Assembly: GCF_964194155.1 (NCBI RefSeq)
Contig: NC_135893.1
Span: 60,140,001-60,204,000 of the forward strand
Source: Cetorhinus maximus
Taxonomy: Eukaryota
DNA: 64,000 bases
Direction of reading: 5' to 3'
Numbering within the stretch: the first letter of the stretch is position 1; each line of letters opens with the position of its first letter. Below the pieces are notes generated by a model, which ran no database searches, was not told the origin of the DNA, and saw only the letters and a program-made list of their open reading frames with translations. Of the stretch, positions 1-64,000 are shown one piece after another. A program made the translations under genes and the position numbers.

Positions 1-51
1 CAGTTGCACAGGTCCTGGCCGTGATACTGAGCTATATTTTTAGGCACGGTG

Positions 52-174
52 ATGGATTTCCTTATTCTGTTCCTCATTTACTTGGCCATTTGCATCTCCT
101 GCATGGTGGTCGCCATCAAATTCTCAAGGCAAAGCCAGGAATGTTTTGCAAGGATCTCACACCATGTGACTCGG
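52..174 (+). CDS. ZDHHC4: ZDHHC4 coding exon 1 ([41 protein letters not shown])
   Basis: ATG at 52, upstream acceptor TTTTTAG ending at 43, donor GTAACT at 175. Matches the MDFLVLFLFYL start of vertebrate ZDHHC4. Confidence 0.9.
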
Positions 175-3100
175 GTAACTGCAATTTAATAGGAACGTGT
201 TTCCATCCCAGATCTGTGTTGAACCAGCTGTTCTCACCAATAGCAGTAGAAGTGCTAAAATTGGGCTCAATGTCCCAGGGTTGGTAAAGGGAAAAGCAGC
301 CAGGGTTCTTGCTCCTCATCGCTACTGAGTGACCTTTGCTGAAAAGTAAAATTAGAAAATGCTGGAATACTCAGGTCTGGCAGTATCTGTGGAGAGAGAA
401 AAACAGAGTTACTGTTTCAGGTTGATAACCTTTCATCAGAATCCTTAGAAGAAACTGCTTGGCTGTGATGTCATCTATAACTAAGTGACTTGCTGAACTG
501 AAATGAATGCTCTGAAACAGTGAATAGAGACTCTTGAGTAAAATTGGAGACCTTGGCCTGAGCTAGTGCGAGATCCACCCAATTGCTTTTTATTGGCCAA
601 ACAGCAAAACAGTGCCTGGAAATTTGTCATCAAATGAGTGCAATTTTTTGCTTAAATGCTGCTCTGCAAGTTGCCTGTGGGCAGATTTTCTAACTGGTTT
701 TATATGTTGTTGATATACTGATTTTTTTTCTCAGACTTTTTTGTTTCTATCAATCATTTATGTTTCTTCCTTGTTTTGTCCTTCTCTCTAGAAATTCCTA
801 TGATTCTACTCACGATTTCTGAAACAGATGCAATCACTATATTTAAAGGTGAACAGGATAAATACCATATAACAAAGCACAGAAACAAGACATTTGGCAC
901 AACTGGTCCATGTTCCACATGAGCTTCCTCCCACAGCTCATTATCTAACCCCATCAGCATATCCTTCTAGCATCTGGGTGTCTTTGTGCATGAATTACAA
1001 AAAAGTTAGCATGCAGGTACAGAGGATATTTAGGAAGGGAAATGGAATGTTGGCCTTTATTGCAAAGAGGATACGGTATAAAAGTAGCGAAGTCTTGCTA
1101 CAACTGTACAGGGCATTAGTGAGACCGCACCAGCAGTACTGTGTACAGTTTTGGTCTCCTTACTTAAGGAAGGATATACTTGTAGGCAGCTCAGAGAAGG
1201 CTCACTAGACTGATTCCTGGGATGAAGCAGCGGTAGTCTTGTGCAGAAAGGTTTAACAGGTTAGGCCTATACTCATTGGAGTTTAGAAGAATGAGAGGTG
1301 ATCGTATTGAAACATGAGATTCAGAGGGGACTTGACAGGGTAAATGCTGAAAGGTTGTTTCCCTTTGAGGGGGAATCTAGAACAAGGGGGCATAGTTTAA
1401 AAGTAAGGGGTCTCCCATTTAAGATGGAGATGAGGAGGAATTTCTTCTCTGAGGATCATTAGTCTTTGGAATTCTCTTCCACAGAGAGCAATGGAGACTG
1501 GATCACTGAATATATTCAAGGCTGAGTTAGACAGATTTTTGATCAACAAGGGAGTTAAGGGTTTTAGGGAACAGGTAGGAAAGTGGAATTAAGGCCACAA
1601 TCGGATCAGCCATGATCTTATCAAATGGTGGAGCAGGCTCAATGGCCAAATGACCTACTCCTTCTATTTCTTATGTTATCACACTTTACACGTGAAAAGT
1701 CTTTGGTTTGTTCCCAGGCAAAAGATCATGCAGTGTCAGCTGTAGCTCAGTTGGTAACATTCTCTCGTTTCTGAGTCAGAAGGTTTTGCGTTCAAGTCCA
1801 ACTCCAGGACTTAATCACAAAAAGCTGACACTCCAATGCAATACTGAGGGAGTTCTGTACTGTTGGAGTTGCCATCATTCAGATGAGACATTAAACTGAG
1901 GCTCCAAGTGACCCTCAGTCACATGTTTAAGATCCTATGACACTATTTTGAAAAAGAGCTGAGGAATTATCCCTGGTGCCCTGGCCAATATAAGTCCCTT
2001 GATCAACATTTGAAAAACAAACTATCTGGTCATTATCACTTTGGTCTATGTGGGAGATTGCTGTGTGCAAATTGGTTGCTGGGTTCCCTACAACAGTGAC
2101 ACACTTCAAGACTACTTCATTGGCTGTTAAGCACTTTGGAGCATCCAGTGGTTATGAAAGGTGCTATATAAATGCAAGTCTTTGTTCTTATTACCTGCCA
2201 CAGACCCAGTCAGGAAATTATGCCTTTCAGGAATCAGCCAGTTTGGTCAGTACTGGTGTTACAGTTCCACTCTTGGTGATGGACATTGAAGTTCCCCATC
2301 CAGAGAACATTCTGTGCCCTTGCTACCCTCAATGCTTCTTCTAAGTGGTGTTCATACAAAGAAGTATCGATCCATCAGCTGAGGGAGGATGGTAGTTGGT
2401 ATAACAGCAGGAGGTTTATTTATCCATGTTTGACTTGATGCTATCAAACTCTAATGTTCAGGGTCAATGTTGAGAACTCCAAGAGCCATGCCCTCGCTCT
2501 GCTGTCACCTCTGGTGGTTATATCCTGCCAATAGGACAGATATACCCAGGGGTGGTGATGATGGAGTTTGGGACATTGGCTAAAAGGTGAGTGTTAGGCT
2601 TTTGCTTGACTAGTGTGAGAGACAGATCTTTCAATTTTACAAGCAATTTCCCAATAGGCAGTATCCAAAGCCTGGGAGGTTTTAGAAAGTGATTTTTTTT
2701 TTTACTTAATGTCACTGAAATTGACTGGGCTGCAATTAGGGTGGTAATTGTATTGCCTCTTGTTCAATATATGTTAGTACCTTGGTCCTGTCGAAGGCAG
2801 AGAATGGTGAGTGCTGTATGGATCTAGGGTTTGTCACAAAGAAGAGGTTTGTGATTTTTTTTATAACCTATGATACAGGTGAGGGAGCTGTGTTGCCAAG
2901 AAAATGGGTTGCTTTCATGGAGTAATTGATAAGGATTAGTAACATTTTAATACAAGAATATATAATTGGTCCATTTCAATTCACCATTGAGCTTGCACAA
3001 TAATACTTTTGACCCGTTTATAGAAAAATATTGGAATCACTAGACAAAAAATGACCAAGGTCCATCTAGTCAACTTTCCACCACAGGTAGAATGACAGTC

Positions 3101-6100
3101 GCATGATACAAGATAATGGCATTTTTAACAAATTGTAGCAATCAATCTCTATCAATTAGTCTACAACCAACCCAGATGTGAAACAAGGAAAACCGCAGTA
3201 ATGGAGAGGTTTGGGAACCGTAGGTTCAAAGCCTCCTGTACCTCCCAAGACATACTACACTCACCACACATCGTGTCTCAAATTATACATATACCGTATC
3301 CCAAAATATTATTCCGTATTTATTCTGCTTTTTATTCGTATTTATGCATGACACAGCAAAGCCACATCCCTAGTAAGCCTAATAACCCTGATTTCCATTG
3401 CCCTTCCTGCATCCCTATTTGAATCTCCTTATAGTTTCTCGTTCTGCCATCCTTGCTGATTGTTTGTTCCAGATCTTTACTACTTTTTTATTGAAAAAAA
3501 TTACCTTGATTTCCTATTTTTGTTTTGCCACGCTTCATTTGAATTTGTTGCTAAATTTTGTATGCAGCTGAAAATATGCTTGGATCTAAATACTCCAAAC
3601 TCACAATAAACAAGCTGAAATGGTGCAATGGGCATGAGAAGGGCCACCTCATCGTGCTGGTTATCAGGAGGAACTATGTTTGTGTTCCATTTTCATAACA
3701 GTGCCATTGCTTTTCTCAGCCTTTGTTCAGTGGCTAGTGTATTCTTTTGTGTCATTAGGTCATGGGCTCAAGACCCTGTCAGAAACTTGAGCACATAATC
3801 TAGGCTGACACTCCATTGCAGTACTGACGAAATGGTACACTGTTGGGGGTATCGCCTTTTGGACAAGAAGTTAAATCAACGTCTTGCCCTCTTGGGTGAA
3901 TATGAAAGATTGCAAGGCATTAATCAAAAAAGAACAGGGGCGTTTTCCTTGGTGGCCTGGTCAATACTTGGCCTCCATTCAACATTACTAAAACAAAATG
4001 GACCATCTAGTCATTATCGCATTGTTGTTTGCAAGAGCTTGATGTGTGCAAATTGTCTGCCAGATTTCCCACATGACAATAGTGCCTATACTTCACAATA
4101 ATCTAATTAGTTGTAAAGTGCATCAGGATGCTCCATGGTCACAAAAGGCACTAAATAAATAAATGCCAGTCCTTTCTTCCTTTTTCACATCTCCATTTTA
4201 TTTCTGTTACTAACAGGTGATTGGGCCAGTGATTCCTCAATGGCTGCAGTTAGTAATGCAGCTTGCTTTACATAGGCTCATCCACCAGAGGTAAGTGTGG
4301 ACATTCTGAAATCACCTGTGCATATCTATGCTCAATCAGTTTGTACAGACAGAGCGAGCAACCGTCTATTCGCCACAATACTGCATTCAACTGAGGTTGG
4401 GAAAAGTCCTGGTTGGCTGAATCAGTTGGGTATCAAACCACTTAAGAATTTTAGGTGCTTCTATCAGATCCCACATTTACCTTGTCTAATGAATAGTTTT
4501 CCAATGAATAGTGTCAGCTGTGGCTCAGTTCATGGAACTCTCGCCTCTAAATCGCAAGATTCCAAATTCAAGTCCCACTCCAGGGCTTGAGCAGAAAAAT
4601 CAAGGCTGACACTCCAGTGCAGTACTGAGGGAGTGCTGCACTGTTGAGGGTGACTTTGTTGAGCCGTTAAACAAAGGCCCCATATGCTTGCTTGGTGGAT
4701 ATAAGAGATCCCATGGCACTATTTTGAAGAAGAGCAGGGGAGTTATTCCTTGTGTCTTGGCCAACATTTATCCCTTAATCAACATCACAACAACAGATTA
4801 TCCGGTCATTATTAACTTGATGTTTGTGGGAAATTGGCTGCTACTTTTCCTACTTAACAAGTACTTCAGAAGTACTTCATTGGCTGTAAAGCGCTTTGAG
4901 ATGTCAGGTGGTCATAAAAAGGTGCTACACAAATGCCAATCATTATTTTTCAAGCCTCATTATATTTTTCCATTCAAGTTTTGTCCTATTTAATCTACAA
5001 TGCATCTTTTTTATGTTTCCAAAATCCTTTGTATCCCAAAGTGCACGGTATTCCCAAATGAATAATCAGTGCCCAAGAGATTCTTTGTCACCCACACGGT
5101 TTTATATTCAAGAGCCTACTTATAAAAGTCAGGATATAATTTTGGTCTCCTGGCATTGCACTTGGGATCCTGTATATCTGCATCCTTCAATCCCATTGAG
5201 CATTTCGTCATTTATAGTCATTTGCTAGTACAGAACTTTAGTATTAAGAGACTTTTTTTTTGTCGAAGCTTTTCGTGTTTCACTCATCAGGACAATTCGC
5301 AAGAAAATAGAGTCAATGTCAGTAGAAACAACATATTTATACTCCATGAGAGTGTTGATTGGTTGGCAAGTGGACTCTGGTAGAGGCGTTGCTATGGAGT
5401 GTATGATTAACAGTATAAATATGTTGTTTCCCCTGACATTGGTATTTTCTTGTGAATTGTCCTGATGAGTACAAGACAAAAAACTTTGACAAAAAGTCTT
5501 TTTTCAGCAATATTCATCATTTATCTTTCTATTCTCTGTTCCAAAATGTGCCATATTACATTTATCTACATTTGCCACATATCTACCCACTTCCCTAAAG
5601 TTCCTGCATTCTACTTCAGTTTGCCACAATTCCTAATTTCGTATTGTTGACAAATATTGTTTATTTCCTCTTGGTTCCAAGTTCAAATCATTTCTGTACG
5701 TGGAAAATGTTAAGGCCTGACATAAATATGTGTTCCTGGAATTTCATTCCAAAGTCTGTATTAGTTTGTGCAAATGGGGGCCAGGTAGCTACGACAATGA
5801 TATGGAATTGTCCACAGAGAAGACAGAAGTTGTTGAACCAATGGATTTGCACAATGTAAAAGTGAAATTACCCTGAGCAAAGACTTAACTGGTAAATAGA
5901 CAGGATAATTCCTTATGAATACAAGAATGTATTAACTTTGAAGTACTGAGGGAATATTAGGCACAATAAAGCAAATCAAGAATCTGATATTTCACTTTTT
6001 TCTTTTAACAGAAGCTCCTTTTTCCTGGTCCTGCATCTTGTGTTAGAAGTAGCTGTGTATGGAGAGTATTCATGGGAAGTGTTTCCTTACAGCTTGGAGC

Positions 6101-9100
6101 TGGGATTCAGACGAAGTATTCTGCTGCTGCCTTACATCCTGGTGCTTGGGAAGATGTACTTTTTCTATCAATGCTGCACCAAAGACCCTGGTAAGAAACA
6201 GACTATTAAAGCAATTAGGCAGACAGATGTCTCACCCTAATCTGCTGTCACCCTTTCTCAGCTGACCGAGGCCATTCCTCAATGTTACCTGCAGCTCTTA
6301 ACCGGCTGCTGTTGGTAGCACTCTTGCCACTGAGACAAAGGTTTGGATTCAAATCCCACTCCAGAAACTTGAGCACATATCTAGACCAGCATTCCAGTGC
6401 GGTTCTGAATGAGAGCTGCACTGTCGGATTTGCCCTCTTTGGATGAGACCTTAAACCAAAGCCCTATCTGTCTTCTCTGATGGACGTACAATATTCCATG
6501 GCATTATTTTGGAGAATAGCAGGGGAGTTCTCTCCTGTTGTCCTGACCAATATTTATTCTTCAAACATCATTACTGAAGATTTTCTGGTCATTAACTCAT
6601 TGCTGTTTATGAGACCTTGTTGTGCACAATTGGCTGCCATATCTCCAAAATACAATGGTAACTCCACTTCAAAAGAGTACTTAATTGGCTGTAAAGCGCT
6701 TTGGATCATCCTGAGGTTATGAAACGTGTTTTAGAAATTAAGTTTCTTCTTTAAGACAACTCTGCCTGCCTTTTGCCTCTGGACAAATTAGTTTTTCTTT
6801 TATTCTTTCATGGAATTTGGGTATCACTGGCAAGGCCAACATTTGTTGCCCATCCCTCATTGCCCTTGAACTGTTTCAGAGGGCAGTTAAGAGTCAACTG
6901 TATTACCATGGGTCTGGAGTCACAGGTAGGCCAGACCAAGGAAGGATGGCAGATTTCCTTCCCTAAAGGACATCAGTAGGCCAATGTTTTTTTTTGGTAA
7001 CAATCTATGATAGTTTTATGGTCATTACTGAGATTAGCTTTCAATTCCAGATTTTTATTAATTGAATTAAAATTTCACCAGCTGCCATGGTGGGATTTGA
7101 ACACATGCCCCTAAAGCATTAGGATGGGACTCTGGATTACTAGTCCAGTAATAATATCACTACACCACCATCTCTCCTAGCATAGTCTTTGATTACAATG
7201 TACAAATTAAACATAATTGAATGGTGCTGCATCATCTCTGCTGTTTGTTTAAAATTTTCTAAACTGGAGGCAGTGCATTGAGCCAGATCTCTTCTAGGAA
7301 CTTGCTGCAGAAATGCTGCCTGTATTTCCAATCTCATCCTGGTTGCCAGATGGAACAAGCAGGTAAAAGCCTAGTGCTTCCCCCAAGAAAGGAGAGGAAC
7401 GTAGAACATTGATCAATTGTTTACTTGGAGCACGCAGCACCCTTAACAGACTGGACAGAAGTCATGGAGTTACAGGAATTATTACAAATCAGATCAAAGA
7501 ATTTTAGACACTAAAACAAAAGTGGATGCTGGAAATTTGAAATTAAAAACCGAAAATGCTGGAAACACTCAGCAGGTCAGGTAGCATCAATGGAGAGAGA
7601 AACAGAGTTAACATTTCAGGTTTACCTTTCATGAGAACTTAGTTTCAGACACTTTCAATTTGTGGCTGTGATTGCTTCAACTGATTCACAGGATTTGCAA
7701 CAGTTAAATTATTTGAGCTTAATGTGTATTTCTTGTTTGTTTCTCAAAGGTATGATTTCTCCTTCAAACCATAAGCAGCTGCTGAAAGTGTATATGTATG
7801 ACGGAATTTTGTATCAACAATCCCACATCTGCCCTACGTGTGAACTTGCAAAGCCAGCACGGTCAAAGCACTGCCGTAAGAAACTTACAACAGTTCTGAT
7901 AAACAGACAATGATTTTCAAATTCTGATGGACTTGCTGTGTATTTGCAGAAATGTTTTGTGAATTCTCCTCTCCAGCCAGGGAAAGCACATGGCCAGTCA
8001 GGTCTTTTGTGTGAGACTGCAGATGATTTGGGTTCTGCACTCTTATTCTTTACAAACAGTGTCTACCAACTTCTGATAATTGTAGAAAATTCACAAGAAT
8101 GAGTGAATTTGCAGGAATTACTCTTTTTGAGCCATATATAAAACATGCAACTATTTTTTAAAAACTCAATTGCAGATTAAAAATGGTAAAACCCAGTCGA
8201 CAGCACAATCAGTGGGGTGGATGGGGTTGGAGAAATAGTAGGCTTTTGCATATTGTACTATAGAAAACTAAAGGGACCAAGAGCAACTCAGCTATTAATG
8301 GCCACTAACATAAATTAACAAGTCCCTGGTGCTCCACAGGGTTGAGCAGAGCATATGGGCATTAATGGTGCACTGGTTCTGCCAGCTGAGATACGAAAAC
8401 CAAAACATGGTTTCTTTCCTAAAGGTCCCGACTCGTCTTGGCCACAGAGCCACATGTGGCATCCGGTACTTCACCTGAGCAGCCACACAAGCACATGTTC
8501 TAATACTATTTCCTAAAATCCAAAGGCGCCTCAAAGATTTTGGCAGATACAGTCCTTTCTAGTGGATCAATTGTCCTCTGGGAATTCTCTCATTTTAATC
8601 AGGATTTATAGAATAGCAGCGAGAAAGGACTTCTGTCTCTCCTACTTGGGCTGGATTTGGTGCTGGGCATCGGGGATGAAAGGACAGTGCCTAACCCCTG
8701 GCACCACAGTCATCTGCTAATGATTTCCTCTTCTCCTCAGGTGTGTGTAACCGGTGCGTCCATCGATTTGACCATCATTGTGTCTGGGTGAATAACTGCA
8801 TAGGGGCATTAAACATACGCTACTTCCTGTTGTACCTGGTGACCCTGTCAGGGATGGCAGCTGCTGTGGGAACCGTGACTGTGAGATTCCTTATCCAGGT
8901 GGCACTGATGTCTAACCTACATCAGGCAATGTATGTAAATACTGATGGTGAACACGTGCCTGTTGGCATCCTGTATATAGTCCAGGTAGAGTTATTTATG
9001 ATTCTTTAAGTCTGTGGCCAATCTATATTGTTTGTTCAGGATTTTGTAAAAAATTAAGTTGCTGTTGGATAATCTTCCAGAATCCTTGTACTATATAAAG

Positions 9101-12100
9101 GTTGTTAGTTCCACATAATTGGCAGCCAAGCCAAGCCATTTACTAGGAAATAGAATTTAGCTTGTAAGTGTAGTACCTGCTTTTAAAAAAGTAAAATATC
9201 AATTAAATGCCAGATGCAACTCTGAAAAATGTTCCATCTTTCCCTCGAATGGGCAAGCCCAGGAATTAAACTGTAACTGCCCCGTTTCATCATTTCAGAA
9301 ACTTGTTTTATCACACGATTTCACATGATCTTTTTTGTCTTTGGCAGAACAATGCTATGCTTTGACAGGCTTCAACTGCTATACACATTTATTAAACAAT
9401 AGAAAAATAATGACAACGTAATTTTACATTAACTAATGCCAGTTCATCTTGTTTTGCTATTTTGTATTTTATTTCGAGATGCATGCCTTGAATTCAGTAG
9501 TAATAAGTCCACCGAGGCTGAGGTTTTTTTACAAAACTAAATTAAACATTTATTAATAGAAAAGATTTTAAGCACATACATAGGTCTGCAAATTACTACT
9601 ATAATAACTCCTAAATACCCTAACTAATCTGGCTCCCAGTTACACCTCTGTTAAGGCAACAGTAAAAAAAATAATAAGTTTCAACAGACCCAGGCAAAGC
9701 ACACAATACCTTGGACAGTGATATTCAAAGTGATTTTCTTAGCTTCGATTTCTGTAGACAGCAACTTGATGCACATAGGCTGGAGGCTTTTCACACTTAT
9801 GTTAGATCTTAGAATTCCTTCACCTTTACACATAACTTCATCTCCTTTATACATGTTTCTCCCTTTTTAATGTAAATTCCATTGTTCCAATATGTCTTTG
9901 CAACTTTACTTTCCCCATTATATAAATCATTCATAGTACTCATTATTAGTAACCTTTGGAAAAAATAAACACACTGCTTGGCTTAGCTTTTTTTAGCTAG
10001 GTGTAATATCCTACCATCTCTTTGAAATTCAAACTACTCTAATTTATCTAAAAATGCAAATTTTCCTCACATTTTGAAACTTCAACCATGTTTATGCTTT
10101 TAGCATTTCAAACCTAGCTTCCCTTTTGGTAACTCAAAGGCTCCAGACCAGCTGTCTCCAATTCAATTAAATCCCCCCCACACACACAAACTAATCCAAA
10201 CCCCACTATTTACCTACCTTTACAACAAATCACAATATTATGAAAATTATTATATTTTCATGATAATTCCAATAATTGACAGCAAGGTTGTCTAACATAC
10301 TGGGCCACAATCTGGGCTGCTGTATCTCTCTATCCAGTCCATGGACTCACTGTTAAAGATATAGGTACTTCCAAGTGAAAGATCTGCAAGGAGTGGCTCC
10401 TCCAATCATGCTGTTTCTCTCCTGTGTTTGCTGTGCACCAGTGAACCTATCAGCAGCATATGTGGGAGAGTCACAGTTTGTGATTGGGGGAGCAGTGCGA
10501 AGGTAAGTAGCCAAGGTCTATTCTCTCTCACCTTCCTGTACAGGCACTGGCCTCATAAAGGAACACAGAGGTCAAGAATGGAGAGCAGACCACGGTGACC
10601 ACAAGGAACAGCAGTTGCAGAAACAGCACCCACCAGGCCCCCCCAGAGCAGTTGGAATCTCAGACAGGGCAGAGTGCAGAAGTGCACCTTGACACTATCA
10701 CAGCCATCCTGAATTCCTCCTTGGCAGTAAAGTGTCCAAACCTTATGGGTCCCATATAGGGAGTGAGAGATTCTGCATGAATGTGAGCGAGACAGCGAGA
10801 GCCCTGAGACTTGGAGTGAGTCAGACACACGCCCTTCCCGTCCTCCCTCCCCAAAAACCTATCCACAAAGCAGGCAGGGAGAGGAGGCAACCCACTTCTG
10901 ACACCCACTTCACATGACTCCCACCGAGACCAGCTCGGAGTGTATGCTGCCAGAGGCAAACACAAGGTCAGCTTAAGTTAAACACAACTCCTTAGCTCAA
11001 CCCCAATCTCCATCCTTCCGTGGTGCCAGGGCTTGGGGTCCAGTCTGTCTCCAGCTCTGCTTCTGAAGCAAAAAGGCAAAAATGTTTTTATGGTTAGCTC
11101 TGCTGCTTGGCACTTTTTAGTAATGTTTATTTATTTTTTTTAAATTATCAATTTATTGCTTTGACATTGCTTTCATGTTGAATGTTGTGCCAAACTTTAT
11201 CTTTCCAAAATTTGCTCATTGGCCCCTTGAGTAAGAAAAAAATTGGTGTGGTCAACCCTAATCTACAGGTTTTTTAAAGCCCAAGCCCCTCAATTTATTC
11301 ACTGCACACTGATTATGTCTTCTCTCCTAGCAGGTGTCCTGAACTGAGTATTACTTAGGTCTCAATGTTATAAAATAACTAATTTGCTGAACTGATATGA
11401 TGAAGCATCTAATGTGAAATCTGTACCTTACCCTCTGGTTTCCAGGTTGCTCTCTGCTTCTGCAGTCACTAGGGTTAAAATCGCTGAGACATCTATGCTG
11501 GGCTCTGACTACACCATTGTACAAGCCATCAACATAGGTAACACTCTAGCCCAAGTCAGTAGGTCTTGGGTTCACGTCTCACTCTAGAGACACGAGCACA
11601 AAATCTAGGCTGATACTTCAATGCAGCACTATCTAATGAGATATTAAAATCAAGATCCCAGCATGATTCAAAGAGGGGCAGGGCCTGGCCAATGTTTGCC
11701 CCTCATATCACCAAATCAGATTGAGTCATTACATCAATGCTGTTTGCAAAATCTTGCTTTATGCAAATTGACTGCCACATTTCCTACATTAAAGCTGCAC
11801 TTCAAAAGCAATATGGAACATCCTGAGGATGGGAAAGGTGTGATATCCGTTGAAAAAAATTTGATTGTAACAGTAACTAAGTACAAATAACTGCATAGGA
11901 GGAATAGGATGGACTGGTTCTTATTGCTATCTGAGTTACTGATGCTTTCTCTTATTCCATTTCTTTAATTACTAACACATTGTCCTTTTTGCAGAAACTG
12001 TTCCTGACCTTTCCTCGGATTTTTTTCATGCTGGGCTTCACGCTCCTCACCTTCTTTCTGCTGGCAGGCTACACTGCTTTTCACTTCTACCTGGTGATGA

Positions 12101-12267
12101 CCAATCAGACTTCAAATGAGTGGTACAAACTTAAGAACAGTTGCCAGTGCCACATAGACAACAGCCGGCCAGACAAACGCATATGGGGCAACATCTATCA
12201 TAGAGGGATCATCACAAATGTGAAAGAAATCATCAGCCCTGAGACAGAACAGAAAAAAATCAGATAA
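52..12267 (+). CDS. ZDHHC4: Palmitoyltransferase ZDHHC4, gene model join(52-174,4217-4290,6012-6190,7750-7875,8741-8985,11995-12267), 339 aa
   Basis: All introns are GT-AG with matching phases; total 1020 nt. N-terminus [11 protein letters not shown]; DHHC cysteine-rich domain [37 protein letters not shown]; TNQTSNEW motif; C-terminal KKIR dilysine signal. Confidence 0.95.
345..443 (-). mobile_element. PLE family A 3'-end fragment with hammerhead-like motif (407-443)
   Basis: CUGAUGA-A-AGGUU(AUC)AACCU-GAAA-CAGU-AACU followed by the family tail. Confidence 0.7.
975..1678 (+). mobile_element. CR1 LINE 3' fragment
   Basis: [29 protein letters not shown]-terminal signature and CR1 3'UTR. Confidence 0.85.
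1732..2190 (+). mobile_element. tRNA-derived SINE (DeuSINE/SacSINE1-like)
   Basis: A/B-box head, GCTGACACTCCA.TGCA.TACTGAGGGAG core, TATATAAATGCAAGTCTTT tail. Related copies near 3715-4180, 4511-4950, 6305-6752, 11570-11840, 20720-21125 (+) and 19585-19830, 44820-45265, 46110-46440, 61385-61780 (-). Confidence 0.75.
4217..4290 (+). CDS. ZDHHC4: ZDHHC4 coding exon 2 ([25 protein letters not shown])
   Basis: 74-bp exon, acceptor TAACAG, donor GTAAGT, phase-compatible on both sides. Confidence 0.88.
4511..4950 (+). mobile_element. tRNA-derived SINE, same family
   Basis: GCTGACACTCCAGTGCAGTACTGAGGGAGTGCTGCACTGT core. Confidence 0.75.
5216..5512. mobile_element. Fold-back Penelope-like fragment (family B) with a hammerhead in each arm
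   Basis: Arms about 5245-5342 and 5412-5505 are inverted copies; 12-bp TSD TTC(G/A)TCATTTAT at 5204-5215 and 5513-5524; homologous to 60700-60870. Confidence 0.8.
5260..5295 (-). ncRNA. Minimal type-I hammerhead ribozyme, intact (PLE-derived)
   Basis: Minus strand reads UUGUC-CUGAUGA-GUG(AAA)CAC-GAAA-AGCU-UC-GACAA: 5-bp stem I, full core, stem II, palindromic AAGCUU stem III, UUC cleavage triplet (C17 = 5265). Confidence 0.88.
6012..6190 (+). CDS. ZDHHC4: ZDHHC4 coding exon 3 ([24 protein letters not shown]...CTKDPG)
   Basis: AG/GTAAG boundaries; transmembrane segments and the DPG motif. Confidence 0.93.
6790..7176 (-). mobile_element. HE1-like elasmobranch SINE
   Basis: - strand head GGTGGTGTAGTGATATTATTACTGGACTAGTAATCCAGAG…GTTCAAATCCCACCATGGCAG; 3' tail shared with the LINE at 35185. 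Confidence 0.7.
7515..7640 (-). mobile_element. PLE family A 3'-end fragment, degenerate hammerhead
   Basis: CUCAUGA-A-AGGUAAACCU-GAAA-UGUU-AACU plus the tail CTGACCTGCTGAGTGTTTCCAGCATTTT. Confidence 0.7.
7750..7875 (+). CDS. ZDHHC4: ZDHHC4 coding exon 4 (…[15 protein letters not shown])
   Basis: First half of the DHHC cysteine-rich domain; AG/GTAAG boundaries. Confidence 0.95.
8741..8985 (+). CDS. ZDHHC4: ZDHHC4 coding exon 5 (DHHC catalytic motif)
   Basis: [28 protein letters not shown]; CTCAG acceptor, GTAGA donor. Confidence 0.96.
9470..10264 (-). mobile_element. Possible solo LTR / non-autonomous repeat
   Basis: AATAAA on - near one end and a TTTCATGA terminus similar to the 42-43 kb element. 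Confidence 0.35.
11995..12267 (+). CDS. ZDHHC4: ZDHHC4 last coding exon ([14 protein letters not shown]…EQKKIR*)
   Basis: TACTAAC branch point at 11970-11976, pyrimidine tract, GCAG acceptor, TNQTSNEW motif, stop TAA. Confidence 0.95.
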
Positions 12268-13242
12268 GAGACAGAAACTGACATTTTTGTTCACTTTCAC
12301 CGAAAGATCCTCTGTTCAATGGTGAAATATTTGTACATTTTTTAAAAATTTATAGTTTCCACCAACTATTTTTTTTTACTGTGTCTAACAGATTAAAATC
12401 GAGAATGGGTTGATTACTCCTTAGCCTCATTCCTCCACTCCATTGTGCAAATTGTACAGAGAGTCAGCATCACTTGGACTAGTTCAGGCACTTTGTCCAC
12501 AACATCCATGACTTTCTTCACTTTGTGCTCAATTCCCCTGACATGAGAGGTTAAGGAGGACCATTTTTTCTGAGAAGGTGAGGAAATTAGTTTGATTTCA
12601 ACAAGAGTTTGACACTGTTACAGTGGGCCTGAATCTGCAACACTAGTGAAATGAGAGAACAGGTTAAATTAAATCTGGAGTGGTAGAGAATTGCACAATC
12701 AGGAAGCAGGGACAGTGATGGATGTGACGGCATGATGTGGAAATTTAGATGTCTATGTGCATGAATTGCCAAAGCTGTGCACACACAAGAGAAATCTGAA
12801 GCTCGTGGACCAATTGGGTACACTGCAATGGATGTGGTGAGGAAAGGTTTCTGTAGGGATCACACCTGAGAGAGAAAGTGAAACAGGAGGAAAAGGAGTG
12901 ATTAGCTTCTGGGTGAGGACAGAATACAGGAAGCATCAGAAGAAAACTGAGTAATTAATAAGTTGAGATTCAATGTTTCTTCGTTGTTGGAATTTCACAA
13001 CTCTCTTACCACGTGGGTGAAATGTTCTGCCCAGCTTCTCTAACATTAACATTTCTGATTGATGCCTTTTAGTCAGAATTTGTATATTCAAAAAGATTGG
13101 TCTGGTGAAACAGTGTTTTGGGATGGATTGGGCTGTTGGTCAAAGAAGTAGCAGAGGCCCAATGAGGCCTTTGGGCCAGAACGCTGGAACTAGATGAAGT
13201 GGCAAAGGGTGGTTAGAAGTGTCGCAGATATAGATGGGCAGG

Positions 13243-13331
13243 AATGAAAGGTTATCAACCTGCAATGTAAACTCCGGTTTTTCTCTCCACAGATGCTGCC
13301 TGCCAGATTTTCCCAGCATTTTCTATTTTCG
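13243..13331 (+). mobile_element. PLE family A 3'-end fragment, truncated and degenerate hammerhead
   Basis: ATGAAAGGTTATCAACCTGCAATGTAAACTC…CACAGATGCTGCC…CCAGCATTTTC. Confidence 0.6.
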
Positions 13332-13611
13332 TACTACATCATGCCCCTAAGTATGAACTTATCTGTATCAGGTTGACGGTTCTTTTCACAACCTTATTTT
13401 AATTAGATCTTAAACTTTAACCCTTGAAGAAAAGAAACCCAACCTTGCTTAGCCTTTCCTCAACTCACACATATCAACTTAATGCTCATCTCAGTACCGG
13501 CTCAAGGGCAAAAGAGGGTTATTGTTTAGTGCCTAGAACTGTATGGGTAAACACCAAACAGATTATTTGACAATTAAATGGTACACAAAGGAGTGATGTT
13601 CAAACTCCACC

Positions 13612-13617
13612 TTTATT
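13612..13617 (-). terminator. Candidate distal E4F1 polyadenylation signal
   Basis: TTTATT on + is AATAAA on -, at the end of a TE-poor 2.4-kb stretch below the E4F1 stop; other candidates near 14410 and 14669. Confidence 0.4.
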
Positions 13618-16006
13618 TGCGGTCAACCAGGTCACATAGTGAGGTGCCAGTGAGGATCAGCAAAGTAGTTATCTTGACACATGCCTTGAATACACTGAAA
13701 ATAAAACATTAAATTAATATAAAAGGATGAAATTCTCATACAGAACCACATGGCATATTCATTCATAAAATACATCCGTTCCACAGAGCATGTCCCATGT
13801 CCAGGACACCGTAATGCAGCAGCCCTTGCTGGTGGGAATGCCCCAATGCAGCAGTTAGCCATTGCACTCACAAACAAGAGTGAAAAAAAATGTCCGTCAG
13901 CAGGAAGATCCTGCAGTAGAGTTAAGCACATCTGTGCCTATTCTAAACTCTGCTACCCATATTGAGTTTTAGTTCCTGAAACAGTGACCCTGTGAATGGG
14001 CAATTATCTGTACTCCAGGCACACAGTTCATTACCAAGTAGCAAAAGCACTGTTGGCAATATCTAAAAGGAATACTTTACAATCTATACAATGCTAACAT
14101 AATCTTTCTGCTATGAAAAGCTTGACAGGTAATCTCTGAAGGGACACATACCTTGCATCACGTTGATCTGTCACATGCAATTTGTTTTTTTGTCACAATC
14201 CAGTTAGTTTTGTTCATACTTAAGGCCACTTTCTGCAGATATACCCGTCTGTTTTCCAAAATAAGTTTAAAAGTCCTCCACATTTGTGAAAAACGTCCCT
14301 GAAACAACTACCTAAATATTATTCATAAATGCATTATTTGATTAAATGAACTGTTAAATGGGGTAGAAAACATGCTGTTATAGAGAATCGGTTTAAAAAA
14401 TCCTGCATTTTTATTTACAGCGAGATAGGCAACTCTCGAATCTTATTTACAACAGAGGCAGTTAGCGGTGGATGGCCTGGAAAAGTACAAGTAAGCTCAT
14501 TATGTACATGCAACAAACTATCACACAATATAAAAACAGCACTCCATCATGAAGAGTCCTGTACATATAACGGAAGTAGAAGTACCACATCCAGTTTAAC
14601 AGTCTCAAGGAAAGCAGAATCACTGTCAGGGCCATTGGCTCATATGTTGCAATAACCAATATTCCATTTTTATTACAAAGGGTTCTGAGGTCTTTAACCA
14701 AGATATTGGGGATCAAATTCTTGAATTCTAGTTTCCCGTGGCTCTGTTCACTATACTTCACATTCCTGGCGCAGAAATGAAAATAAATTCTTGTCCTTTT
14801 AAGAGATGAAACGAGAGGGTGCAGGATTCTCTTCAGGATTCCAACAGAGTTCAGAGGTGAGTGCCACAAGGTATCATTTATCAAAGGAATGAGTAATCCA
14901 ATGATACTTAATGCACAGAGCTACTCTTTGCCAAGATTGTTACTCCAAGTTCCCATCACTGCAGCTGAAATAGCAAGACAGAAACTTGTCACAACTATTT
15001 CATGAATCGTTTTTTAAATAAATGAGTCGACAAAGGTTGCATCAAATCAAGTGTCCTGCTGGGAACAGCTCTGAACTACATTTGGTTTCTTGCATTTGAA
15101 TTCTTCCATTAAAAGAATAGAGTTTTCAGTTTCACCATTACGTGAACATGAGCTGTGATTGGGAATGAAACCCACGCTGGAGGGGCCCTAGAGATCTTTT
15201 AATCAAATCTGTTTCTCAATTTCTTTTTACTACCAATCATAAATGTCAGTTTCTCACAATTGCCTGCCTGGTGCCACCCTCCCCTCCTAGACTAGTGTTT
15301 TATTTTCCAGTCCTTACTGATACCTCATTGATTTAATATCTAAACAACCCTTGATAAAGCAATTGAATCTTAAATAAGGCAGAATAACTAGAGCATTAAA
15401 CTCAGCTCCACGTGTGTAATAGAAGGGAAGGGGCCTGTTTTCATCACAAGGTATGTATTTACAGAAAACAAGGGGGTGAGGTAGGAGAAAGCAAAGAATC
15501 GGACACACAGAGTAACTGCGAGGAGAAGCTCAGCTGTTGGTCAACACTAATCCAGTTTATCAGCCCATCACATTGTCTCTTCCTGCCCTGCTCTCACCAT
15601 CAGCAGACTACCTGTGGGCACAGACCCATCACTGATGTCACTGCCCAGTAACTGGGTCACATATCAACTCCATCCCCTGGGTACAAGTGCTAAATAGACT
15701 GCTCAGTCACAGTACGAAGTAACTGGATATCTCAGCACAATCAGTTGCAAACTGGCTCACAGCTTGAGTGATGCAGGAAGACCTTAAGCTCAAGTTTCAT
15801 TAATATAATTTAATACAATCAATATTGACACGCATCAATCTGTGGCTTGGAAAGCGACCTTTACATGGAGCTACCAGGCATCGAGTTCCTGGCGTGAAGC
15901 ATTGACCCGTAGTGCAGTATTCAGGGTTCTTGCATCCACCCTATGAATTATTTCTTTTCCCTGAGTAGTGATGTGGGGAGGGTCAGTAAGAGCTCCCGTC
16001 ATTCAT

Positions 16007-16351
16007 TCATTCACCCACCACCACTGTTTGTATTTCCACATCTCCATCCTGGGTAGCAATCATGTATTCATCAGCGTGTTCCAGCATCTCAATGTCATCA
16101 GCTCCCACCATAGTGACAGTGTCGTGGCTGGTCTCCAGGCTGCTATTGGTCGTCAAGGCCTCTCCTTCCTCGATGCTGGAGGCCAGAGTCATTGCAACCT
16201 GCTCGGTGAGGCTATCAGGGGTTGCTATGGTGATTGCATCCGCTATTTCCTCATTGCTGTCTTCCATGGAAACATTTTGGACAATGATCTGATGGCCAGA
16301 GTTGGCCTGGTTCACGATTTGCTGCACAACTTTCATGATCTGGTTGTCAAC
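16007..16351 (-). CDS. E4F1: E4F1 exon 14 (last)
   Basis: [13 protein letters not shown]…[24 protein letters not shown]…EIQTVVVGE*. Confidence 0.95.
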   Translation of the reverse strand, partial: VDNQIMKVVQQIVNQANSGHQIIVQNVSMEDSNEEIADAITIATPDSLTEQVAMTLASSIEEGEALTTNSSLETSHDTVTMVGADDIEMLEHADEYMIATQDGDVEIQTVVVGE

Positions 16352-19300
16352 CTGAAAAGAAAGTCAAGAAAGCAGAACACCAGAAACATTAATGCCAGAG
16401 AGGCCAAATAGAAATATTTAAATAATAAGTAGTAAAATCAAAACTGTAAACCCGGGAAATGACCGATTCTCTCTCTTCTGGAGTCAAAGAGCAACCAGAA
16501 ACCACCAACCTGGTGCTTAGAGCCTTGGATCAGAGTGCCCATATCACTGCTTCCAGCAACTTCAGCAGGACCCTGGCAAAGAAACACAAAAATAAAAGGA
16601 ATGTTGAATATGACAGCTTTACAAAAGTTACCACCAGCTCAGAAGACATACACATTGCTGCCCAAATGCAAATCACACCTACATCACTGCCTCAATGCAA
16701 TTAACATGTACCCACAGCTATCCTCACACACACACATTACATGTGGACTGATAATCCGCACACAACTCTTATGCACAGTAATAACCACACACATGCAATT
16801 CACATGTACAGTAATAACCCACACATAACATGTACACTAACCCACAAGCAACTGATGCAAACTAATAACAAATGTTCCCTCAAATTTCACTTTGCTGTGC
16901 ACAGCCATTTGTTGCGCTTTGTAGTTCCTTTACAATTGGTGTGCAGTTGTACTTGGGCACATCTTCAAGGGACCGCTTCACGTGCGTCGTCTGTTTGCCC
17001 TTGCACAGCCAGGGGTCCATGCAGCTCAGTGGGAATGTTGCTAATAACACACAAGCTATCAAGTACACCAATGTTGTCACAACTCACGTGTACACTGACA
17101 CATAGATCATGTACACTAATAACCTACGCAGAGATGTGTACTGCTGCCCCATGCAACACATCATGCTCGGCTACACTTGAGGGAGATCAATGGCTGTACC
17201 ACTGCTACCATTCTTCAGAAGTGTGGTGAAACCCAGTGTTTTTGAATGTTGCGAGTGCCCCAAGTACCTCAATAATATACTCCTGTGTATTGGCCACCAC
17301 CGAAGAGAACTCCACCAGCACCGTATGGGGGTCATCAGTGATGATAGTTGCAGCAACGCTATCTGTGGACTGGTCTGGTGACACCTCCAACTGGTCCAGT
17401 TCTTTACACCCAACATGACAACCTCCTCCAGAGAGAAGAAAAACACATTAATTTCAGACAGATTACATTCAGTAATTCAGCCCTTGAGCCTGCTCAGTTA
17501 GATTATGGCCGATATTTATCTTAACTTGGTTCTGTAATCCTTAATACACTCCTCTAACAAAATCTATCAACCGCAATTTTTGGGGGGGGAAAGTGTGTTC
17601 CAGATTTCCACTATCCTCTGTGTGAAGTAGTGCTTCCCGACTTCACCTAAGATTGGCCTGGCTCTAATTATAAGATTATGCCCCCTTGGTTCAGTACTCA
17701 GAATCACAGAATTGTGACAGCGCAGAAGGAGGCCATCCGGCCCATCAGGTCTGCTCCAGCTCTCCGAATGAGTATTATGACTTAAGAACATAAGGAGGAG
17801 GAGGCCATTTGGCCCCTCAAGCCTGCCCCGCCATTCAATAAGATATGGCTGATCTGCCCCAGGCCTCAACTCCTCTTTCACGCCAGCTCCTCATAGCCCT
17901 CATCTCCCCGATATTTCAAGAATCTATCTACCTCCTCTTTAAATACTTTGTGATCTAGCCTCCACAACTCTCTGGGGTAGAGAATTCCAGATATTCACTA
18001 CCCTCTGAGAAAAGAAATTCCTTCGCATCTCAGTTTTAAATGAGTGTCCCCTCATTCTGCAATTATGTCCCCTAGTTTGAGGTTCCCCCACGAGTAGAAA
18101 CATCTCAACATCTACCCTGTCAAGCCCCTTTAGAATCTTGTACATTTCAATAAGATCACCGTTCATTCTTCTGAACTCTAATGAATAAAGGCCTAACCTG
18201 TTTAGCCGTTCTTGATAAGTCAACCCCTTCATCCCAGGAATCAGCCTAGTGAATCTCTTTTGAACTACCTCCAATGCCAGTATATCCTTTCTTAAATAAG
18301 GGGACAAAAATGTACACAGTGCTCCAGGTGCGGCCTCACCAAAACCCATTCTCCTGCCTTTTCCCCGTACTGTTGCACATTTGTTTCTATGCAAATAATC
18401 ATCTAATGCCTTGAATGACTCAACTGAACCTGCCTCCACCACACTTCCAAGCAGTGCCACTCACTGCGTGAACAAGTTGTTCCCCCCCATCACATTTGCT
18501 TCTTTTGCTAATCAATTTAAATCTGTGCGCTCTCGTTCTCGATCCTTTTACAAGCGGGAACAGTTTCTCCCCATGGGCCTAAGTGCTGGAAAATGGGATT
18601 AGAATAGTTAGTTACTTGTTTGACCGGCAAAGACTCGATGGGCCGAAGGGCCTTTTTCTGTGCTGTAAACCTCTATGACTATGAGGGAAATTTTTTTACT
18701 CTGAGTGGTTAGGATCTGGAATGCACTGCCTAGGGATGTGGTTGTCGTAGATTCTAATACGGCTTTCAACAGGGTATTGGATAATTATCTGAAGGAAAAT
18801 AATTTGCAAAGCTCTGGAGAAGGCAGGGGAGTGGGAATAGCTGAATTGCTCTTAGAGAGCCAGCATGGATACAATGGGCCAAAGGGCCTGTTTCAGTGCT
18901 GTAACTATTCGCAGATTCTAATAACCAGGGAGTTTTTGCAGCTCCCAGCAAAACCATTAGATTTCAGCTGTCTATGCTTTAGAGTCTTGAGTTTCCTCCC
19001 AAAATTTCCCCAATTCTCTACCTCTCTCTGCTTCTTTAAGGTCTCCTTAAAACCCACCTCTTTGACCAAATGTTTGGTCATTTGTCCTAAAATCACCGTG
19101 TCAACTTTTGCCTGATTATTCTCCTGTAAAGCACATTGGAACATTTCATTACATTAGAAGGACCATATAAATGCAAGTTTCTGTTATTAAAAATAGTGAC
19201 TGGATCTTAAGACCAATTTAAGCAAATGGCAGACGCAAATTGTTAAATTCCAATCCCACCCAGTGATGCCCTCCATCCCTACCAGGTGCCCACCTGATTT

Positions 19301-22300
19301 CACACCCACCTTTGGCACGTAAATGTCGATTGAGGGTCCCATGTTCAGCAAAGCCTCGACCACATTTGTAGCACGTGAATGGCTTCTCTCCTGTGTGGAG
19401 TCGCACATGTCGGATGAGGGAGCCCTTTTCTCGAAATGCCCGGGTACAGTAGTCACAAGCAAACGGCTTGTCCTCGGAGTGTGTCCTCAAGTGAACTTGC
19501 TGTGCATTCTGGGAAAAGAGATATAACCATTAGTAAACAGATCTCTCTGCATTGCATAGAGTCACCACTGAATGTACAAAGAAAATAAACTTGAATTTAT
19601 ATAGTGCCTTTCACAACCTTAAGCCATCCCAAAATGCACTTCAGCCAGAATTGTAGTCACTGTAGTAAACACACAATCAATTTGCGCACAGCATGCTCCC
19701 ACAGTGTGTTAAGGAACAGATAATTTTTTTAATTACATTGAATGAGGAATAAATATTGGCCAGGATACTGGGGATAAATCCCCTGCTCTTCTCTGTAATA
19801 GTGCCAGAGATTACATCCACTTGATTATAATCAGAACATAGAGAGATAACAATCCAAACACAAAGTCAGAGCTATAATCGGAGTATGGACAGAGATTGGG
19901 ATACAATTAATTGTAAACAAGCAAAATTACAATGTAACTTAAAAGAGACTAGTACGATTTTGACCTACGGACAGAAAGGACTAAATCCAAATTAGAGAGG
20001 TGAGTAGCTACAACTGGAATGCAGAGATGCAAAGTTACAACTAGAACATAGCTGTAATCAGAAGTTGCTTTGATGCAATCAGAATGTCAGAGTGTGCTAT
20101 GATTGCACCGATTGCACTATAATCAGAAACTAGAGATACAATAAGGCTACAACTAAACATGCACAGACAGGTCTGTGACAGGAATGTACAAGAAGAACGG
20201 GTGACAGTCAAAGCACAGAAATACGCTAGCCACAGGACAGCCAGTCTAAGCTATGATCAAACGGAGAGCAAGACTGGGCTACAATCAAATGTGCAGACAG
20301 ACAGGTCTACTCCAATGCTGCACTCATTAAGTCTCAGTGACACGGTGTATAAGATTTCTCAAATTCTTTTAAGATGGTGCTTCTACAATGCTAATCATCA
20401 GATTATTCACAATGATTATCCAGGGATTATACAAGGAAAGTAGGCCATTCGGCCTATCTAGCTGACAGTTCCATATAAGCGTTTGATCACTGATTACACC
20501 ATCTAACTGCCACTCGCATGACTTCAAAGATGTTGCCTTCAGTATCCCATCCAGAGGCTGAAACTTACATTCCACATGGCTGCTCTCACACAAAATATCA
20601 AATCCGAAGCAAATCATTAATGCATATGGAATTCCCCAATGTTCTCATATAAAGTGGATGATCGGAGTCAAGCCAGTTCTGAAACAGCCTTGGTCATCTT
20701 ATCAGGTGCCTATATAGGTGGCAATTCTGTTTCAGAGGGTAGCACTCTCATTCTGAATCTGAAGTTTCTGGTTTTAAGACGGAGTCCTGAGACTTGGGCA
20801 CAAAAGTCTCTCTGATACACCCAGTGCAGTGCTGCACTATCATAGGTACCATCTTTCCAATAAGACATAAAAGATTCCATTACTATTTTGAGCAGTGGAG
20901 TTCACTCCAGTGTCCTGGCCAATAGTTATCCCTTAACTAGCATCACTTAAACAGATTATGCAGTTATCATCACATGGCTGCTTATGGGATCTTGCTGTGT
21001 GCAACTGACTGCCATGTTTTCTAATTACAAATGACTACACTTCAAAAGGACTTTTATTGGGTGTGAAGTGCTTTTGGACATCCCAAGTCAAGACAGTCAC
21101 TATAAGAATGCAAGTCTTTCTTTCGCACAGTTAAACATGTCATGGTACTGGTTTACATGTCATCCTGTTATTGTGCTGTCTCTCTGACCTTGGTCTTGTA
21201 TCTTTTGCCACATTTTGGGCATGGGTATGGCCGATCATCCGAATGTGCCCTCATGTGTTCCTTTACATGGGCAATGCTCTTGTACAGTTTGCCACACTCC
21301 CCACATTTGAAGCGCCGCTCATTGTAGTGAGACTCCAAGTGCTTCCTCAGAATGTAGGCCGTCATAAACTCCTTCTCACACAGCTCACACCTGTGGGGCT
21401 TGTAACCTGGAAAAACATAGGTCAGGCTTAGCAAATATCTATTAGTCATGCTGCACAGCCCGATAATGGAGACCACGGAAGCTTGGGCTCTCCCTCAACT
21501 CTTTCTACTCATGGTCACAGCAGAAAGTCAACTTCAGGGGCTGACCCACATCTCCTATGATTTCAAACTGAAAATTATCAATGGGACTGTGCGCTAGAGA
21601 CTAATTCCCCCTTTAACCCTGTGTTAAACTCACCCTATCCATACTGAAAGACAACATGTTCCAGAATGTCGTCTGCGTAGGGTCATTGATCTCTCACTAT
21701 CTCTATACTGCATCTTTACAGATCAGTGCATTGATCCTCCACCATCCTGTCCAGCCTTCATTATCCAAATATACAAAAATAGGTGGCCAGAGATCCAGTG
21801 AAGTAAATGCACAGCATCAGAACTGAGCAGCCAATGCAGTAAATGCACAGTAGCAAGCAGTTGGGAAGCTACTGTGGTAAGAGAACAGCTGTGGCTGCAT
21901 CAGTATCCAGTGCAGCATATTCCATTCCTGGCATTAGGGAATCTTAATTTAACAATAACATGCATTTGTAAAATACTTTTACCAGAGTAAAGCATTCTAA
22001 GGCACTTCACAGGAGCAATTATTTGACCTTGAGCCACATAAAGAGATATGAGGACCTGCCAATAAGGTATGTTTTAAGGAGCGTTAAAAAGGAGGAAATA
22101 GAGCCAGTGAGATTTAGAGGGAATTCCAGAGCTTTGAGCCTCAGTAGCTGAGGGCACTACCACCAATGGTGGAGCAAGAAAATCAGGGATGCGCAAAAGG
22201 CCAGAATTGAACTGAGTGCAGAGGTCTCACAGGGTTGTAGGAGGTTATAGAGAAGTGACTGTATGTCAGGGGACTAAATTGACTTTTACCACCATGTTAA

Positions 22301-25300
22301 ATTTGGTAAGAACACATGCTGAAAGGCAACAATAAAACAACATTGTGACCCCCATATGTCAGTGCTCAGTTAGTGTTCCATTTATTCTCTACACTTTCTC
22401 TCATGTAGGGTCAATGCATTGTGATCTTGTTAAACACAAGACCAATAAGGCAGCATAACCTAACAATCATATTCACGATCATGGTTAATACAGGACTGAA
22501 GCACTCACTTATATCATACCTCAGGTATGAAGCATGGAATCTGGCTGCAAAGGGAGTGCTATGAGCAAAGTAGATAACCTGGATTTGCAGACAAACTGAA
22601 TCAGAGGGCGACAGCAACACCCTACTCCTTCAATGTCCAGACCAGCACATATGGTAAAGGCAGCATCCACACATTGACCAGCAGAGAGCTGCATTGATGG
22701 GCTCATCGAGAGAGAAGGGACTGAAAGACACGGTGATAAGTTGGGATTGATCAATGAAGAACGAACAGAATTATTGGAACTAATTGTCTTGTTTAATTCC
22801 TAAAATTTCTACTGAGTATCTGAAGATATGTTTAATTGAGTGACCCTCTGTGATCTCTACACTCCTCCCAACTCTGGCCTCTTGCATATCCCCAATTTCC
22901 TTCCCTCCACCATTGACCTTCAGCCATCCCAGCCCCAAAATCTAAAATTACCTTCCTAAACCTCCCTGCCTCTCTCCCCTACAACCACAGAAAAGTTAGG
23001 ACACAGAAAGAGGCCATTCAGACCATGGTGTCTGCACCAGCCAAAAAAGAGAAAAAAAAACCAGCCATTCATTTTTAATCCCACTTTCCAACACCTGGTC
23101 CGTAGCCTTGCAGGTTACAGCACTTCAGGTGCAGATCCAGATACTTTTAAATGAGTTGGGTGCTTCAGCCTTAACCACCAATTTAGGCAGTGAATTCCAG
23201 ATGCCCACCACCCTCTGGGTGAAAAAGCTTTTCCTCATGTCCCCTCTAATCCTTCTACCAATCACCTTAAATCTATGCCCCCACCCCCCCCGACCCCTCA
23301 GCTAGGGAAACAGATCTTTCCTGTCTACCCTTTCTAGGCCCCTCATAATTTTGTACACCTCAATTAGGTCACCCCTCAGCCTCCTCTGTTCTAAGGAAAA
23401 CAACCGAAGCCTATCCAATCTTTTCTTATAGCAGCAATTTCCAAGCCTTGGCAACATTCTTGTAAATCTCCTCTGTACTGTCACCAGAGCAATTATGTCC
23501 TTCCTGTAACGTGGTGACCAGAACTGTCCAAAACTCCAGCTGTGGCCTAACCAGCATTTTATACAATTCCATCATGACATCCCTGCTTTTGTCTTCAATA
23601 ACTCACCCAATAAAGGAAAGCATTCCATATGCTTTATTTACCACCTTATCCACCTGCCCTGCCAACTTCAGGAACTTGTGGACATGCACTCCAAGGTCCC
23701 ACACTCAAACCCTCTCAATATCCTCCTGTTTATTGAGTATTCCCTTGCTTTGGTTACGCTCCCCAAATGCATTACCTCACATTTTTCCAGATTGAATTCC
23801 ATTTGCCACTTCCCTGTCCACTCAACCAAACCATTAATATCTTTCTGGAGACAACAGCTATCCTCTTCAGTATCAACTACACAGCCAATTTTTGTGTCAT
23901 CTGCAAATTTGTGTCATCTGCAAATTTTCCAATCATGCCTTTCACATTTAAGTCCAAATCATTAATATATACGGCAAACAGCAAGAACCTCAACACTGAG
24001 CCCTACGGAATGCCACGAAAAACCACTTTCCATTCACAAAAACATCCATCAACCAGAACCATTTGTTTCCTGTTGCTGAGCCAATTTTGGATCCAACTCT
24101 CCGCCTTTCTCTGTATCCCATGGGATCTCACTTTTCTGACCGGTCTGCCATGTGGGACCTTGTCAAGTGTCTTAATAAAATCCATCTAGACAACATCCAC
24201 TGCACTACCCTCATCAATCCTCCTTGTTACTTCCTCAAAAAATTCTATTAAGTTAGTAGGACACAATCTTCCGCTAACAAAACCATGCTGACTCTCCCTG
24301 ATAAATTTGTGCCTTTCTAAGTGATAGTTTATCCTGTCTCTCAGAATTGATTCCAATAATTTGCCCACCACTGAAATCAGACTGGCCGGCCTATAATTTT
24401 CTGGCTTGTCCCTCGCATCCTTATTAAATATTGGTACAACGCTTGCAGACCTCCAATCCTCTGGTACCTCGCCTGCATCTAGTGAGGATTATAAAATGAT
24501 CCTCAGAGCATCTGCTATTTCTTCCCTGGCTTCCTTTAACAACCTAGGAGACAAACCATCTGGCCCTGGTGATTTATCCACCTTCAAGGATGCCAGTCCC
24601 TCCAGTACTTCTCCTCTCATTATGCTTATTGTATCTAATATTTCATACTCCTCCTCAACTAGAATGTCTGCATCATCCCTCTCCTTAGTGAGGATAGAGG
24701 CAAAGTACTCAATGCCCACTGCCCACATCTTCAGCATCAACACACAAGTTACCATGTACATCTCTGATAGGCCCTACTCTTTTTTAGTTATTCTCTTGCT
24801 CTTAATGTACTTCTAAAACATCTTAGGGTTTTCTTTGATTATGCCTTCCAATATTGTTTTGTATCCTCTCTTTGCTTTTCTAATTTCCTTTTTTACTTCA
24901 CCCCTGTACTTTCTAGGCTCCTCTACGTTTTCTATAGCATTAAGCTTTTTATGACTGTCATAAGCTCTCTTTTTTTTTTGCTTTATCTTACCCTGTATGC
25001 TTCTCGATAACCAGGGGGCTCTAGATTTGGCAGTACCACCCTTTTTCTTTGTGGGGACGTGTCTACATTGTGCCCATAGAATCTCACTTTTGAATACCTC
25101 AAACTGATTTGACACCGTTTTCCCTTGCAGTAGCTGTATCTAATCCATTTTTGCCAGTTCACCTCTCAGCTTTGTAAAATTTGTCTTCCCCAAATTTAGA
25201 ACTTTTGCTCCTGTTCTATCTTTGTCCTCTTTCATAATGATACTAAATCTAACTATTATAGTCACTATCTCCAAAATGGTCACCCAATGCTACTTCATCC

Positions 25301-28300
25301 ACTTGTCCAGCTTCACTTCCTAAGACTAAATCTAGAATTGTATCCACTCTCATTGGACTTGTTACATGCTGGCTGAAAAAGTTCTTTTGAATGCAGTTCA
25401 AGAATTTTTGTGCCCTCTGTGCCCTTCACACTGTTTGTATCTCAATTGGTATTAGGGTAGTTGAAGTCTCCAACTATCATTGCCCTGCTGATTTTGTACT
25501 CCGAAATCTGCCTACATATTTGTGCTTCTAACTTCCTTCTACTGTTTGGGGGTCTACAGTAGAGTCCTAGCAATGTGGCTGCCCCTTTTTTATTTTTCAA
25601 CTCAACCTATATGGCCTCATTTGATGCTTCATTTAGTATATCATTCCTTCTCACAGTGGTTTCCTTAACCAATAATGCTACACCCCCACCTTTTTTATCC
25701 CACCCACTATCCTGCCTGAAAACTCTACATCCAGAGATGTTGAGCTGCCATTTTTGACCCTCTTTAAGCCAAGTTTCCGTTATAGCTATGATATCATGCT
25801 GCCATGTATCTATTTGTGCCTACAGCTCACTGGCTTTATTTGCTATATTCCTTGCATTTGAATATACACCTTTTAACAATGCCAAATTCTTGTGCTGCAC
25901 ACTTTTTAACTGGTGCTTCTTTCTGTCTTTCAGAGTCACTCGCTAATTCTCCATCTCCCGTTCCCTGCTCTGAATTTGCCCATGGGTTCCCAGCCTCTGC
26001 CAATCTAGTTTAAATCCTCTCTAGACAGCACTAGCAAATCTCCCTGTGAAGATATTCACCCAGTCCTGTTCAAGTGTAGACCGTCCGGCTTGTAAAGGTC
26101 CCACCTTCCCCAGAACCTGTCCCAATGCCTCAGAAATCTGATGCCCTCCCTCTTACGCCAGCCACGTCTTCAATCGCTCAATTCTCCTATTTCGATACTC
26201 ACTTGCACATGGCACTGGGAATAATCCTGAGATTACTGCTTTAGAGATCCTGCTTTTCAATCTCCTTCCTACCTCCTTAAAAACTGCTTTCAGGACCTCA
26301 TCCCTTTTCTTACTTAAGTCATTGGTACCAACATGCACCACGGCCTCTGGCTGATCACCCTCCCCCAGATGAACGTCCTGCAGCCACTCCGTGACATCCT
26401 TGACCCTGGCACCAGGGAAGCAACATACCATCCTGGAGTCACGCCTACAGCCATAGAAGCGCCTGTCTGTTGTTACTCACAATAAGTGCTTACCTTGGAA
26501 GAAATGAGTCCAAAGCTCGTCTTTTATTTCAAGACAGCTCTGCATGTAGCAGGCTCTCCCAGTCCCTTCCACACCATGGTGTTGCAGATTTTTATTGATT
26601 TCAAATTCCACCATGGTAGGATTTGAACCCAGGTCCCCAGAGCATTATCTTGGGTCTTTGGTCCAGTGACAATACCACTACACCATCACCTCCCCACCAT
26701 GGTGTTGCAGCTGTACCCATTTATAGATGAGCCAATGCCCATCACCTTTTTTAACAATGCAATTGTCTTAACAATGTAATTGCCAGTCAACAAGATGATT
26801 GTTATTGGACAATGTAATTACTGACACACTGACATTTGTTCCCTTAACTAACAGATCCCTCGCGGCCGGGTGTCCCTGGATAGGGAGCACGTGGTGTCTG
26901 CCGGCACCGTCAAGGCCTTCCGTGCCCGGTGGGCACCGCAGGGTCTGGGGTGCTTTATCGACCCCCTTAAGCACATTTTGATTTGATGTTTGTAAGTTTT
27001 CTTTAAACTTTGTCTTTGGTTTTACAACTAACCTAACTTAGGGGCTGTGTTTACTTTATCCCTCATTTTGTTGATTTAGTTTATTAGGTTGGCTTTAAAA
27101 GAGCTAACTAACAGATCCCCTATCACTACTGGTCTTCCCCTCTTCTTCCTTCCCTTCTGTACAGCAGAACTGCCTGTGGTGCCATAAACCTGGCTCTGAC
27201 TGCACTCCTCTGAGGAACCAACACCCTTACCAGTACCCAAAACGGAAAACCAATTGGCGAGCGGGACCCATGCACTACCTGCCTAGTGGTCACCCATTGC
27301 CTTTCTGCCTTCAAGCTCCTAAGCTGCAGTGTGACTATCTCTCTGAACATACTATCCACGTAGCGGTCAGCCTCACAGATGCACCACATTGACTCCAGCC
27401 ATCACTTGGACTCCAAAACCCGGAGCTCAAGGTTCTGTGGCTTGTGACGCTTCTGGCACATGTGGTCGTCTAGGACAGCAGCAGCATCCAGGACTTCCCA
27501 CGTGTTACAGGTCATACATTCCACACAACTGAGCTGTCCTGCCATGATAAAAGCAAAAAACTGCACTTCCCTTATGTTAACTTTACTTTGTTTTGCTTAT
27601 TCTATTTTATTTTCCCTGGCCTTGACTTAACTTTACTTCCCTATTGCTTGTGTTTCTTACTGAAATCTAAGCAGCTTCTTCTTTTAAAAATAATGTGTTT
27701 TTCTAATTTTCAGCAATTGAAGACCCTCCCTAATTGCAGTTTCTCACCAACCGACGAAGTTATGTTTTTCCTGTGATGTCACTCTTGTTGTATGTTTTCA
27801 AAACTCAGCCCTCTCGTGCAGCTTTTCAATTCCTGGTCTCCAGCAGGCTGAGAAAGATAAAGGAAAAGAGAAAGCACCTCCCTCCCCTCCTCACCAAACT
27901 TCCAGTGATTCCAGTCTGTACCAATGCACTCCGTGACAGGGCACTTAACCTCTCTTATTTATATTACTGAGATTCAGATGAATCTGGCAGTTACAGAACC
28001 AGATTAGGCCAGGTTCTTAGTTTGCTGATCTCACCTGCTCTGCAGCAGAGGTCTTGATTTGCTTGATTAGCCCTGCCCAAGCCTCTAAGAAACTTAAAAA
28101 CAGTAAATTTAAGTCAAATGCTAAATTGCAAGCAAGCTGTACTAGATTTTATAAAAGATTAACCCTTAAAATTTAAAATTTCACTCCCTTCTCACCAAAC
28201 TTGCAGTAATTCCACTCTGTACCAGTGCACTCCTCTTTAAAGATGCTCCTTAAAACCTACCTCTTTGATCAAACTGTCCTAATATCCTTTTAATGTGACT

Positions 28301-31300
28301 CGATGTCAAACTTTGTCTGCTAATTGATCCTGTGAAGCAATTGGGACATTTTACTATTGTGAAGGTACTATATAAATGCACGTTGTTGTTGAAGTGAAGA
28401 AGGAACTATAACCCACATCACTCTCAATAAATATTTGAGCACAAGAGGCAGGAACACAAGTGTGTGGCTCATTTGCCGTGTGTACTTACCTAAATGTGCT
28501 TTAATGTGCAGACGTAGGTAGCTGGACCCTCGGAACACTCGACTGCAGTGAGGGCACTGGAAGCCATTGTAGCTGCTCTCGCTTTTTGAGTTTATCTATA
28601 TATATTAAAAAAGTGCAATACACATTTAAATGGAAGTGAAAGTGCCATAAAAAGTACTAAACCATCAGATCCTTCCGCACAGCCCAATCCTTGGGGAAGG
28701 TGCTAGGCGGAGGACATGGCTCCCTCTCGTCAATTCATGATTTGTGTGTCCTCCTAGGGGTGACACACAGCTTAGAAGGAACTTGGCAGGGGACTTCCCC
28801 AGCCCCAGGATCTACGATCAGATTAAAACACACAGACATGAGAAAGAAAGTCTTACTGATTCAGAGACATTCAAGGCAGGTGATCAGATGAAATATGGAT
28901 CCCCCACTGAGCTTCTTGCTCAAAACTCATGGTCAAGATCTGGAAGGAGACAGATTTCCCTGTGTGGCACAAGGCTGATATCAGGGATCAGAGAATATAA
29001 TTAGGAGTGACATGAGAAACTGGGACTAGTTCCACTGCAGTACACAAGGCTAAGAGGAAATTTAAATATTTTTTAAAGTCCTGAATGGCTTAGATGCAGC
29101 GAATAGAGAAAAACTATTTCTATTGGTAGGAAGTGAGTTATGAGATAATTTAAAATTATTAGGGAATGAGGAGGAGGAGGACTAGGCAAATTTCCTTATG
29201 CACAAGCTTGTTTGAAGTTTGACATGCTTTGCCAGAGAGATTAATTGAGTCAAACATCATTGTATCTTATCATAGCAAAGCAAATAAACATTTGAATCAG
29301 AGTATTATCACTCATTATTTATTCTCCAGATGTGGGTGTTGCTGACATGGCCAACATTTATTAGCCATCTCCAGCTGTCCCTGGAGAAGGTGGCAGTGAG
29401 CCTTCTTGAACCGCTGCAATCCATGTGGTGAAGATGCTCACACAGTGCTACTAAGTTGGAGGTTAGAGGATAGGGGTGAGGGGGGTGTGGGGTTCCAGGA
29501 TCTTGACACAGCAGAAGTCAGGATGACGTGTGACTTGGAGGTGGTGATGTTCCCAAGCACATGTTGCCCTTGTACTTTTGGTGGTGAAGGCTGTGGGTTT
29601 GAAAGGAGCTGCAGATGAAGCCTTGGTGAGATGCTGCAGTACACCTTAGACAATGTACACTGCAGCCAAGGTGTGAGATCTTCTCTTGTGCAATGAACTT
29701 TCATGAGAATGAAGAAAGTTGAGGGAGATGGAAATACCATTGAAATGTAAAAGATAAATAATTAAAAAGAAAAGTTAGGATTTATATCAAACCTTTCCAA
29801 TCCTTATGATACCCTAAAACATTTCATTCATTGCCCATTAATTAGACTTGAAGTGTCATCTCTGTTGTTAAGAAGGCAAAAACAGCAGTCAATTTGTGCA
29901 CAGCAAGATCCCACAAACACCCAACAAGATCATTCATCAATTAATCTCTGATTGATACTGTTGTTTGAAGGGTGGAAGTTAACACAGAGGGAATTGTTAT
30001 TTATATTAATTGTGCTTAACTGTATGCAAATGCTAGACATTAAATGGGGATTCGGGTGTGTCCTATAAATAGATACAGACTGAAACTATGGTTGTTGGGT
30101 TAGGTGGTGTATGTTTGTTATGTGTAACTATAAATAAATGCTTATAAAAGTGTGTACAGATTGGATTCAATTTTATCCTTCACCAAATGGCTTTCTGGAT
30201 TATAACATGGTATCAGAGGATGGTTGCCTAAAGGCGAAAGTTTGAAACTAAGAAGAGATTTTTTAGACAGAAAATACAGTGGCCATTCTGGAAAACAGGA
30301 GAAAGTAATTGCAAATTGTCGGGGTATGATTACCCTCCAATGTTATTGAAGTCTGAATCATATGAACAGTGGAAGAATGAAATGGTCATGTGAACACTGA
30401 TTAGGCCCTCTCAAAAGGAAACAAAGTATGACCTTGGCAATGTTGATTCCTACAAGAAATAAAATTAAAAGTGGTGTGAATGCCAATCAGTTGGAAAGCG
30501 ATAAAGATTTAGACCTTCTAGAGTTCTTGGATAAAATCTACAAGGAAGATGACCTGTTAAATGTCTGAGGTGTGGTCAGACTTTGATAAGATTTCAGAAA
30601 ACAGATGGTCATTCCATGGAAGAATCTAACTTTAACAGATTGCAAAGAAGAGTGATGAAATTCAGTTTGGGGATTTTTGGATTTTAAATTGCTGGATTGC
30701 AAGGAGAACAACAAAAAAAAACATGAGCACCCTCCAAGACACAGATATGCCAAGTATAGAGGCCATGATAATCTCACATGAGCTGAGATGGATGGGACAT
30801 GCTGTCAGAATGTCTGACTCAAGACTGCCCAAACAGGTGCTCTATTCAGAGCTACACCAGGGAGCCTGCTCACATGAGAGCCAAAAGAAATGTTTTGAAA
30901 ACAATCTCAAAGCCTCCATAAAGGTCTGATCTACTAATATCAACACATGGGAAGGAGATGCCCAATTGTGACCAAAATAACTATTCATTAATTAAAAATG
31001 GTGTTAAGGCTGTCCAATCAACAAGAGTAGCCATTAAAAGAAAATGGCAAGAGAGAGACAGAAAGGGGAGCTGCTTAAACTAAAAATCTGCCACCAGTTC
31101 TGCTGACCAATAACCAATGCCCGCACTGTGGAAAAGCCTCCAAAGCTCATAAGCCATCAGTGAAACCACAGTCAACACTAACAACTCACTTCCACCCAGT
31201 CTTCTGCAAGGAAGAATCATCCTCGACATGAGGGATTGCCGTGATGAATGAGAGTGATCATGACACAGGAAAAAGCTAAAACATCCAAAGGCCAATTGCC

Positions 31301-34300
31301 TAGAGTGGGTACTTGGGTGATAAATATTCCAGAGGGGTCTTGTGAATGTAAGGATGTGGCAATTGTAGGACATGCAGGAAAATGTACAGGTAAGTTTAAA
31401 TGTTGGTTGAATGAAGGATGATGGCCAAGAAGCGAGATCCATGGGCTAGCAGAATGGGATGAAAAAGTGGAGTATGAAAGTATATTGCAAGTACTGATAG
31501 AGTGTCCGGAAGTGACTTGTGTCAAAAAATAATCACATACTGGAGAAACATCCTCTGATAGCACAAGAGGGAGATATCACAAGAATAGACCTGACAAGAT
31601 AAAAGTGTAAGTAGATGCTGTGCTTGAATAGATTAGGCAATAAAATAAAGGCCGTAGAACATTTTCAGAACAGAACGAGAAGCAGAAATCCTTGTGGCTG
31701 TCAAGTTTTGGTGGCTGCCAATAAATTTGAGGATAAACTAATAAAATAGGCAAAACAAAGCAAATTAGATATTTGGTGGGAGTTCGAAGTATTATTCTGA
31801 GGTACTAGATAAAGGACAATCAGCTTTGTCACACAGATGGATTTGTACTGAAAATGTCCTTGCAAATGGGGCATAAGGTCAAAGGGAGTCTGATTACTAG
31901 GGGATTTGAAGAGTGACAGTGATACAGATGTTAGTGGACTCTCTCACAAATGGAAAAGTAATCTTGAAAGTCATTTTAGCTCTTTTAGCCATATATTCAT
32001 GAAAACGTAGATCAATCGACATAAGAGCCGAATTTCTGCAGGGTGATATTTTTCAGAGAGGAGTGTTTCTGAAATCATGTAAAGAAGAAGCAGATGCAAA
32101 AGGAAACAATGGAAACGAAAGAAATGTGTCTACGGTCTGAATGATTCTTCCAGCATGTGGTATTTTCAATTAGATCTGTTTTGCTGAAAATAGTTCTGTT
32201 CAACTAAAAACAGATTCCACAGATTGGAGGGTCCACATCTCATGTTATGCTTGAATCAACATTGGGTAAAATAGTGCACTAGAGATACCATATCATCTTC
32301 CTCCATCTCAATGCAATCGTCCTCTATGACATCCTCCTCAATGCCTCCCTCGACAGTCAATGGAGAATCTTCTGCGGATTTCTCAGAATCTCCAATCGTT
32401 ACAGTTTCTATGACAATCCCAGAATTCCTCATGGCCTGACAGATCAGGTTCTCATTGCCAGTCTCCCCCTCTGGAGGCAGCTCAGTGGAAGCAGGTGACT
32501 GTAGAATAAAGAAAAATATTGATCATCATCTCTTCAATAATTAAATAAGTACACATCCTTTGGGTAAAAGTATTCTTCTATAACACAGCTTTAGAATCAT
32601 GCCTCACATATACACAGATTTCCCTAAATGGGACTGATCAATACTTCCAAGATTAAAAGATGATAGTGGATGAGGAAGGCCGTTTGGCCCATCTTAGTCT
32701 GTTCAACCATCCAAATAGACCCCACATTCCATCATTAGAACATCTAATTGTTTCTTCAATAATTCCAGCACTTTCAGTTCCCCTGCTCTATCCGGAAGCC
32801 CGTTCCTGTTATCAGCTCTACCTATACTAATCTGAACCTTTGTCCTACCACACAATTTAATTTCAAGTAATATTCCACATTTACTTTGAATATCCTTTCG
32901 TCAAAACGAAACAGAATGTTGAACGAGATAGGCAGAATGGTAGAACATAAGATCAGAATAAGCCACAGTCAAACTGCACTTTGAACACTTTATCCATTTC
33001 TGGGTGATAAGACATGAGGAAGATATTTGAGCATTGGAGGTAGTATAGGGGTGAAGCATGAGACTGGTGGCCGGTGTCAGAGGCCTGAGGTATGAGAAAA
33101 GACAGGAACAACTCCCAGACTTTTCAGCCTTGAAAGGAGACATTTGAGGGGTGACACCCAATTTGACAGAGTCGGGGCAGCCAATAATTCTCAAGGTGTA
33201 TGCATATAAAGAATAAAGAGTTTGTTTAAAAAGAAAGGGACCATTTTGTACTTTTTGTTTTTTTAACTTACATAGCACCATTCATAACCTCAGGATACCC
33301 CAAAGTACTTTACGGCCAAGAAAATATTATTGATATGTAGCCACTATTGCGACAAAAGAAAAATGGCAGTTTACACACCTTAAACATTCACTCCCTCCAC
33401 CACTGGCGCACCATGTCTGCAGTGTGCACCATCTACAAGATCCACTGCAGCGACTCACCATATCTCCTTCGACAGCTTCCAAGTCCTCAACCTCTACCAT
33501 CTATAAAACAAGGTCAGCAAGCGCGTGGGAATGTCACCATCTCCAAGGATCTCTCCAAGTCACACATTATCCTGACTTGGAAATATATCGTTAGTCCTTC
33601 ATTATCTCTGGGTCAATATCCTAGAACTCCCTAACAGCATTGCACAAGTACCTTCACCACACAAACTGCGGTGCTTCAAAACAAGTGGCTCACCATCACC
33701 TACTCAAGGGCAATTAGGGATGGGCAATAAATGCTGACCTTGCCAGCAACACCCACATCCCATGAATGAATTGAAAAAAGCGAATTTATACACAAGCTTC
33801 CACAACAGCAATATGATAATAACCAGATTATATGTTTTCTTGATGTTTGTGATGAATAAGTATGAGCTGTGACATCTGTTAAGATCCAGTTAGGGACCAG
33901 TAACTTTTGTTTGAAAATAGACAAAATTAGCAATTCTAGTTACTGACTAAGAGAATAAAGCCACATGATTCCACAGTTTCAAGCAAACAGTAGAAATTTT
34001 GTTTCTAAACAAACAGTCAATACTAACTGTGTTATACTCTAACATATAGAATTAACAGGCAAACTGTGGTCCAACACACCACAAACTGCACATTAAATGG
34101 CGGACCCAACCAAGACAGGTCCCATGAGTTTCTCAACAACCTCCCATACATCAGTCATCACTAAGAGTCACAAAAATTCTTTAAAACTCTGTCTTCCTCG
34201 TGAGGAATTTCAGCTCCCCTCCTTCAAAGAGCTTGTCTGATTCCCAGCTGACAGTAGCTCTACTCCACCCAAGTTTCACAGGTACAATGCTCACCCAAAA

Positions 34301-37300
34301 GGCACGCCATTCCAGATCTCTCTCAAATCTGCTCTCTCACACTGAGCAAATGGTGTTCCTGGGCTTCCCTAAGCCCCAGCCCCTTCAGCAGCACAGAACA
34401 AATGGCAGCACTTCAGATGCATGGAGCTGACTCTCCTCACCGTCTGCTCCTGACGCCCGTCACATGAGCTTGTTTCTGTGCTGTAAAACCCCAGTCCCAA
34501 AATTCGGTTTTCGCACTGTCTCAAAGCGGGTTGTCCTTGTGCATGTGTCAGTGTCAGCCCTCATCTCCAAGGCAACAAGCCCCAGAAGCACCGACAACAG
34601 GAGACGCTCTCACTGTCGGCCCTCACTCCACTCTGCACATGCGCCAGAGCCCTGGTCATGAAGGGAGTTGTAGTCCTCAACCTCTGCCCTGAAAACCCAC
34701 AAACCCAACAATACAGATTCCCGTACACACCCCGGAGGAACTTCCTTGTCCTTTTTTGAAATAGTGCACTTCCTCAGTACTGCACTGGAGTGCCAGCTTA
34801 GAATTTTGTGTTCAAGGTTCTCGGGTAGAAATTGAACTCACAACCTTCAACTCAGAGGTGAGCGTTCCACCCAAGAAATAATGAAGCTGTTATTAAGTAT
34901 TTTGCTTCAGTTTTCAACGGATGAAGGTGAAAGGGGCTGGTAGAGCTACCTGATGAGGAACCGTAACTAATGTAAATATCCAAAAGAAAACAGCTTTCAA
35001 AAATTACTGGGAACAAAAACAAAAAAGTCAATCAGTGGAAGTCTTAAATACTGAAGGAGTTTGGCAGGGAGATAACAGAAGCACTAACCAAAATTTTCTA
35101 ACATTCTTTGGAAATGGGAATTGGCCCAAAGGATTGAAGAATGGCAAATGTTATAATCCCTGTTCAAGGGATTTTTAAAAATTCATTTATGGGATGTTGG
35201 TGTCGCTGGCTAGGCCAACATTTATTGCCCACCCCTAATTGCCTTTGAGAAGGTGGTGTGATCTGCCTTCTTGAACCGCTGCAGTCCATGTGGTGTAGGT
35301 ACACCTACAGTGCTGTTAGGGAGGGAGTTCCAAGATTTTGACCCAGCAACAGTGAAGGAATGGCGATTTATTTCCAAGTCAGGATGGTGAGTGGCTTGGA
35401 GGGGAACTTCCAGGGGTTCCCATGTGTCTGCTGCCCTTTTCCTTCTAGATGGTAGTGGTTGTGGAAGGTGCTGTCTAAGAAGTCTTGGTGAATTGCTGCA
35501 GTGCATCTTGTAGATGGTACACACTGCTGCTACTGTGTGTTGGTGGTGGAGGGAGTGAAAGTTTGTAGATGCGGTGCCAATCAAGCGGGCTGCTTTGTCC
35601 TGGATGGTGCCAAGCTTCTTGAGAGTTGCTGGAGCTGCACCCATCCAGGCAAGTAGAGAGTATTCCATCACACTCCTGACTTTTAGGGAATCAGGAGGTG
35701 AGTTACTCGCAGCAGGATTGCTAGCCTCTGATCTGCTCTTGTAGTCACAGTATTTATATGGCTAGTCCAGTTCAGTTTCTGGTCAAAGGTAACCCCCAAG
35801 ATGTTGATAGTGGGGGATTCAGCGATGGTCATCATGCCATTGCCTGTAGGTGAACGGAATTATAAAATTGTAAGGTTCCACTTAATAATGGAGATAAATC
35901 ATATCTTGTACAAATGATAAGTTTCTTTGTGTATTATCTCCTTCTTAATTTAACATGAAAGGGGATGACATTTTAAACAGAAGATATCAGAGCGTGTTGG
36001 TAAGGTTTACCTCTGGTTTTTGTTCAACCTCAGGATCCAGATCGTGGCTCACATTATGGACCTGCACCTCCTCGATATTTCCTTCAGAATTCGTCAGCAC
36101 ATTGATCATTGCTGTCGTTTCTGGGGAATTCGGTGTTGCCAGTTCTTCAATCTGTTTGTTTACTGGAAGTTAAAAAATAAGGATCGGGGAGCAGGAAGTG
36201 AGAAAACACTTGCTGAGTGTTACATCACTTGAACTCTCAGCTGCTTTTACCAAATACAAGGCTCACCATAGCATTTGGCTCAATACAATAAACACATAGC
36301 AACGGCTGGTGATGTAAAGCGGCTCTGGGCACCTGTGGCAGAGAACATAGGACCACCAATGATCTCTCTCTCTCCTCCAGACAACAAGAGTGAGTTTCTA
36401 ATACAATATTAATCAACTCCATATATATGCTGTCTAACCATTTTAATGGGCATCTTGGTAAATTTGCCAGTTATTTTTGTATTTTTAATCAACTTTTCCT
36501 TCAACTGCTTGACCACAGCTGAAGAGGGTGGCCATTTCGCACGTTCAACCAAGTGGTCTCAACAGCCTACCTCATTCTTTCCCTCCCTTTTTTGAGGACA
36601 TTTGAACCTCTGCTTAGCATTGCTCAGGCCGGAATATAAGAAGGAACATAGGAACAGCAGGAGGTCATTCAGCCATTTGAGCCTATTCTGCCATTCAATT
36701 CGATCACCCAACAACATCCACAACATTTTGGAAGAGAAAACTCAGGTTTCCACTACCCTTTGTGTGAAGAAGTCCATTCTGATAACATCAGAATCAGTTT
36801 TGCCCCCTTATTTTAGATTCCTAGTTTCTCTTTCTACCCTACAATTTCCTTTAATCATTTTAAACACCTCAATTTAGATCACCCCTTAATCTTCTCTACT
36901 CAAAGGGATACAAGTCTAGTCTATACACTCTGTCCTCAAATTTAATCCTTTCAGCCACAGTTACATTCTGGTAATTTACTCTGAACCTTCTCCAAGGCCT
37001 CTATACCTTTTCCCAGAACTGAACTACATTCTCCATTTGGGGTCTAATCAGAGCTCTGAATGACTATTTAAATAAAGAACTTCCCTTTGTACTCCACTCC
37101 CTTGAGATAAGAGCAAACCCTCCTATAGCCTTTGTAATTGGGAACTGACATGAGCCTGCTTCTATGATTACTCTAAGTCTCAATCTGCTACAATCCACAT
37201 TTAAAACCGCCTCAATCCAACATGTTAAGCATGACCAGAGTTTCTAATGGATCAACATGTTGCAGAACATGTGGTCAGTGTAGTACCTTCCTGAATCTCA

Positions 37301-40300
37301 GGTTTATTCACTGGCTCAGGCTCCTCCTGGTATGGTGTCGAAACAAGTTTCATTTGCTGGAACTTTACTTTCTCTGTACAAGGAGTGATGGCCTTCATAT
37401 GGCGAGTGAGGGCTCCAGATTCTCGGAAACTCATTCCACACATTCGGCATTTGTAAGGCCGCTCATCTGAGGAGACACCGTGACAGTTGTTAAACCTCCA
37501 GTCTAAACTCTGACAAACCTCCCAACACAGGTCAAGTATGCTGGACATTTACAGCCCCTCCTGAGAGATCAGTGATTTTATACCTATACTGAGCTGCTGA
37601 ACAATGAAACATCTTTAAGGACTAATCAACAGATAGATTGATCAAATAAAACTCATTTTTACAAAGGGGACACCACCTCGGAATTCACTGGAAATCTGAA
37701 TGAGATTATTCCAGATTTATGACATGTGTGGAGCACAAACACTAGCACAAACCAGATGGACCAATTGGCCTGTTTCTGTGCTATAATTTCTATGTAAAGT
37801 AATAAAGTTTTCCTTAAAATAGACATAGGGTTAGAATTACACTGAGGAATTTGCATTTGTCAACAGGGTGTGTGCAAAAGTACACAGGTGAAAAGCAACA
37901 GAGAGTGGGGAAAGGGAAGCACAAAGTAACAATTGGGGTAAATCTGTCTGGAAGGAGATGCTGAGCCTCACACTGTCAGGGGGCTTGATTGATATCAAAG
38001 AAAGGCAGTCAGCAGCATTGGGAGCTCTTCAATTTGTGAAAGATGTGAAATGTCGGATGCCCCAGAGCCCACTGGGGGGAAATGAGGGGATTGTAGGATC
38101 ACTCAGATCACAGATGGCCTCAACAAGGAACAGAGTGGACACAGGGAAAAGTGCCAAAGGCAGCCAGCGAACCAGCGGCTTTAAAAAGGCCCAATATCTG
38201 TATGGAGAAAGAAAGACAGAGGCTAAGAAAGCACTCACTGCTCACTGAAATGTAAACTGTGTTACAACCAGACCTGGTCACCTTGCCTGGTTTTCTCACC
38301 TGTGTGCCGTCGGTTGTGTCGAACTAAAGATCCCTTTGTTCTAAATGCCATCCCACAAATCTTGCATTTGAAAGCCTTCTTGTCACTATGGGTAACCATG
38401 TGAGCCTTTAGGATGACAGCCTGCAAGTACAGCATCAGACCCTCTGAAAACAGGCGCAGGACTGGCAGATTCAAGTTACTGTCATACACACAACAAACAA
38501 ACAAACACACACACATCTTTCTAGAGGCATTTCTTGTAATCATGTCAAATTATCAGGATATCTTGAACTTCTGAGCTGATATTTCTGACACTGTAGCAAT
38601 TAACTCCATTTAGCACGTCAATGAGTTACTAATCAGTTCTTTATTAATGGACAGTATTGTGCCTCCAAATAGGGAAGTGGGGTGGGGATGTGGTTCCACA
38701 ACTGTAACTTTTGCACACCCCACTTTTCAAGGCATCCAAGCTGCTCAGGGCTCGCAAGTACCTGGGACACCCCTGGATAGGGACACCCCTAGCTACAAAA
38801 GGTCAACAGCTCTTACAAGTGTTGTACATGGAGGATGTATATATTTTTTGAATTACAACATTTTGCTTGTTTATTTTTTAAAATTCTTCCATCTATTTCT
38901 CCTCAACCACCCCCAACCTTGCACAGCATACTATTCCTAAGGCAAGACACAATCTGCCATTATCACTCAGCCAACAGTTAAATGATGCATTAGTGCTGCG
39001 CAGAACAACTCTCTTACACCAGTCCCAAAGGTTTACTGAACCCAAATGGAGACTGAATTAGGAAAGAAAAAACTGGGTTAAAACCCTATGTGTCCACTCA
39101 CCTAACACTAGCAGAGGGGCAGTTCCATTTCATTCACTCCTCACAATTTACTCATGCTAGCAGTTTTTCAACCATACAGTCTGTAATTACAATCCGTCCC
39201 CAAAGTCCAGGTGATTTAACTGACCGTTTTGAAAGTCTTTTCGCAGACCTGACACACGAATCGCCCTTCATCAGTTAGAATCATCTCAAATCTCTTCTTT
39301 TCAGTCCCACTCTCTTCCTCCGTGCTTTTCTGACAACTGTGGCCATCAGCTCCATCATTGGTGGGATGTTCATTCTGCTGTAGCTGAGGGTATTCACACA
39401 ATTGTTCCTCTGAGATCTGGCATGTCTTGTTGCTCCCATCAACTGGAAAAAAGATTATAAATTAGGAGATGAAGCTCAGCACTGCACTGATCCAAGGCAA
39501 GGCACAGCTACCCATCCTAAAAGAGGACCCAGACAACAGTAACTCTTAGGTTACTGCAGCGTTTAAAGCTACAGCATCATCCAAATTTCTCAAGGTTTTA
39601 GCTCCTCATAAAACCCTAAATTTGAAAAACAGAAAATTGCATGGGGCAGAGAATTTGATCTGGAACCTGCGTTCAAATTCCACCTGAGCTAATGGGCTCT
39701 GTCTGCTTGTTCTAAGTGAAATGAGCTTGGCCAGTCTCAACCCAGTTCTCGTGCATCGCGAGCCACATTACAAGGCTGCACTTAATTAGCCAAATCATTC
39801 ACAAAGGCACAGGATAGCTACAGTCCAGAGCATTCTTCTGTTGGGATTGAGAAACATTAAAGGTACACCGTAATGCGAGTAAAACTCTGCACCTGAAACA
39901 TGTCATACCTGACCTGGGAGTGCTTAGTGTCAGCACTGGATGCCTGAAATGGCAATTGTTCTAAATCCCAGAACTGAAACCTCTCACCTGTGATAAACTT
40001 CACAAAAATAAAGTAAATCTTTCCCGGAATTCCTCACCTGAGTGCGATTTACTGTTTGCTTCGGGCTGTGATAGGGAAGCCACAACCAACTGCGTGAGAG
40101 TGATTGCCGAGTCCAAGGACACTGACTCCTGGAAGCAGAGAGGGAAAGAGATTTAAGAGGCATATGGGTCTCCAAGCTGACAGAACCTGCCTCAGTTCCA
40201 CAAATATTCCACCTTCCACCAGAAAGGCAATTCAAACAAAAGGAGTTTCTGCTGTCCCATCAAATTTAAACAGGAGCTCTCTCTACCAGCTAAACCCCTT

Positions 40301-43300
40301 CCCAAAATAGGAACCTTACCACCCAGGTCCCTTTCAAATGATCTTCACCCATATCATCTATAGAGAATCAAAATCCTGTTTTAGTTTTTTTGGTTACCTC
40401 TAAATTTGGTATGGGGAGGTGGGTGGTAGGTAAAAGGAGGAGGAAGGGGAGAGACAGAGAAATTGCGAGAGAGAAAGAAAAAGAAGAAAATAGAGAGGGA
40501 ATGAGGGAGGGAACAAGAGCCAGAAAGGGAAAAAGAAGAAAGAGAGAAAGATAAAAAGATTATATAGCACTCTTCACAACCTCAGGACATCACAAAGTGC
40601 TTCACAGTCAATAAAGTACTTTGAACTGTAGTCACTGGTAATGTAAAAAATAATAACAGCAAGGTGCAGATGATGGAGATGCAGGCAGGAAGATGAAGAA
40701 TGAATAGCGAAGGAACTAAAAAAAAGAGAAGTGGGCAAGAAAAACAAAAGCAAAGAGCAGAGTAAATACAGAAATAGATCACAGATGAACCTCCAACACA
40801 TGAAATTGGAAGCACCAATTACCTTGGGAGTTGCCTGGTAGATATGCAGATGGTCAGAGTCACCAGTGGACAGCGCCTGGATCCGCTGGCATGCTTTCTG
40901 TAGTTTGTGGGTAATGAAAGCCTCCAGGTTGCAAAACTCTGTCTGACAACGGCCACACTTGTGAACATCATGCTCTTCTACAAGGAAGATCCCAGAGTTA
41001 GTGCAGCAAATATATCACTCCCACCATCCCACCCAGAGACAATACAACAAATATTATTCGACTGAGACACTGATAAATTTTTGTTAAACAATTATATCAA
41101 AAGTTACAGAATAAAGGCAGGTAAATGGAGCTGAGGTACAGATCACTTATTATCTAAATAGGCAGAACATGCTGGAGGACCAGCTAGTCTAACTTCAGCT
41201 TTTACTGCATTGTGCGTTAGATCAGGACTAGTCAGCACTTGTGTCCTAAAACGTTTGACTACCTTTAAATAATTCTTTGAAGAATCAAAAGGGCAGACTA
41301 GATAAATACATTGGAAATTGCTGATATAAAAATAATGATTGAAAATCCACATGATAACATACAAGAGACTTATGGCAAAAGTAATGTCACAAACAATTAA
41401 GGGAATATGGCCACCTAGATGGACAAATGGTCAAGGGATAAAAAACAACGGATAGTGGTAAAATGAAGTCTTGGACCGGAAATATATCGTATGTGATGTT
41501 TCACAAAAGTTGAGTAAGACTCTTATTTATTTTATATACAAACATGTTCTGAACTTGGGGATTCATGAACAAAACTGAAATAAGCTGATGCCTGCAAATT
41601 GGGAGGCATTGCAAATTATGAAGATTGTAAAAGACTACAGGGCATTGATGGGCAACCAGGAGGAGTAGGTAGGTGCCAAATGCAGTTCAATGTGGAAAGT
41701 ATTGAAGTAAATCATTTTGAAAGTGCTTATAGATAAAGGAAACAAAGTTTTAAAAGGCACGATTTTAACTGGCATACTGGAACAAAAGATTTTGATAATT
41801 AGATACACCTAAAACAAAAATGATGTAATCTTTCATTCATTCACTGCTTGGGGGACCCGAGTTTAGGATAAACTGGCAACTACTTCTGTTACACTTCTAA
41901 ATATACTTCCATTGGTCATAAAGCACTTTGGGATGTTCCAAGATCTCCCGTAGCTTTGCTTCTGATGAGTGAGAGGTTACTTTATAGCAATGGCAGAGGC
42001 TGTTAACAAAGTGTGACCAGCAGATATAACAGGAAGTGTGACATTTGCTGTATGTGCAACATTAAAATTGCTGAGACAGCAAAGAGTGGACATAGGAGTT
42101 ACTTTAGACTAGTTTCCTGGAACATTCACCCTAATTCTTTTATGATCTCAAGGGAGACCATTGACTTTTTAAAAGAAATTTGAACGCCCAGTTACAAACT
42201 GAAAGAATTTTGCCACAAGGTTTCACATTTTAAACAAAAACCTTTACTGTACAAGGTTAAACAATGTAAGGACTACTAACTTAACATTATACATTTAAAT
42301 CCAAAAATCTCAACAATACAATCCTTGTTCCACTGTTATTTCCACCCATTAGTTCCCCTATACTTTACAGGATCTTGAGGATTCCTTCATTTGTGCCAGG
42401 TGTGCTACAGCTCTCAGGAGTTCTCTTTGATTCTCCTTAGTGTTCCCGTCATTCTCCAAGGTATGAGATTTCTTGGGGTCCTTCCATTAGCATCTGGCTA
42501 GGTGACCCTTCATATCTCTTTAAGCAGCTTATGATTCTGGACACCCAAGGTCAAGCATGGGCCTCACTGCTTTCTTGCTCAGTGACTCCAAAATCGGAAA
42601 ACACCCTTGGTTTTTGATAGCCCTTTTACTACTGATCTAGAGCTTCTAGCAAATTCTCTCCCTGCTTCTCAAAACTGCTCCCAGGACCCAACTGTAACTG
42701 CTGGAAGCTTTCTCTCTCTGTTTCTGAGCTGTTCCTGCTCCAGTCATGAACTCTGTGTCTGAAAAATCGCACAGGTAAACCCAAAACAAAATAGTACACC
42801 CCTGCAACTTATCTCCACGTGACTTGGCACCCCAGGATGAACCAGATAGAGATTTCAACTAATTAACTTCATCTTCCAAAACATATACTTTGATCTGAAA
42901 AGTCTATAGATTCTGAAAAGTATATGGATTCTTTATGAGTTTACCTTATTTACCAGTTGCTTTCCAATCTTTCTTTGATGCAAGAAATTACATGATTAAC
43001 TTAAACCACTTACGAAGACAACTGTAGACATCTTGTGTCCACCAAGACTCAGAAAGGACCCCCCGGCATTATTCAGCGTTTTCCCACTTCAGACTTGCCC
43101 GGATTAAATAAATACAGGCCACCCTTTGAGCTGCAATCACTTTAAGTCTGTTTACCAACCTCCCAAACCAGGTGCTTCCATTATCTTAGTTTTAAAAACT
43201 TCAATCCCCAAGCTAAAAGTTATATTTCTAAAACATATGAATCATGAAATTAGACATTTTCATAACTCTGTCCCATGCCCTCCCATTGTAACCTTTGTCA

Positions 43301-46300
43301 CTTGCTTCAAAAACTTTGTCAAAAGCTACTTCACAAAACTCAGTTGATTACAATTCCAATCCGTATCAATCTACATCTTGGCTCTTGTTATCTTCACTGC
43401 TGTGAAGCAATTTGGAGCATTTTGTTACATTAAAAGGCACTAAAAGTAAAAATTATGCATAAACATAACATTTTCCATCTGTGGAGCGGTTCACAGGAAA
43501 ATTAACAAACAAAATTTGACAGCAAGTCACACAAGGAGATATGAAGGTGACCAAAAGCTTGATTTTAAGGAGCATTTTAAAGGAGAAGAAAGAGACAGAC
43601 AGGTTTAGGAAGGAAATTCGAGAGCTTAGGGTCTAGGCAACTGAAGACACGTTCACCAATGGTGGGGTGAAGGAAGTGGGAAATGCCAAGCAGGCTACAA
43701 TTAGGAACGCTGAGATCTTCAAGGGTGGTAGAAATGGAGGTGAGAGAGGTTGGGGTGAGGCTACAGAGAGAATTGAAAGCAAGGATATTAATTATAAGGC
43801 CTTGAGAGACAGGGAGTTAATGTAGGTCAGCTGAGAAATAACTACTAATTCTTGATTAGAACCACAAAGCAATTGGTGGCAACAGATGATGGATGGCTGC
43901 CAATATGTGATACCACCCTCTGAAAACTGCCATCTTTTAAGGGTGGCTCCAGTGACTCACCTGAAAAAAACACCATTCAGCAGTACAAAGTAAGCACATG
44001 CCTCAGTATAGAATAAACTATCTTTGAAGGACAGTAAAACAAATCAGACAGCAGCCACCAACAAGGTGAATTGACTGGTTACTTATGGCATGTTTGCTGT
44101 TGTTTGTTAGCTGCCTTTTAGCGACTGAAAATATAGGTCTCCTTTGCTTATGGGAGAATAGACTCAATGTTTTACACTCTACAGATGTGCAGAAATGTCC
44201 CCATGCTTTGCAAATGTGCCTCATACACAAACTACCTTTACATATATGTCCTTACAGGTCTCCTGTGGCATTGCTCGTGTTAAACCGTGGATACATTAAT
44301 TTTGAAGAACTTGAATTTTCTATAGCGTTTTTCATCGAATCCAGACATACTAAATGCTTCAGAGCCATTGAATTATTTTGAAGTCTTATAATGTAGACAA
44401 ATGCAACAGATAAATGTTGGTTCTGATGAAAGGTCATCAACCTGAAACATTAACTCTGTTTCTCTCCACTGATGCTCCCTGACGTGCTGAGTATTCCCAG
44501 CATTTTCTGTTTTTATTTATGATAAATTTTGCTATTGTTGATTGAGGGATAAATGTTGGCCCAACTTCTTCAATTTATGCTGTTACATTGTTCACATTGA
44601 CGAGAACTGGCAGAGGGGTCTTTGAATTAATGACTATTCTAAAAGACAGCATCTGACAATGCAGCACTCCTTAGTACAGCACGAAAATGTCAACCTAGAT
44701 AATGCACTCAAGTCTCCGGAGTGTTGCTCAAACTCACAACAGTCCGGCTTAGGGGTTATATACTACCACTGAGCCAAGACTGACACATTACAGGACTATT
44801 GTGTGAATTAATGCAAAGCCAAAAAAGGACATGCATTTCCACAGCACCTTTCACAGCCCTAGGAATTCCAAAATGCTTTACAGTCAGTTAAGTACTTCTG
44901 AAATGCTGTCTCTGTTGTAGTGTAAGAAATGCAAGAGCCAATTTGTACACAAGGTCCCACAAACAACAATCTGATCATTACCAGATACATTGCTTTTGTA
45001 GCGATATTGTTGGCCAGAAAACTGGGAAGAACTCCCCTGCTCTTCTTCAAGATAGAGTCATGGGATCTTTTATGTCCGGCTGGAAGTGAAGGTGTGAACT
45101 CAGATTTGCTTTTCATCCAAAACATAGCACCTCTGACAGTACTTCATTCCCTCAGTACTGTACTGGAGTATCAGCCTGTATAATAGACTCGAGTCTATGG
45201 GATAGAATTTAAGCCTATGACCTTCAGACTCAGAGGCAAGTGTGCTCCCAATAAGCCAGCAGACACCTACAATATTGCTGTGCGCGCCTAGGTCCGTTCC
45301 TTTAAGGCCACACAGTTTACCTGCCATAAACTGGCACAACCAGCGATCAGAGGGTAATTATTTATCTGAAAATCCATGACCTCTGCCTCAAGGTCAGAAA
45401 AAATAGCAGAAAATGACTGGTTGGCTTTTTGTTTTAAAAGAAAGATATGACCCAGAATAAAGCATGATGTATTCAAACTTTTAAAGACATTCATGGTCCT
45501 CAGTCATTGTACTGCTCAAATGAAGTTAGCTGGTGCATGCAGACAGGATCATTCTATAAGATAAATGTTATTCTGATGAGGTAAATCTATGTCTCTTTGA
45601 AGCCACAAAGTTGAATTACTGTTAAGTCAATAGTTGGTGAGGAATTATGGTTTAGGTTACAGGCCTGATGCTACAATGAAATGCTTGGTTTACTTTCTAA
45701 TAACAAACGTTGTTTGAAAAATCAGTCACCTCCTGTGTGAATAAGGCATTTTGAATTAGTGGACAGCTCATCTGTACATTGTAAATAATTGTCTTGCTTT
45801 CTTTACACCTTCTTCGTACTTTCTTTGCATTCAGGGATTCAAAACTAAGGTCTTCAGGTGAAGTGGAGTAAGAAGGTTGGAATAGTTAGACCATAGCACG
45901 CGATTCCATCCCCATTTTCAAATTTACATTTTGTTTCTATTTTGATATATTATCTTTGTTTGATTTGACATTGTATGTATTTAAATACAAAACCTTTAGG
46001 CATCTGGAAGATCTAAGTGGCTAGGAGATTCAAAACTGAGGTGCTCTAGCTCCACCACTGGGGGTAGGGTGTAATTACAGAATGACATGTTGGCATTTTT
46101 CATTATAAGAGAGACAGATTTGCATTTACATAGCCCTTTTCATGATCACCAGACAGCTCAAATTAATTACAGCCAATTAATTACTTTTGGAAGTGCAGTC
46201 ACTGTTGTAATGTAGGAAGCACAGCAGCTAATTTCCGCTCAGCAAACTTCCACAAACAGTAATGTGATATGGATCATATTTGTGATGTTGATTGAAGGAA

Positions 46301-47622
46301 AAATATTGGCCTGAACACCAGGGTAACTCCCTGCTCTTTTTTGAGATTGTGCCAACGGCATCTTTCACATTCACCTGAACAGACAGGCCTCAGTTTAACA
46401 TCCTATCTGAAAGGCGACAGCTCTAACAGTGCAAAGCTCCCCATTATATATACAGGTATTGGCATTTTTATTGAAAAAATTGAGAGTGACATGGAAAGTA
46501 AGGTTTTATAGATAGGAATTTTGCACAGATACAAGATCTTTTTAAAATATATCATGGTTATTGCCCCACCACCCTCATCTTAGTCAAGCTGTTGCTAGTG
46601 TAGATTGGGTCTGGGAGGTTTTGTCTTCAGTTGTATTTCCAGTGACCATGTGCCATGATCCAGGCCTGAGGCTGTGGCCACTATGTCTGTGCTCAGTGTC
46701 AAAGCACTTAATGAACATGGTGGATTGCACAGGTTAGAGCTAAGAGAGGGGAGCAGAGATAAGAGATGAAGGTATTTTTACAATCGAAGCTATGATGTGC
46801 TGGAACTTATAAATACTAGAGTGTTCCTGTAGGTTCAAATGTGGAGTAGTGCAACTAGAATTTCAACAGTCGGTTAAAAAGCCAATGTACCCACCGTTCA
46901 TGACTGCATGTACTGTATGTGTGAACTGCACTTACTTTAGAACATCAATGGGGCATGAAGATAGGAAAAGGGGAGAGAGTGCGATGGAGGTTGGCATAGG
47001 GGAGAAGAGAGGAGAGTGAGCACAGAGGTCAGAGGTAGAAGTGGGCAGAGATTGAGTGGGTGCAGGGGGCACAGGTAGGGCGGGGGGGGGTGGATGTGGA
47101 CAGGGGCAGGGGGCGGATGCGGGTGGGGCCGGGCACACCAGGTAGATGCGGGCGCAGGGGGCGGGCACAGGGAGCAGATATGGGCGGGCAGATATAGACG
47201 GGCAGATATACAGGCAGACACAGGGGTAAAAGAGGGCACAGCAGGCAGAGTCTATAGGAGAGGTGGACACAGATAGCAGAGAGAGGGCAGCTAGACACAG
47301 GGGCTGAGTTGGTACGAAGTGGAAACGGGGGCGGCGGTGCAGAATAGGCTCGAGGACTGTTAATGGAGACCCAGGGCTAAGTATCAACCGGTAACGTGGT
47401 GCAGCGGGTCTTGCTTGAAAAGACGACCCTTCAGTCTCCGGCCTGGCCTGACTGACCGACCGACCCTGGCCTTTACTAAGGCCTGGCCGCCTCCGGCCCA
47501 GATTTTCCAAGAAAACGCTAAAGCCGGGGTCGGGGCCTGAGCCAGGGCATCACGTTACCTTCCTCCCCGACACCGCTCGGGGCCACCACAGGCTGCCTCT
47601 CTGCCGTATTCTCGGAATTCAT
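16007..47622 (-). CDS. E4F1: Transcription factor E4F1 (C2H2 zinc finger), 14 exons, 759 aa
   Basis: complement(join 47559-47622,40823-40977,40038-40128,39225-39442,38300-38420,37287-37466,36011-36162,32289-32498,28490-28595,21189-21406,19310-19508,17268-17425,16510-16572,16007-16351) = 2280 nt, open throughout. Diagnostic motifs [71 protein letters not shown]. Confidence 0.95.
16510..16572 (-). CDS. E4F1: E4F1 exon 13 (63 bp)
   Basis: [21 protein letters not shown]; CAG acceptor, GTTGGT donor; phase 0-0. Confidence 0.8.
16700..17170. repeat. Degenerate CA-rich tandem repeat (CACATGTACACTAATAAC-like)
   Basis: Recurrent motifs in E4F1 intron 12. Confidence 0.55.
17268..17425 (-). CDS. E4F1: E4F1 exon 12
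   Basis: GGCHVG…[23 protein letters not shown]; acceptor is a GAGGAG tandem. Confidence 0.9.
17460..18910. mobile_element. Cluster of nested CR1 3' fragments (mostly -)
   Basis: [24 protein letters not shown]…[14 protein letters not shown] and several CR1 3' tails. Confidence 0.8.
19310..19508 (-). CDS. E4F1: E4F1 exon 11
   Basis: [18 protein letters not shown]…[29 protein letters not shown]. Confidence 0.95.
19820..20300. repeat. Degenerate minisatellite (CTA(C/T)AATCAGAA…AGAGA-like unit)
   Basis: Recurrent ~20-25 bp motif. Confidence 0.5.
21189..21406 (-). CDS. E4F1: E4F1 exon 10
   Basis: [13 protein letters not shown]…[41 protein letters not shown]. Confidence 0.95.
26471..26834. mobile_element. 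Solo-LTR-like insertion in CR1 ORF1, containing a nested SINE head (26588-26694)
   Basis: TGT…ACA ends, 5-bp TSD TCTGT/TTTGT. The nested tRNA-derived SINE is flanked by a 16-bp TSD CACCATGGTGTTGCAG (26572-26587, 26695-26710). Confidence 0.65.
26860..27104 (+). mobile_element. 5'-truncated non-LTR retroelement 3' end (Tx1/L1-like)
   Basis: 15-bp TSD TAACTAACAGATCCC (26845-26859, 27105-27119); C-terminal peptide [28 protein letters not shown]; CpG-rich, suggesting youth. Confidence 0.65.
28490..28595 (-). CDS. E4F1: E4F1 exon 9
   Basis: …[24 protein letters not shown] zinc finger; GTAAGT donor. Confidence 0.9.
29995..32225 (+). mobile_element. Ty1/Copia LTR retrotransposon remnant (GalEa-like)
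   Basis: 5' LTR 29995-30207 (TGTTAT…ATAACA, TATA box, AATAAA); PBS TGGTATCAGAGGATGGTT at 30208-30225 (tRNA-iMet); gag remnants YEQWKNE and [12 protein letters not shown]; Copia RT remnants [24 protein letters not shown]. Confidence 0.8.
30725..31252 (+). mobile_element. RTE-clade LINE 3' fragment nested in the Copia remnant
   Basis: [24 protein letters not shown]…NLKAS, typical of the RTE ORF C-terminus; short GATGA-type tail. Confidence 0.75.
32289..32498 (-). CDS. E4F1: E4F1 exon 8
   Basis: [31 protein letters not shown]… acidic region. The GTATCT donor is less certain. Confidence 0.85.
33877..34727 (-). mobile_element. Solo-LTR-like element inserted into a SINE
   Basis: TGT…ACA ends; the host SINE is split at CATC/CACC (4-bp TSD); similar in organisation to 42138-43267. 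Confidence 0.6.
35185..35842 (-). mobile_element. LINE 3' fragment (CR1/L2 group; related copies near 29320-29680 - and 33360-33780 +)
   Basis: [31 protein letters not shown]…[17 protein letters not shown]. Confidence 0.8.
36011..36162 (-). CDS. E4F1: E4F1 exon 7
   Basis: [36 protein letters not shown]…; CAG acceptor, GTAAAC donor. Confidence 0.85.
37287..37466 (-). CDS. E4F1: E4F1 exon 6
   Basis: [34 protein letters not shown]…; donor GTACTA gives phase 1. Confidence 0.9.
38300..38420 (-). CDS. E4F1: E4F1 exon 5
   Basis: [40 protein letters not shown]. Confidence 0.95.
39225..39442 (-). CDS. E4F1: E4F1 exon 4 (start of zinc finger 1)
   Basis: …[16 protein letters not shown]; CAG acceptor, GTCAGT donor. 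Confidence 0.92.
40038..40128 (-). CDS. E4F1: E4F1 exon 3
   Basis: [19 protein letters not shown]…; CAG acceptor, GTGAGG donor; phases 0 to 1. Confidence 0.85.
40823..40977 (-). CDS. E4F1: E4F1 exon 2 ([31 protein letters not shown]…)
   Basis: Conserved N-terminal Cys/His motif; TAG acceptor, GTAATT donor. Absent from the ORF track. Confidence 0.93.
42138..43267 (-). mobile_element. Solo-LTR-like element
   Basis: Inverted termini TTATGA…TCATAA; shares motifs (GCCACAAGGTTTCACATTTTAAACAAA) with the 33.9-kb element. Confidence 0.5.
44419..44520 (+). mobile_element. PLE family A 3'-end fragment with hammerhead-like motif (44419-44455)
   Basis: GGUU-CUGAUGA-A-AGGU(CAUCA)ACCU-GAAA-CAUU-AACU plus the family tail. 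Confidence 0.75.
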
Positions 47623-47800
47623 CGGGACTTCCTCTCCCTTGTCGCAAGGAGCACAAAATGGCGGGTTTACGACCTGCCGCCAAGGGTGGAGCCAGCAGCG
47701 GAGCGTGCGCGCGTTACTGCGGCTGCGCGGTGCAGGGCGAGCTGGGAAATGTAGTCCACTAATTTGTTGCGTAACGTGGTTCAAGCTACCACTTTAAACC
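47330..47800. promoter_or_regulatory. CpG-island promoter of E4F1 (divergent from PGP)
   Basis: CpG-rich. ZNF143/SBS motif GGACTACATTTCCCAGC on - at 47741-47757; YY1-type AAAATGGCGG near 47655; GC-rich GCGTGCGCGCG. Confidence 0.75.
47559..47622 (-). CDS. E4F1: E4F1 exon 1 ([21 protein letters not shown])
   Basis: ATG in the CpG island, donor GTAACG, phase 1 matching exon 2. Confidence 0.75.
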
Positions 47801-48713
47801 CGGTTTAAAATTAGATGGTAACTAGGTGGAGATGGGATCTCAGCTGAGTTCTCATGTTTGTTTTGCACCTGATCAAAATAAATTAAAAACGAATGGGATA
47901 GTGCCAATTGTAGAAATGGTTGTACAGTACAATTGTTCAGTTTACTCCTGAATATCATGTGTGGTCCAGGTCTCAACACAGTAGTGTGCTGAGTTGCAGT
48001 TTAACGTTCTAAACAATGACCCTAACAACATATGCTGGGCAGGAGAAAAGGCTGAACAGTTTTCATCTTCGCTGTCAGATGTATCCTCAGCTCTCATAGT
48101 AGGGCAAGATCACCAACTCAGAGGTCCTAGAGTGCACTAATTCCATCAGCATGCACTCATTGCTAAGCCAATGAAGTCTGTGCTGGCTCAGCCATGTTAG
48201 TCAGGCTCACAGTTAGTGTTATACCTGCCACATTGCTGTTTTTCACATTTTTCACATTCTCTTACTCAAATTGGGCATAACAGCTGCAACTTTTGCAATG
48301 TGCATCTTGTTTTTAGCATCACATGGCAGATTGGTTGTAATTATGGGGCCTAGATATGTGAAGCTATCAAAACCTCCAGCATCACACTATCAATGACAAT
48401 GGCAGTATGGCAACATGCTGGACCACAGCATTCACCTCCTTGATGCTGATAGTCAAACCAAATTCTTTATAAACATAATTCTTTAAAAGTGTCCACTTGC
48501 CCATGAAGGTGTTCCTCAAGAATGGAATGCTGGTTGGCAAATAGTGACAATCTAGTGATCTATTAGAAATATTGGCTTTTCTGTCGTTTGCAATTATACT
48601 TTAGAAATAATCTATCCACGGTCCTGACACAGATGTTAATTCATTTCAAATGGGTAATACATCATGTAAAATAGCAGATAACAACTGTATAACTATCGTT
48701 TGTATATACAGGG

Positions 48714-48880
48714 GGGTGTGGTTTGGGGAAATGGTGTTGAGGGTGTGGTTTGGGGGGAAATGGTGTTGAGGATGTGGTTTGGGGGGGGAAATGGTGCTGA
48801 GGGTGTGGTTTGGGGGGAAATAGTGTTGAGGGTGTGGTTTGGGGGAAATGGTGTCGAGGAAGGTTTGGGGGAATGTGTGG
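48714..48880. repeat. G-rich minisatellite, unit about 27-31 bp (GGGTGTGGTTTG(n)AAATGGTGTTGA), about 5.5 copies
   Basis: Directly visible tandem units with variable G-run length. Confidence 0.9.
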
Positions 48881-48899
48881 AGAAGGTTGGGATCAGTCT

Positions 48900-49000
48900 G
48901 GCTGTCTTCCTAGTTGAGGGACGGGGTGGACATTGGAAAAGGGGCGGGACCAGACCAGTTCTTTTGCCGGTTCCGCATTGGGCGACCTCTGCATTTGGCC
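48900..49000 (+). promoter_or_regulatory. PGP proximal promoter / 5'UTR
   Basis: GC box GGGGCGGGA near 48941, inverted CCAAT (ATTGG), CpG-rich sequence running into exon 1. Confidence 0.5.
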
Positions 49001-51829
49001 ATGGCTGCTGGTTGTGTTCAGTTGTCTCGGCCTCTTTGCTCACAGATTCTAGCATCGGTCGATACGCTGCTGTTTGACTGCGATGGGGTGTTGTGGAGAG
49101 GGGAAAGCCCGATCCCCGGGGCGGTACAGCTGATTAACCGTCTGCAGGAGCAGGGGAAGCGGGTTTTCTTCCTGACCAACAACAGCACCAAGAGCCGGCA
49201 GATGTACGGGGAGAAGCTGCGGGCTCTGGGCTTTCAGGCTCGGCCTGAGCAGGTCTTTGGCACCGCACCCTGCAGCGCGCTCTACCTGCGGCAAGAGGCC
49301 AGGCTCCAAGCATCCGTCTACCTGATCGGCGGCGCGACCCTCCGCGGGGAACTGCAGACCCAGGGCATCGCCTGCTCCGGCTCCGGCCCGGGACCTGAGC
49401 TCACTCCCGGGCCTGGACCCATGCAGGTTTGGGCGGCCGAGCCCCTCGACCCCGCTGTGGGCGCCGTGCTGGTCGGCTTCGACGAGCATTTCACTTACAT
49501 GAAGTTGTGCCGGGCCACCCGCTACCTGCAGAATCCCGCCTGCATCTTCCTGGCCACAAATACCGACACCTTGCTCCCACTGGAGGGAGGCGGGGTCCCG
49601 GGTAAGAACTGGTAGAAAGAGGGAGAGGAGCATTGACAGAGAGTGGAGAGGATGCTTCGAGTCATGTTTGGTGAAGTATTGCACAAGGGTACTAGTTTCC
49701 AGGAAATAAGTCAGATTCTGTTGTTGCACACAGTTATTTCGTGGTAGTTTGGAGATTGGATTGTATAATTCGGATTTAATCCTGAATCAAAAACAGTGGC
49801 ATAGAATGAACAGAAAAATTGGTGTATGCTGCAGTCAGTCAGCCGGATTATTTAATCCTTTGGTTTGCCTAAATAAGAGAAAGTACACCAGTATTAGGAG
49901 CATCTATGTGTTTTATACTGGGAAATTAAAATGTGATAAGTGCATTATTATGCTCCATTCTTCCAACAGGAAGTTGGAACCAACAGCTGATGTTTGTCCG
50001 ACTCGGGGTTCATTTGTGCCCAGTTACAATGGCCTTGTCAGTCACTGCTTGCTCGGTTATCATGTACCATTGTATTGAAGTTCATAAATCAGTAGAGTTT
50101 GGGACTATAGATGGATATACTGTGAAATTGACAGCAGGAAAAGACCAGCTGATCCTTCAAGTCTGCCCCACACTCACGATGGTTGGAACATGGTTGATTA
50201 GACACTTCCTGCCCTCACCCTGCAACCATGTCTCCTGGGAGAGGCAAAAACAAAAAATCTCAATAAGGGAGAAAAATTAATCTGGGAAATTTCGCTCTGA
50301 CCCCCTTGCATCAACAACCAGTTCAGGGCCCTGGATCAAGTGTTAGTTATATAGCCACTCACCTTCTAAATGATGAATTAATTCTGACACATGAGAGGAG
50401 AAGTTGAAGCAGTGTGCATATTTCTTATATGATGCTTTTAAACCACGATGTTTGAGTCAGAAAATAGCCATGGAAGAGTAAGCAAAATGAGCAGAGCTGG
50501 ACCCCATTACTAAGCCTCCTCCAGTGTAAGTCATTCATTTACAGCCTCAACAATAAAACAGTTATGTTGGGAATGTCCGGTCTGTCCGCAAGCATGATCC
50601 AGACCTCCCTGTCGCTTGCCATTTCAACACTCCACCCTGCTGTCATACCCACATGTCCGTCCTTGGCCTGCTGCATTGTTCCAGTGAAGCTCAACGCAAA
50701 CTGAAGGAACAGCACCTCATCTTCTGACTAGGCACTTTACAGCCTTCCGGACTGAATATTGAGTTCAACAATTTTAGGTCATGAACTCTCTCCTCCATCC
50801 CACCCCATTTCCGATCCCCCCCTTTTTTTTCCAATAATTTATACAGATTTTTCTTTCCCCACCTATTTCCATTATTTTTAAATGTATTTCCATCCATTGT
50901 TTCACCTCTACCTTTTAGCCTATTTCGATCCCTTCCCTTCACCCCACCCCCACCAGGGCTATCTGTACCTTGCTTGTCCTGCTTTCTACCCTTAATTAGC
51001 ACATTCCTTAGATAATAACACCACCTTCAACACCTCTTTGTTCTTTTGTCTATGACATCTTTTGGCTATCTCCACCTATCACTGGCCCTCTATCCAGCGC
51101 TACCCGTCCCACCACGCCTCCCAACCCCCTCCCTTAAACCAGCTTATATTTCACCTCTTTTCTAATTTTACTTAGTTCTGTTGAAGAGTCATACGGACTC
51201 GAAACATTAACTGTGTTTCTCTCCGCAGATGCCACCAGAACTGCTGAGTTTTTCCAGGTATTTTTATTTATATTGGGAATGTGATGAGCATTTGCCAGGT
51301 GTGACAGTCTTATTCAAGCCAATTCTTAGGGTGGGGTGAAGATTTTTTCCATGGTAATTTTAACCCCTCTTTTCACTGACCACCTAATTGTGTCCCCCAC
51401 AATTTGTACTAAAGCTGCAGCCCTTCCAAAATTATCCTTTTAACTAGCGTAATACATGATTACAATACCTTGACACTAACTCTTTTCTTTCCTTCTCTCT
51501 TCACAGGCACAGGCTGCTTGGTGAAGGCCATCGAAGCAGCATCGAATCGCACCGCTCATGTCATCGGCAAGCCCAGCAGCTTTATGTTCGAGTGTATGGT
51601 GAAAGAGCATGGCATCAATCCAAGCAGGACGGTTATGGTGGGAGATCGGCTGGACACTGACATCCTCATGGGGTCTAACTGTGGACTCCGCACCATCCTG
51701 ACCCTGACTGGTGTTTCCACCCTGGAAGAGGCGAGGGCCCATCAGGAAAGTAACTCCCCTGACCGCCACAAGCTGGTTCCCAGCTTTTATGTGGAAAGTA
51801 TAGCTGACTTGCTTCCAGCACTTGATTGA
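49001..51829 (+). CDS. PGP: Phosphoglycolate / glycerol-3-phosphate phosphatase (HAD IIA), join(49001-49601,51507-51829), 307 aa
   Basis: Kozak GCCATGG; HAD motifs I (FDCDGV), II (TNN), III (GKP), IV (GDRLDTD); one phase-1 intron (GTAAG…ACAG). Lies between E4F1 and BRICD5 as mammalian PGP does. Confidence 0.95.
50577..51267 (+). mobile_element. Penelope-like element (family A), 5'-truncated, in the PGP intron
   Basis: GIY-YIG-domain C-terminus [14 protein letters not shown]…[19 protein letters not shown]; hammerhead-like motif at 51174-51212; 15-bp TSD TTAT(G/A)TTGGGAATGT at 50562-50576 and 51268-51282. Confidence 0.85.
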
Positions 51830-51927
51830 CAAAAGCAGAGCATCCTGTTGCTTTTATGAATGGATTTTAATTTATCCTGAGTTATTGTGTGTACTGTACG
51901 ATCACTGTAAGATTCTGAATACCTCTG

Positions 51928-52125
51928 CAAAAACAAAAATAAAAATACCTGGAAAAACTCAGCAGGTCTGACAGCATCTGCGGAGAGGAACACAGTCACC
52001 GTTTCGAGTCCGTATGACTCAGCAGGTCAACGTTCCTCTCCGCAGATGCTGTTAGACCTGCTGAGTTTTTCCAGGTATTTTTATTTTTGTTTTGGATTTC
52101 CAGCATCCGCAGTTTTTAGCTTTTA
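51928..52125. mobile_element. Fold-back PLE (family A) mini-insertion in the PGP 3'UTR
   Basis: Perfect 14-bp TSD TCTGAATACCTCTG at 51914-51927 and 52126-52139; 62-bp inverted arms. Confidence 0.88.
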
Positions 52126-52398
52126 TCTGAATACCTCTGTATTGACAAGTGTTAAATGTTCTTGTGTAAAGTTTTTTTAATAACTGCCTGTAACAATGCC
52201 GATGCTTGTTCTGAATGAAGCTGAAACAAAGTTGTGTTTCAGTGACAGATCAGGTGCACTTCACTGTGATATGGCAGCATAGTGCCCACATGAAGGGGAG
52301 GTGGTTGACACCATATCTGTTAATGACACTGTCTGCTAGGGTACGGTAATGCTGGTCTTTCTGTATCCTACGAGATGCATTTTGACACAATGAATCAA

Positions 52399-52404
52399 AA
52401 TAAA
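52399..52404 (+). terminator. Candidate PGP polyadenylation signal AATAAA
   Basis: AATAAA about 570 nt after the stop, followed by T/GT-rich sequence. Confidence 0.55.
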
Positions 52405-53067
52405 ATGTTATTGTTCTTTAGTTGTAGTGTTTGATTACTTCCAAGGGTGGATTGTGCTTTACTGTTGAAATTTATTGGATCATAGCTTTGGTCAATTTTG
52501 TCATTTCTGTCTATCAAAATGTGCCAGTGCTACATCATCAATGGCACGTCAATACTGTAGGCCTAGTTCAGTAACTGACCTTCACCAGTACTAAATACTG
52601 TCAATCCTGGAATAGTAACAGGAGCTTTAGCTCTGCTTCAAATCTGCACCTGGTGACCTTAGCAGGGATGATAAGAAATGGGCCTTGTTCCAAGGCTGGA
52701 TGTTAATTCCTCATCTTGGCTGCATTGCTAAGGTTGTTCCTCACTTTACATAGCTCCTAATCATACACCATGTGGTTAATTGCACTAGGAAAGATGAACC
52801 ATAAGTGAAAGCAGTTTCTGCACACCCCTGCATCAAAACACTGAATGGACCCAGCTCTCTGTTTATTTCTCAGTTTCTATTTTATCAAGATCCTAAATGG
52901 GGTTTGGGCACTCCCCTTTCCACAGTATCCCATTGCAGTCAAACAGTAACACATGGACTGATGCCAGAATCTGTGGGTATCTCTGTTCACAATCAGTTAC
53001 TGTGACATTGACCTGATCTTGTGATTATGGACTGATATTTGATTTGGTCTTTAAAGTCCAGATCTGT

Positions 53068-54977
53068 TGGGTGAAATCTGACTACCCTAGTTTCAAAACG
53101 AACAGCAGGTCTATTTGTGGATCATGAGCACAACCTCCTGAATAGTAGACCTGTCGGTTGCTCTTTCCCAGAGCCAATCAATTAAGAGCCCACCTCTGGG
53201 TTGCTGTCCATTAAGGGGGAGGGGAAGAAATGTCTGAAACATTAATGAAGGATATCTATCTAAAAGGATCACATACTCAGTGCGATTCGCTTACTAAGAG
53301 ACGGGGGAAAATGGATGGAAGGTGTGGGATGGCTGCCACTATTCTCCCCACCCCCCCTCCCCCCCCCCACCCCGAGTTCACGGATATGATCCTAGAGGTA
53401 ATACTGAAAGCAGTCAGGGCACAGAAAGAAGTCCTCTTTCCTGGGGGTGGCAGGAGGAGACCAAACAACCTCATCAAAAAGCTTGACTTGAGGTTGCAAA
53501 GGAAGTGAGCAGCTGGAGTGTAGTGTGTCCTAAATATTTCGGTGAGCTCCTGAGGTCCAGCAAGGTGAATGCCCTGCAACTCTCAGGCGGTAGCTGTAGC
53601 CATCACTCACTTCCTTAGCAATCTTCTGCACAATTATCATCTCAATCACACACTCTGCTGACACAATCATTTCTCGACCTCAACAGTCCCTGGCCTGGAG
53701 CATTGCACTCATCCTATCAAAGACTCCTACGGAAGTTAGCTCTGCGCCCCTCACCCCATGGGAAGAGTCCATTTCTACCATGAGTGCCATGATGTCTCAG
53801 GCATTTGTGCTCATGATCACCCTTCCCTCATTGATAAACAAGGCAACCTCACGGAGAATCATACGTGGCAAGTCACCACAATGAGGACCCATGACAATGA
53901 CCTGCACACTATGGCAGCAACCTTGCAAAGCTTTCAGCCATCATGGCTCTTGTTTAGCAGGGAACTACCGGCGGTGGGCCCTGAGAGGAAAGAGGAAGGC
54001 AGGGATAGTGACAGTGAGGGATGTTCTAAAGATCCCTCCAGATCACGACCCTTCCCCCTCTGACAGTCTGCCCTGCATAGATGCAGATGGTGCAGTGACA
54101 GGCTCCAAAACTCAGAGGATGTTTGCCATGGGCATCTTGTGTCAGAGCAGGGGAATGAGCAGCCTGCCCCCAGGCTTAGTCTGGCTGCATAAATTGTCTC
54201 AGCTGCACAAAGGGAGTCATTTGGGTGCTTATTACACTGTTACTGCCACATGGATTATATGTATTTCAATTAAGGCAATGATAATAAGTGACCTGATAAG
54301 TGTCATGGGATCATTTGTGTTCCACGCCACATTGAGCCTGAGTAGGTACATGATGGTGAATTGGAATGAGGATTGATGTGGATCCAAGGCTTAAATAGAA
54401 CATATTGGGTTGATGCGTGTTTGTACCAAGCAGGTTAGTTACAGGGGGAGCGGGGGGGGGGGGAGGGGGCGGTGGTGCGGGGGGAAGCTAGCTTCCACAG
54501 GAGTCGTGACAGGACAAGTGCAATACCCCAAGCACAGCACTCAGCTGAAGCATGTCTGGATGAGGGCATTGTGAACTTCGTGGGTCTTTAACCACAGGCA
54601 CCAACAGCATTTCAGGCTGTTACTGTGGCTACTCCCTCTCAACCTCCTCCCAAGGACACCGGCATTCTCCAACATCCTCTGGTGTCAGTATCAGTGTTTT
54701 CTGAAGTGCTAAATTATGCAGGGTGCAGCACTACTATCCAGAATACCCTTGCTAGGCCATATTGAATGGTGGCCCCTGATTGGTCAAGGCATTGGAACCC
54801 CATTTTGAGCAAGCCAATGGTTTGCTCTTTTGTGGCCCTGGTAGTAAGATGGCTCTGGTTGTACCTCTGCTGTGCCTCTGTGCTGGGGTTCCTCACTGGG
54901 GCCATCAGCCAGCTCCTGAGCAGGTACCGCTTGTTCCCCAGGAACCATCCACTGAGGCCATTCAGTAGAAAGAAGAC
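53068..54977. mobile_element. Decayed PIF/Harbinger DNA transposon
   Basis: + strand Myb/SANT-like remnant PEFTDMILEVILKAVRAQKEVLFPGGGRRRP; convergent - strand HARBI1-type transposase remnant PVRNPSTEAQQRYNQSHLTTRATKEQTIGLLKMGFQCLD. Truncated by the PLE. Confidence 0.8.
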
Positions 54978-56372
54978 CTAAGTGAATAAAAAATAAAAAT
55001 GAATGTAGAAAAAAGGGATTTAAAAAGGGGTGAGGGAGAGAGTTCATGGTCTGAAGCTGTTGAACTTAAAATGTTAAATCCGGAAGGCTGTAAAGTGCCT
55101 AATCGGAAGATGAGGTGCTGTTCTTCCAGTTTGTGTTGGGCTTCACTGGAATATCGCAGCAGGCCAAGAACGGACATGTGGGCATGAAAGCAGGATGGTG
55201 TGTTGAAATGGCAAGCGACAGGAAGGTCTGGGTCATGCTTGCAGACAGACTGAAGGTGTTCTGCAAAGTGGTCACCCAGTTTGTATTTGGTCTCGCCACT
55301 GTAGAGGAGACCGCATTGGGAGCAGTGAATGTAGTAGACCAAATTGAAGGAGGTGCAAATGAAGCGCTGCTTCACCTGAAAGGAGTGTTTGGGCCCTTGG
55401 ATGGTTAGGAGGGAGGAGGTAAAGGGGCAGGTATTGCACCTTCTGCAATTGCATGGGAAGGTGCTGTGGGAAGGGGATGAGGTGTTGGGGTGATGGAGGA
55501 GTGGACTGGGATGTCCCAGAGGGAATGGTCCCTACGGAACGCGGACAGTTGGTGGGGGGGGGCGCGGCGGGTGGCGGCGGGGGGGTGCAAAGGGAAGATG
55601 TGTTTGGTGGTGGCATCATGCTGGAGTTGGTGGAAATAGCGGAGGATGATGCTTTGAATGCGGAGGTTGGTGGGGTGAAAAGTGAGGACAAGGGGGACCC
55701 GATCAAGATTCTTTGCAGGACACCGCCTTCCTGTCGCTTGCCGTTTCAAAACACCATCCTGCTCTTATGCCCACATGGCCGTCCTTGGCCTGCTGCAATG
55801 TTTCAGTCAAGCCCAACACAAACTGGAGGACAGCACCTCATCTTCCAATTAGGTATTTTACAGCCTTCCAGACTTAACATTGAGTTCAACAACTTCAGAC
55901 CATAAACTCTCTCCTCTAACCTCATCCCTTTATAAATCCTTTTTCTACATTTATTTTTTTTTATCCACTTATTTTTATTTATTTTTATTCATTTATTGTT
56001 TTATCCTCCTTTTTATTCCCCCTTTTATCCCATTTTCCCACCACCTTCCCTCCCCCACCACTTGTTCCGTATTGTTCTTTCACATAGTGCTTTGTTCTGC
56101 TATTATTACATTCTGCTTTCTTACCTTAACGCCACTATGAGCACCTTTTTTTGCCCTTAACACTACCATTAACACTCCCTTTGTCCATGACATCGTTGGC
56201 AATCTCTTCTATCCAGCTTCAGCTCCATCCCCCTTAAACAGTATAAATTTTATCACGTTTCTACTTCTCTTTAGCTCTTAGGTGTCATAAGGACTCGAAA
56301 CGTTAACTCTGTTTCTCTTTCCACAGGTGCTGCTAGAGCTGCTGAGTTTTTCCAGCATTTTCTGTTTTTGTT
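54978..56372. mobile_element. Penelope-like element (family A) with an inverted 5' segment
   Basis: - strand about 54978-55705: RVPLVLTFHP… and GIY-YIG-like NLVYYIHCSQCGLLYSGETK…[16 protein letters not shown]. + strand about 55725-56372 repeats the C-terminus, 3'UTR and a degenerate hammerhead (56273-56308). Confidence 0.85.
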
Positions 56373-57159
56373 GTAGCTGACCTCAGCCAGTTTCACCCTT
56401 TGTAAGGCTGAGATCATGTCAATTTCAGTGACTTTTGGCTGTGCACTCGCCTTCTCCAACCCGACTTGCAGAGACAGCATGTAACCCAGGCCTTCTTAGG
56501 GAAAAACCATTCCATTCCTAAAATAGCTTTAATTGCCTTTTTAAGTGCCTCAATTGGCTTCTCACTGGAGCCATGTGGGTTCTCCGCTGCACTCGCAACC
56601 CACCCATGGGAAAGCAGAAGTGGGATCACGTCAGGATCTCAACCCAACACATTTTGTACAATTTTCCTACCTCGGCTGCTCTCAATCCCACCTCCAACTG
56701 TCTGGAAACGCTCCCCTGATTATGTTCCTCATTTGCTTCCACTTTTTCACTCCCTATGCTTGGTGTTATTCTCTTCTTCATCCTTTGTGAGACCTGTGTT
56801 CTCTTGCTGCCACCACCCCTCATTCTAATTGCTCTGGTGATTGTTAAGTCAATTGTCTTCTTTTTGTTACGTTTATTCAATTTCCGCTCCTCTGTGCTCC
56901 GGCCCACCCCAAAAGGTGCCGACACCATAGTGCAATACAATTCTCCAAGTGCTGGCTGAACACCAGTGCCTATTCTAATATAGGGATCTGTTCAGTGAGC
57001 TTTTGGCAGGCTACTCCATCATAGAGGCATCATAGCCAAGCCAAACATGTCTTCCCCAATGCCTCAAGCACACACTTTACAGCAAGGAGTTGGAACCTGA
57101 ATGACACTGGCCCAACACTTCGAGGTCAATTACAGAGGGCATTTTAATAATATTACATC

Positions 57160-57690
57160 ATCTACAGCAACTTACATTTATACAGTACCTTTATTGGGAA
57201 AAAAATCCCAACGCACCTCAGGGGCATAACAAGACGAAAATGGATGCTGAGACACAGAAGGAGATATTCAGAGTGGTGACCACTGGCTTGGTCACAGTTG
57301 GTTTTAAGGAATGCATTAAAGAAGGAGAAGCGAGTTAATGGAGGGAAGTTCAGAGCAGGGGCATAGATAGCTGAAGACATGACTGTCATGGGTGAATTGG
57401 GGAGTGGGGTGCACAAAAGGCCGGGTCAGGAACACAGAGTTCCAGTGTTGCAGGGATGAGGAAGGGGATTGGGGAGGAGGGAGGGATGGTTGAGTTGTGA
57501 GGTGGGAGGAGGTCACAGAGATAGGGAGGTGCAAGGCCATGAAGACATTTTAATATGAGGATGAAGGAGAGGATACAAGCAACAGAGTTTTCAAAAAGAT
57601 TAAGTTTATGGAAAGCAGAGAATGGGGAGGTTGGATAGGAGAGCATAGGAATAGTTGAGACTGGAAGTAACAAAGGCATGGAGAAAGCCA
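57160..57690 (-). mobile_element. L2-type LINE 3' fragment
   Basis: ILKCLHGLAPPYLCDLL signature and a TATAAATGTAAGTTG tail. Confidence 0.7.
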
Positions 57691-58799
57691 GGGTGCTAAT
57701 TTGATTGGACGGATATGAAGATGTGGGAAGAACTTACATTTGCATACTGTCTTTCACAACTTCAGGACTTGCCAAGGTGCTATTTAGCCAGTGAAGGAAT
57801 AAGTAGTCACTAATGTAGAAATAGCCTGAGTGCAGTTCACATGGGCTGGTTTCTTTATCTCTTTTAGTATCTCAGTCTTTTTTGAAGTGTTTAACATTCT
57901 TATTTCTTCAGCTTTCCCTGGAGATTACACCTGTGTTTTAGAAATTAAGCTCATGATTTCCTGTGAAAATCAATGCAAAGAAGCCACTTAGAAAGGAAAT
58001 GCATATGCACTTGAGAGGGAAAGATTTGTAGGGCTATCAGGAAAAAGCAAGGGAGTGGAACTAATTGGATAGCCCTTTCAAGGAATGAGTACAGGGACAA
58101 TGGGCTGAATGGCTTCCTTCTGTGGGGTATGACTCTAGAATATTGTTGCACAACACCCACCCCATCACTAATATCATGTCTTTAAATATTAATATCACCA
58201 TTTGGATCTCTTAGGGTTCCCAACATTCCCCTGAAAAGAGTAAGTATATAACTCATGAAGATTAAATATCAACGTAAAATATATGTCAATCCTTAAAATG
58301 GATAAATGAGTAACTGAAAGGCAAAAAAAAACCAAACTGCACAAAGCATGTGGTAAGAGGAGAGATTCTCTGGGAGGAGTGTGGAGTTTACTGAAACAGG
58401 TGAAAGAAAATATATTAAAGAAGATATAAAAGAGCCCAAGAGAAGGGTTGAACAACAGATATTAAACACAGTACTAAACAATCTTCCAGTATTACGAGAC
58501 AAACAGAACAATTAGAGAGGAAATGAGAATTCTAAATTATATATGTCATTGAATATGAAGAAACTACTTGTCAGAATTAATGTGGCATTGAGCTGACCTT
58601 TGACACAAACTGTGACTCAGCTCAGAGCTGTTGCGTCCCTCACTTACATCCTCTTTTTCATTTTCTGTTACTTGATATAATTCTCCTCCTCATCTCTTTG
58701 CCGCCTTCTGTCGCTGTCATTTGTCTTATTCCTGCTGCTTTGCAGATTGTTAGTTTTCTCTGTTTTGTTTTTATGTTCCAAAGTTTCATCCCTCTTTTC

Positions 58800-59040
58800 C
58801 CAGCACTCCTCAGATACATTGGAACATACATTAACCAACCTCAGATATATGAAACATATTAAAGCTCCCCTTAGATATACCTGAACATGTTCCAACTCCC
58901 TTCAAATACATCAAAACATTCTCTTACCTTAGATTTTAAGCTCCCTCTAATATACCTGAACATATTCTAATTGCTATCAATGACTGTATATCATTGTGCA
59001 CCCGAATAGACTTTAACTCCCCTCACATTCCTGAACATGC
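58800..59040. repeat. Degenerate tandem repeat (CTCCC(C/T)TAGATATACCTGAACAT-like) upstream of BRICD5
   Basis: About 6 diverged copies. Confidence 0.55.
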
Positions 59041-59297
59041 TCTTGCCGTCTCAGGGACTCTCTGGCACCAGCTTCTCTCTTGCTCCTGCCTTGTAATACT
59101 GGCATTCTTCAGTCCTCTACTTTCTGTTGTTCAATCAGACCTGGCATCAGGTTGCAGCCCTTGGCTCCAACAAGCTGAGGCTCAGGAAAGGGAGTTCATA
59201 CACACAAGTTTCGGCTCCATCAATGAACAGTGTCGATATCCACAGCAGCAGCAGGAGCCAGACAGGAAAGGGGAATTGCAGGCAGCATTCTCAGAGT

Positions 59298-62206
59298 ATG
59301 GAGAGAAGCAGAAGGATTGCAAATACCCTGAAGGGTGTTTTCCCATTTGTAAGTATAAGGTATCGGTGACATTCTAGGATCCACTGTTACCTTTAATTGG
59401 TTGTGGGGGGTGGGGGGGGGGGGTTGGGTGCAGGGGGGATTTTCTTCACATTCAGCATGCAGTATATGACCAGCAACACCTTGGGTTGGCTGAGCTGGAG
59501 AGAAATCGCTTAGTGCTAGTGACTAGTCTTTTTGACAGCTGCCAGTTTTATTATTTCAGAACCCTGGACTTTAATGTCAAGCAGAATTGGGCTGAATGCT
59601 CAGTCAGACAGGACTGCAGCAGGTTTCTAAGAAGCTGATGCTCCACAATGAGCTCAGTCAATGGGCCCTTAGTTACTCTTAGTATTTGATTCTGATTGAG
59701 ACTCGAGTTTGTCTTGTACCAAGGAAGACTTCCTTTCTGAGCAGTTCATCCCACAGAACTAAGATAAACCTCACTTCCTCTTCATTCCTGCAATTTAGAA
59801 AAGAATTCCATCTCATTCAACTAAAAGTGAATGAAAGTTGTGCCTATTCTGCAGACCCAACACTCGAACTTTTTCCTTACACTGTCCCCATTGCAGGTAC
59901 AAGCAGATCGCTTGGGAGCCGAAGCCAGGACTGGGCTGCGCATCTTGTGGGGAGCTTTACTTTTTCTGGTCATGGCAGCAGTTATCGGGGTCTCAGCCAT
60001 GGGAATACTGAATCTGAGAGAAAGCAACCGGCAGGTAAGTTAAACTCTCAGCTTTGTCCCCTGCCTGCCCTCCAGGCTCAGGGCAATGGGCAGTTCAGGA
60101 ACGGTTATTGAAAGTGAAAAGTTGTTGGAAACTGAACAGGAATTGGCCAGTTTGTAAATTTGAGACACCATGGTTCAGGGACCTTTACAACAAACTGGGA
60201 ATTTTAGAAACAGTCAGGAACTGAACACGGGGACCAGCCTAGAATCTTTAAAAGTTTACAAGAAGCTGGGTATTTTACAGACTCTGACCTGTTTGCTGTG
60301 TGTTTCCTGGAGTTTCTGGTTCTATCTCTGCCACACGTTTGTGGCTCTGGCTTAACGTTTTACCCAAGTTACTCATCTCCATCAGAAACACTGCATTTCA
60401 TTTCAATTAATGGTTCATTTGGCTAATTTTAAAACACTTTGGACTATTGTGAGATTTTTGATCCATAGAATCATATAGCACAGGTGGTCATACTAAGAGG
60501 ACTTCCAGATAGTGCACTTTGAGTGTGATGGTTCCTGATTGTATGTTTTCTGTAAATTTCAGCTCCTTGGACATATTCTGTGCTGTTTCTAAGTGACTCA
60601 AGTTGCTTCTTTTATTTCCAGAGTTAACTCTGTAGAATGTAATAAAGATGCACAGTTAATGCACTGATTTTCCAGATTTTTGAAACTGATTTCATATTAA
60701 TTGTTTAGTGGTACAGAACTTCAGTATTGCTGAAAAAAGGAGACATGCTGTCTAAGTTTTTCATCTTGCACTCATCAGGACAGTTCACAAGAATAACAAC
60801 AGGAAAGGAAACAACAATTTATACTGCTGATTGGTTAGCAACTGGACTCTGGTAGAGGCGTTGCCATGGAGAATGCAGCAGGGAACAGTTAATGGCCAAA
60901 CTTTTCAAATTCAAACCAGACAGGTGAATCTGACTGGTCAAGGCATTGCCATGGGGAATGAACCAGGAAATGGCAGTCCCCCAAGCTTTTGTTTAGTTGA
61001 AAAAGGCACAATCCGTGGGCATGCTCCTTCTGTCTGTGCGTGAATATATGTGACTTTTAGCATGCGTAAGTGAGCCACACTGTGAGCCAGACTAATAATC
61101 TCAAATTGGTTTTCAATGTCATTCTTAGCAACAGGCAAAGTGCTGATGGTACCCAACCAGCCCATGCTTGCAAAACTCAAAACATAGTGTCCAACATCAG
61201 ATGTGATTCCACAATCGGACAACGCTTGCTAAACATTCCTGATTGTGCTTGAGTCAACCTACTGGTCTTGTGATCTGTCCTGACGCGTGTAAGACAAAAA
61301 GGTTGAATTCAAATTGTCAAAGTTTGAGGGGATTTAAACTCTCATTCCCTGGATTGGTCCAGGCCTCTGAAGTAGTGCTCCAATAAAGAAAGAACTTTCA
61401 TTTATGTGAAGCTTTTATATCTTAAAGCACTTTACAGCCAATAAAGTATGTAATGTAGGAAATTCAACAGTGAATTTGCATACAGCAAGCACTTACAAAT
61501 AGCAATGAGATAAATGGCCAGGTAATCTGTTTTTAGTGATGTTGGCTAAGGGATAAATATTGGCTAGGCCACCAGGAGAATTCCAAGCTTTTCAAAACAC
61601 TGCAGTGGGATCTTTTATGTCTACCCTTGCTTTAAAATCTCAGCTGAAAGTCAGCACCTCCAACAGTGCCACACTCTCTTGGTACTGGAGTGCCAGTCTA
61701 CATTTAACATTAAGATCTCTGCTGTGGGACTTAAATCCACAACATACTGTGTGAGATGTAACCCATTGAACCACCACTGCCACCTTGCTTTCCCAGGTAA
61801 GCTCACCAGCTAGGTTGATCGTCTCACCGTAATCCTGCTCATGCTGTAAACTCATCTCCAAGGGAAGACAAATGCATTTTTCATGTACAAATGCATACAC
61901 ATGTTTTTTCTATCTGTATGCATCTGTATTGTCCAGTCTGCCTTTTTTCTCTAATAAGGTCTGTGTTGCCATGTTTGTTGCAATTCTGTAAAACCAAGAT
62001 TGAGGAGACCACAGCCACAGATTTGAGGTTTTCTCTGGTTTTAATATTTGAGTTTCTACTCTCCCCAGGTTGTTCAGATAACATTTCACGATGTGCAGGG
62101 TGCCATGGTCAGTCAGTCAGTGGTTGTGAACAAAGAGGAGGATCTGGTAACTTACCACATAATGGACAGGAACCACACAACAGTGGTGCTGTTTGACAGT
62201 AAGAAT
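59298..62206 (+). CDS. BRICD5: BRICHOS domain-containing protein 5, partial: join(59298-59348,59897-60034,62069-62206); continues past the window
   Basis: MERSRRIANTLKGVFPF | type-II TM segment ILWGALLFLVMAAVIGVSAMGIL | VVQITF…SQSVVVNKEEDLVTYHIMDRNHTTVVLFDSKN. All donors GTAAGT, phase 0; follows PGP on the same strand. An upstream in-frame ATG at 59223 is an alternative start. Confidence 0.8.
60700..61253 (-). mobile_element. Penelope-like element fragment (family B), internally inverted, with hammerhead at 60748-60783
   Basis: - strand: endonuclease C-terminus remnant NQFEIISLAHSVAHLRMLKVTYIH, 3'UTR, then CUGUC-CUGAUGA-GUGCAAGAU-GAAA-AACU-UA-GACAG. + strand about 61130-61253: DSTIGQRLLNIPDCA remnant. 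Confidence 0.78.
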
Positions 62207-62566
62207 GTAAGTAAAGGGCTGAAGTGGCTCCATTGATGAAGAATGTTTTATGTATTCAGTTACGACTTGCTGCTCAGATCTTTCTCAGAAGGATCCTCAG
62301 ACTATAACTGGAGGAGTCTCAGTCTCAGTTACATAGAATTTATCGCACGACAACGGGCCAATTAGTTCAACTGGTCTATTCCAATGTTTATGCTTCACAT
62401 AATCCTCCTTCCACCTTACTTCATCTAACCCTATCAGCATGTCCTTCCATTCCTTTCTTCCTCATGTATTTAACTAGCTGCTCCCTATACTATATGCATC
62501 TATTCTATTTGCTTCAAGAACACTATGTGGTAGCGAGTTCAACATTCTAAGCACTTCCTAGGTAAA

Positions 62567-63245
62567 GAATCACAGAATCACACAGTGCAGAAGAGGCCCT
62601 TCGGCCTATTGAGTCCGCACAGACACATGAGAAACACCTGACCTACCTGCCTAATCCCATTTACCATCACTTGGCCCATAGCCATGAATGTGATGACGTG
62701 CCAAGTGCTCATCCAGGTACTTTTTAAAGGATGTGAGGCAGCCCGCCACCATCACCCTCCCAGGCAGCGCATTCCAGGCTGTCACCACCCTCTGGGTAAA
62801 AAAGTTTTTCCTCACATCCCCCCTAAACTTCCTGCCCCTCACCTTGAACTTGTGTCCCCTTGTGACTGACCCTTCAACTAAGGGGAACAGCTGCTCCCTA
62901 TCCACCCTGTCCATGCCCCTCATAATCTTGTACACCTCGATCAGGTCGCCCCTCAGTCTTCTCTGCTCCAACAAAAACAACCCAAGTCTAACCAACCTCT
63001 CTTCATAACTTAAATGTTTCATCCCAGGCAACATCCTGGTGAACCTCCTCTGCACCCCCTCCAGTGCAATCACATCCTTCCTATAATGTGGCGACCAGAA
63101 CTGCACACAGTACTCCAGCTGTGGCCTCACCAAGGTTCTATACGACTCCAACATGACCTCCCTACTTTTGTAATGTATGCCTCGATTGATAAAGGCAAGT
63201 GTCCCATATGCCTTTTTCACCACCCCACTAACATGCCCCTCCACC
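62567..63245 (-). mobile_element. Young CR1 LINE 3' fragment
   Basis: Uninterrupted 197-aa ORF2 C-terminus ([23 protein letters not shown]…) with a (TGATTCTG)n-type tail. Confidence 0.9.
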
Positions 63246-63902
63246 TGAATTCGCTATTGGATTTCTTTTGTGACTGTTGCATACTTATTGACCCCTAGTT
63301 TGGACTCCCCCACAAGTGGAAACATCTTTCAGGTAGAAAACTTGGAAATCCAGGTTTTCCTGTATTCTGTGGAGTTTTAGCCCAGAGGTCAGCCTGAGTG
63401 ACAGGCTTGGTTTTCACTTGGGCAGGGAAAACTCCAGAGCAGGTGACAGGAGCAGGTAGGAAGTATTTTGCTGTTGCTACTGGGAGTCTGGCAGGGTTGG
63501 GTGTCTAATGCATGACCCCGAGATGGCTGCCTGACCGCTTACACCACTAAAATTTGTATGTGGGGAGGGGGAAAAAGAGAATTTGGGGAGCTGGGGAAGC
63601 ACTCCTGCTCCACCTAGCCTACAGACAGAGCTGTAAGGGCACTTCTCCCCAAATCTGTCCTTGCCTCAGCTAATCAGGCCTCAACCAGCCTCATTAAAAT
63701 ATTTAAATTGCCAACCCGGCTCCTGAGAGCAGGTTGTCTGCCCACCCTTTCTCCTTCTTCTGCTAAACCCAGAAATGGGTGGGTCGAGGTCAGGTTTGAG
63801 ACTTTTAAAATTTTAAATATAACCCGCTCCAACCCACCCATTTTTGGGTGTTAAAATTCATCCCATAATTTTCAGACTCATAACTTTGACTCACCACAAG
63901 AC

Positions 63903-64000
63903 TAGAGTGACCAACTGTCCTGTATTTTAAGGGACTGTCCCTTATTTTGTCTGTTTGTCCTGTGTCCCTTAAGGGACGCCTTTTGTCCCTTATTTCTAGG
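63903..64000. mobile_element. Probable hAT (Blackjack-type) transposon terminus
   Basis: TAGAGTGACCAACTGTCC resembles the TAGGGTGACCA TIR; subterminal TGTCCC repeats. Confidence 0.55.

Follow-up and report, generated by a model that had tools for sequence, protein, structure and literature searches.

A truncated fold-back Penelope-like insertion with a fossil hammerhead motif in an intron of Cetorhinus maximus

Insertions made by Penelope-like elements (PLEs) follow a recognisable layout. A typical Penelope structure joins a pLTR to an adjacent inverted pLTR; it is tailed on one side only and carries a target-site duplication (TSD) of 8–10 bp, and its pLTR contains the first codons of the ORF (PMC3846280); the inverted-pLTR layout is likewise given as typical in PMC8557442. 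A Poseidon protein cleaves AT-rich DNA on both strands and extends both; it initiates reverse transcription at two closely spaced points within the start of the ORF, which accounts for the tail, and its template is uncleaved RNA, the hammerhead cleaving only together with the protein (PMC11167929). The minimal hammerheads of PLE pLTRs are reported to have low activity, dimers included (PMC4209133), and dimeric hammerhead cleavage was described by Lünse et al., as related in the review PMC6765202. Retrozymes are built as direct tandem repeats (PMC7229834; bioRxiv 10.64898/2026.07.22.740005). The open literature searched contained no paper on the family described below, no shark PLE hammerhead, no account of two primings and no count of one-tailed copies; Repbase and Dfam or the supplements of papers may list the family.

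The window analysed here is a stretch of 64,000 nucleotides from Cetorhinus maximus (assembly GCF_964194155.1, contig NC_135893.1, forward-strand positions 60,140,001 to 60,204,000; coordinates below count from its first base), and it carries a fold-back at 5216–5512. The region folds at −118.9 kcal/mol with a z-score of −10.5, matched by 0 of 100 shuffles, and its inverted arms pair over 5257–5309/5443–5495 (53 nt, 87%) and 5314–5343/5412–5441 (30 nt, 93%). An earlier note, made from the letters of this DNA alone, had described a palindromic element with a 12-bp TSD in an intron between coding exons. The placement is borne out by the host intron, which spans 4291–6011 on the plus strand with GT/AG ends between open, spliceable coding exons (4217–4290 and from 6012). 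A later exon, downstream of the insertion, gives a Pfam DHHC match (E 2.6e-18), and the palmitoyltransferase gene is one that we take to be ZDHHC4; the ESM Atlas returned no gene name for host exon 3. Copies of another dispersed repeat at 4566–4644 and 6347–6424 flank the region.

The flanking direct repeat (5204–5215 and 5513–5524, plus strand) is present and agrees at 11 of 12 bases. Its exact core measures 8 bp (5208–5215 and 5517–5524), and 12 bp is the upper limit for the TSD, since the first four right-hand bases can equally be read as element end with one change. The last two bases of the left copy also fit the end of the tail. The element is not the palindrome that had been described, its arms being unequal and only the left one tailed. 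Arm boundaries were placed with a profile built from 14 natural copies, in coordinates relative to C17 of the hammerhead, and from end to end the unit consists of a TSD, the tailed arm, the filler, the short arm and the second TSD, with the arms head to head. The left arm (5216–5399, minus strand, 184 nt, profile match E 3e-47) covers −140 to +56 of the 3' end of a PLE and includes a tail at 5216–5241 that runs 26 nt past the short end, or 28 nt with the TSD overlap, and corresponds to about codons 8–16 of the parent ORF. The right arm (5410–5512, plus strand, 103 nt, E 1.8e-28) covers −77 to the short end at about +30 to +33 and has no tail. The start codon is kept by neither arm. Between the two lies a filler of 10 nt (5400–5409) with a junction pattern unique in the genome; the first 7 bases of the filler are the reverse complement of family sequence next to the right-arm start, and this inverted repeat is likely a small snap-back. 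At 5340–5350, two adjoining left-arm changes lengthen the pairing with 5393–5402, possibly as a template-directed change inside the hairpin.

Each arm carries a hammerhead motif. On the minus strand, 5295–5260 reads stem I TTGTC, CTGATGA, stem II GTG-AAA-CAC, GAAA, AGCT, TC and GACAA, which confirms that every conserved hammerhead nucleotide is there; C17 is base 5265 and cleavage is predicted between 5265 and 5264. The motif thus has the core, stems I and II and the palindromic stem III of a minimal type I hammerhead. A strict descriptor, which asks for the hammerhead core, a stem I of 4 bp, a stem II of 2 bp and a palindromic stem III, picks out this site alone in the window; among 200 shuffled windows, 2 contained any site. 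"Perfectly intact", as the motif had been called, is right for the core and less so for stem II, where the 3 bp private to this copy depart from the family's 2-bp stem with a 5-nt loop by two substitutions (G>C and a loop change). Set against the family motif, the plus-arm motif at 5457–5492 shows 4 changes in 36 positions, all G>A or C>T. As had been noticed, it has lost G12 and part of stem III: two of the changes are G12>A and C17>T, both of them CpG decays, and the other two fall in stem III and in loop II. The Rfam search that the earlier note had proposed returned 8 and 13 matches in two runs at E up to 10, with no hammerhead family among them, and its miRNA matches were rejected as hairpin noise below gathering scores. 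Folded in isolation, the motif has no unusual stability (z 0.34). A loose hammerhead pattern gave 33 matches in the window and was uninformative; one of them, at 39231–39274 on the minus strand, reads more like C2H2 zinc-finger coding sequence than like a ribozyme.

The minimal type I hammerheads of metazoan PLEs share with this motif the core, the short stem I and a palindrome replacing helix III, and the Schistosoma hammerheads that lie in pairs 100–700 bp apart on opposite strands resemble the two arms found here; stem II, in contrast, has 7–8 bp in Schistosoma and 2 bp with a 5-nt loop in the present family, 3 bp in the window copy (PMC4209133).

The source of the arms was found by following the family upstream of its hammerhead motifs, where the sequence continues unbroken into endonuclease and RT coding sequence. 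RT-anchored loci were read from 25 fetched out of 41 matches; L040 and 24 further loci have RT motifs, then a GIY-YIG-type domain, then the pLTR. The most complete is L077, a near-full-length broken copy in which an inverted tailed arm is followed by a direct hammerhead leading into the ORF, RT, endonuclease and a short-ended pLTR. It aligns over nearly the whole length of intact RT-EN proteins of 839 and 863 residues (tblastn E 6e-171 and 2e-157), and a public protein collection yielded 68 homologs at E<=1e-20, the majority with RVT_1. In the decayed copy L075, RVT_1 is matched at E 5.3e-5, under the cut-off, while RT motifs are present in L040, L075 and L077. The endonuclease motif VVY-x-F-x-C-x-C-xxx-YVG occurs in L063 and L077. 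A direct Pfam scan of the L063 ORF gave no match, and homolog P0045, 1 of 2 scanned, has Pfam GIY-YIG above the cut-off; the assignment as GIY-YIG thus rests on homologs. Alignment establishes both arms as colinear 3'-end (pLTR) pieces of an autonomous Penelope-like element, ending within the first codons of its ORF.

In the 5' pLTR of L077, the hammerhead continues into an N-terminus that can be aligned with homologs P0010 and P0014. The parent hammerhead sits just before the start codon, and the ORF opens at the ATG directly after stem I; an ATG within the catalytic core was rejected as the start codon because the homolog N-termini align in frame starting after stem I. Copies of the family end at two preferred sites about 26 nt apart, +30 to +37 and +56 from C17, near codons 7 and 16. 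All ORFs among the 25 RT loci and 8 longer stretches of this genome are broken, so that the parent is known from decayed copies. By inspection of L063, L077, P0010 and P0014, the RT-EN linker lacks a CX2-5CxxC finger, which points to membership in the Penelope/Poseidon clade as that clade is defined in PMC8557442.

Colinearity with RT, a hammerhead-bearing pLTR overlapping the ORF start, and an inverted truncated copy with a one-sided tail and a TSD are all found here, as in EN+ PLEs, and the hairpin is read, with a probability of roughly 0.9, as two head-to-head, 5'-truncated 3'-end fragments of an EN+ Penelope-like retrotransposon, flanked by a TSD and likely left by one old dead-end insertion. 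The suggestion that the ribozyme is a minimal hammerhead of the Penelope type is borne out, and insertion by PLE machinery, also suggested, is likely. Canonical EN+ PLE insertions (PMC3846280, PMC8557442) have the same head-to-head inverted pLTRs, tail at one end, TSD of 8–12 bp, pLTR including the first ORF codons and heavy 5' truncation. They differ in that the window copy consists of pLTR only, in the length of the tail (26–28 nt here against 30–40 nt) and in the very high copy number of the present family. Poseidon PAc of Anolis carolinensis likewise has its hammerhead beside the ORF start with two tail-defining end points there, an AT-rich target and a template uncleaved by the ribozyme; its cut site, however, lies 26 nt after the ATG, whereas that of the window family is predicted a few bases before it, and its reverse transcription starts about 111–118 nt into the ORF, against end points about 21 and 49 nt in for the window family (PMC11167929). 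Taken singly, the locus is a real feature, but of a kind already described: it is the fold-back insertion of a truncated Penelope element whose ribozyme is a fossil, and as an old intronic relic it matters little in itself.

The family is another matter in number. A first-look similarity search of the same genome gave 6,861 candidates, of which 40 were scored, and an exact 34-base hammerhead pattern with its two CpGs left free had at least 4,128 matches genome-wide, exact ones only (control 0); the 36-base form with both CpGs fixed had 70. In such genomes, thousands of these fold-backs will turn up in searches for hammerheads or miRNA-like hairpins. Among 57 loci picked by the hammerhead motif only, three duplicates having been dropped, 31 had an inverted partner within 1.5 kb (12/20, 5/10 and 14/27 in the three samples), with spans of 160–1,576 bp and differing break points. 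In 6 of 7 long loci an inverted arm stands directly upstream of an ORF-bearing copy; in the remaining locus, inverted pieces lie some 3 kb upstream. Short and long copies share the inversion, which is therefore a common insertion mode of the element at any length. What looked like hot spots of truncation, near −145 and −191, were dismissed, as they mark points where older subfamilies diverge from the reference. An A stands at position 17 in 14 of the first 100 of the 4,128 motif matches, and the A-run separating stem I from the start codon differs between subfamilies; from this variation, several subfamilies of the element were active.

How the inversion arises was approached through the tails. 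Among 49 head-to-head pairs from loci L001–L123, the window included, 41 were one-tailed, 8 untailed and none two-tailed, the arm ends having been called by profile alignment on decayed copies, where widely spaced partners may be separate insertions. Independence would predict 4.0 and 4.6 two-tailed pairs in two sets (chi-square p 1.5e-4 and 4e-4), and single arms were tailed in 12 of 26 cases. In the 30 adjacent one-tailed pairs, the tailed arm reached further 5' in 14 and the short-ended arm in 13, with 3 ties; in those 13 pairs neither arm is a DNA copy of the other, since each holds sequence that the other lacks. The lack of two-tailed pairs (0/49) and the mutually non-copy pairs (13/30) together favour two separately primed cDNAs. 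In such an insertion, the element protein would have opened the two strands of an AT-rich target at sites staggered by 8–12 nt, and reverse transcription would have begun at the far site on one DNA end, giving the tailed arm, and at the near site on the other, giving the short arm; both cDNAs would then have stopped early and been joined via a short filler. As each arm continues across the predicted cut site, the template RNA had probably not cleaved itself, and the ribozyme would belong to the life cycle of the parent element.

This two-cDNA step, in which both target ends are primed on RNA, one per start site, and then joined end to end, is slightly favoured over its absence for the window copy. 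The same identity would be preserved if one far-primed cDNA had stopped at −140, folded back near −77 and been copied to the short end. Such self-priming is the less probable course, though it fits the window copy equally, in which the tailed arm exceeds the short arm in length and holds all of its sequence; the filler with its 7-nt inverted repeat agrees with self-priming, PMC3846280 interprets junction palindromes in that way in its Discussion, and the matching geometry is seen in 14 of the 30 adjacent one-tailed pairs. Against it stand the 13 of 30 pairs in which the tailed arm is shorter and neither arm can copy the other, a type to which long copies such as L077 belong. For the family as a whole, the chances are even that its thousands of fold-backs record two-end priming at far and near RNA start sites with head-to-head joining of the cDNAs. 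If two-end priming is true, it would tie the two-site, two-strand activity of the Anolis enzyme in vitro to the unexplained inverted structures and argue against pure self-priming. The family is in any case a large natural data set on the formation of tandem and inverted structures, a step of the Penelope cycle which PMC8557442 calls undefined. What deserves specialist attention is solely the one-tail rule at the population level, and this rule is directly testable in the existing in vitro system.

Far less probable is the proposal that the fold-back unit is a non-autonomous mini-element, retrozyme-like or MITE-like, which is transcribed in one piece and copied whole by PLE machinery. The unit is short, flanked by a TSD and equipped with two hammerheads, a similarity search returned many further fold-backs of about 290–310 bp, and PLE-derived non-autonomous elements exist (PMC8557442; bioRxiv 10.64898/2026.07.22.740005). 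Those matches, however, were chosen by a query that is itself a 291-bp palindrome, which explains their size: 18 of 30 loci picked in this way were fold-backs, mostly near 300 bp, with other junctions, against the wide range of spans in the motif-sampled set. A gapped pattern across the junction of the window copy matched once in the genome, at the window itself (control 1), and the junction of the nearest look-alike, L016, also occurred once (control junction 0), the patterns being exact, so that a diverged sister of the window junction could be missed. A fold-back subfamily around L003, L013 and L016 was dropped on the single L016 junction. The earlier note had named unique junctions as the result that would refute a coding-free mini-retroelement family, and with one match to the window junction, other junctions in the other fold-backs examined and arms drawn from an RT/GIY-YIG element, that idea falls and is already largely refuted. 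The two ribozymes, moreover, lie on opposite strands facing apart, which leaves no double cut of one transcript into the unit.

The specific models behind this proposal fare no better. Animal non-LTR retrozymes (PMC7229834, bioRxiv 10.64898/2026.07.22.740005) resemble the window element in their size of about 300 bp, low GC, type I hammerhead and relation to pLTRs, but their units follow one another in direct tandem array, the ribozymes sharing one strand, whereas the element in the window stands alone, has inverted arms and runs colinear with an autonomous element; a non-LTR retrozyme requires direct tandem units that each bear a hammerhead on the same strand, and the arms here are inverted, without a tandem unit. 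A MITE-like family of fixed internal structure was rejected on the junction found once and the differing remainder of the fold-backs, and the symmetric TIRs of a MITE-like DNA-transposon derivative on the tail at one end and on arms that are the pLTR of a retroelement.

The minus-strand ribozyme of this truncated Penelope-like insertion is likely a lucky survivor rather than a kept function. Decay was compared over 58 arms not chosen by motif, in which bases were retained at 546 of 579 non-CpG core positions and 324 of 348 loop/N7 positions (p 0.48). A comparison of the core with ORF-start columns (p 0.0009) was set aside as unfair, because those columns include ragged copy ends, and the loop comparison is the fair one. 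Every core base was kept in 23 of the 58 arms, and core plus both CpGs in 0 of 58; in a hand count of the first 100 of the 4,128 motif matches, the C11.1-G12 CpG was kept in 22 and both CpGs in 8. All-intact arms are uncommon, and this rarity leaves slight scope for selection; but in a family numbering thousands a copy of this sort still falls within the tail of the distribution, and the window copy was found because it looked intact. At the variable position of stem II, G occurs 1,345 times in the genome, another base 117 times and C 16 times, while among the first 100 of the 117 non-G variants, counted by hand, A has 74, T 14 and C 12. The cost of forcing the hammerhead fold is 0.7 kcal/mol for the motif by itself, rises to 4.4 within the left arm and reaches 34.1 for the full element, in which the predicted pair probabilities of the hammerhead stems drop to 0. 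The folding models thus predict a ribozyme buried in the hairpin, and hence inactive, in any transcript that crosses the element, since, whichever strand is transcribed, an antisense copy comes earlier in the transcript and pairs with it. The sole run on record as RNA with any of the window contained 0.04 of its sequence words.

Contigs of a second, related species cover the flank and left arm (4886–5305) and the right arm and flank (5428–6199). The insertion predates the split from that species, because the contigs span arm and flank. Over 4962–5305, the orthologous contig, seen in four runs from at most three samples and two studies, differs from the window by 14 substitutions, 11 of them listed; the remaining 3, which repeats hide, fall by elimination in about 5257–5305, against 6 in the preceding 284 bases. 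Selection for an intronic ribozyme that would function antisense to the host gene, the least probable reading of all, would draw on a core and both CpGs intact although the arms differ by 7–13%, on a complete motif antisense to the host pre-mRNA beside a dead sense motif and on an insertion common to a second species, yet against it stand a stem II change no commoner than the other transversion, the frequency of complete cores among unselected arms, those 3 substitutions and the predicted burial. The left arm has lost 5 bases at 5245 in C. maximus only, the contigs of the second species keeping the family letters.

Other traces of repeats occur in the window, many stretches of which match repeats present in the fetched loci. 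A second, older fold-back of the same superfamily lies at 60697–61313, with a tailed minus arm covering −427 to +55, an inverted endonuclease-coding piece at 61126–61249 and the remnant of a decayed plus-strand hammerhead at 61265–61313; no clear TSD was found for it. A weak match of 57 bp to the upstream pLTR region of the element is seen at 54772–54828 (E 0.005).
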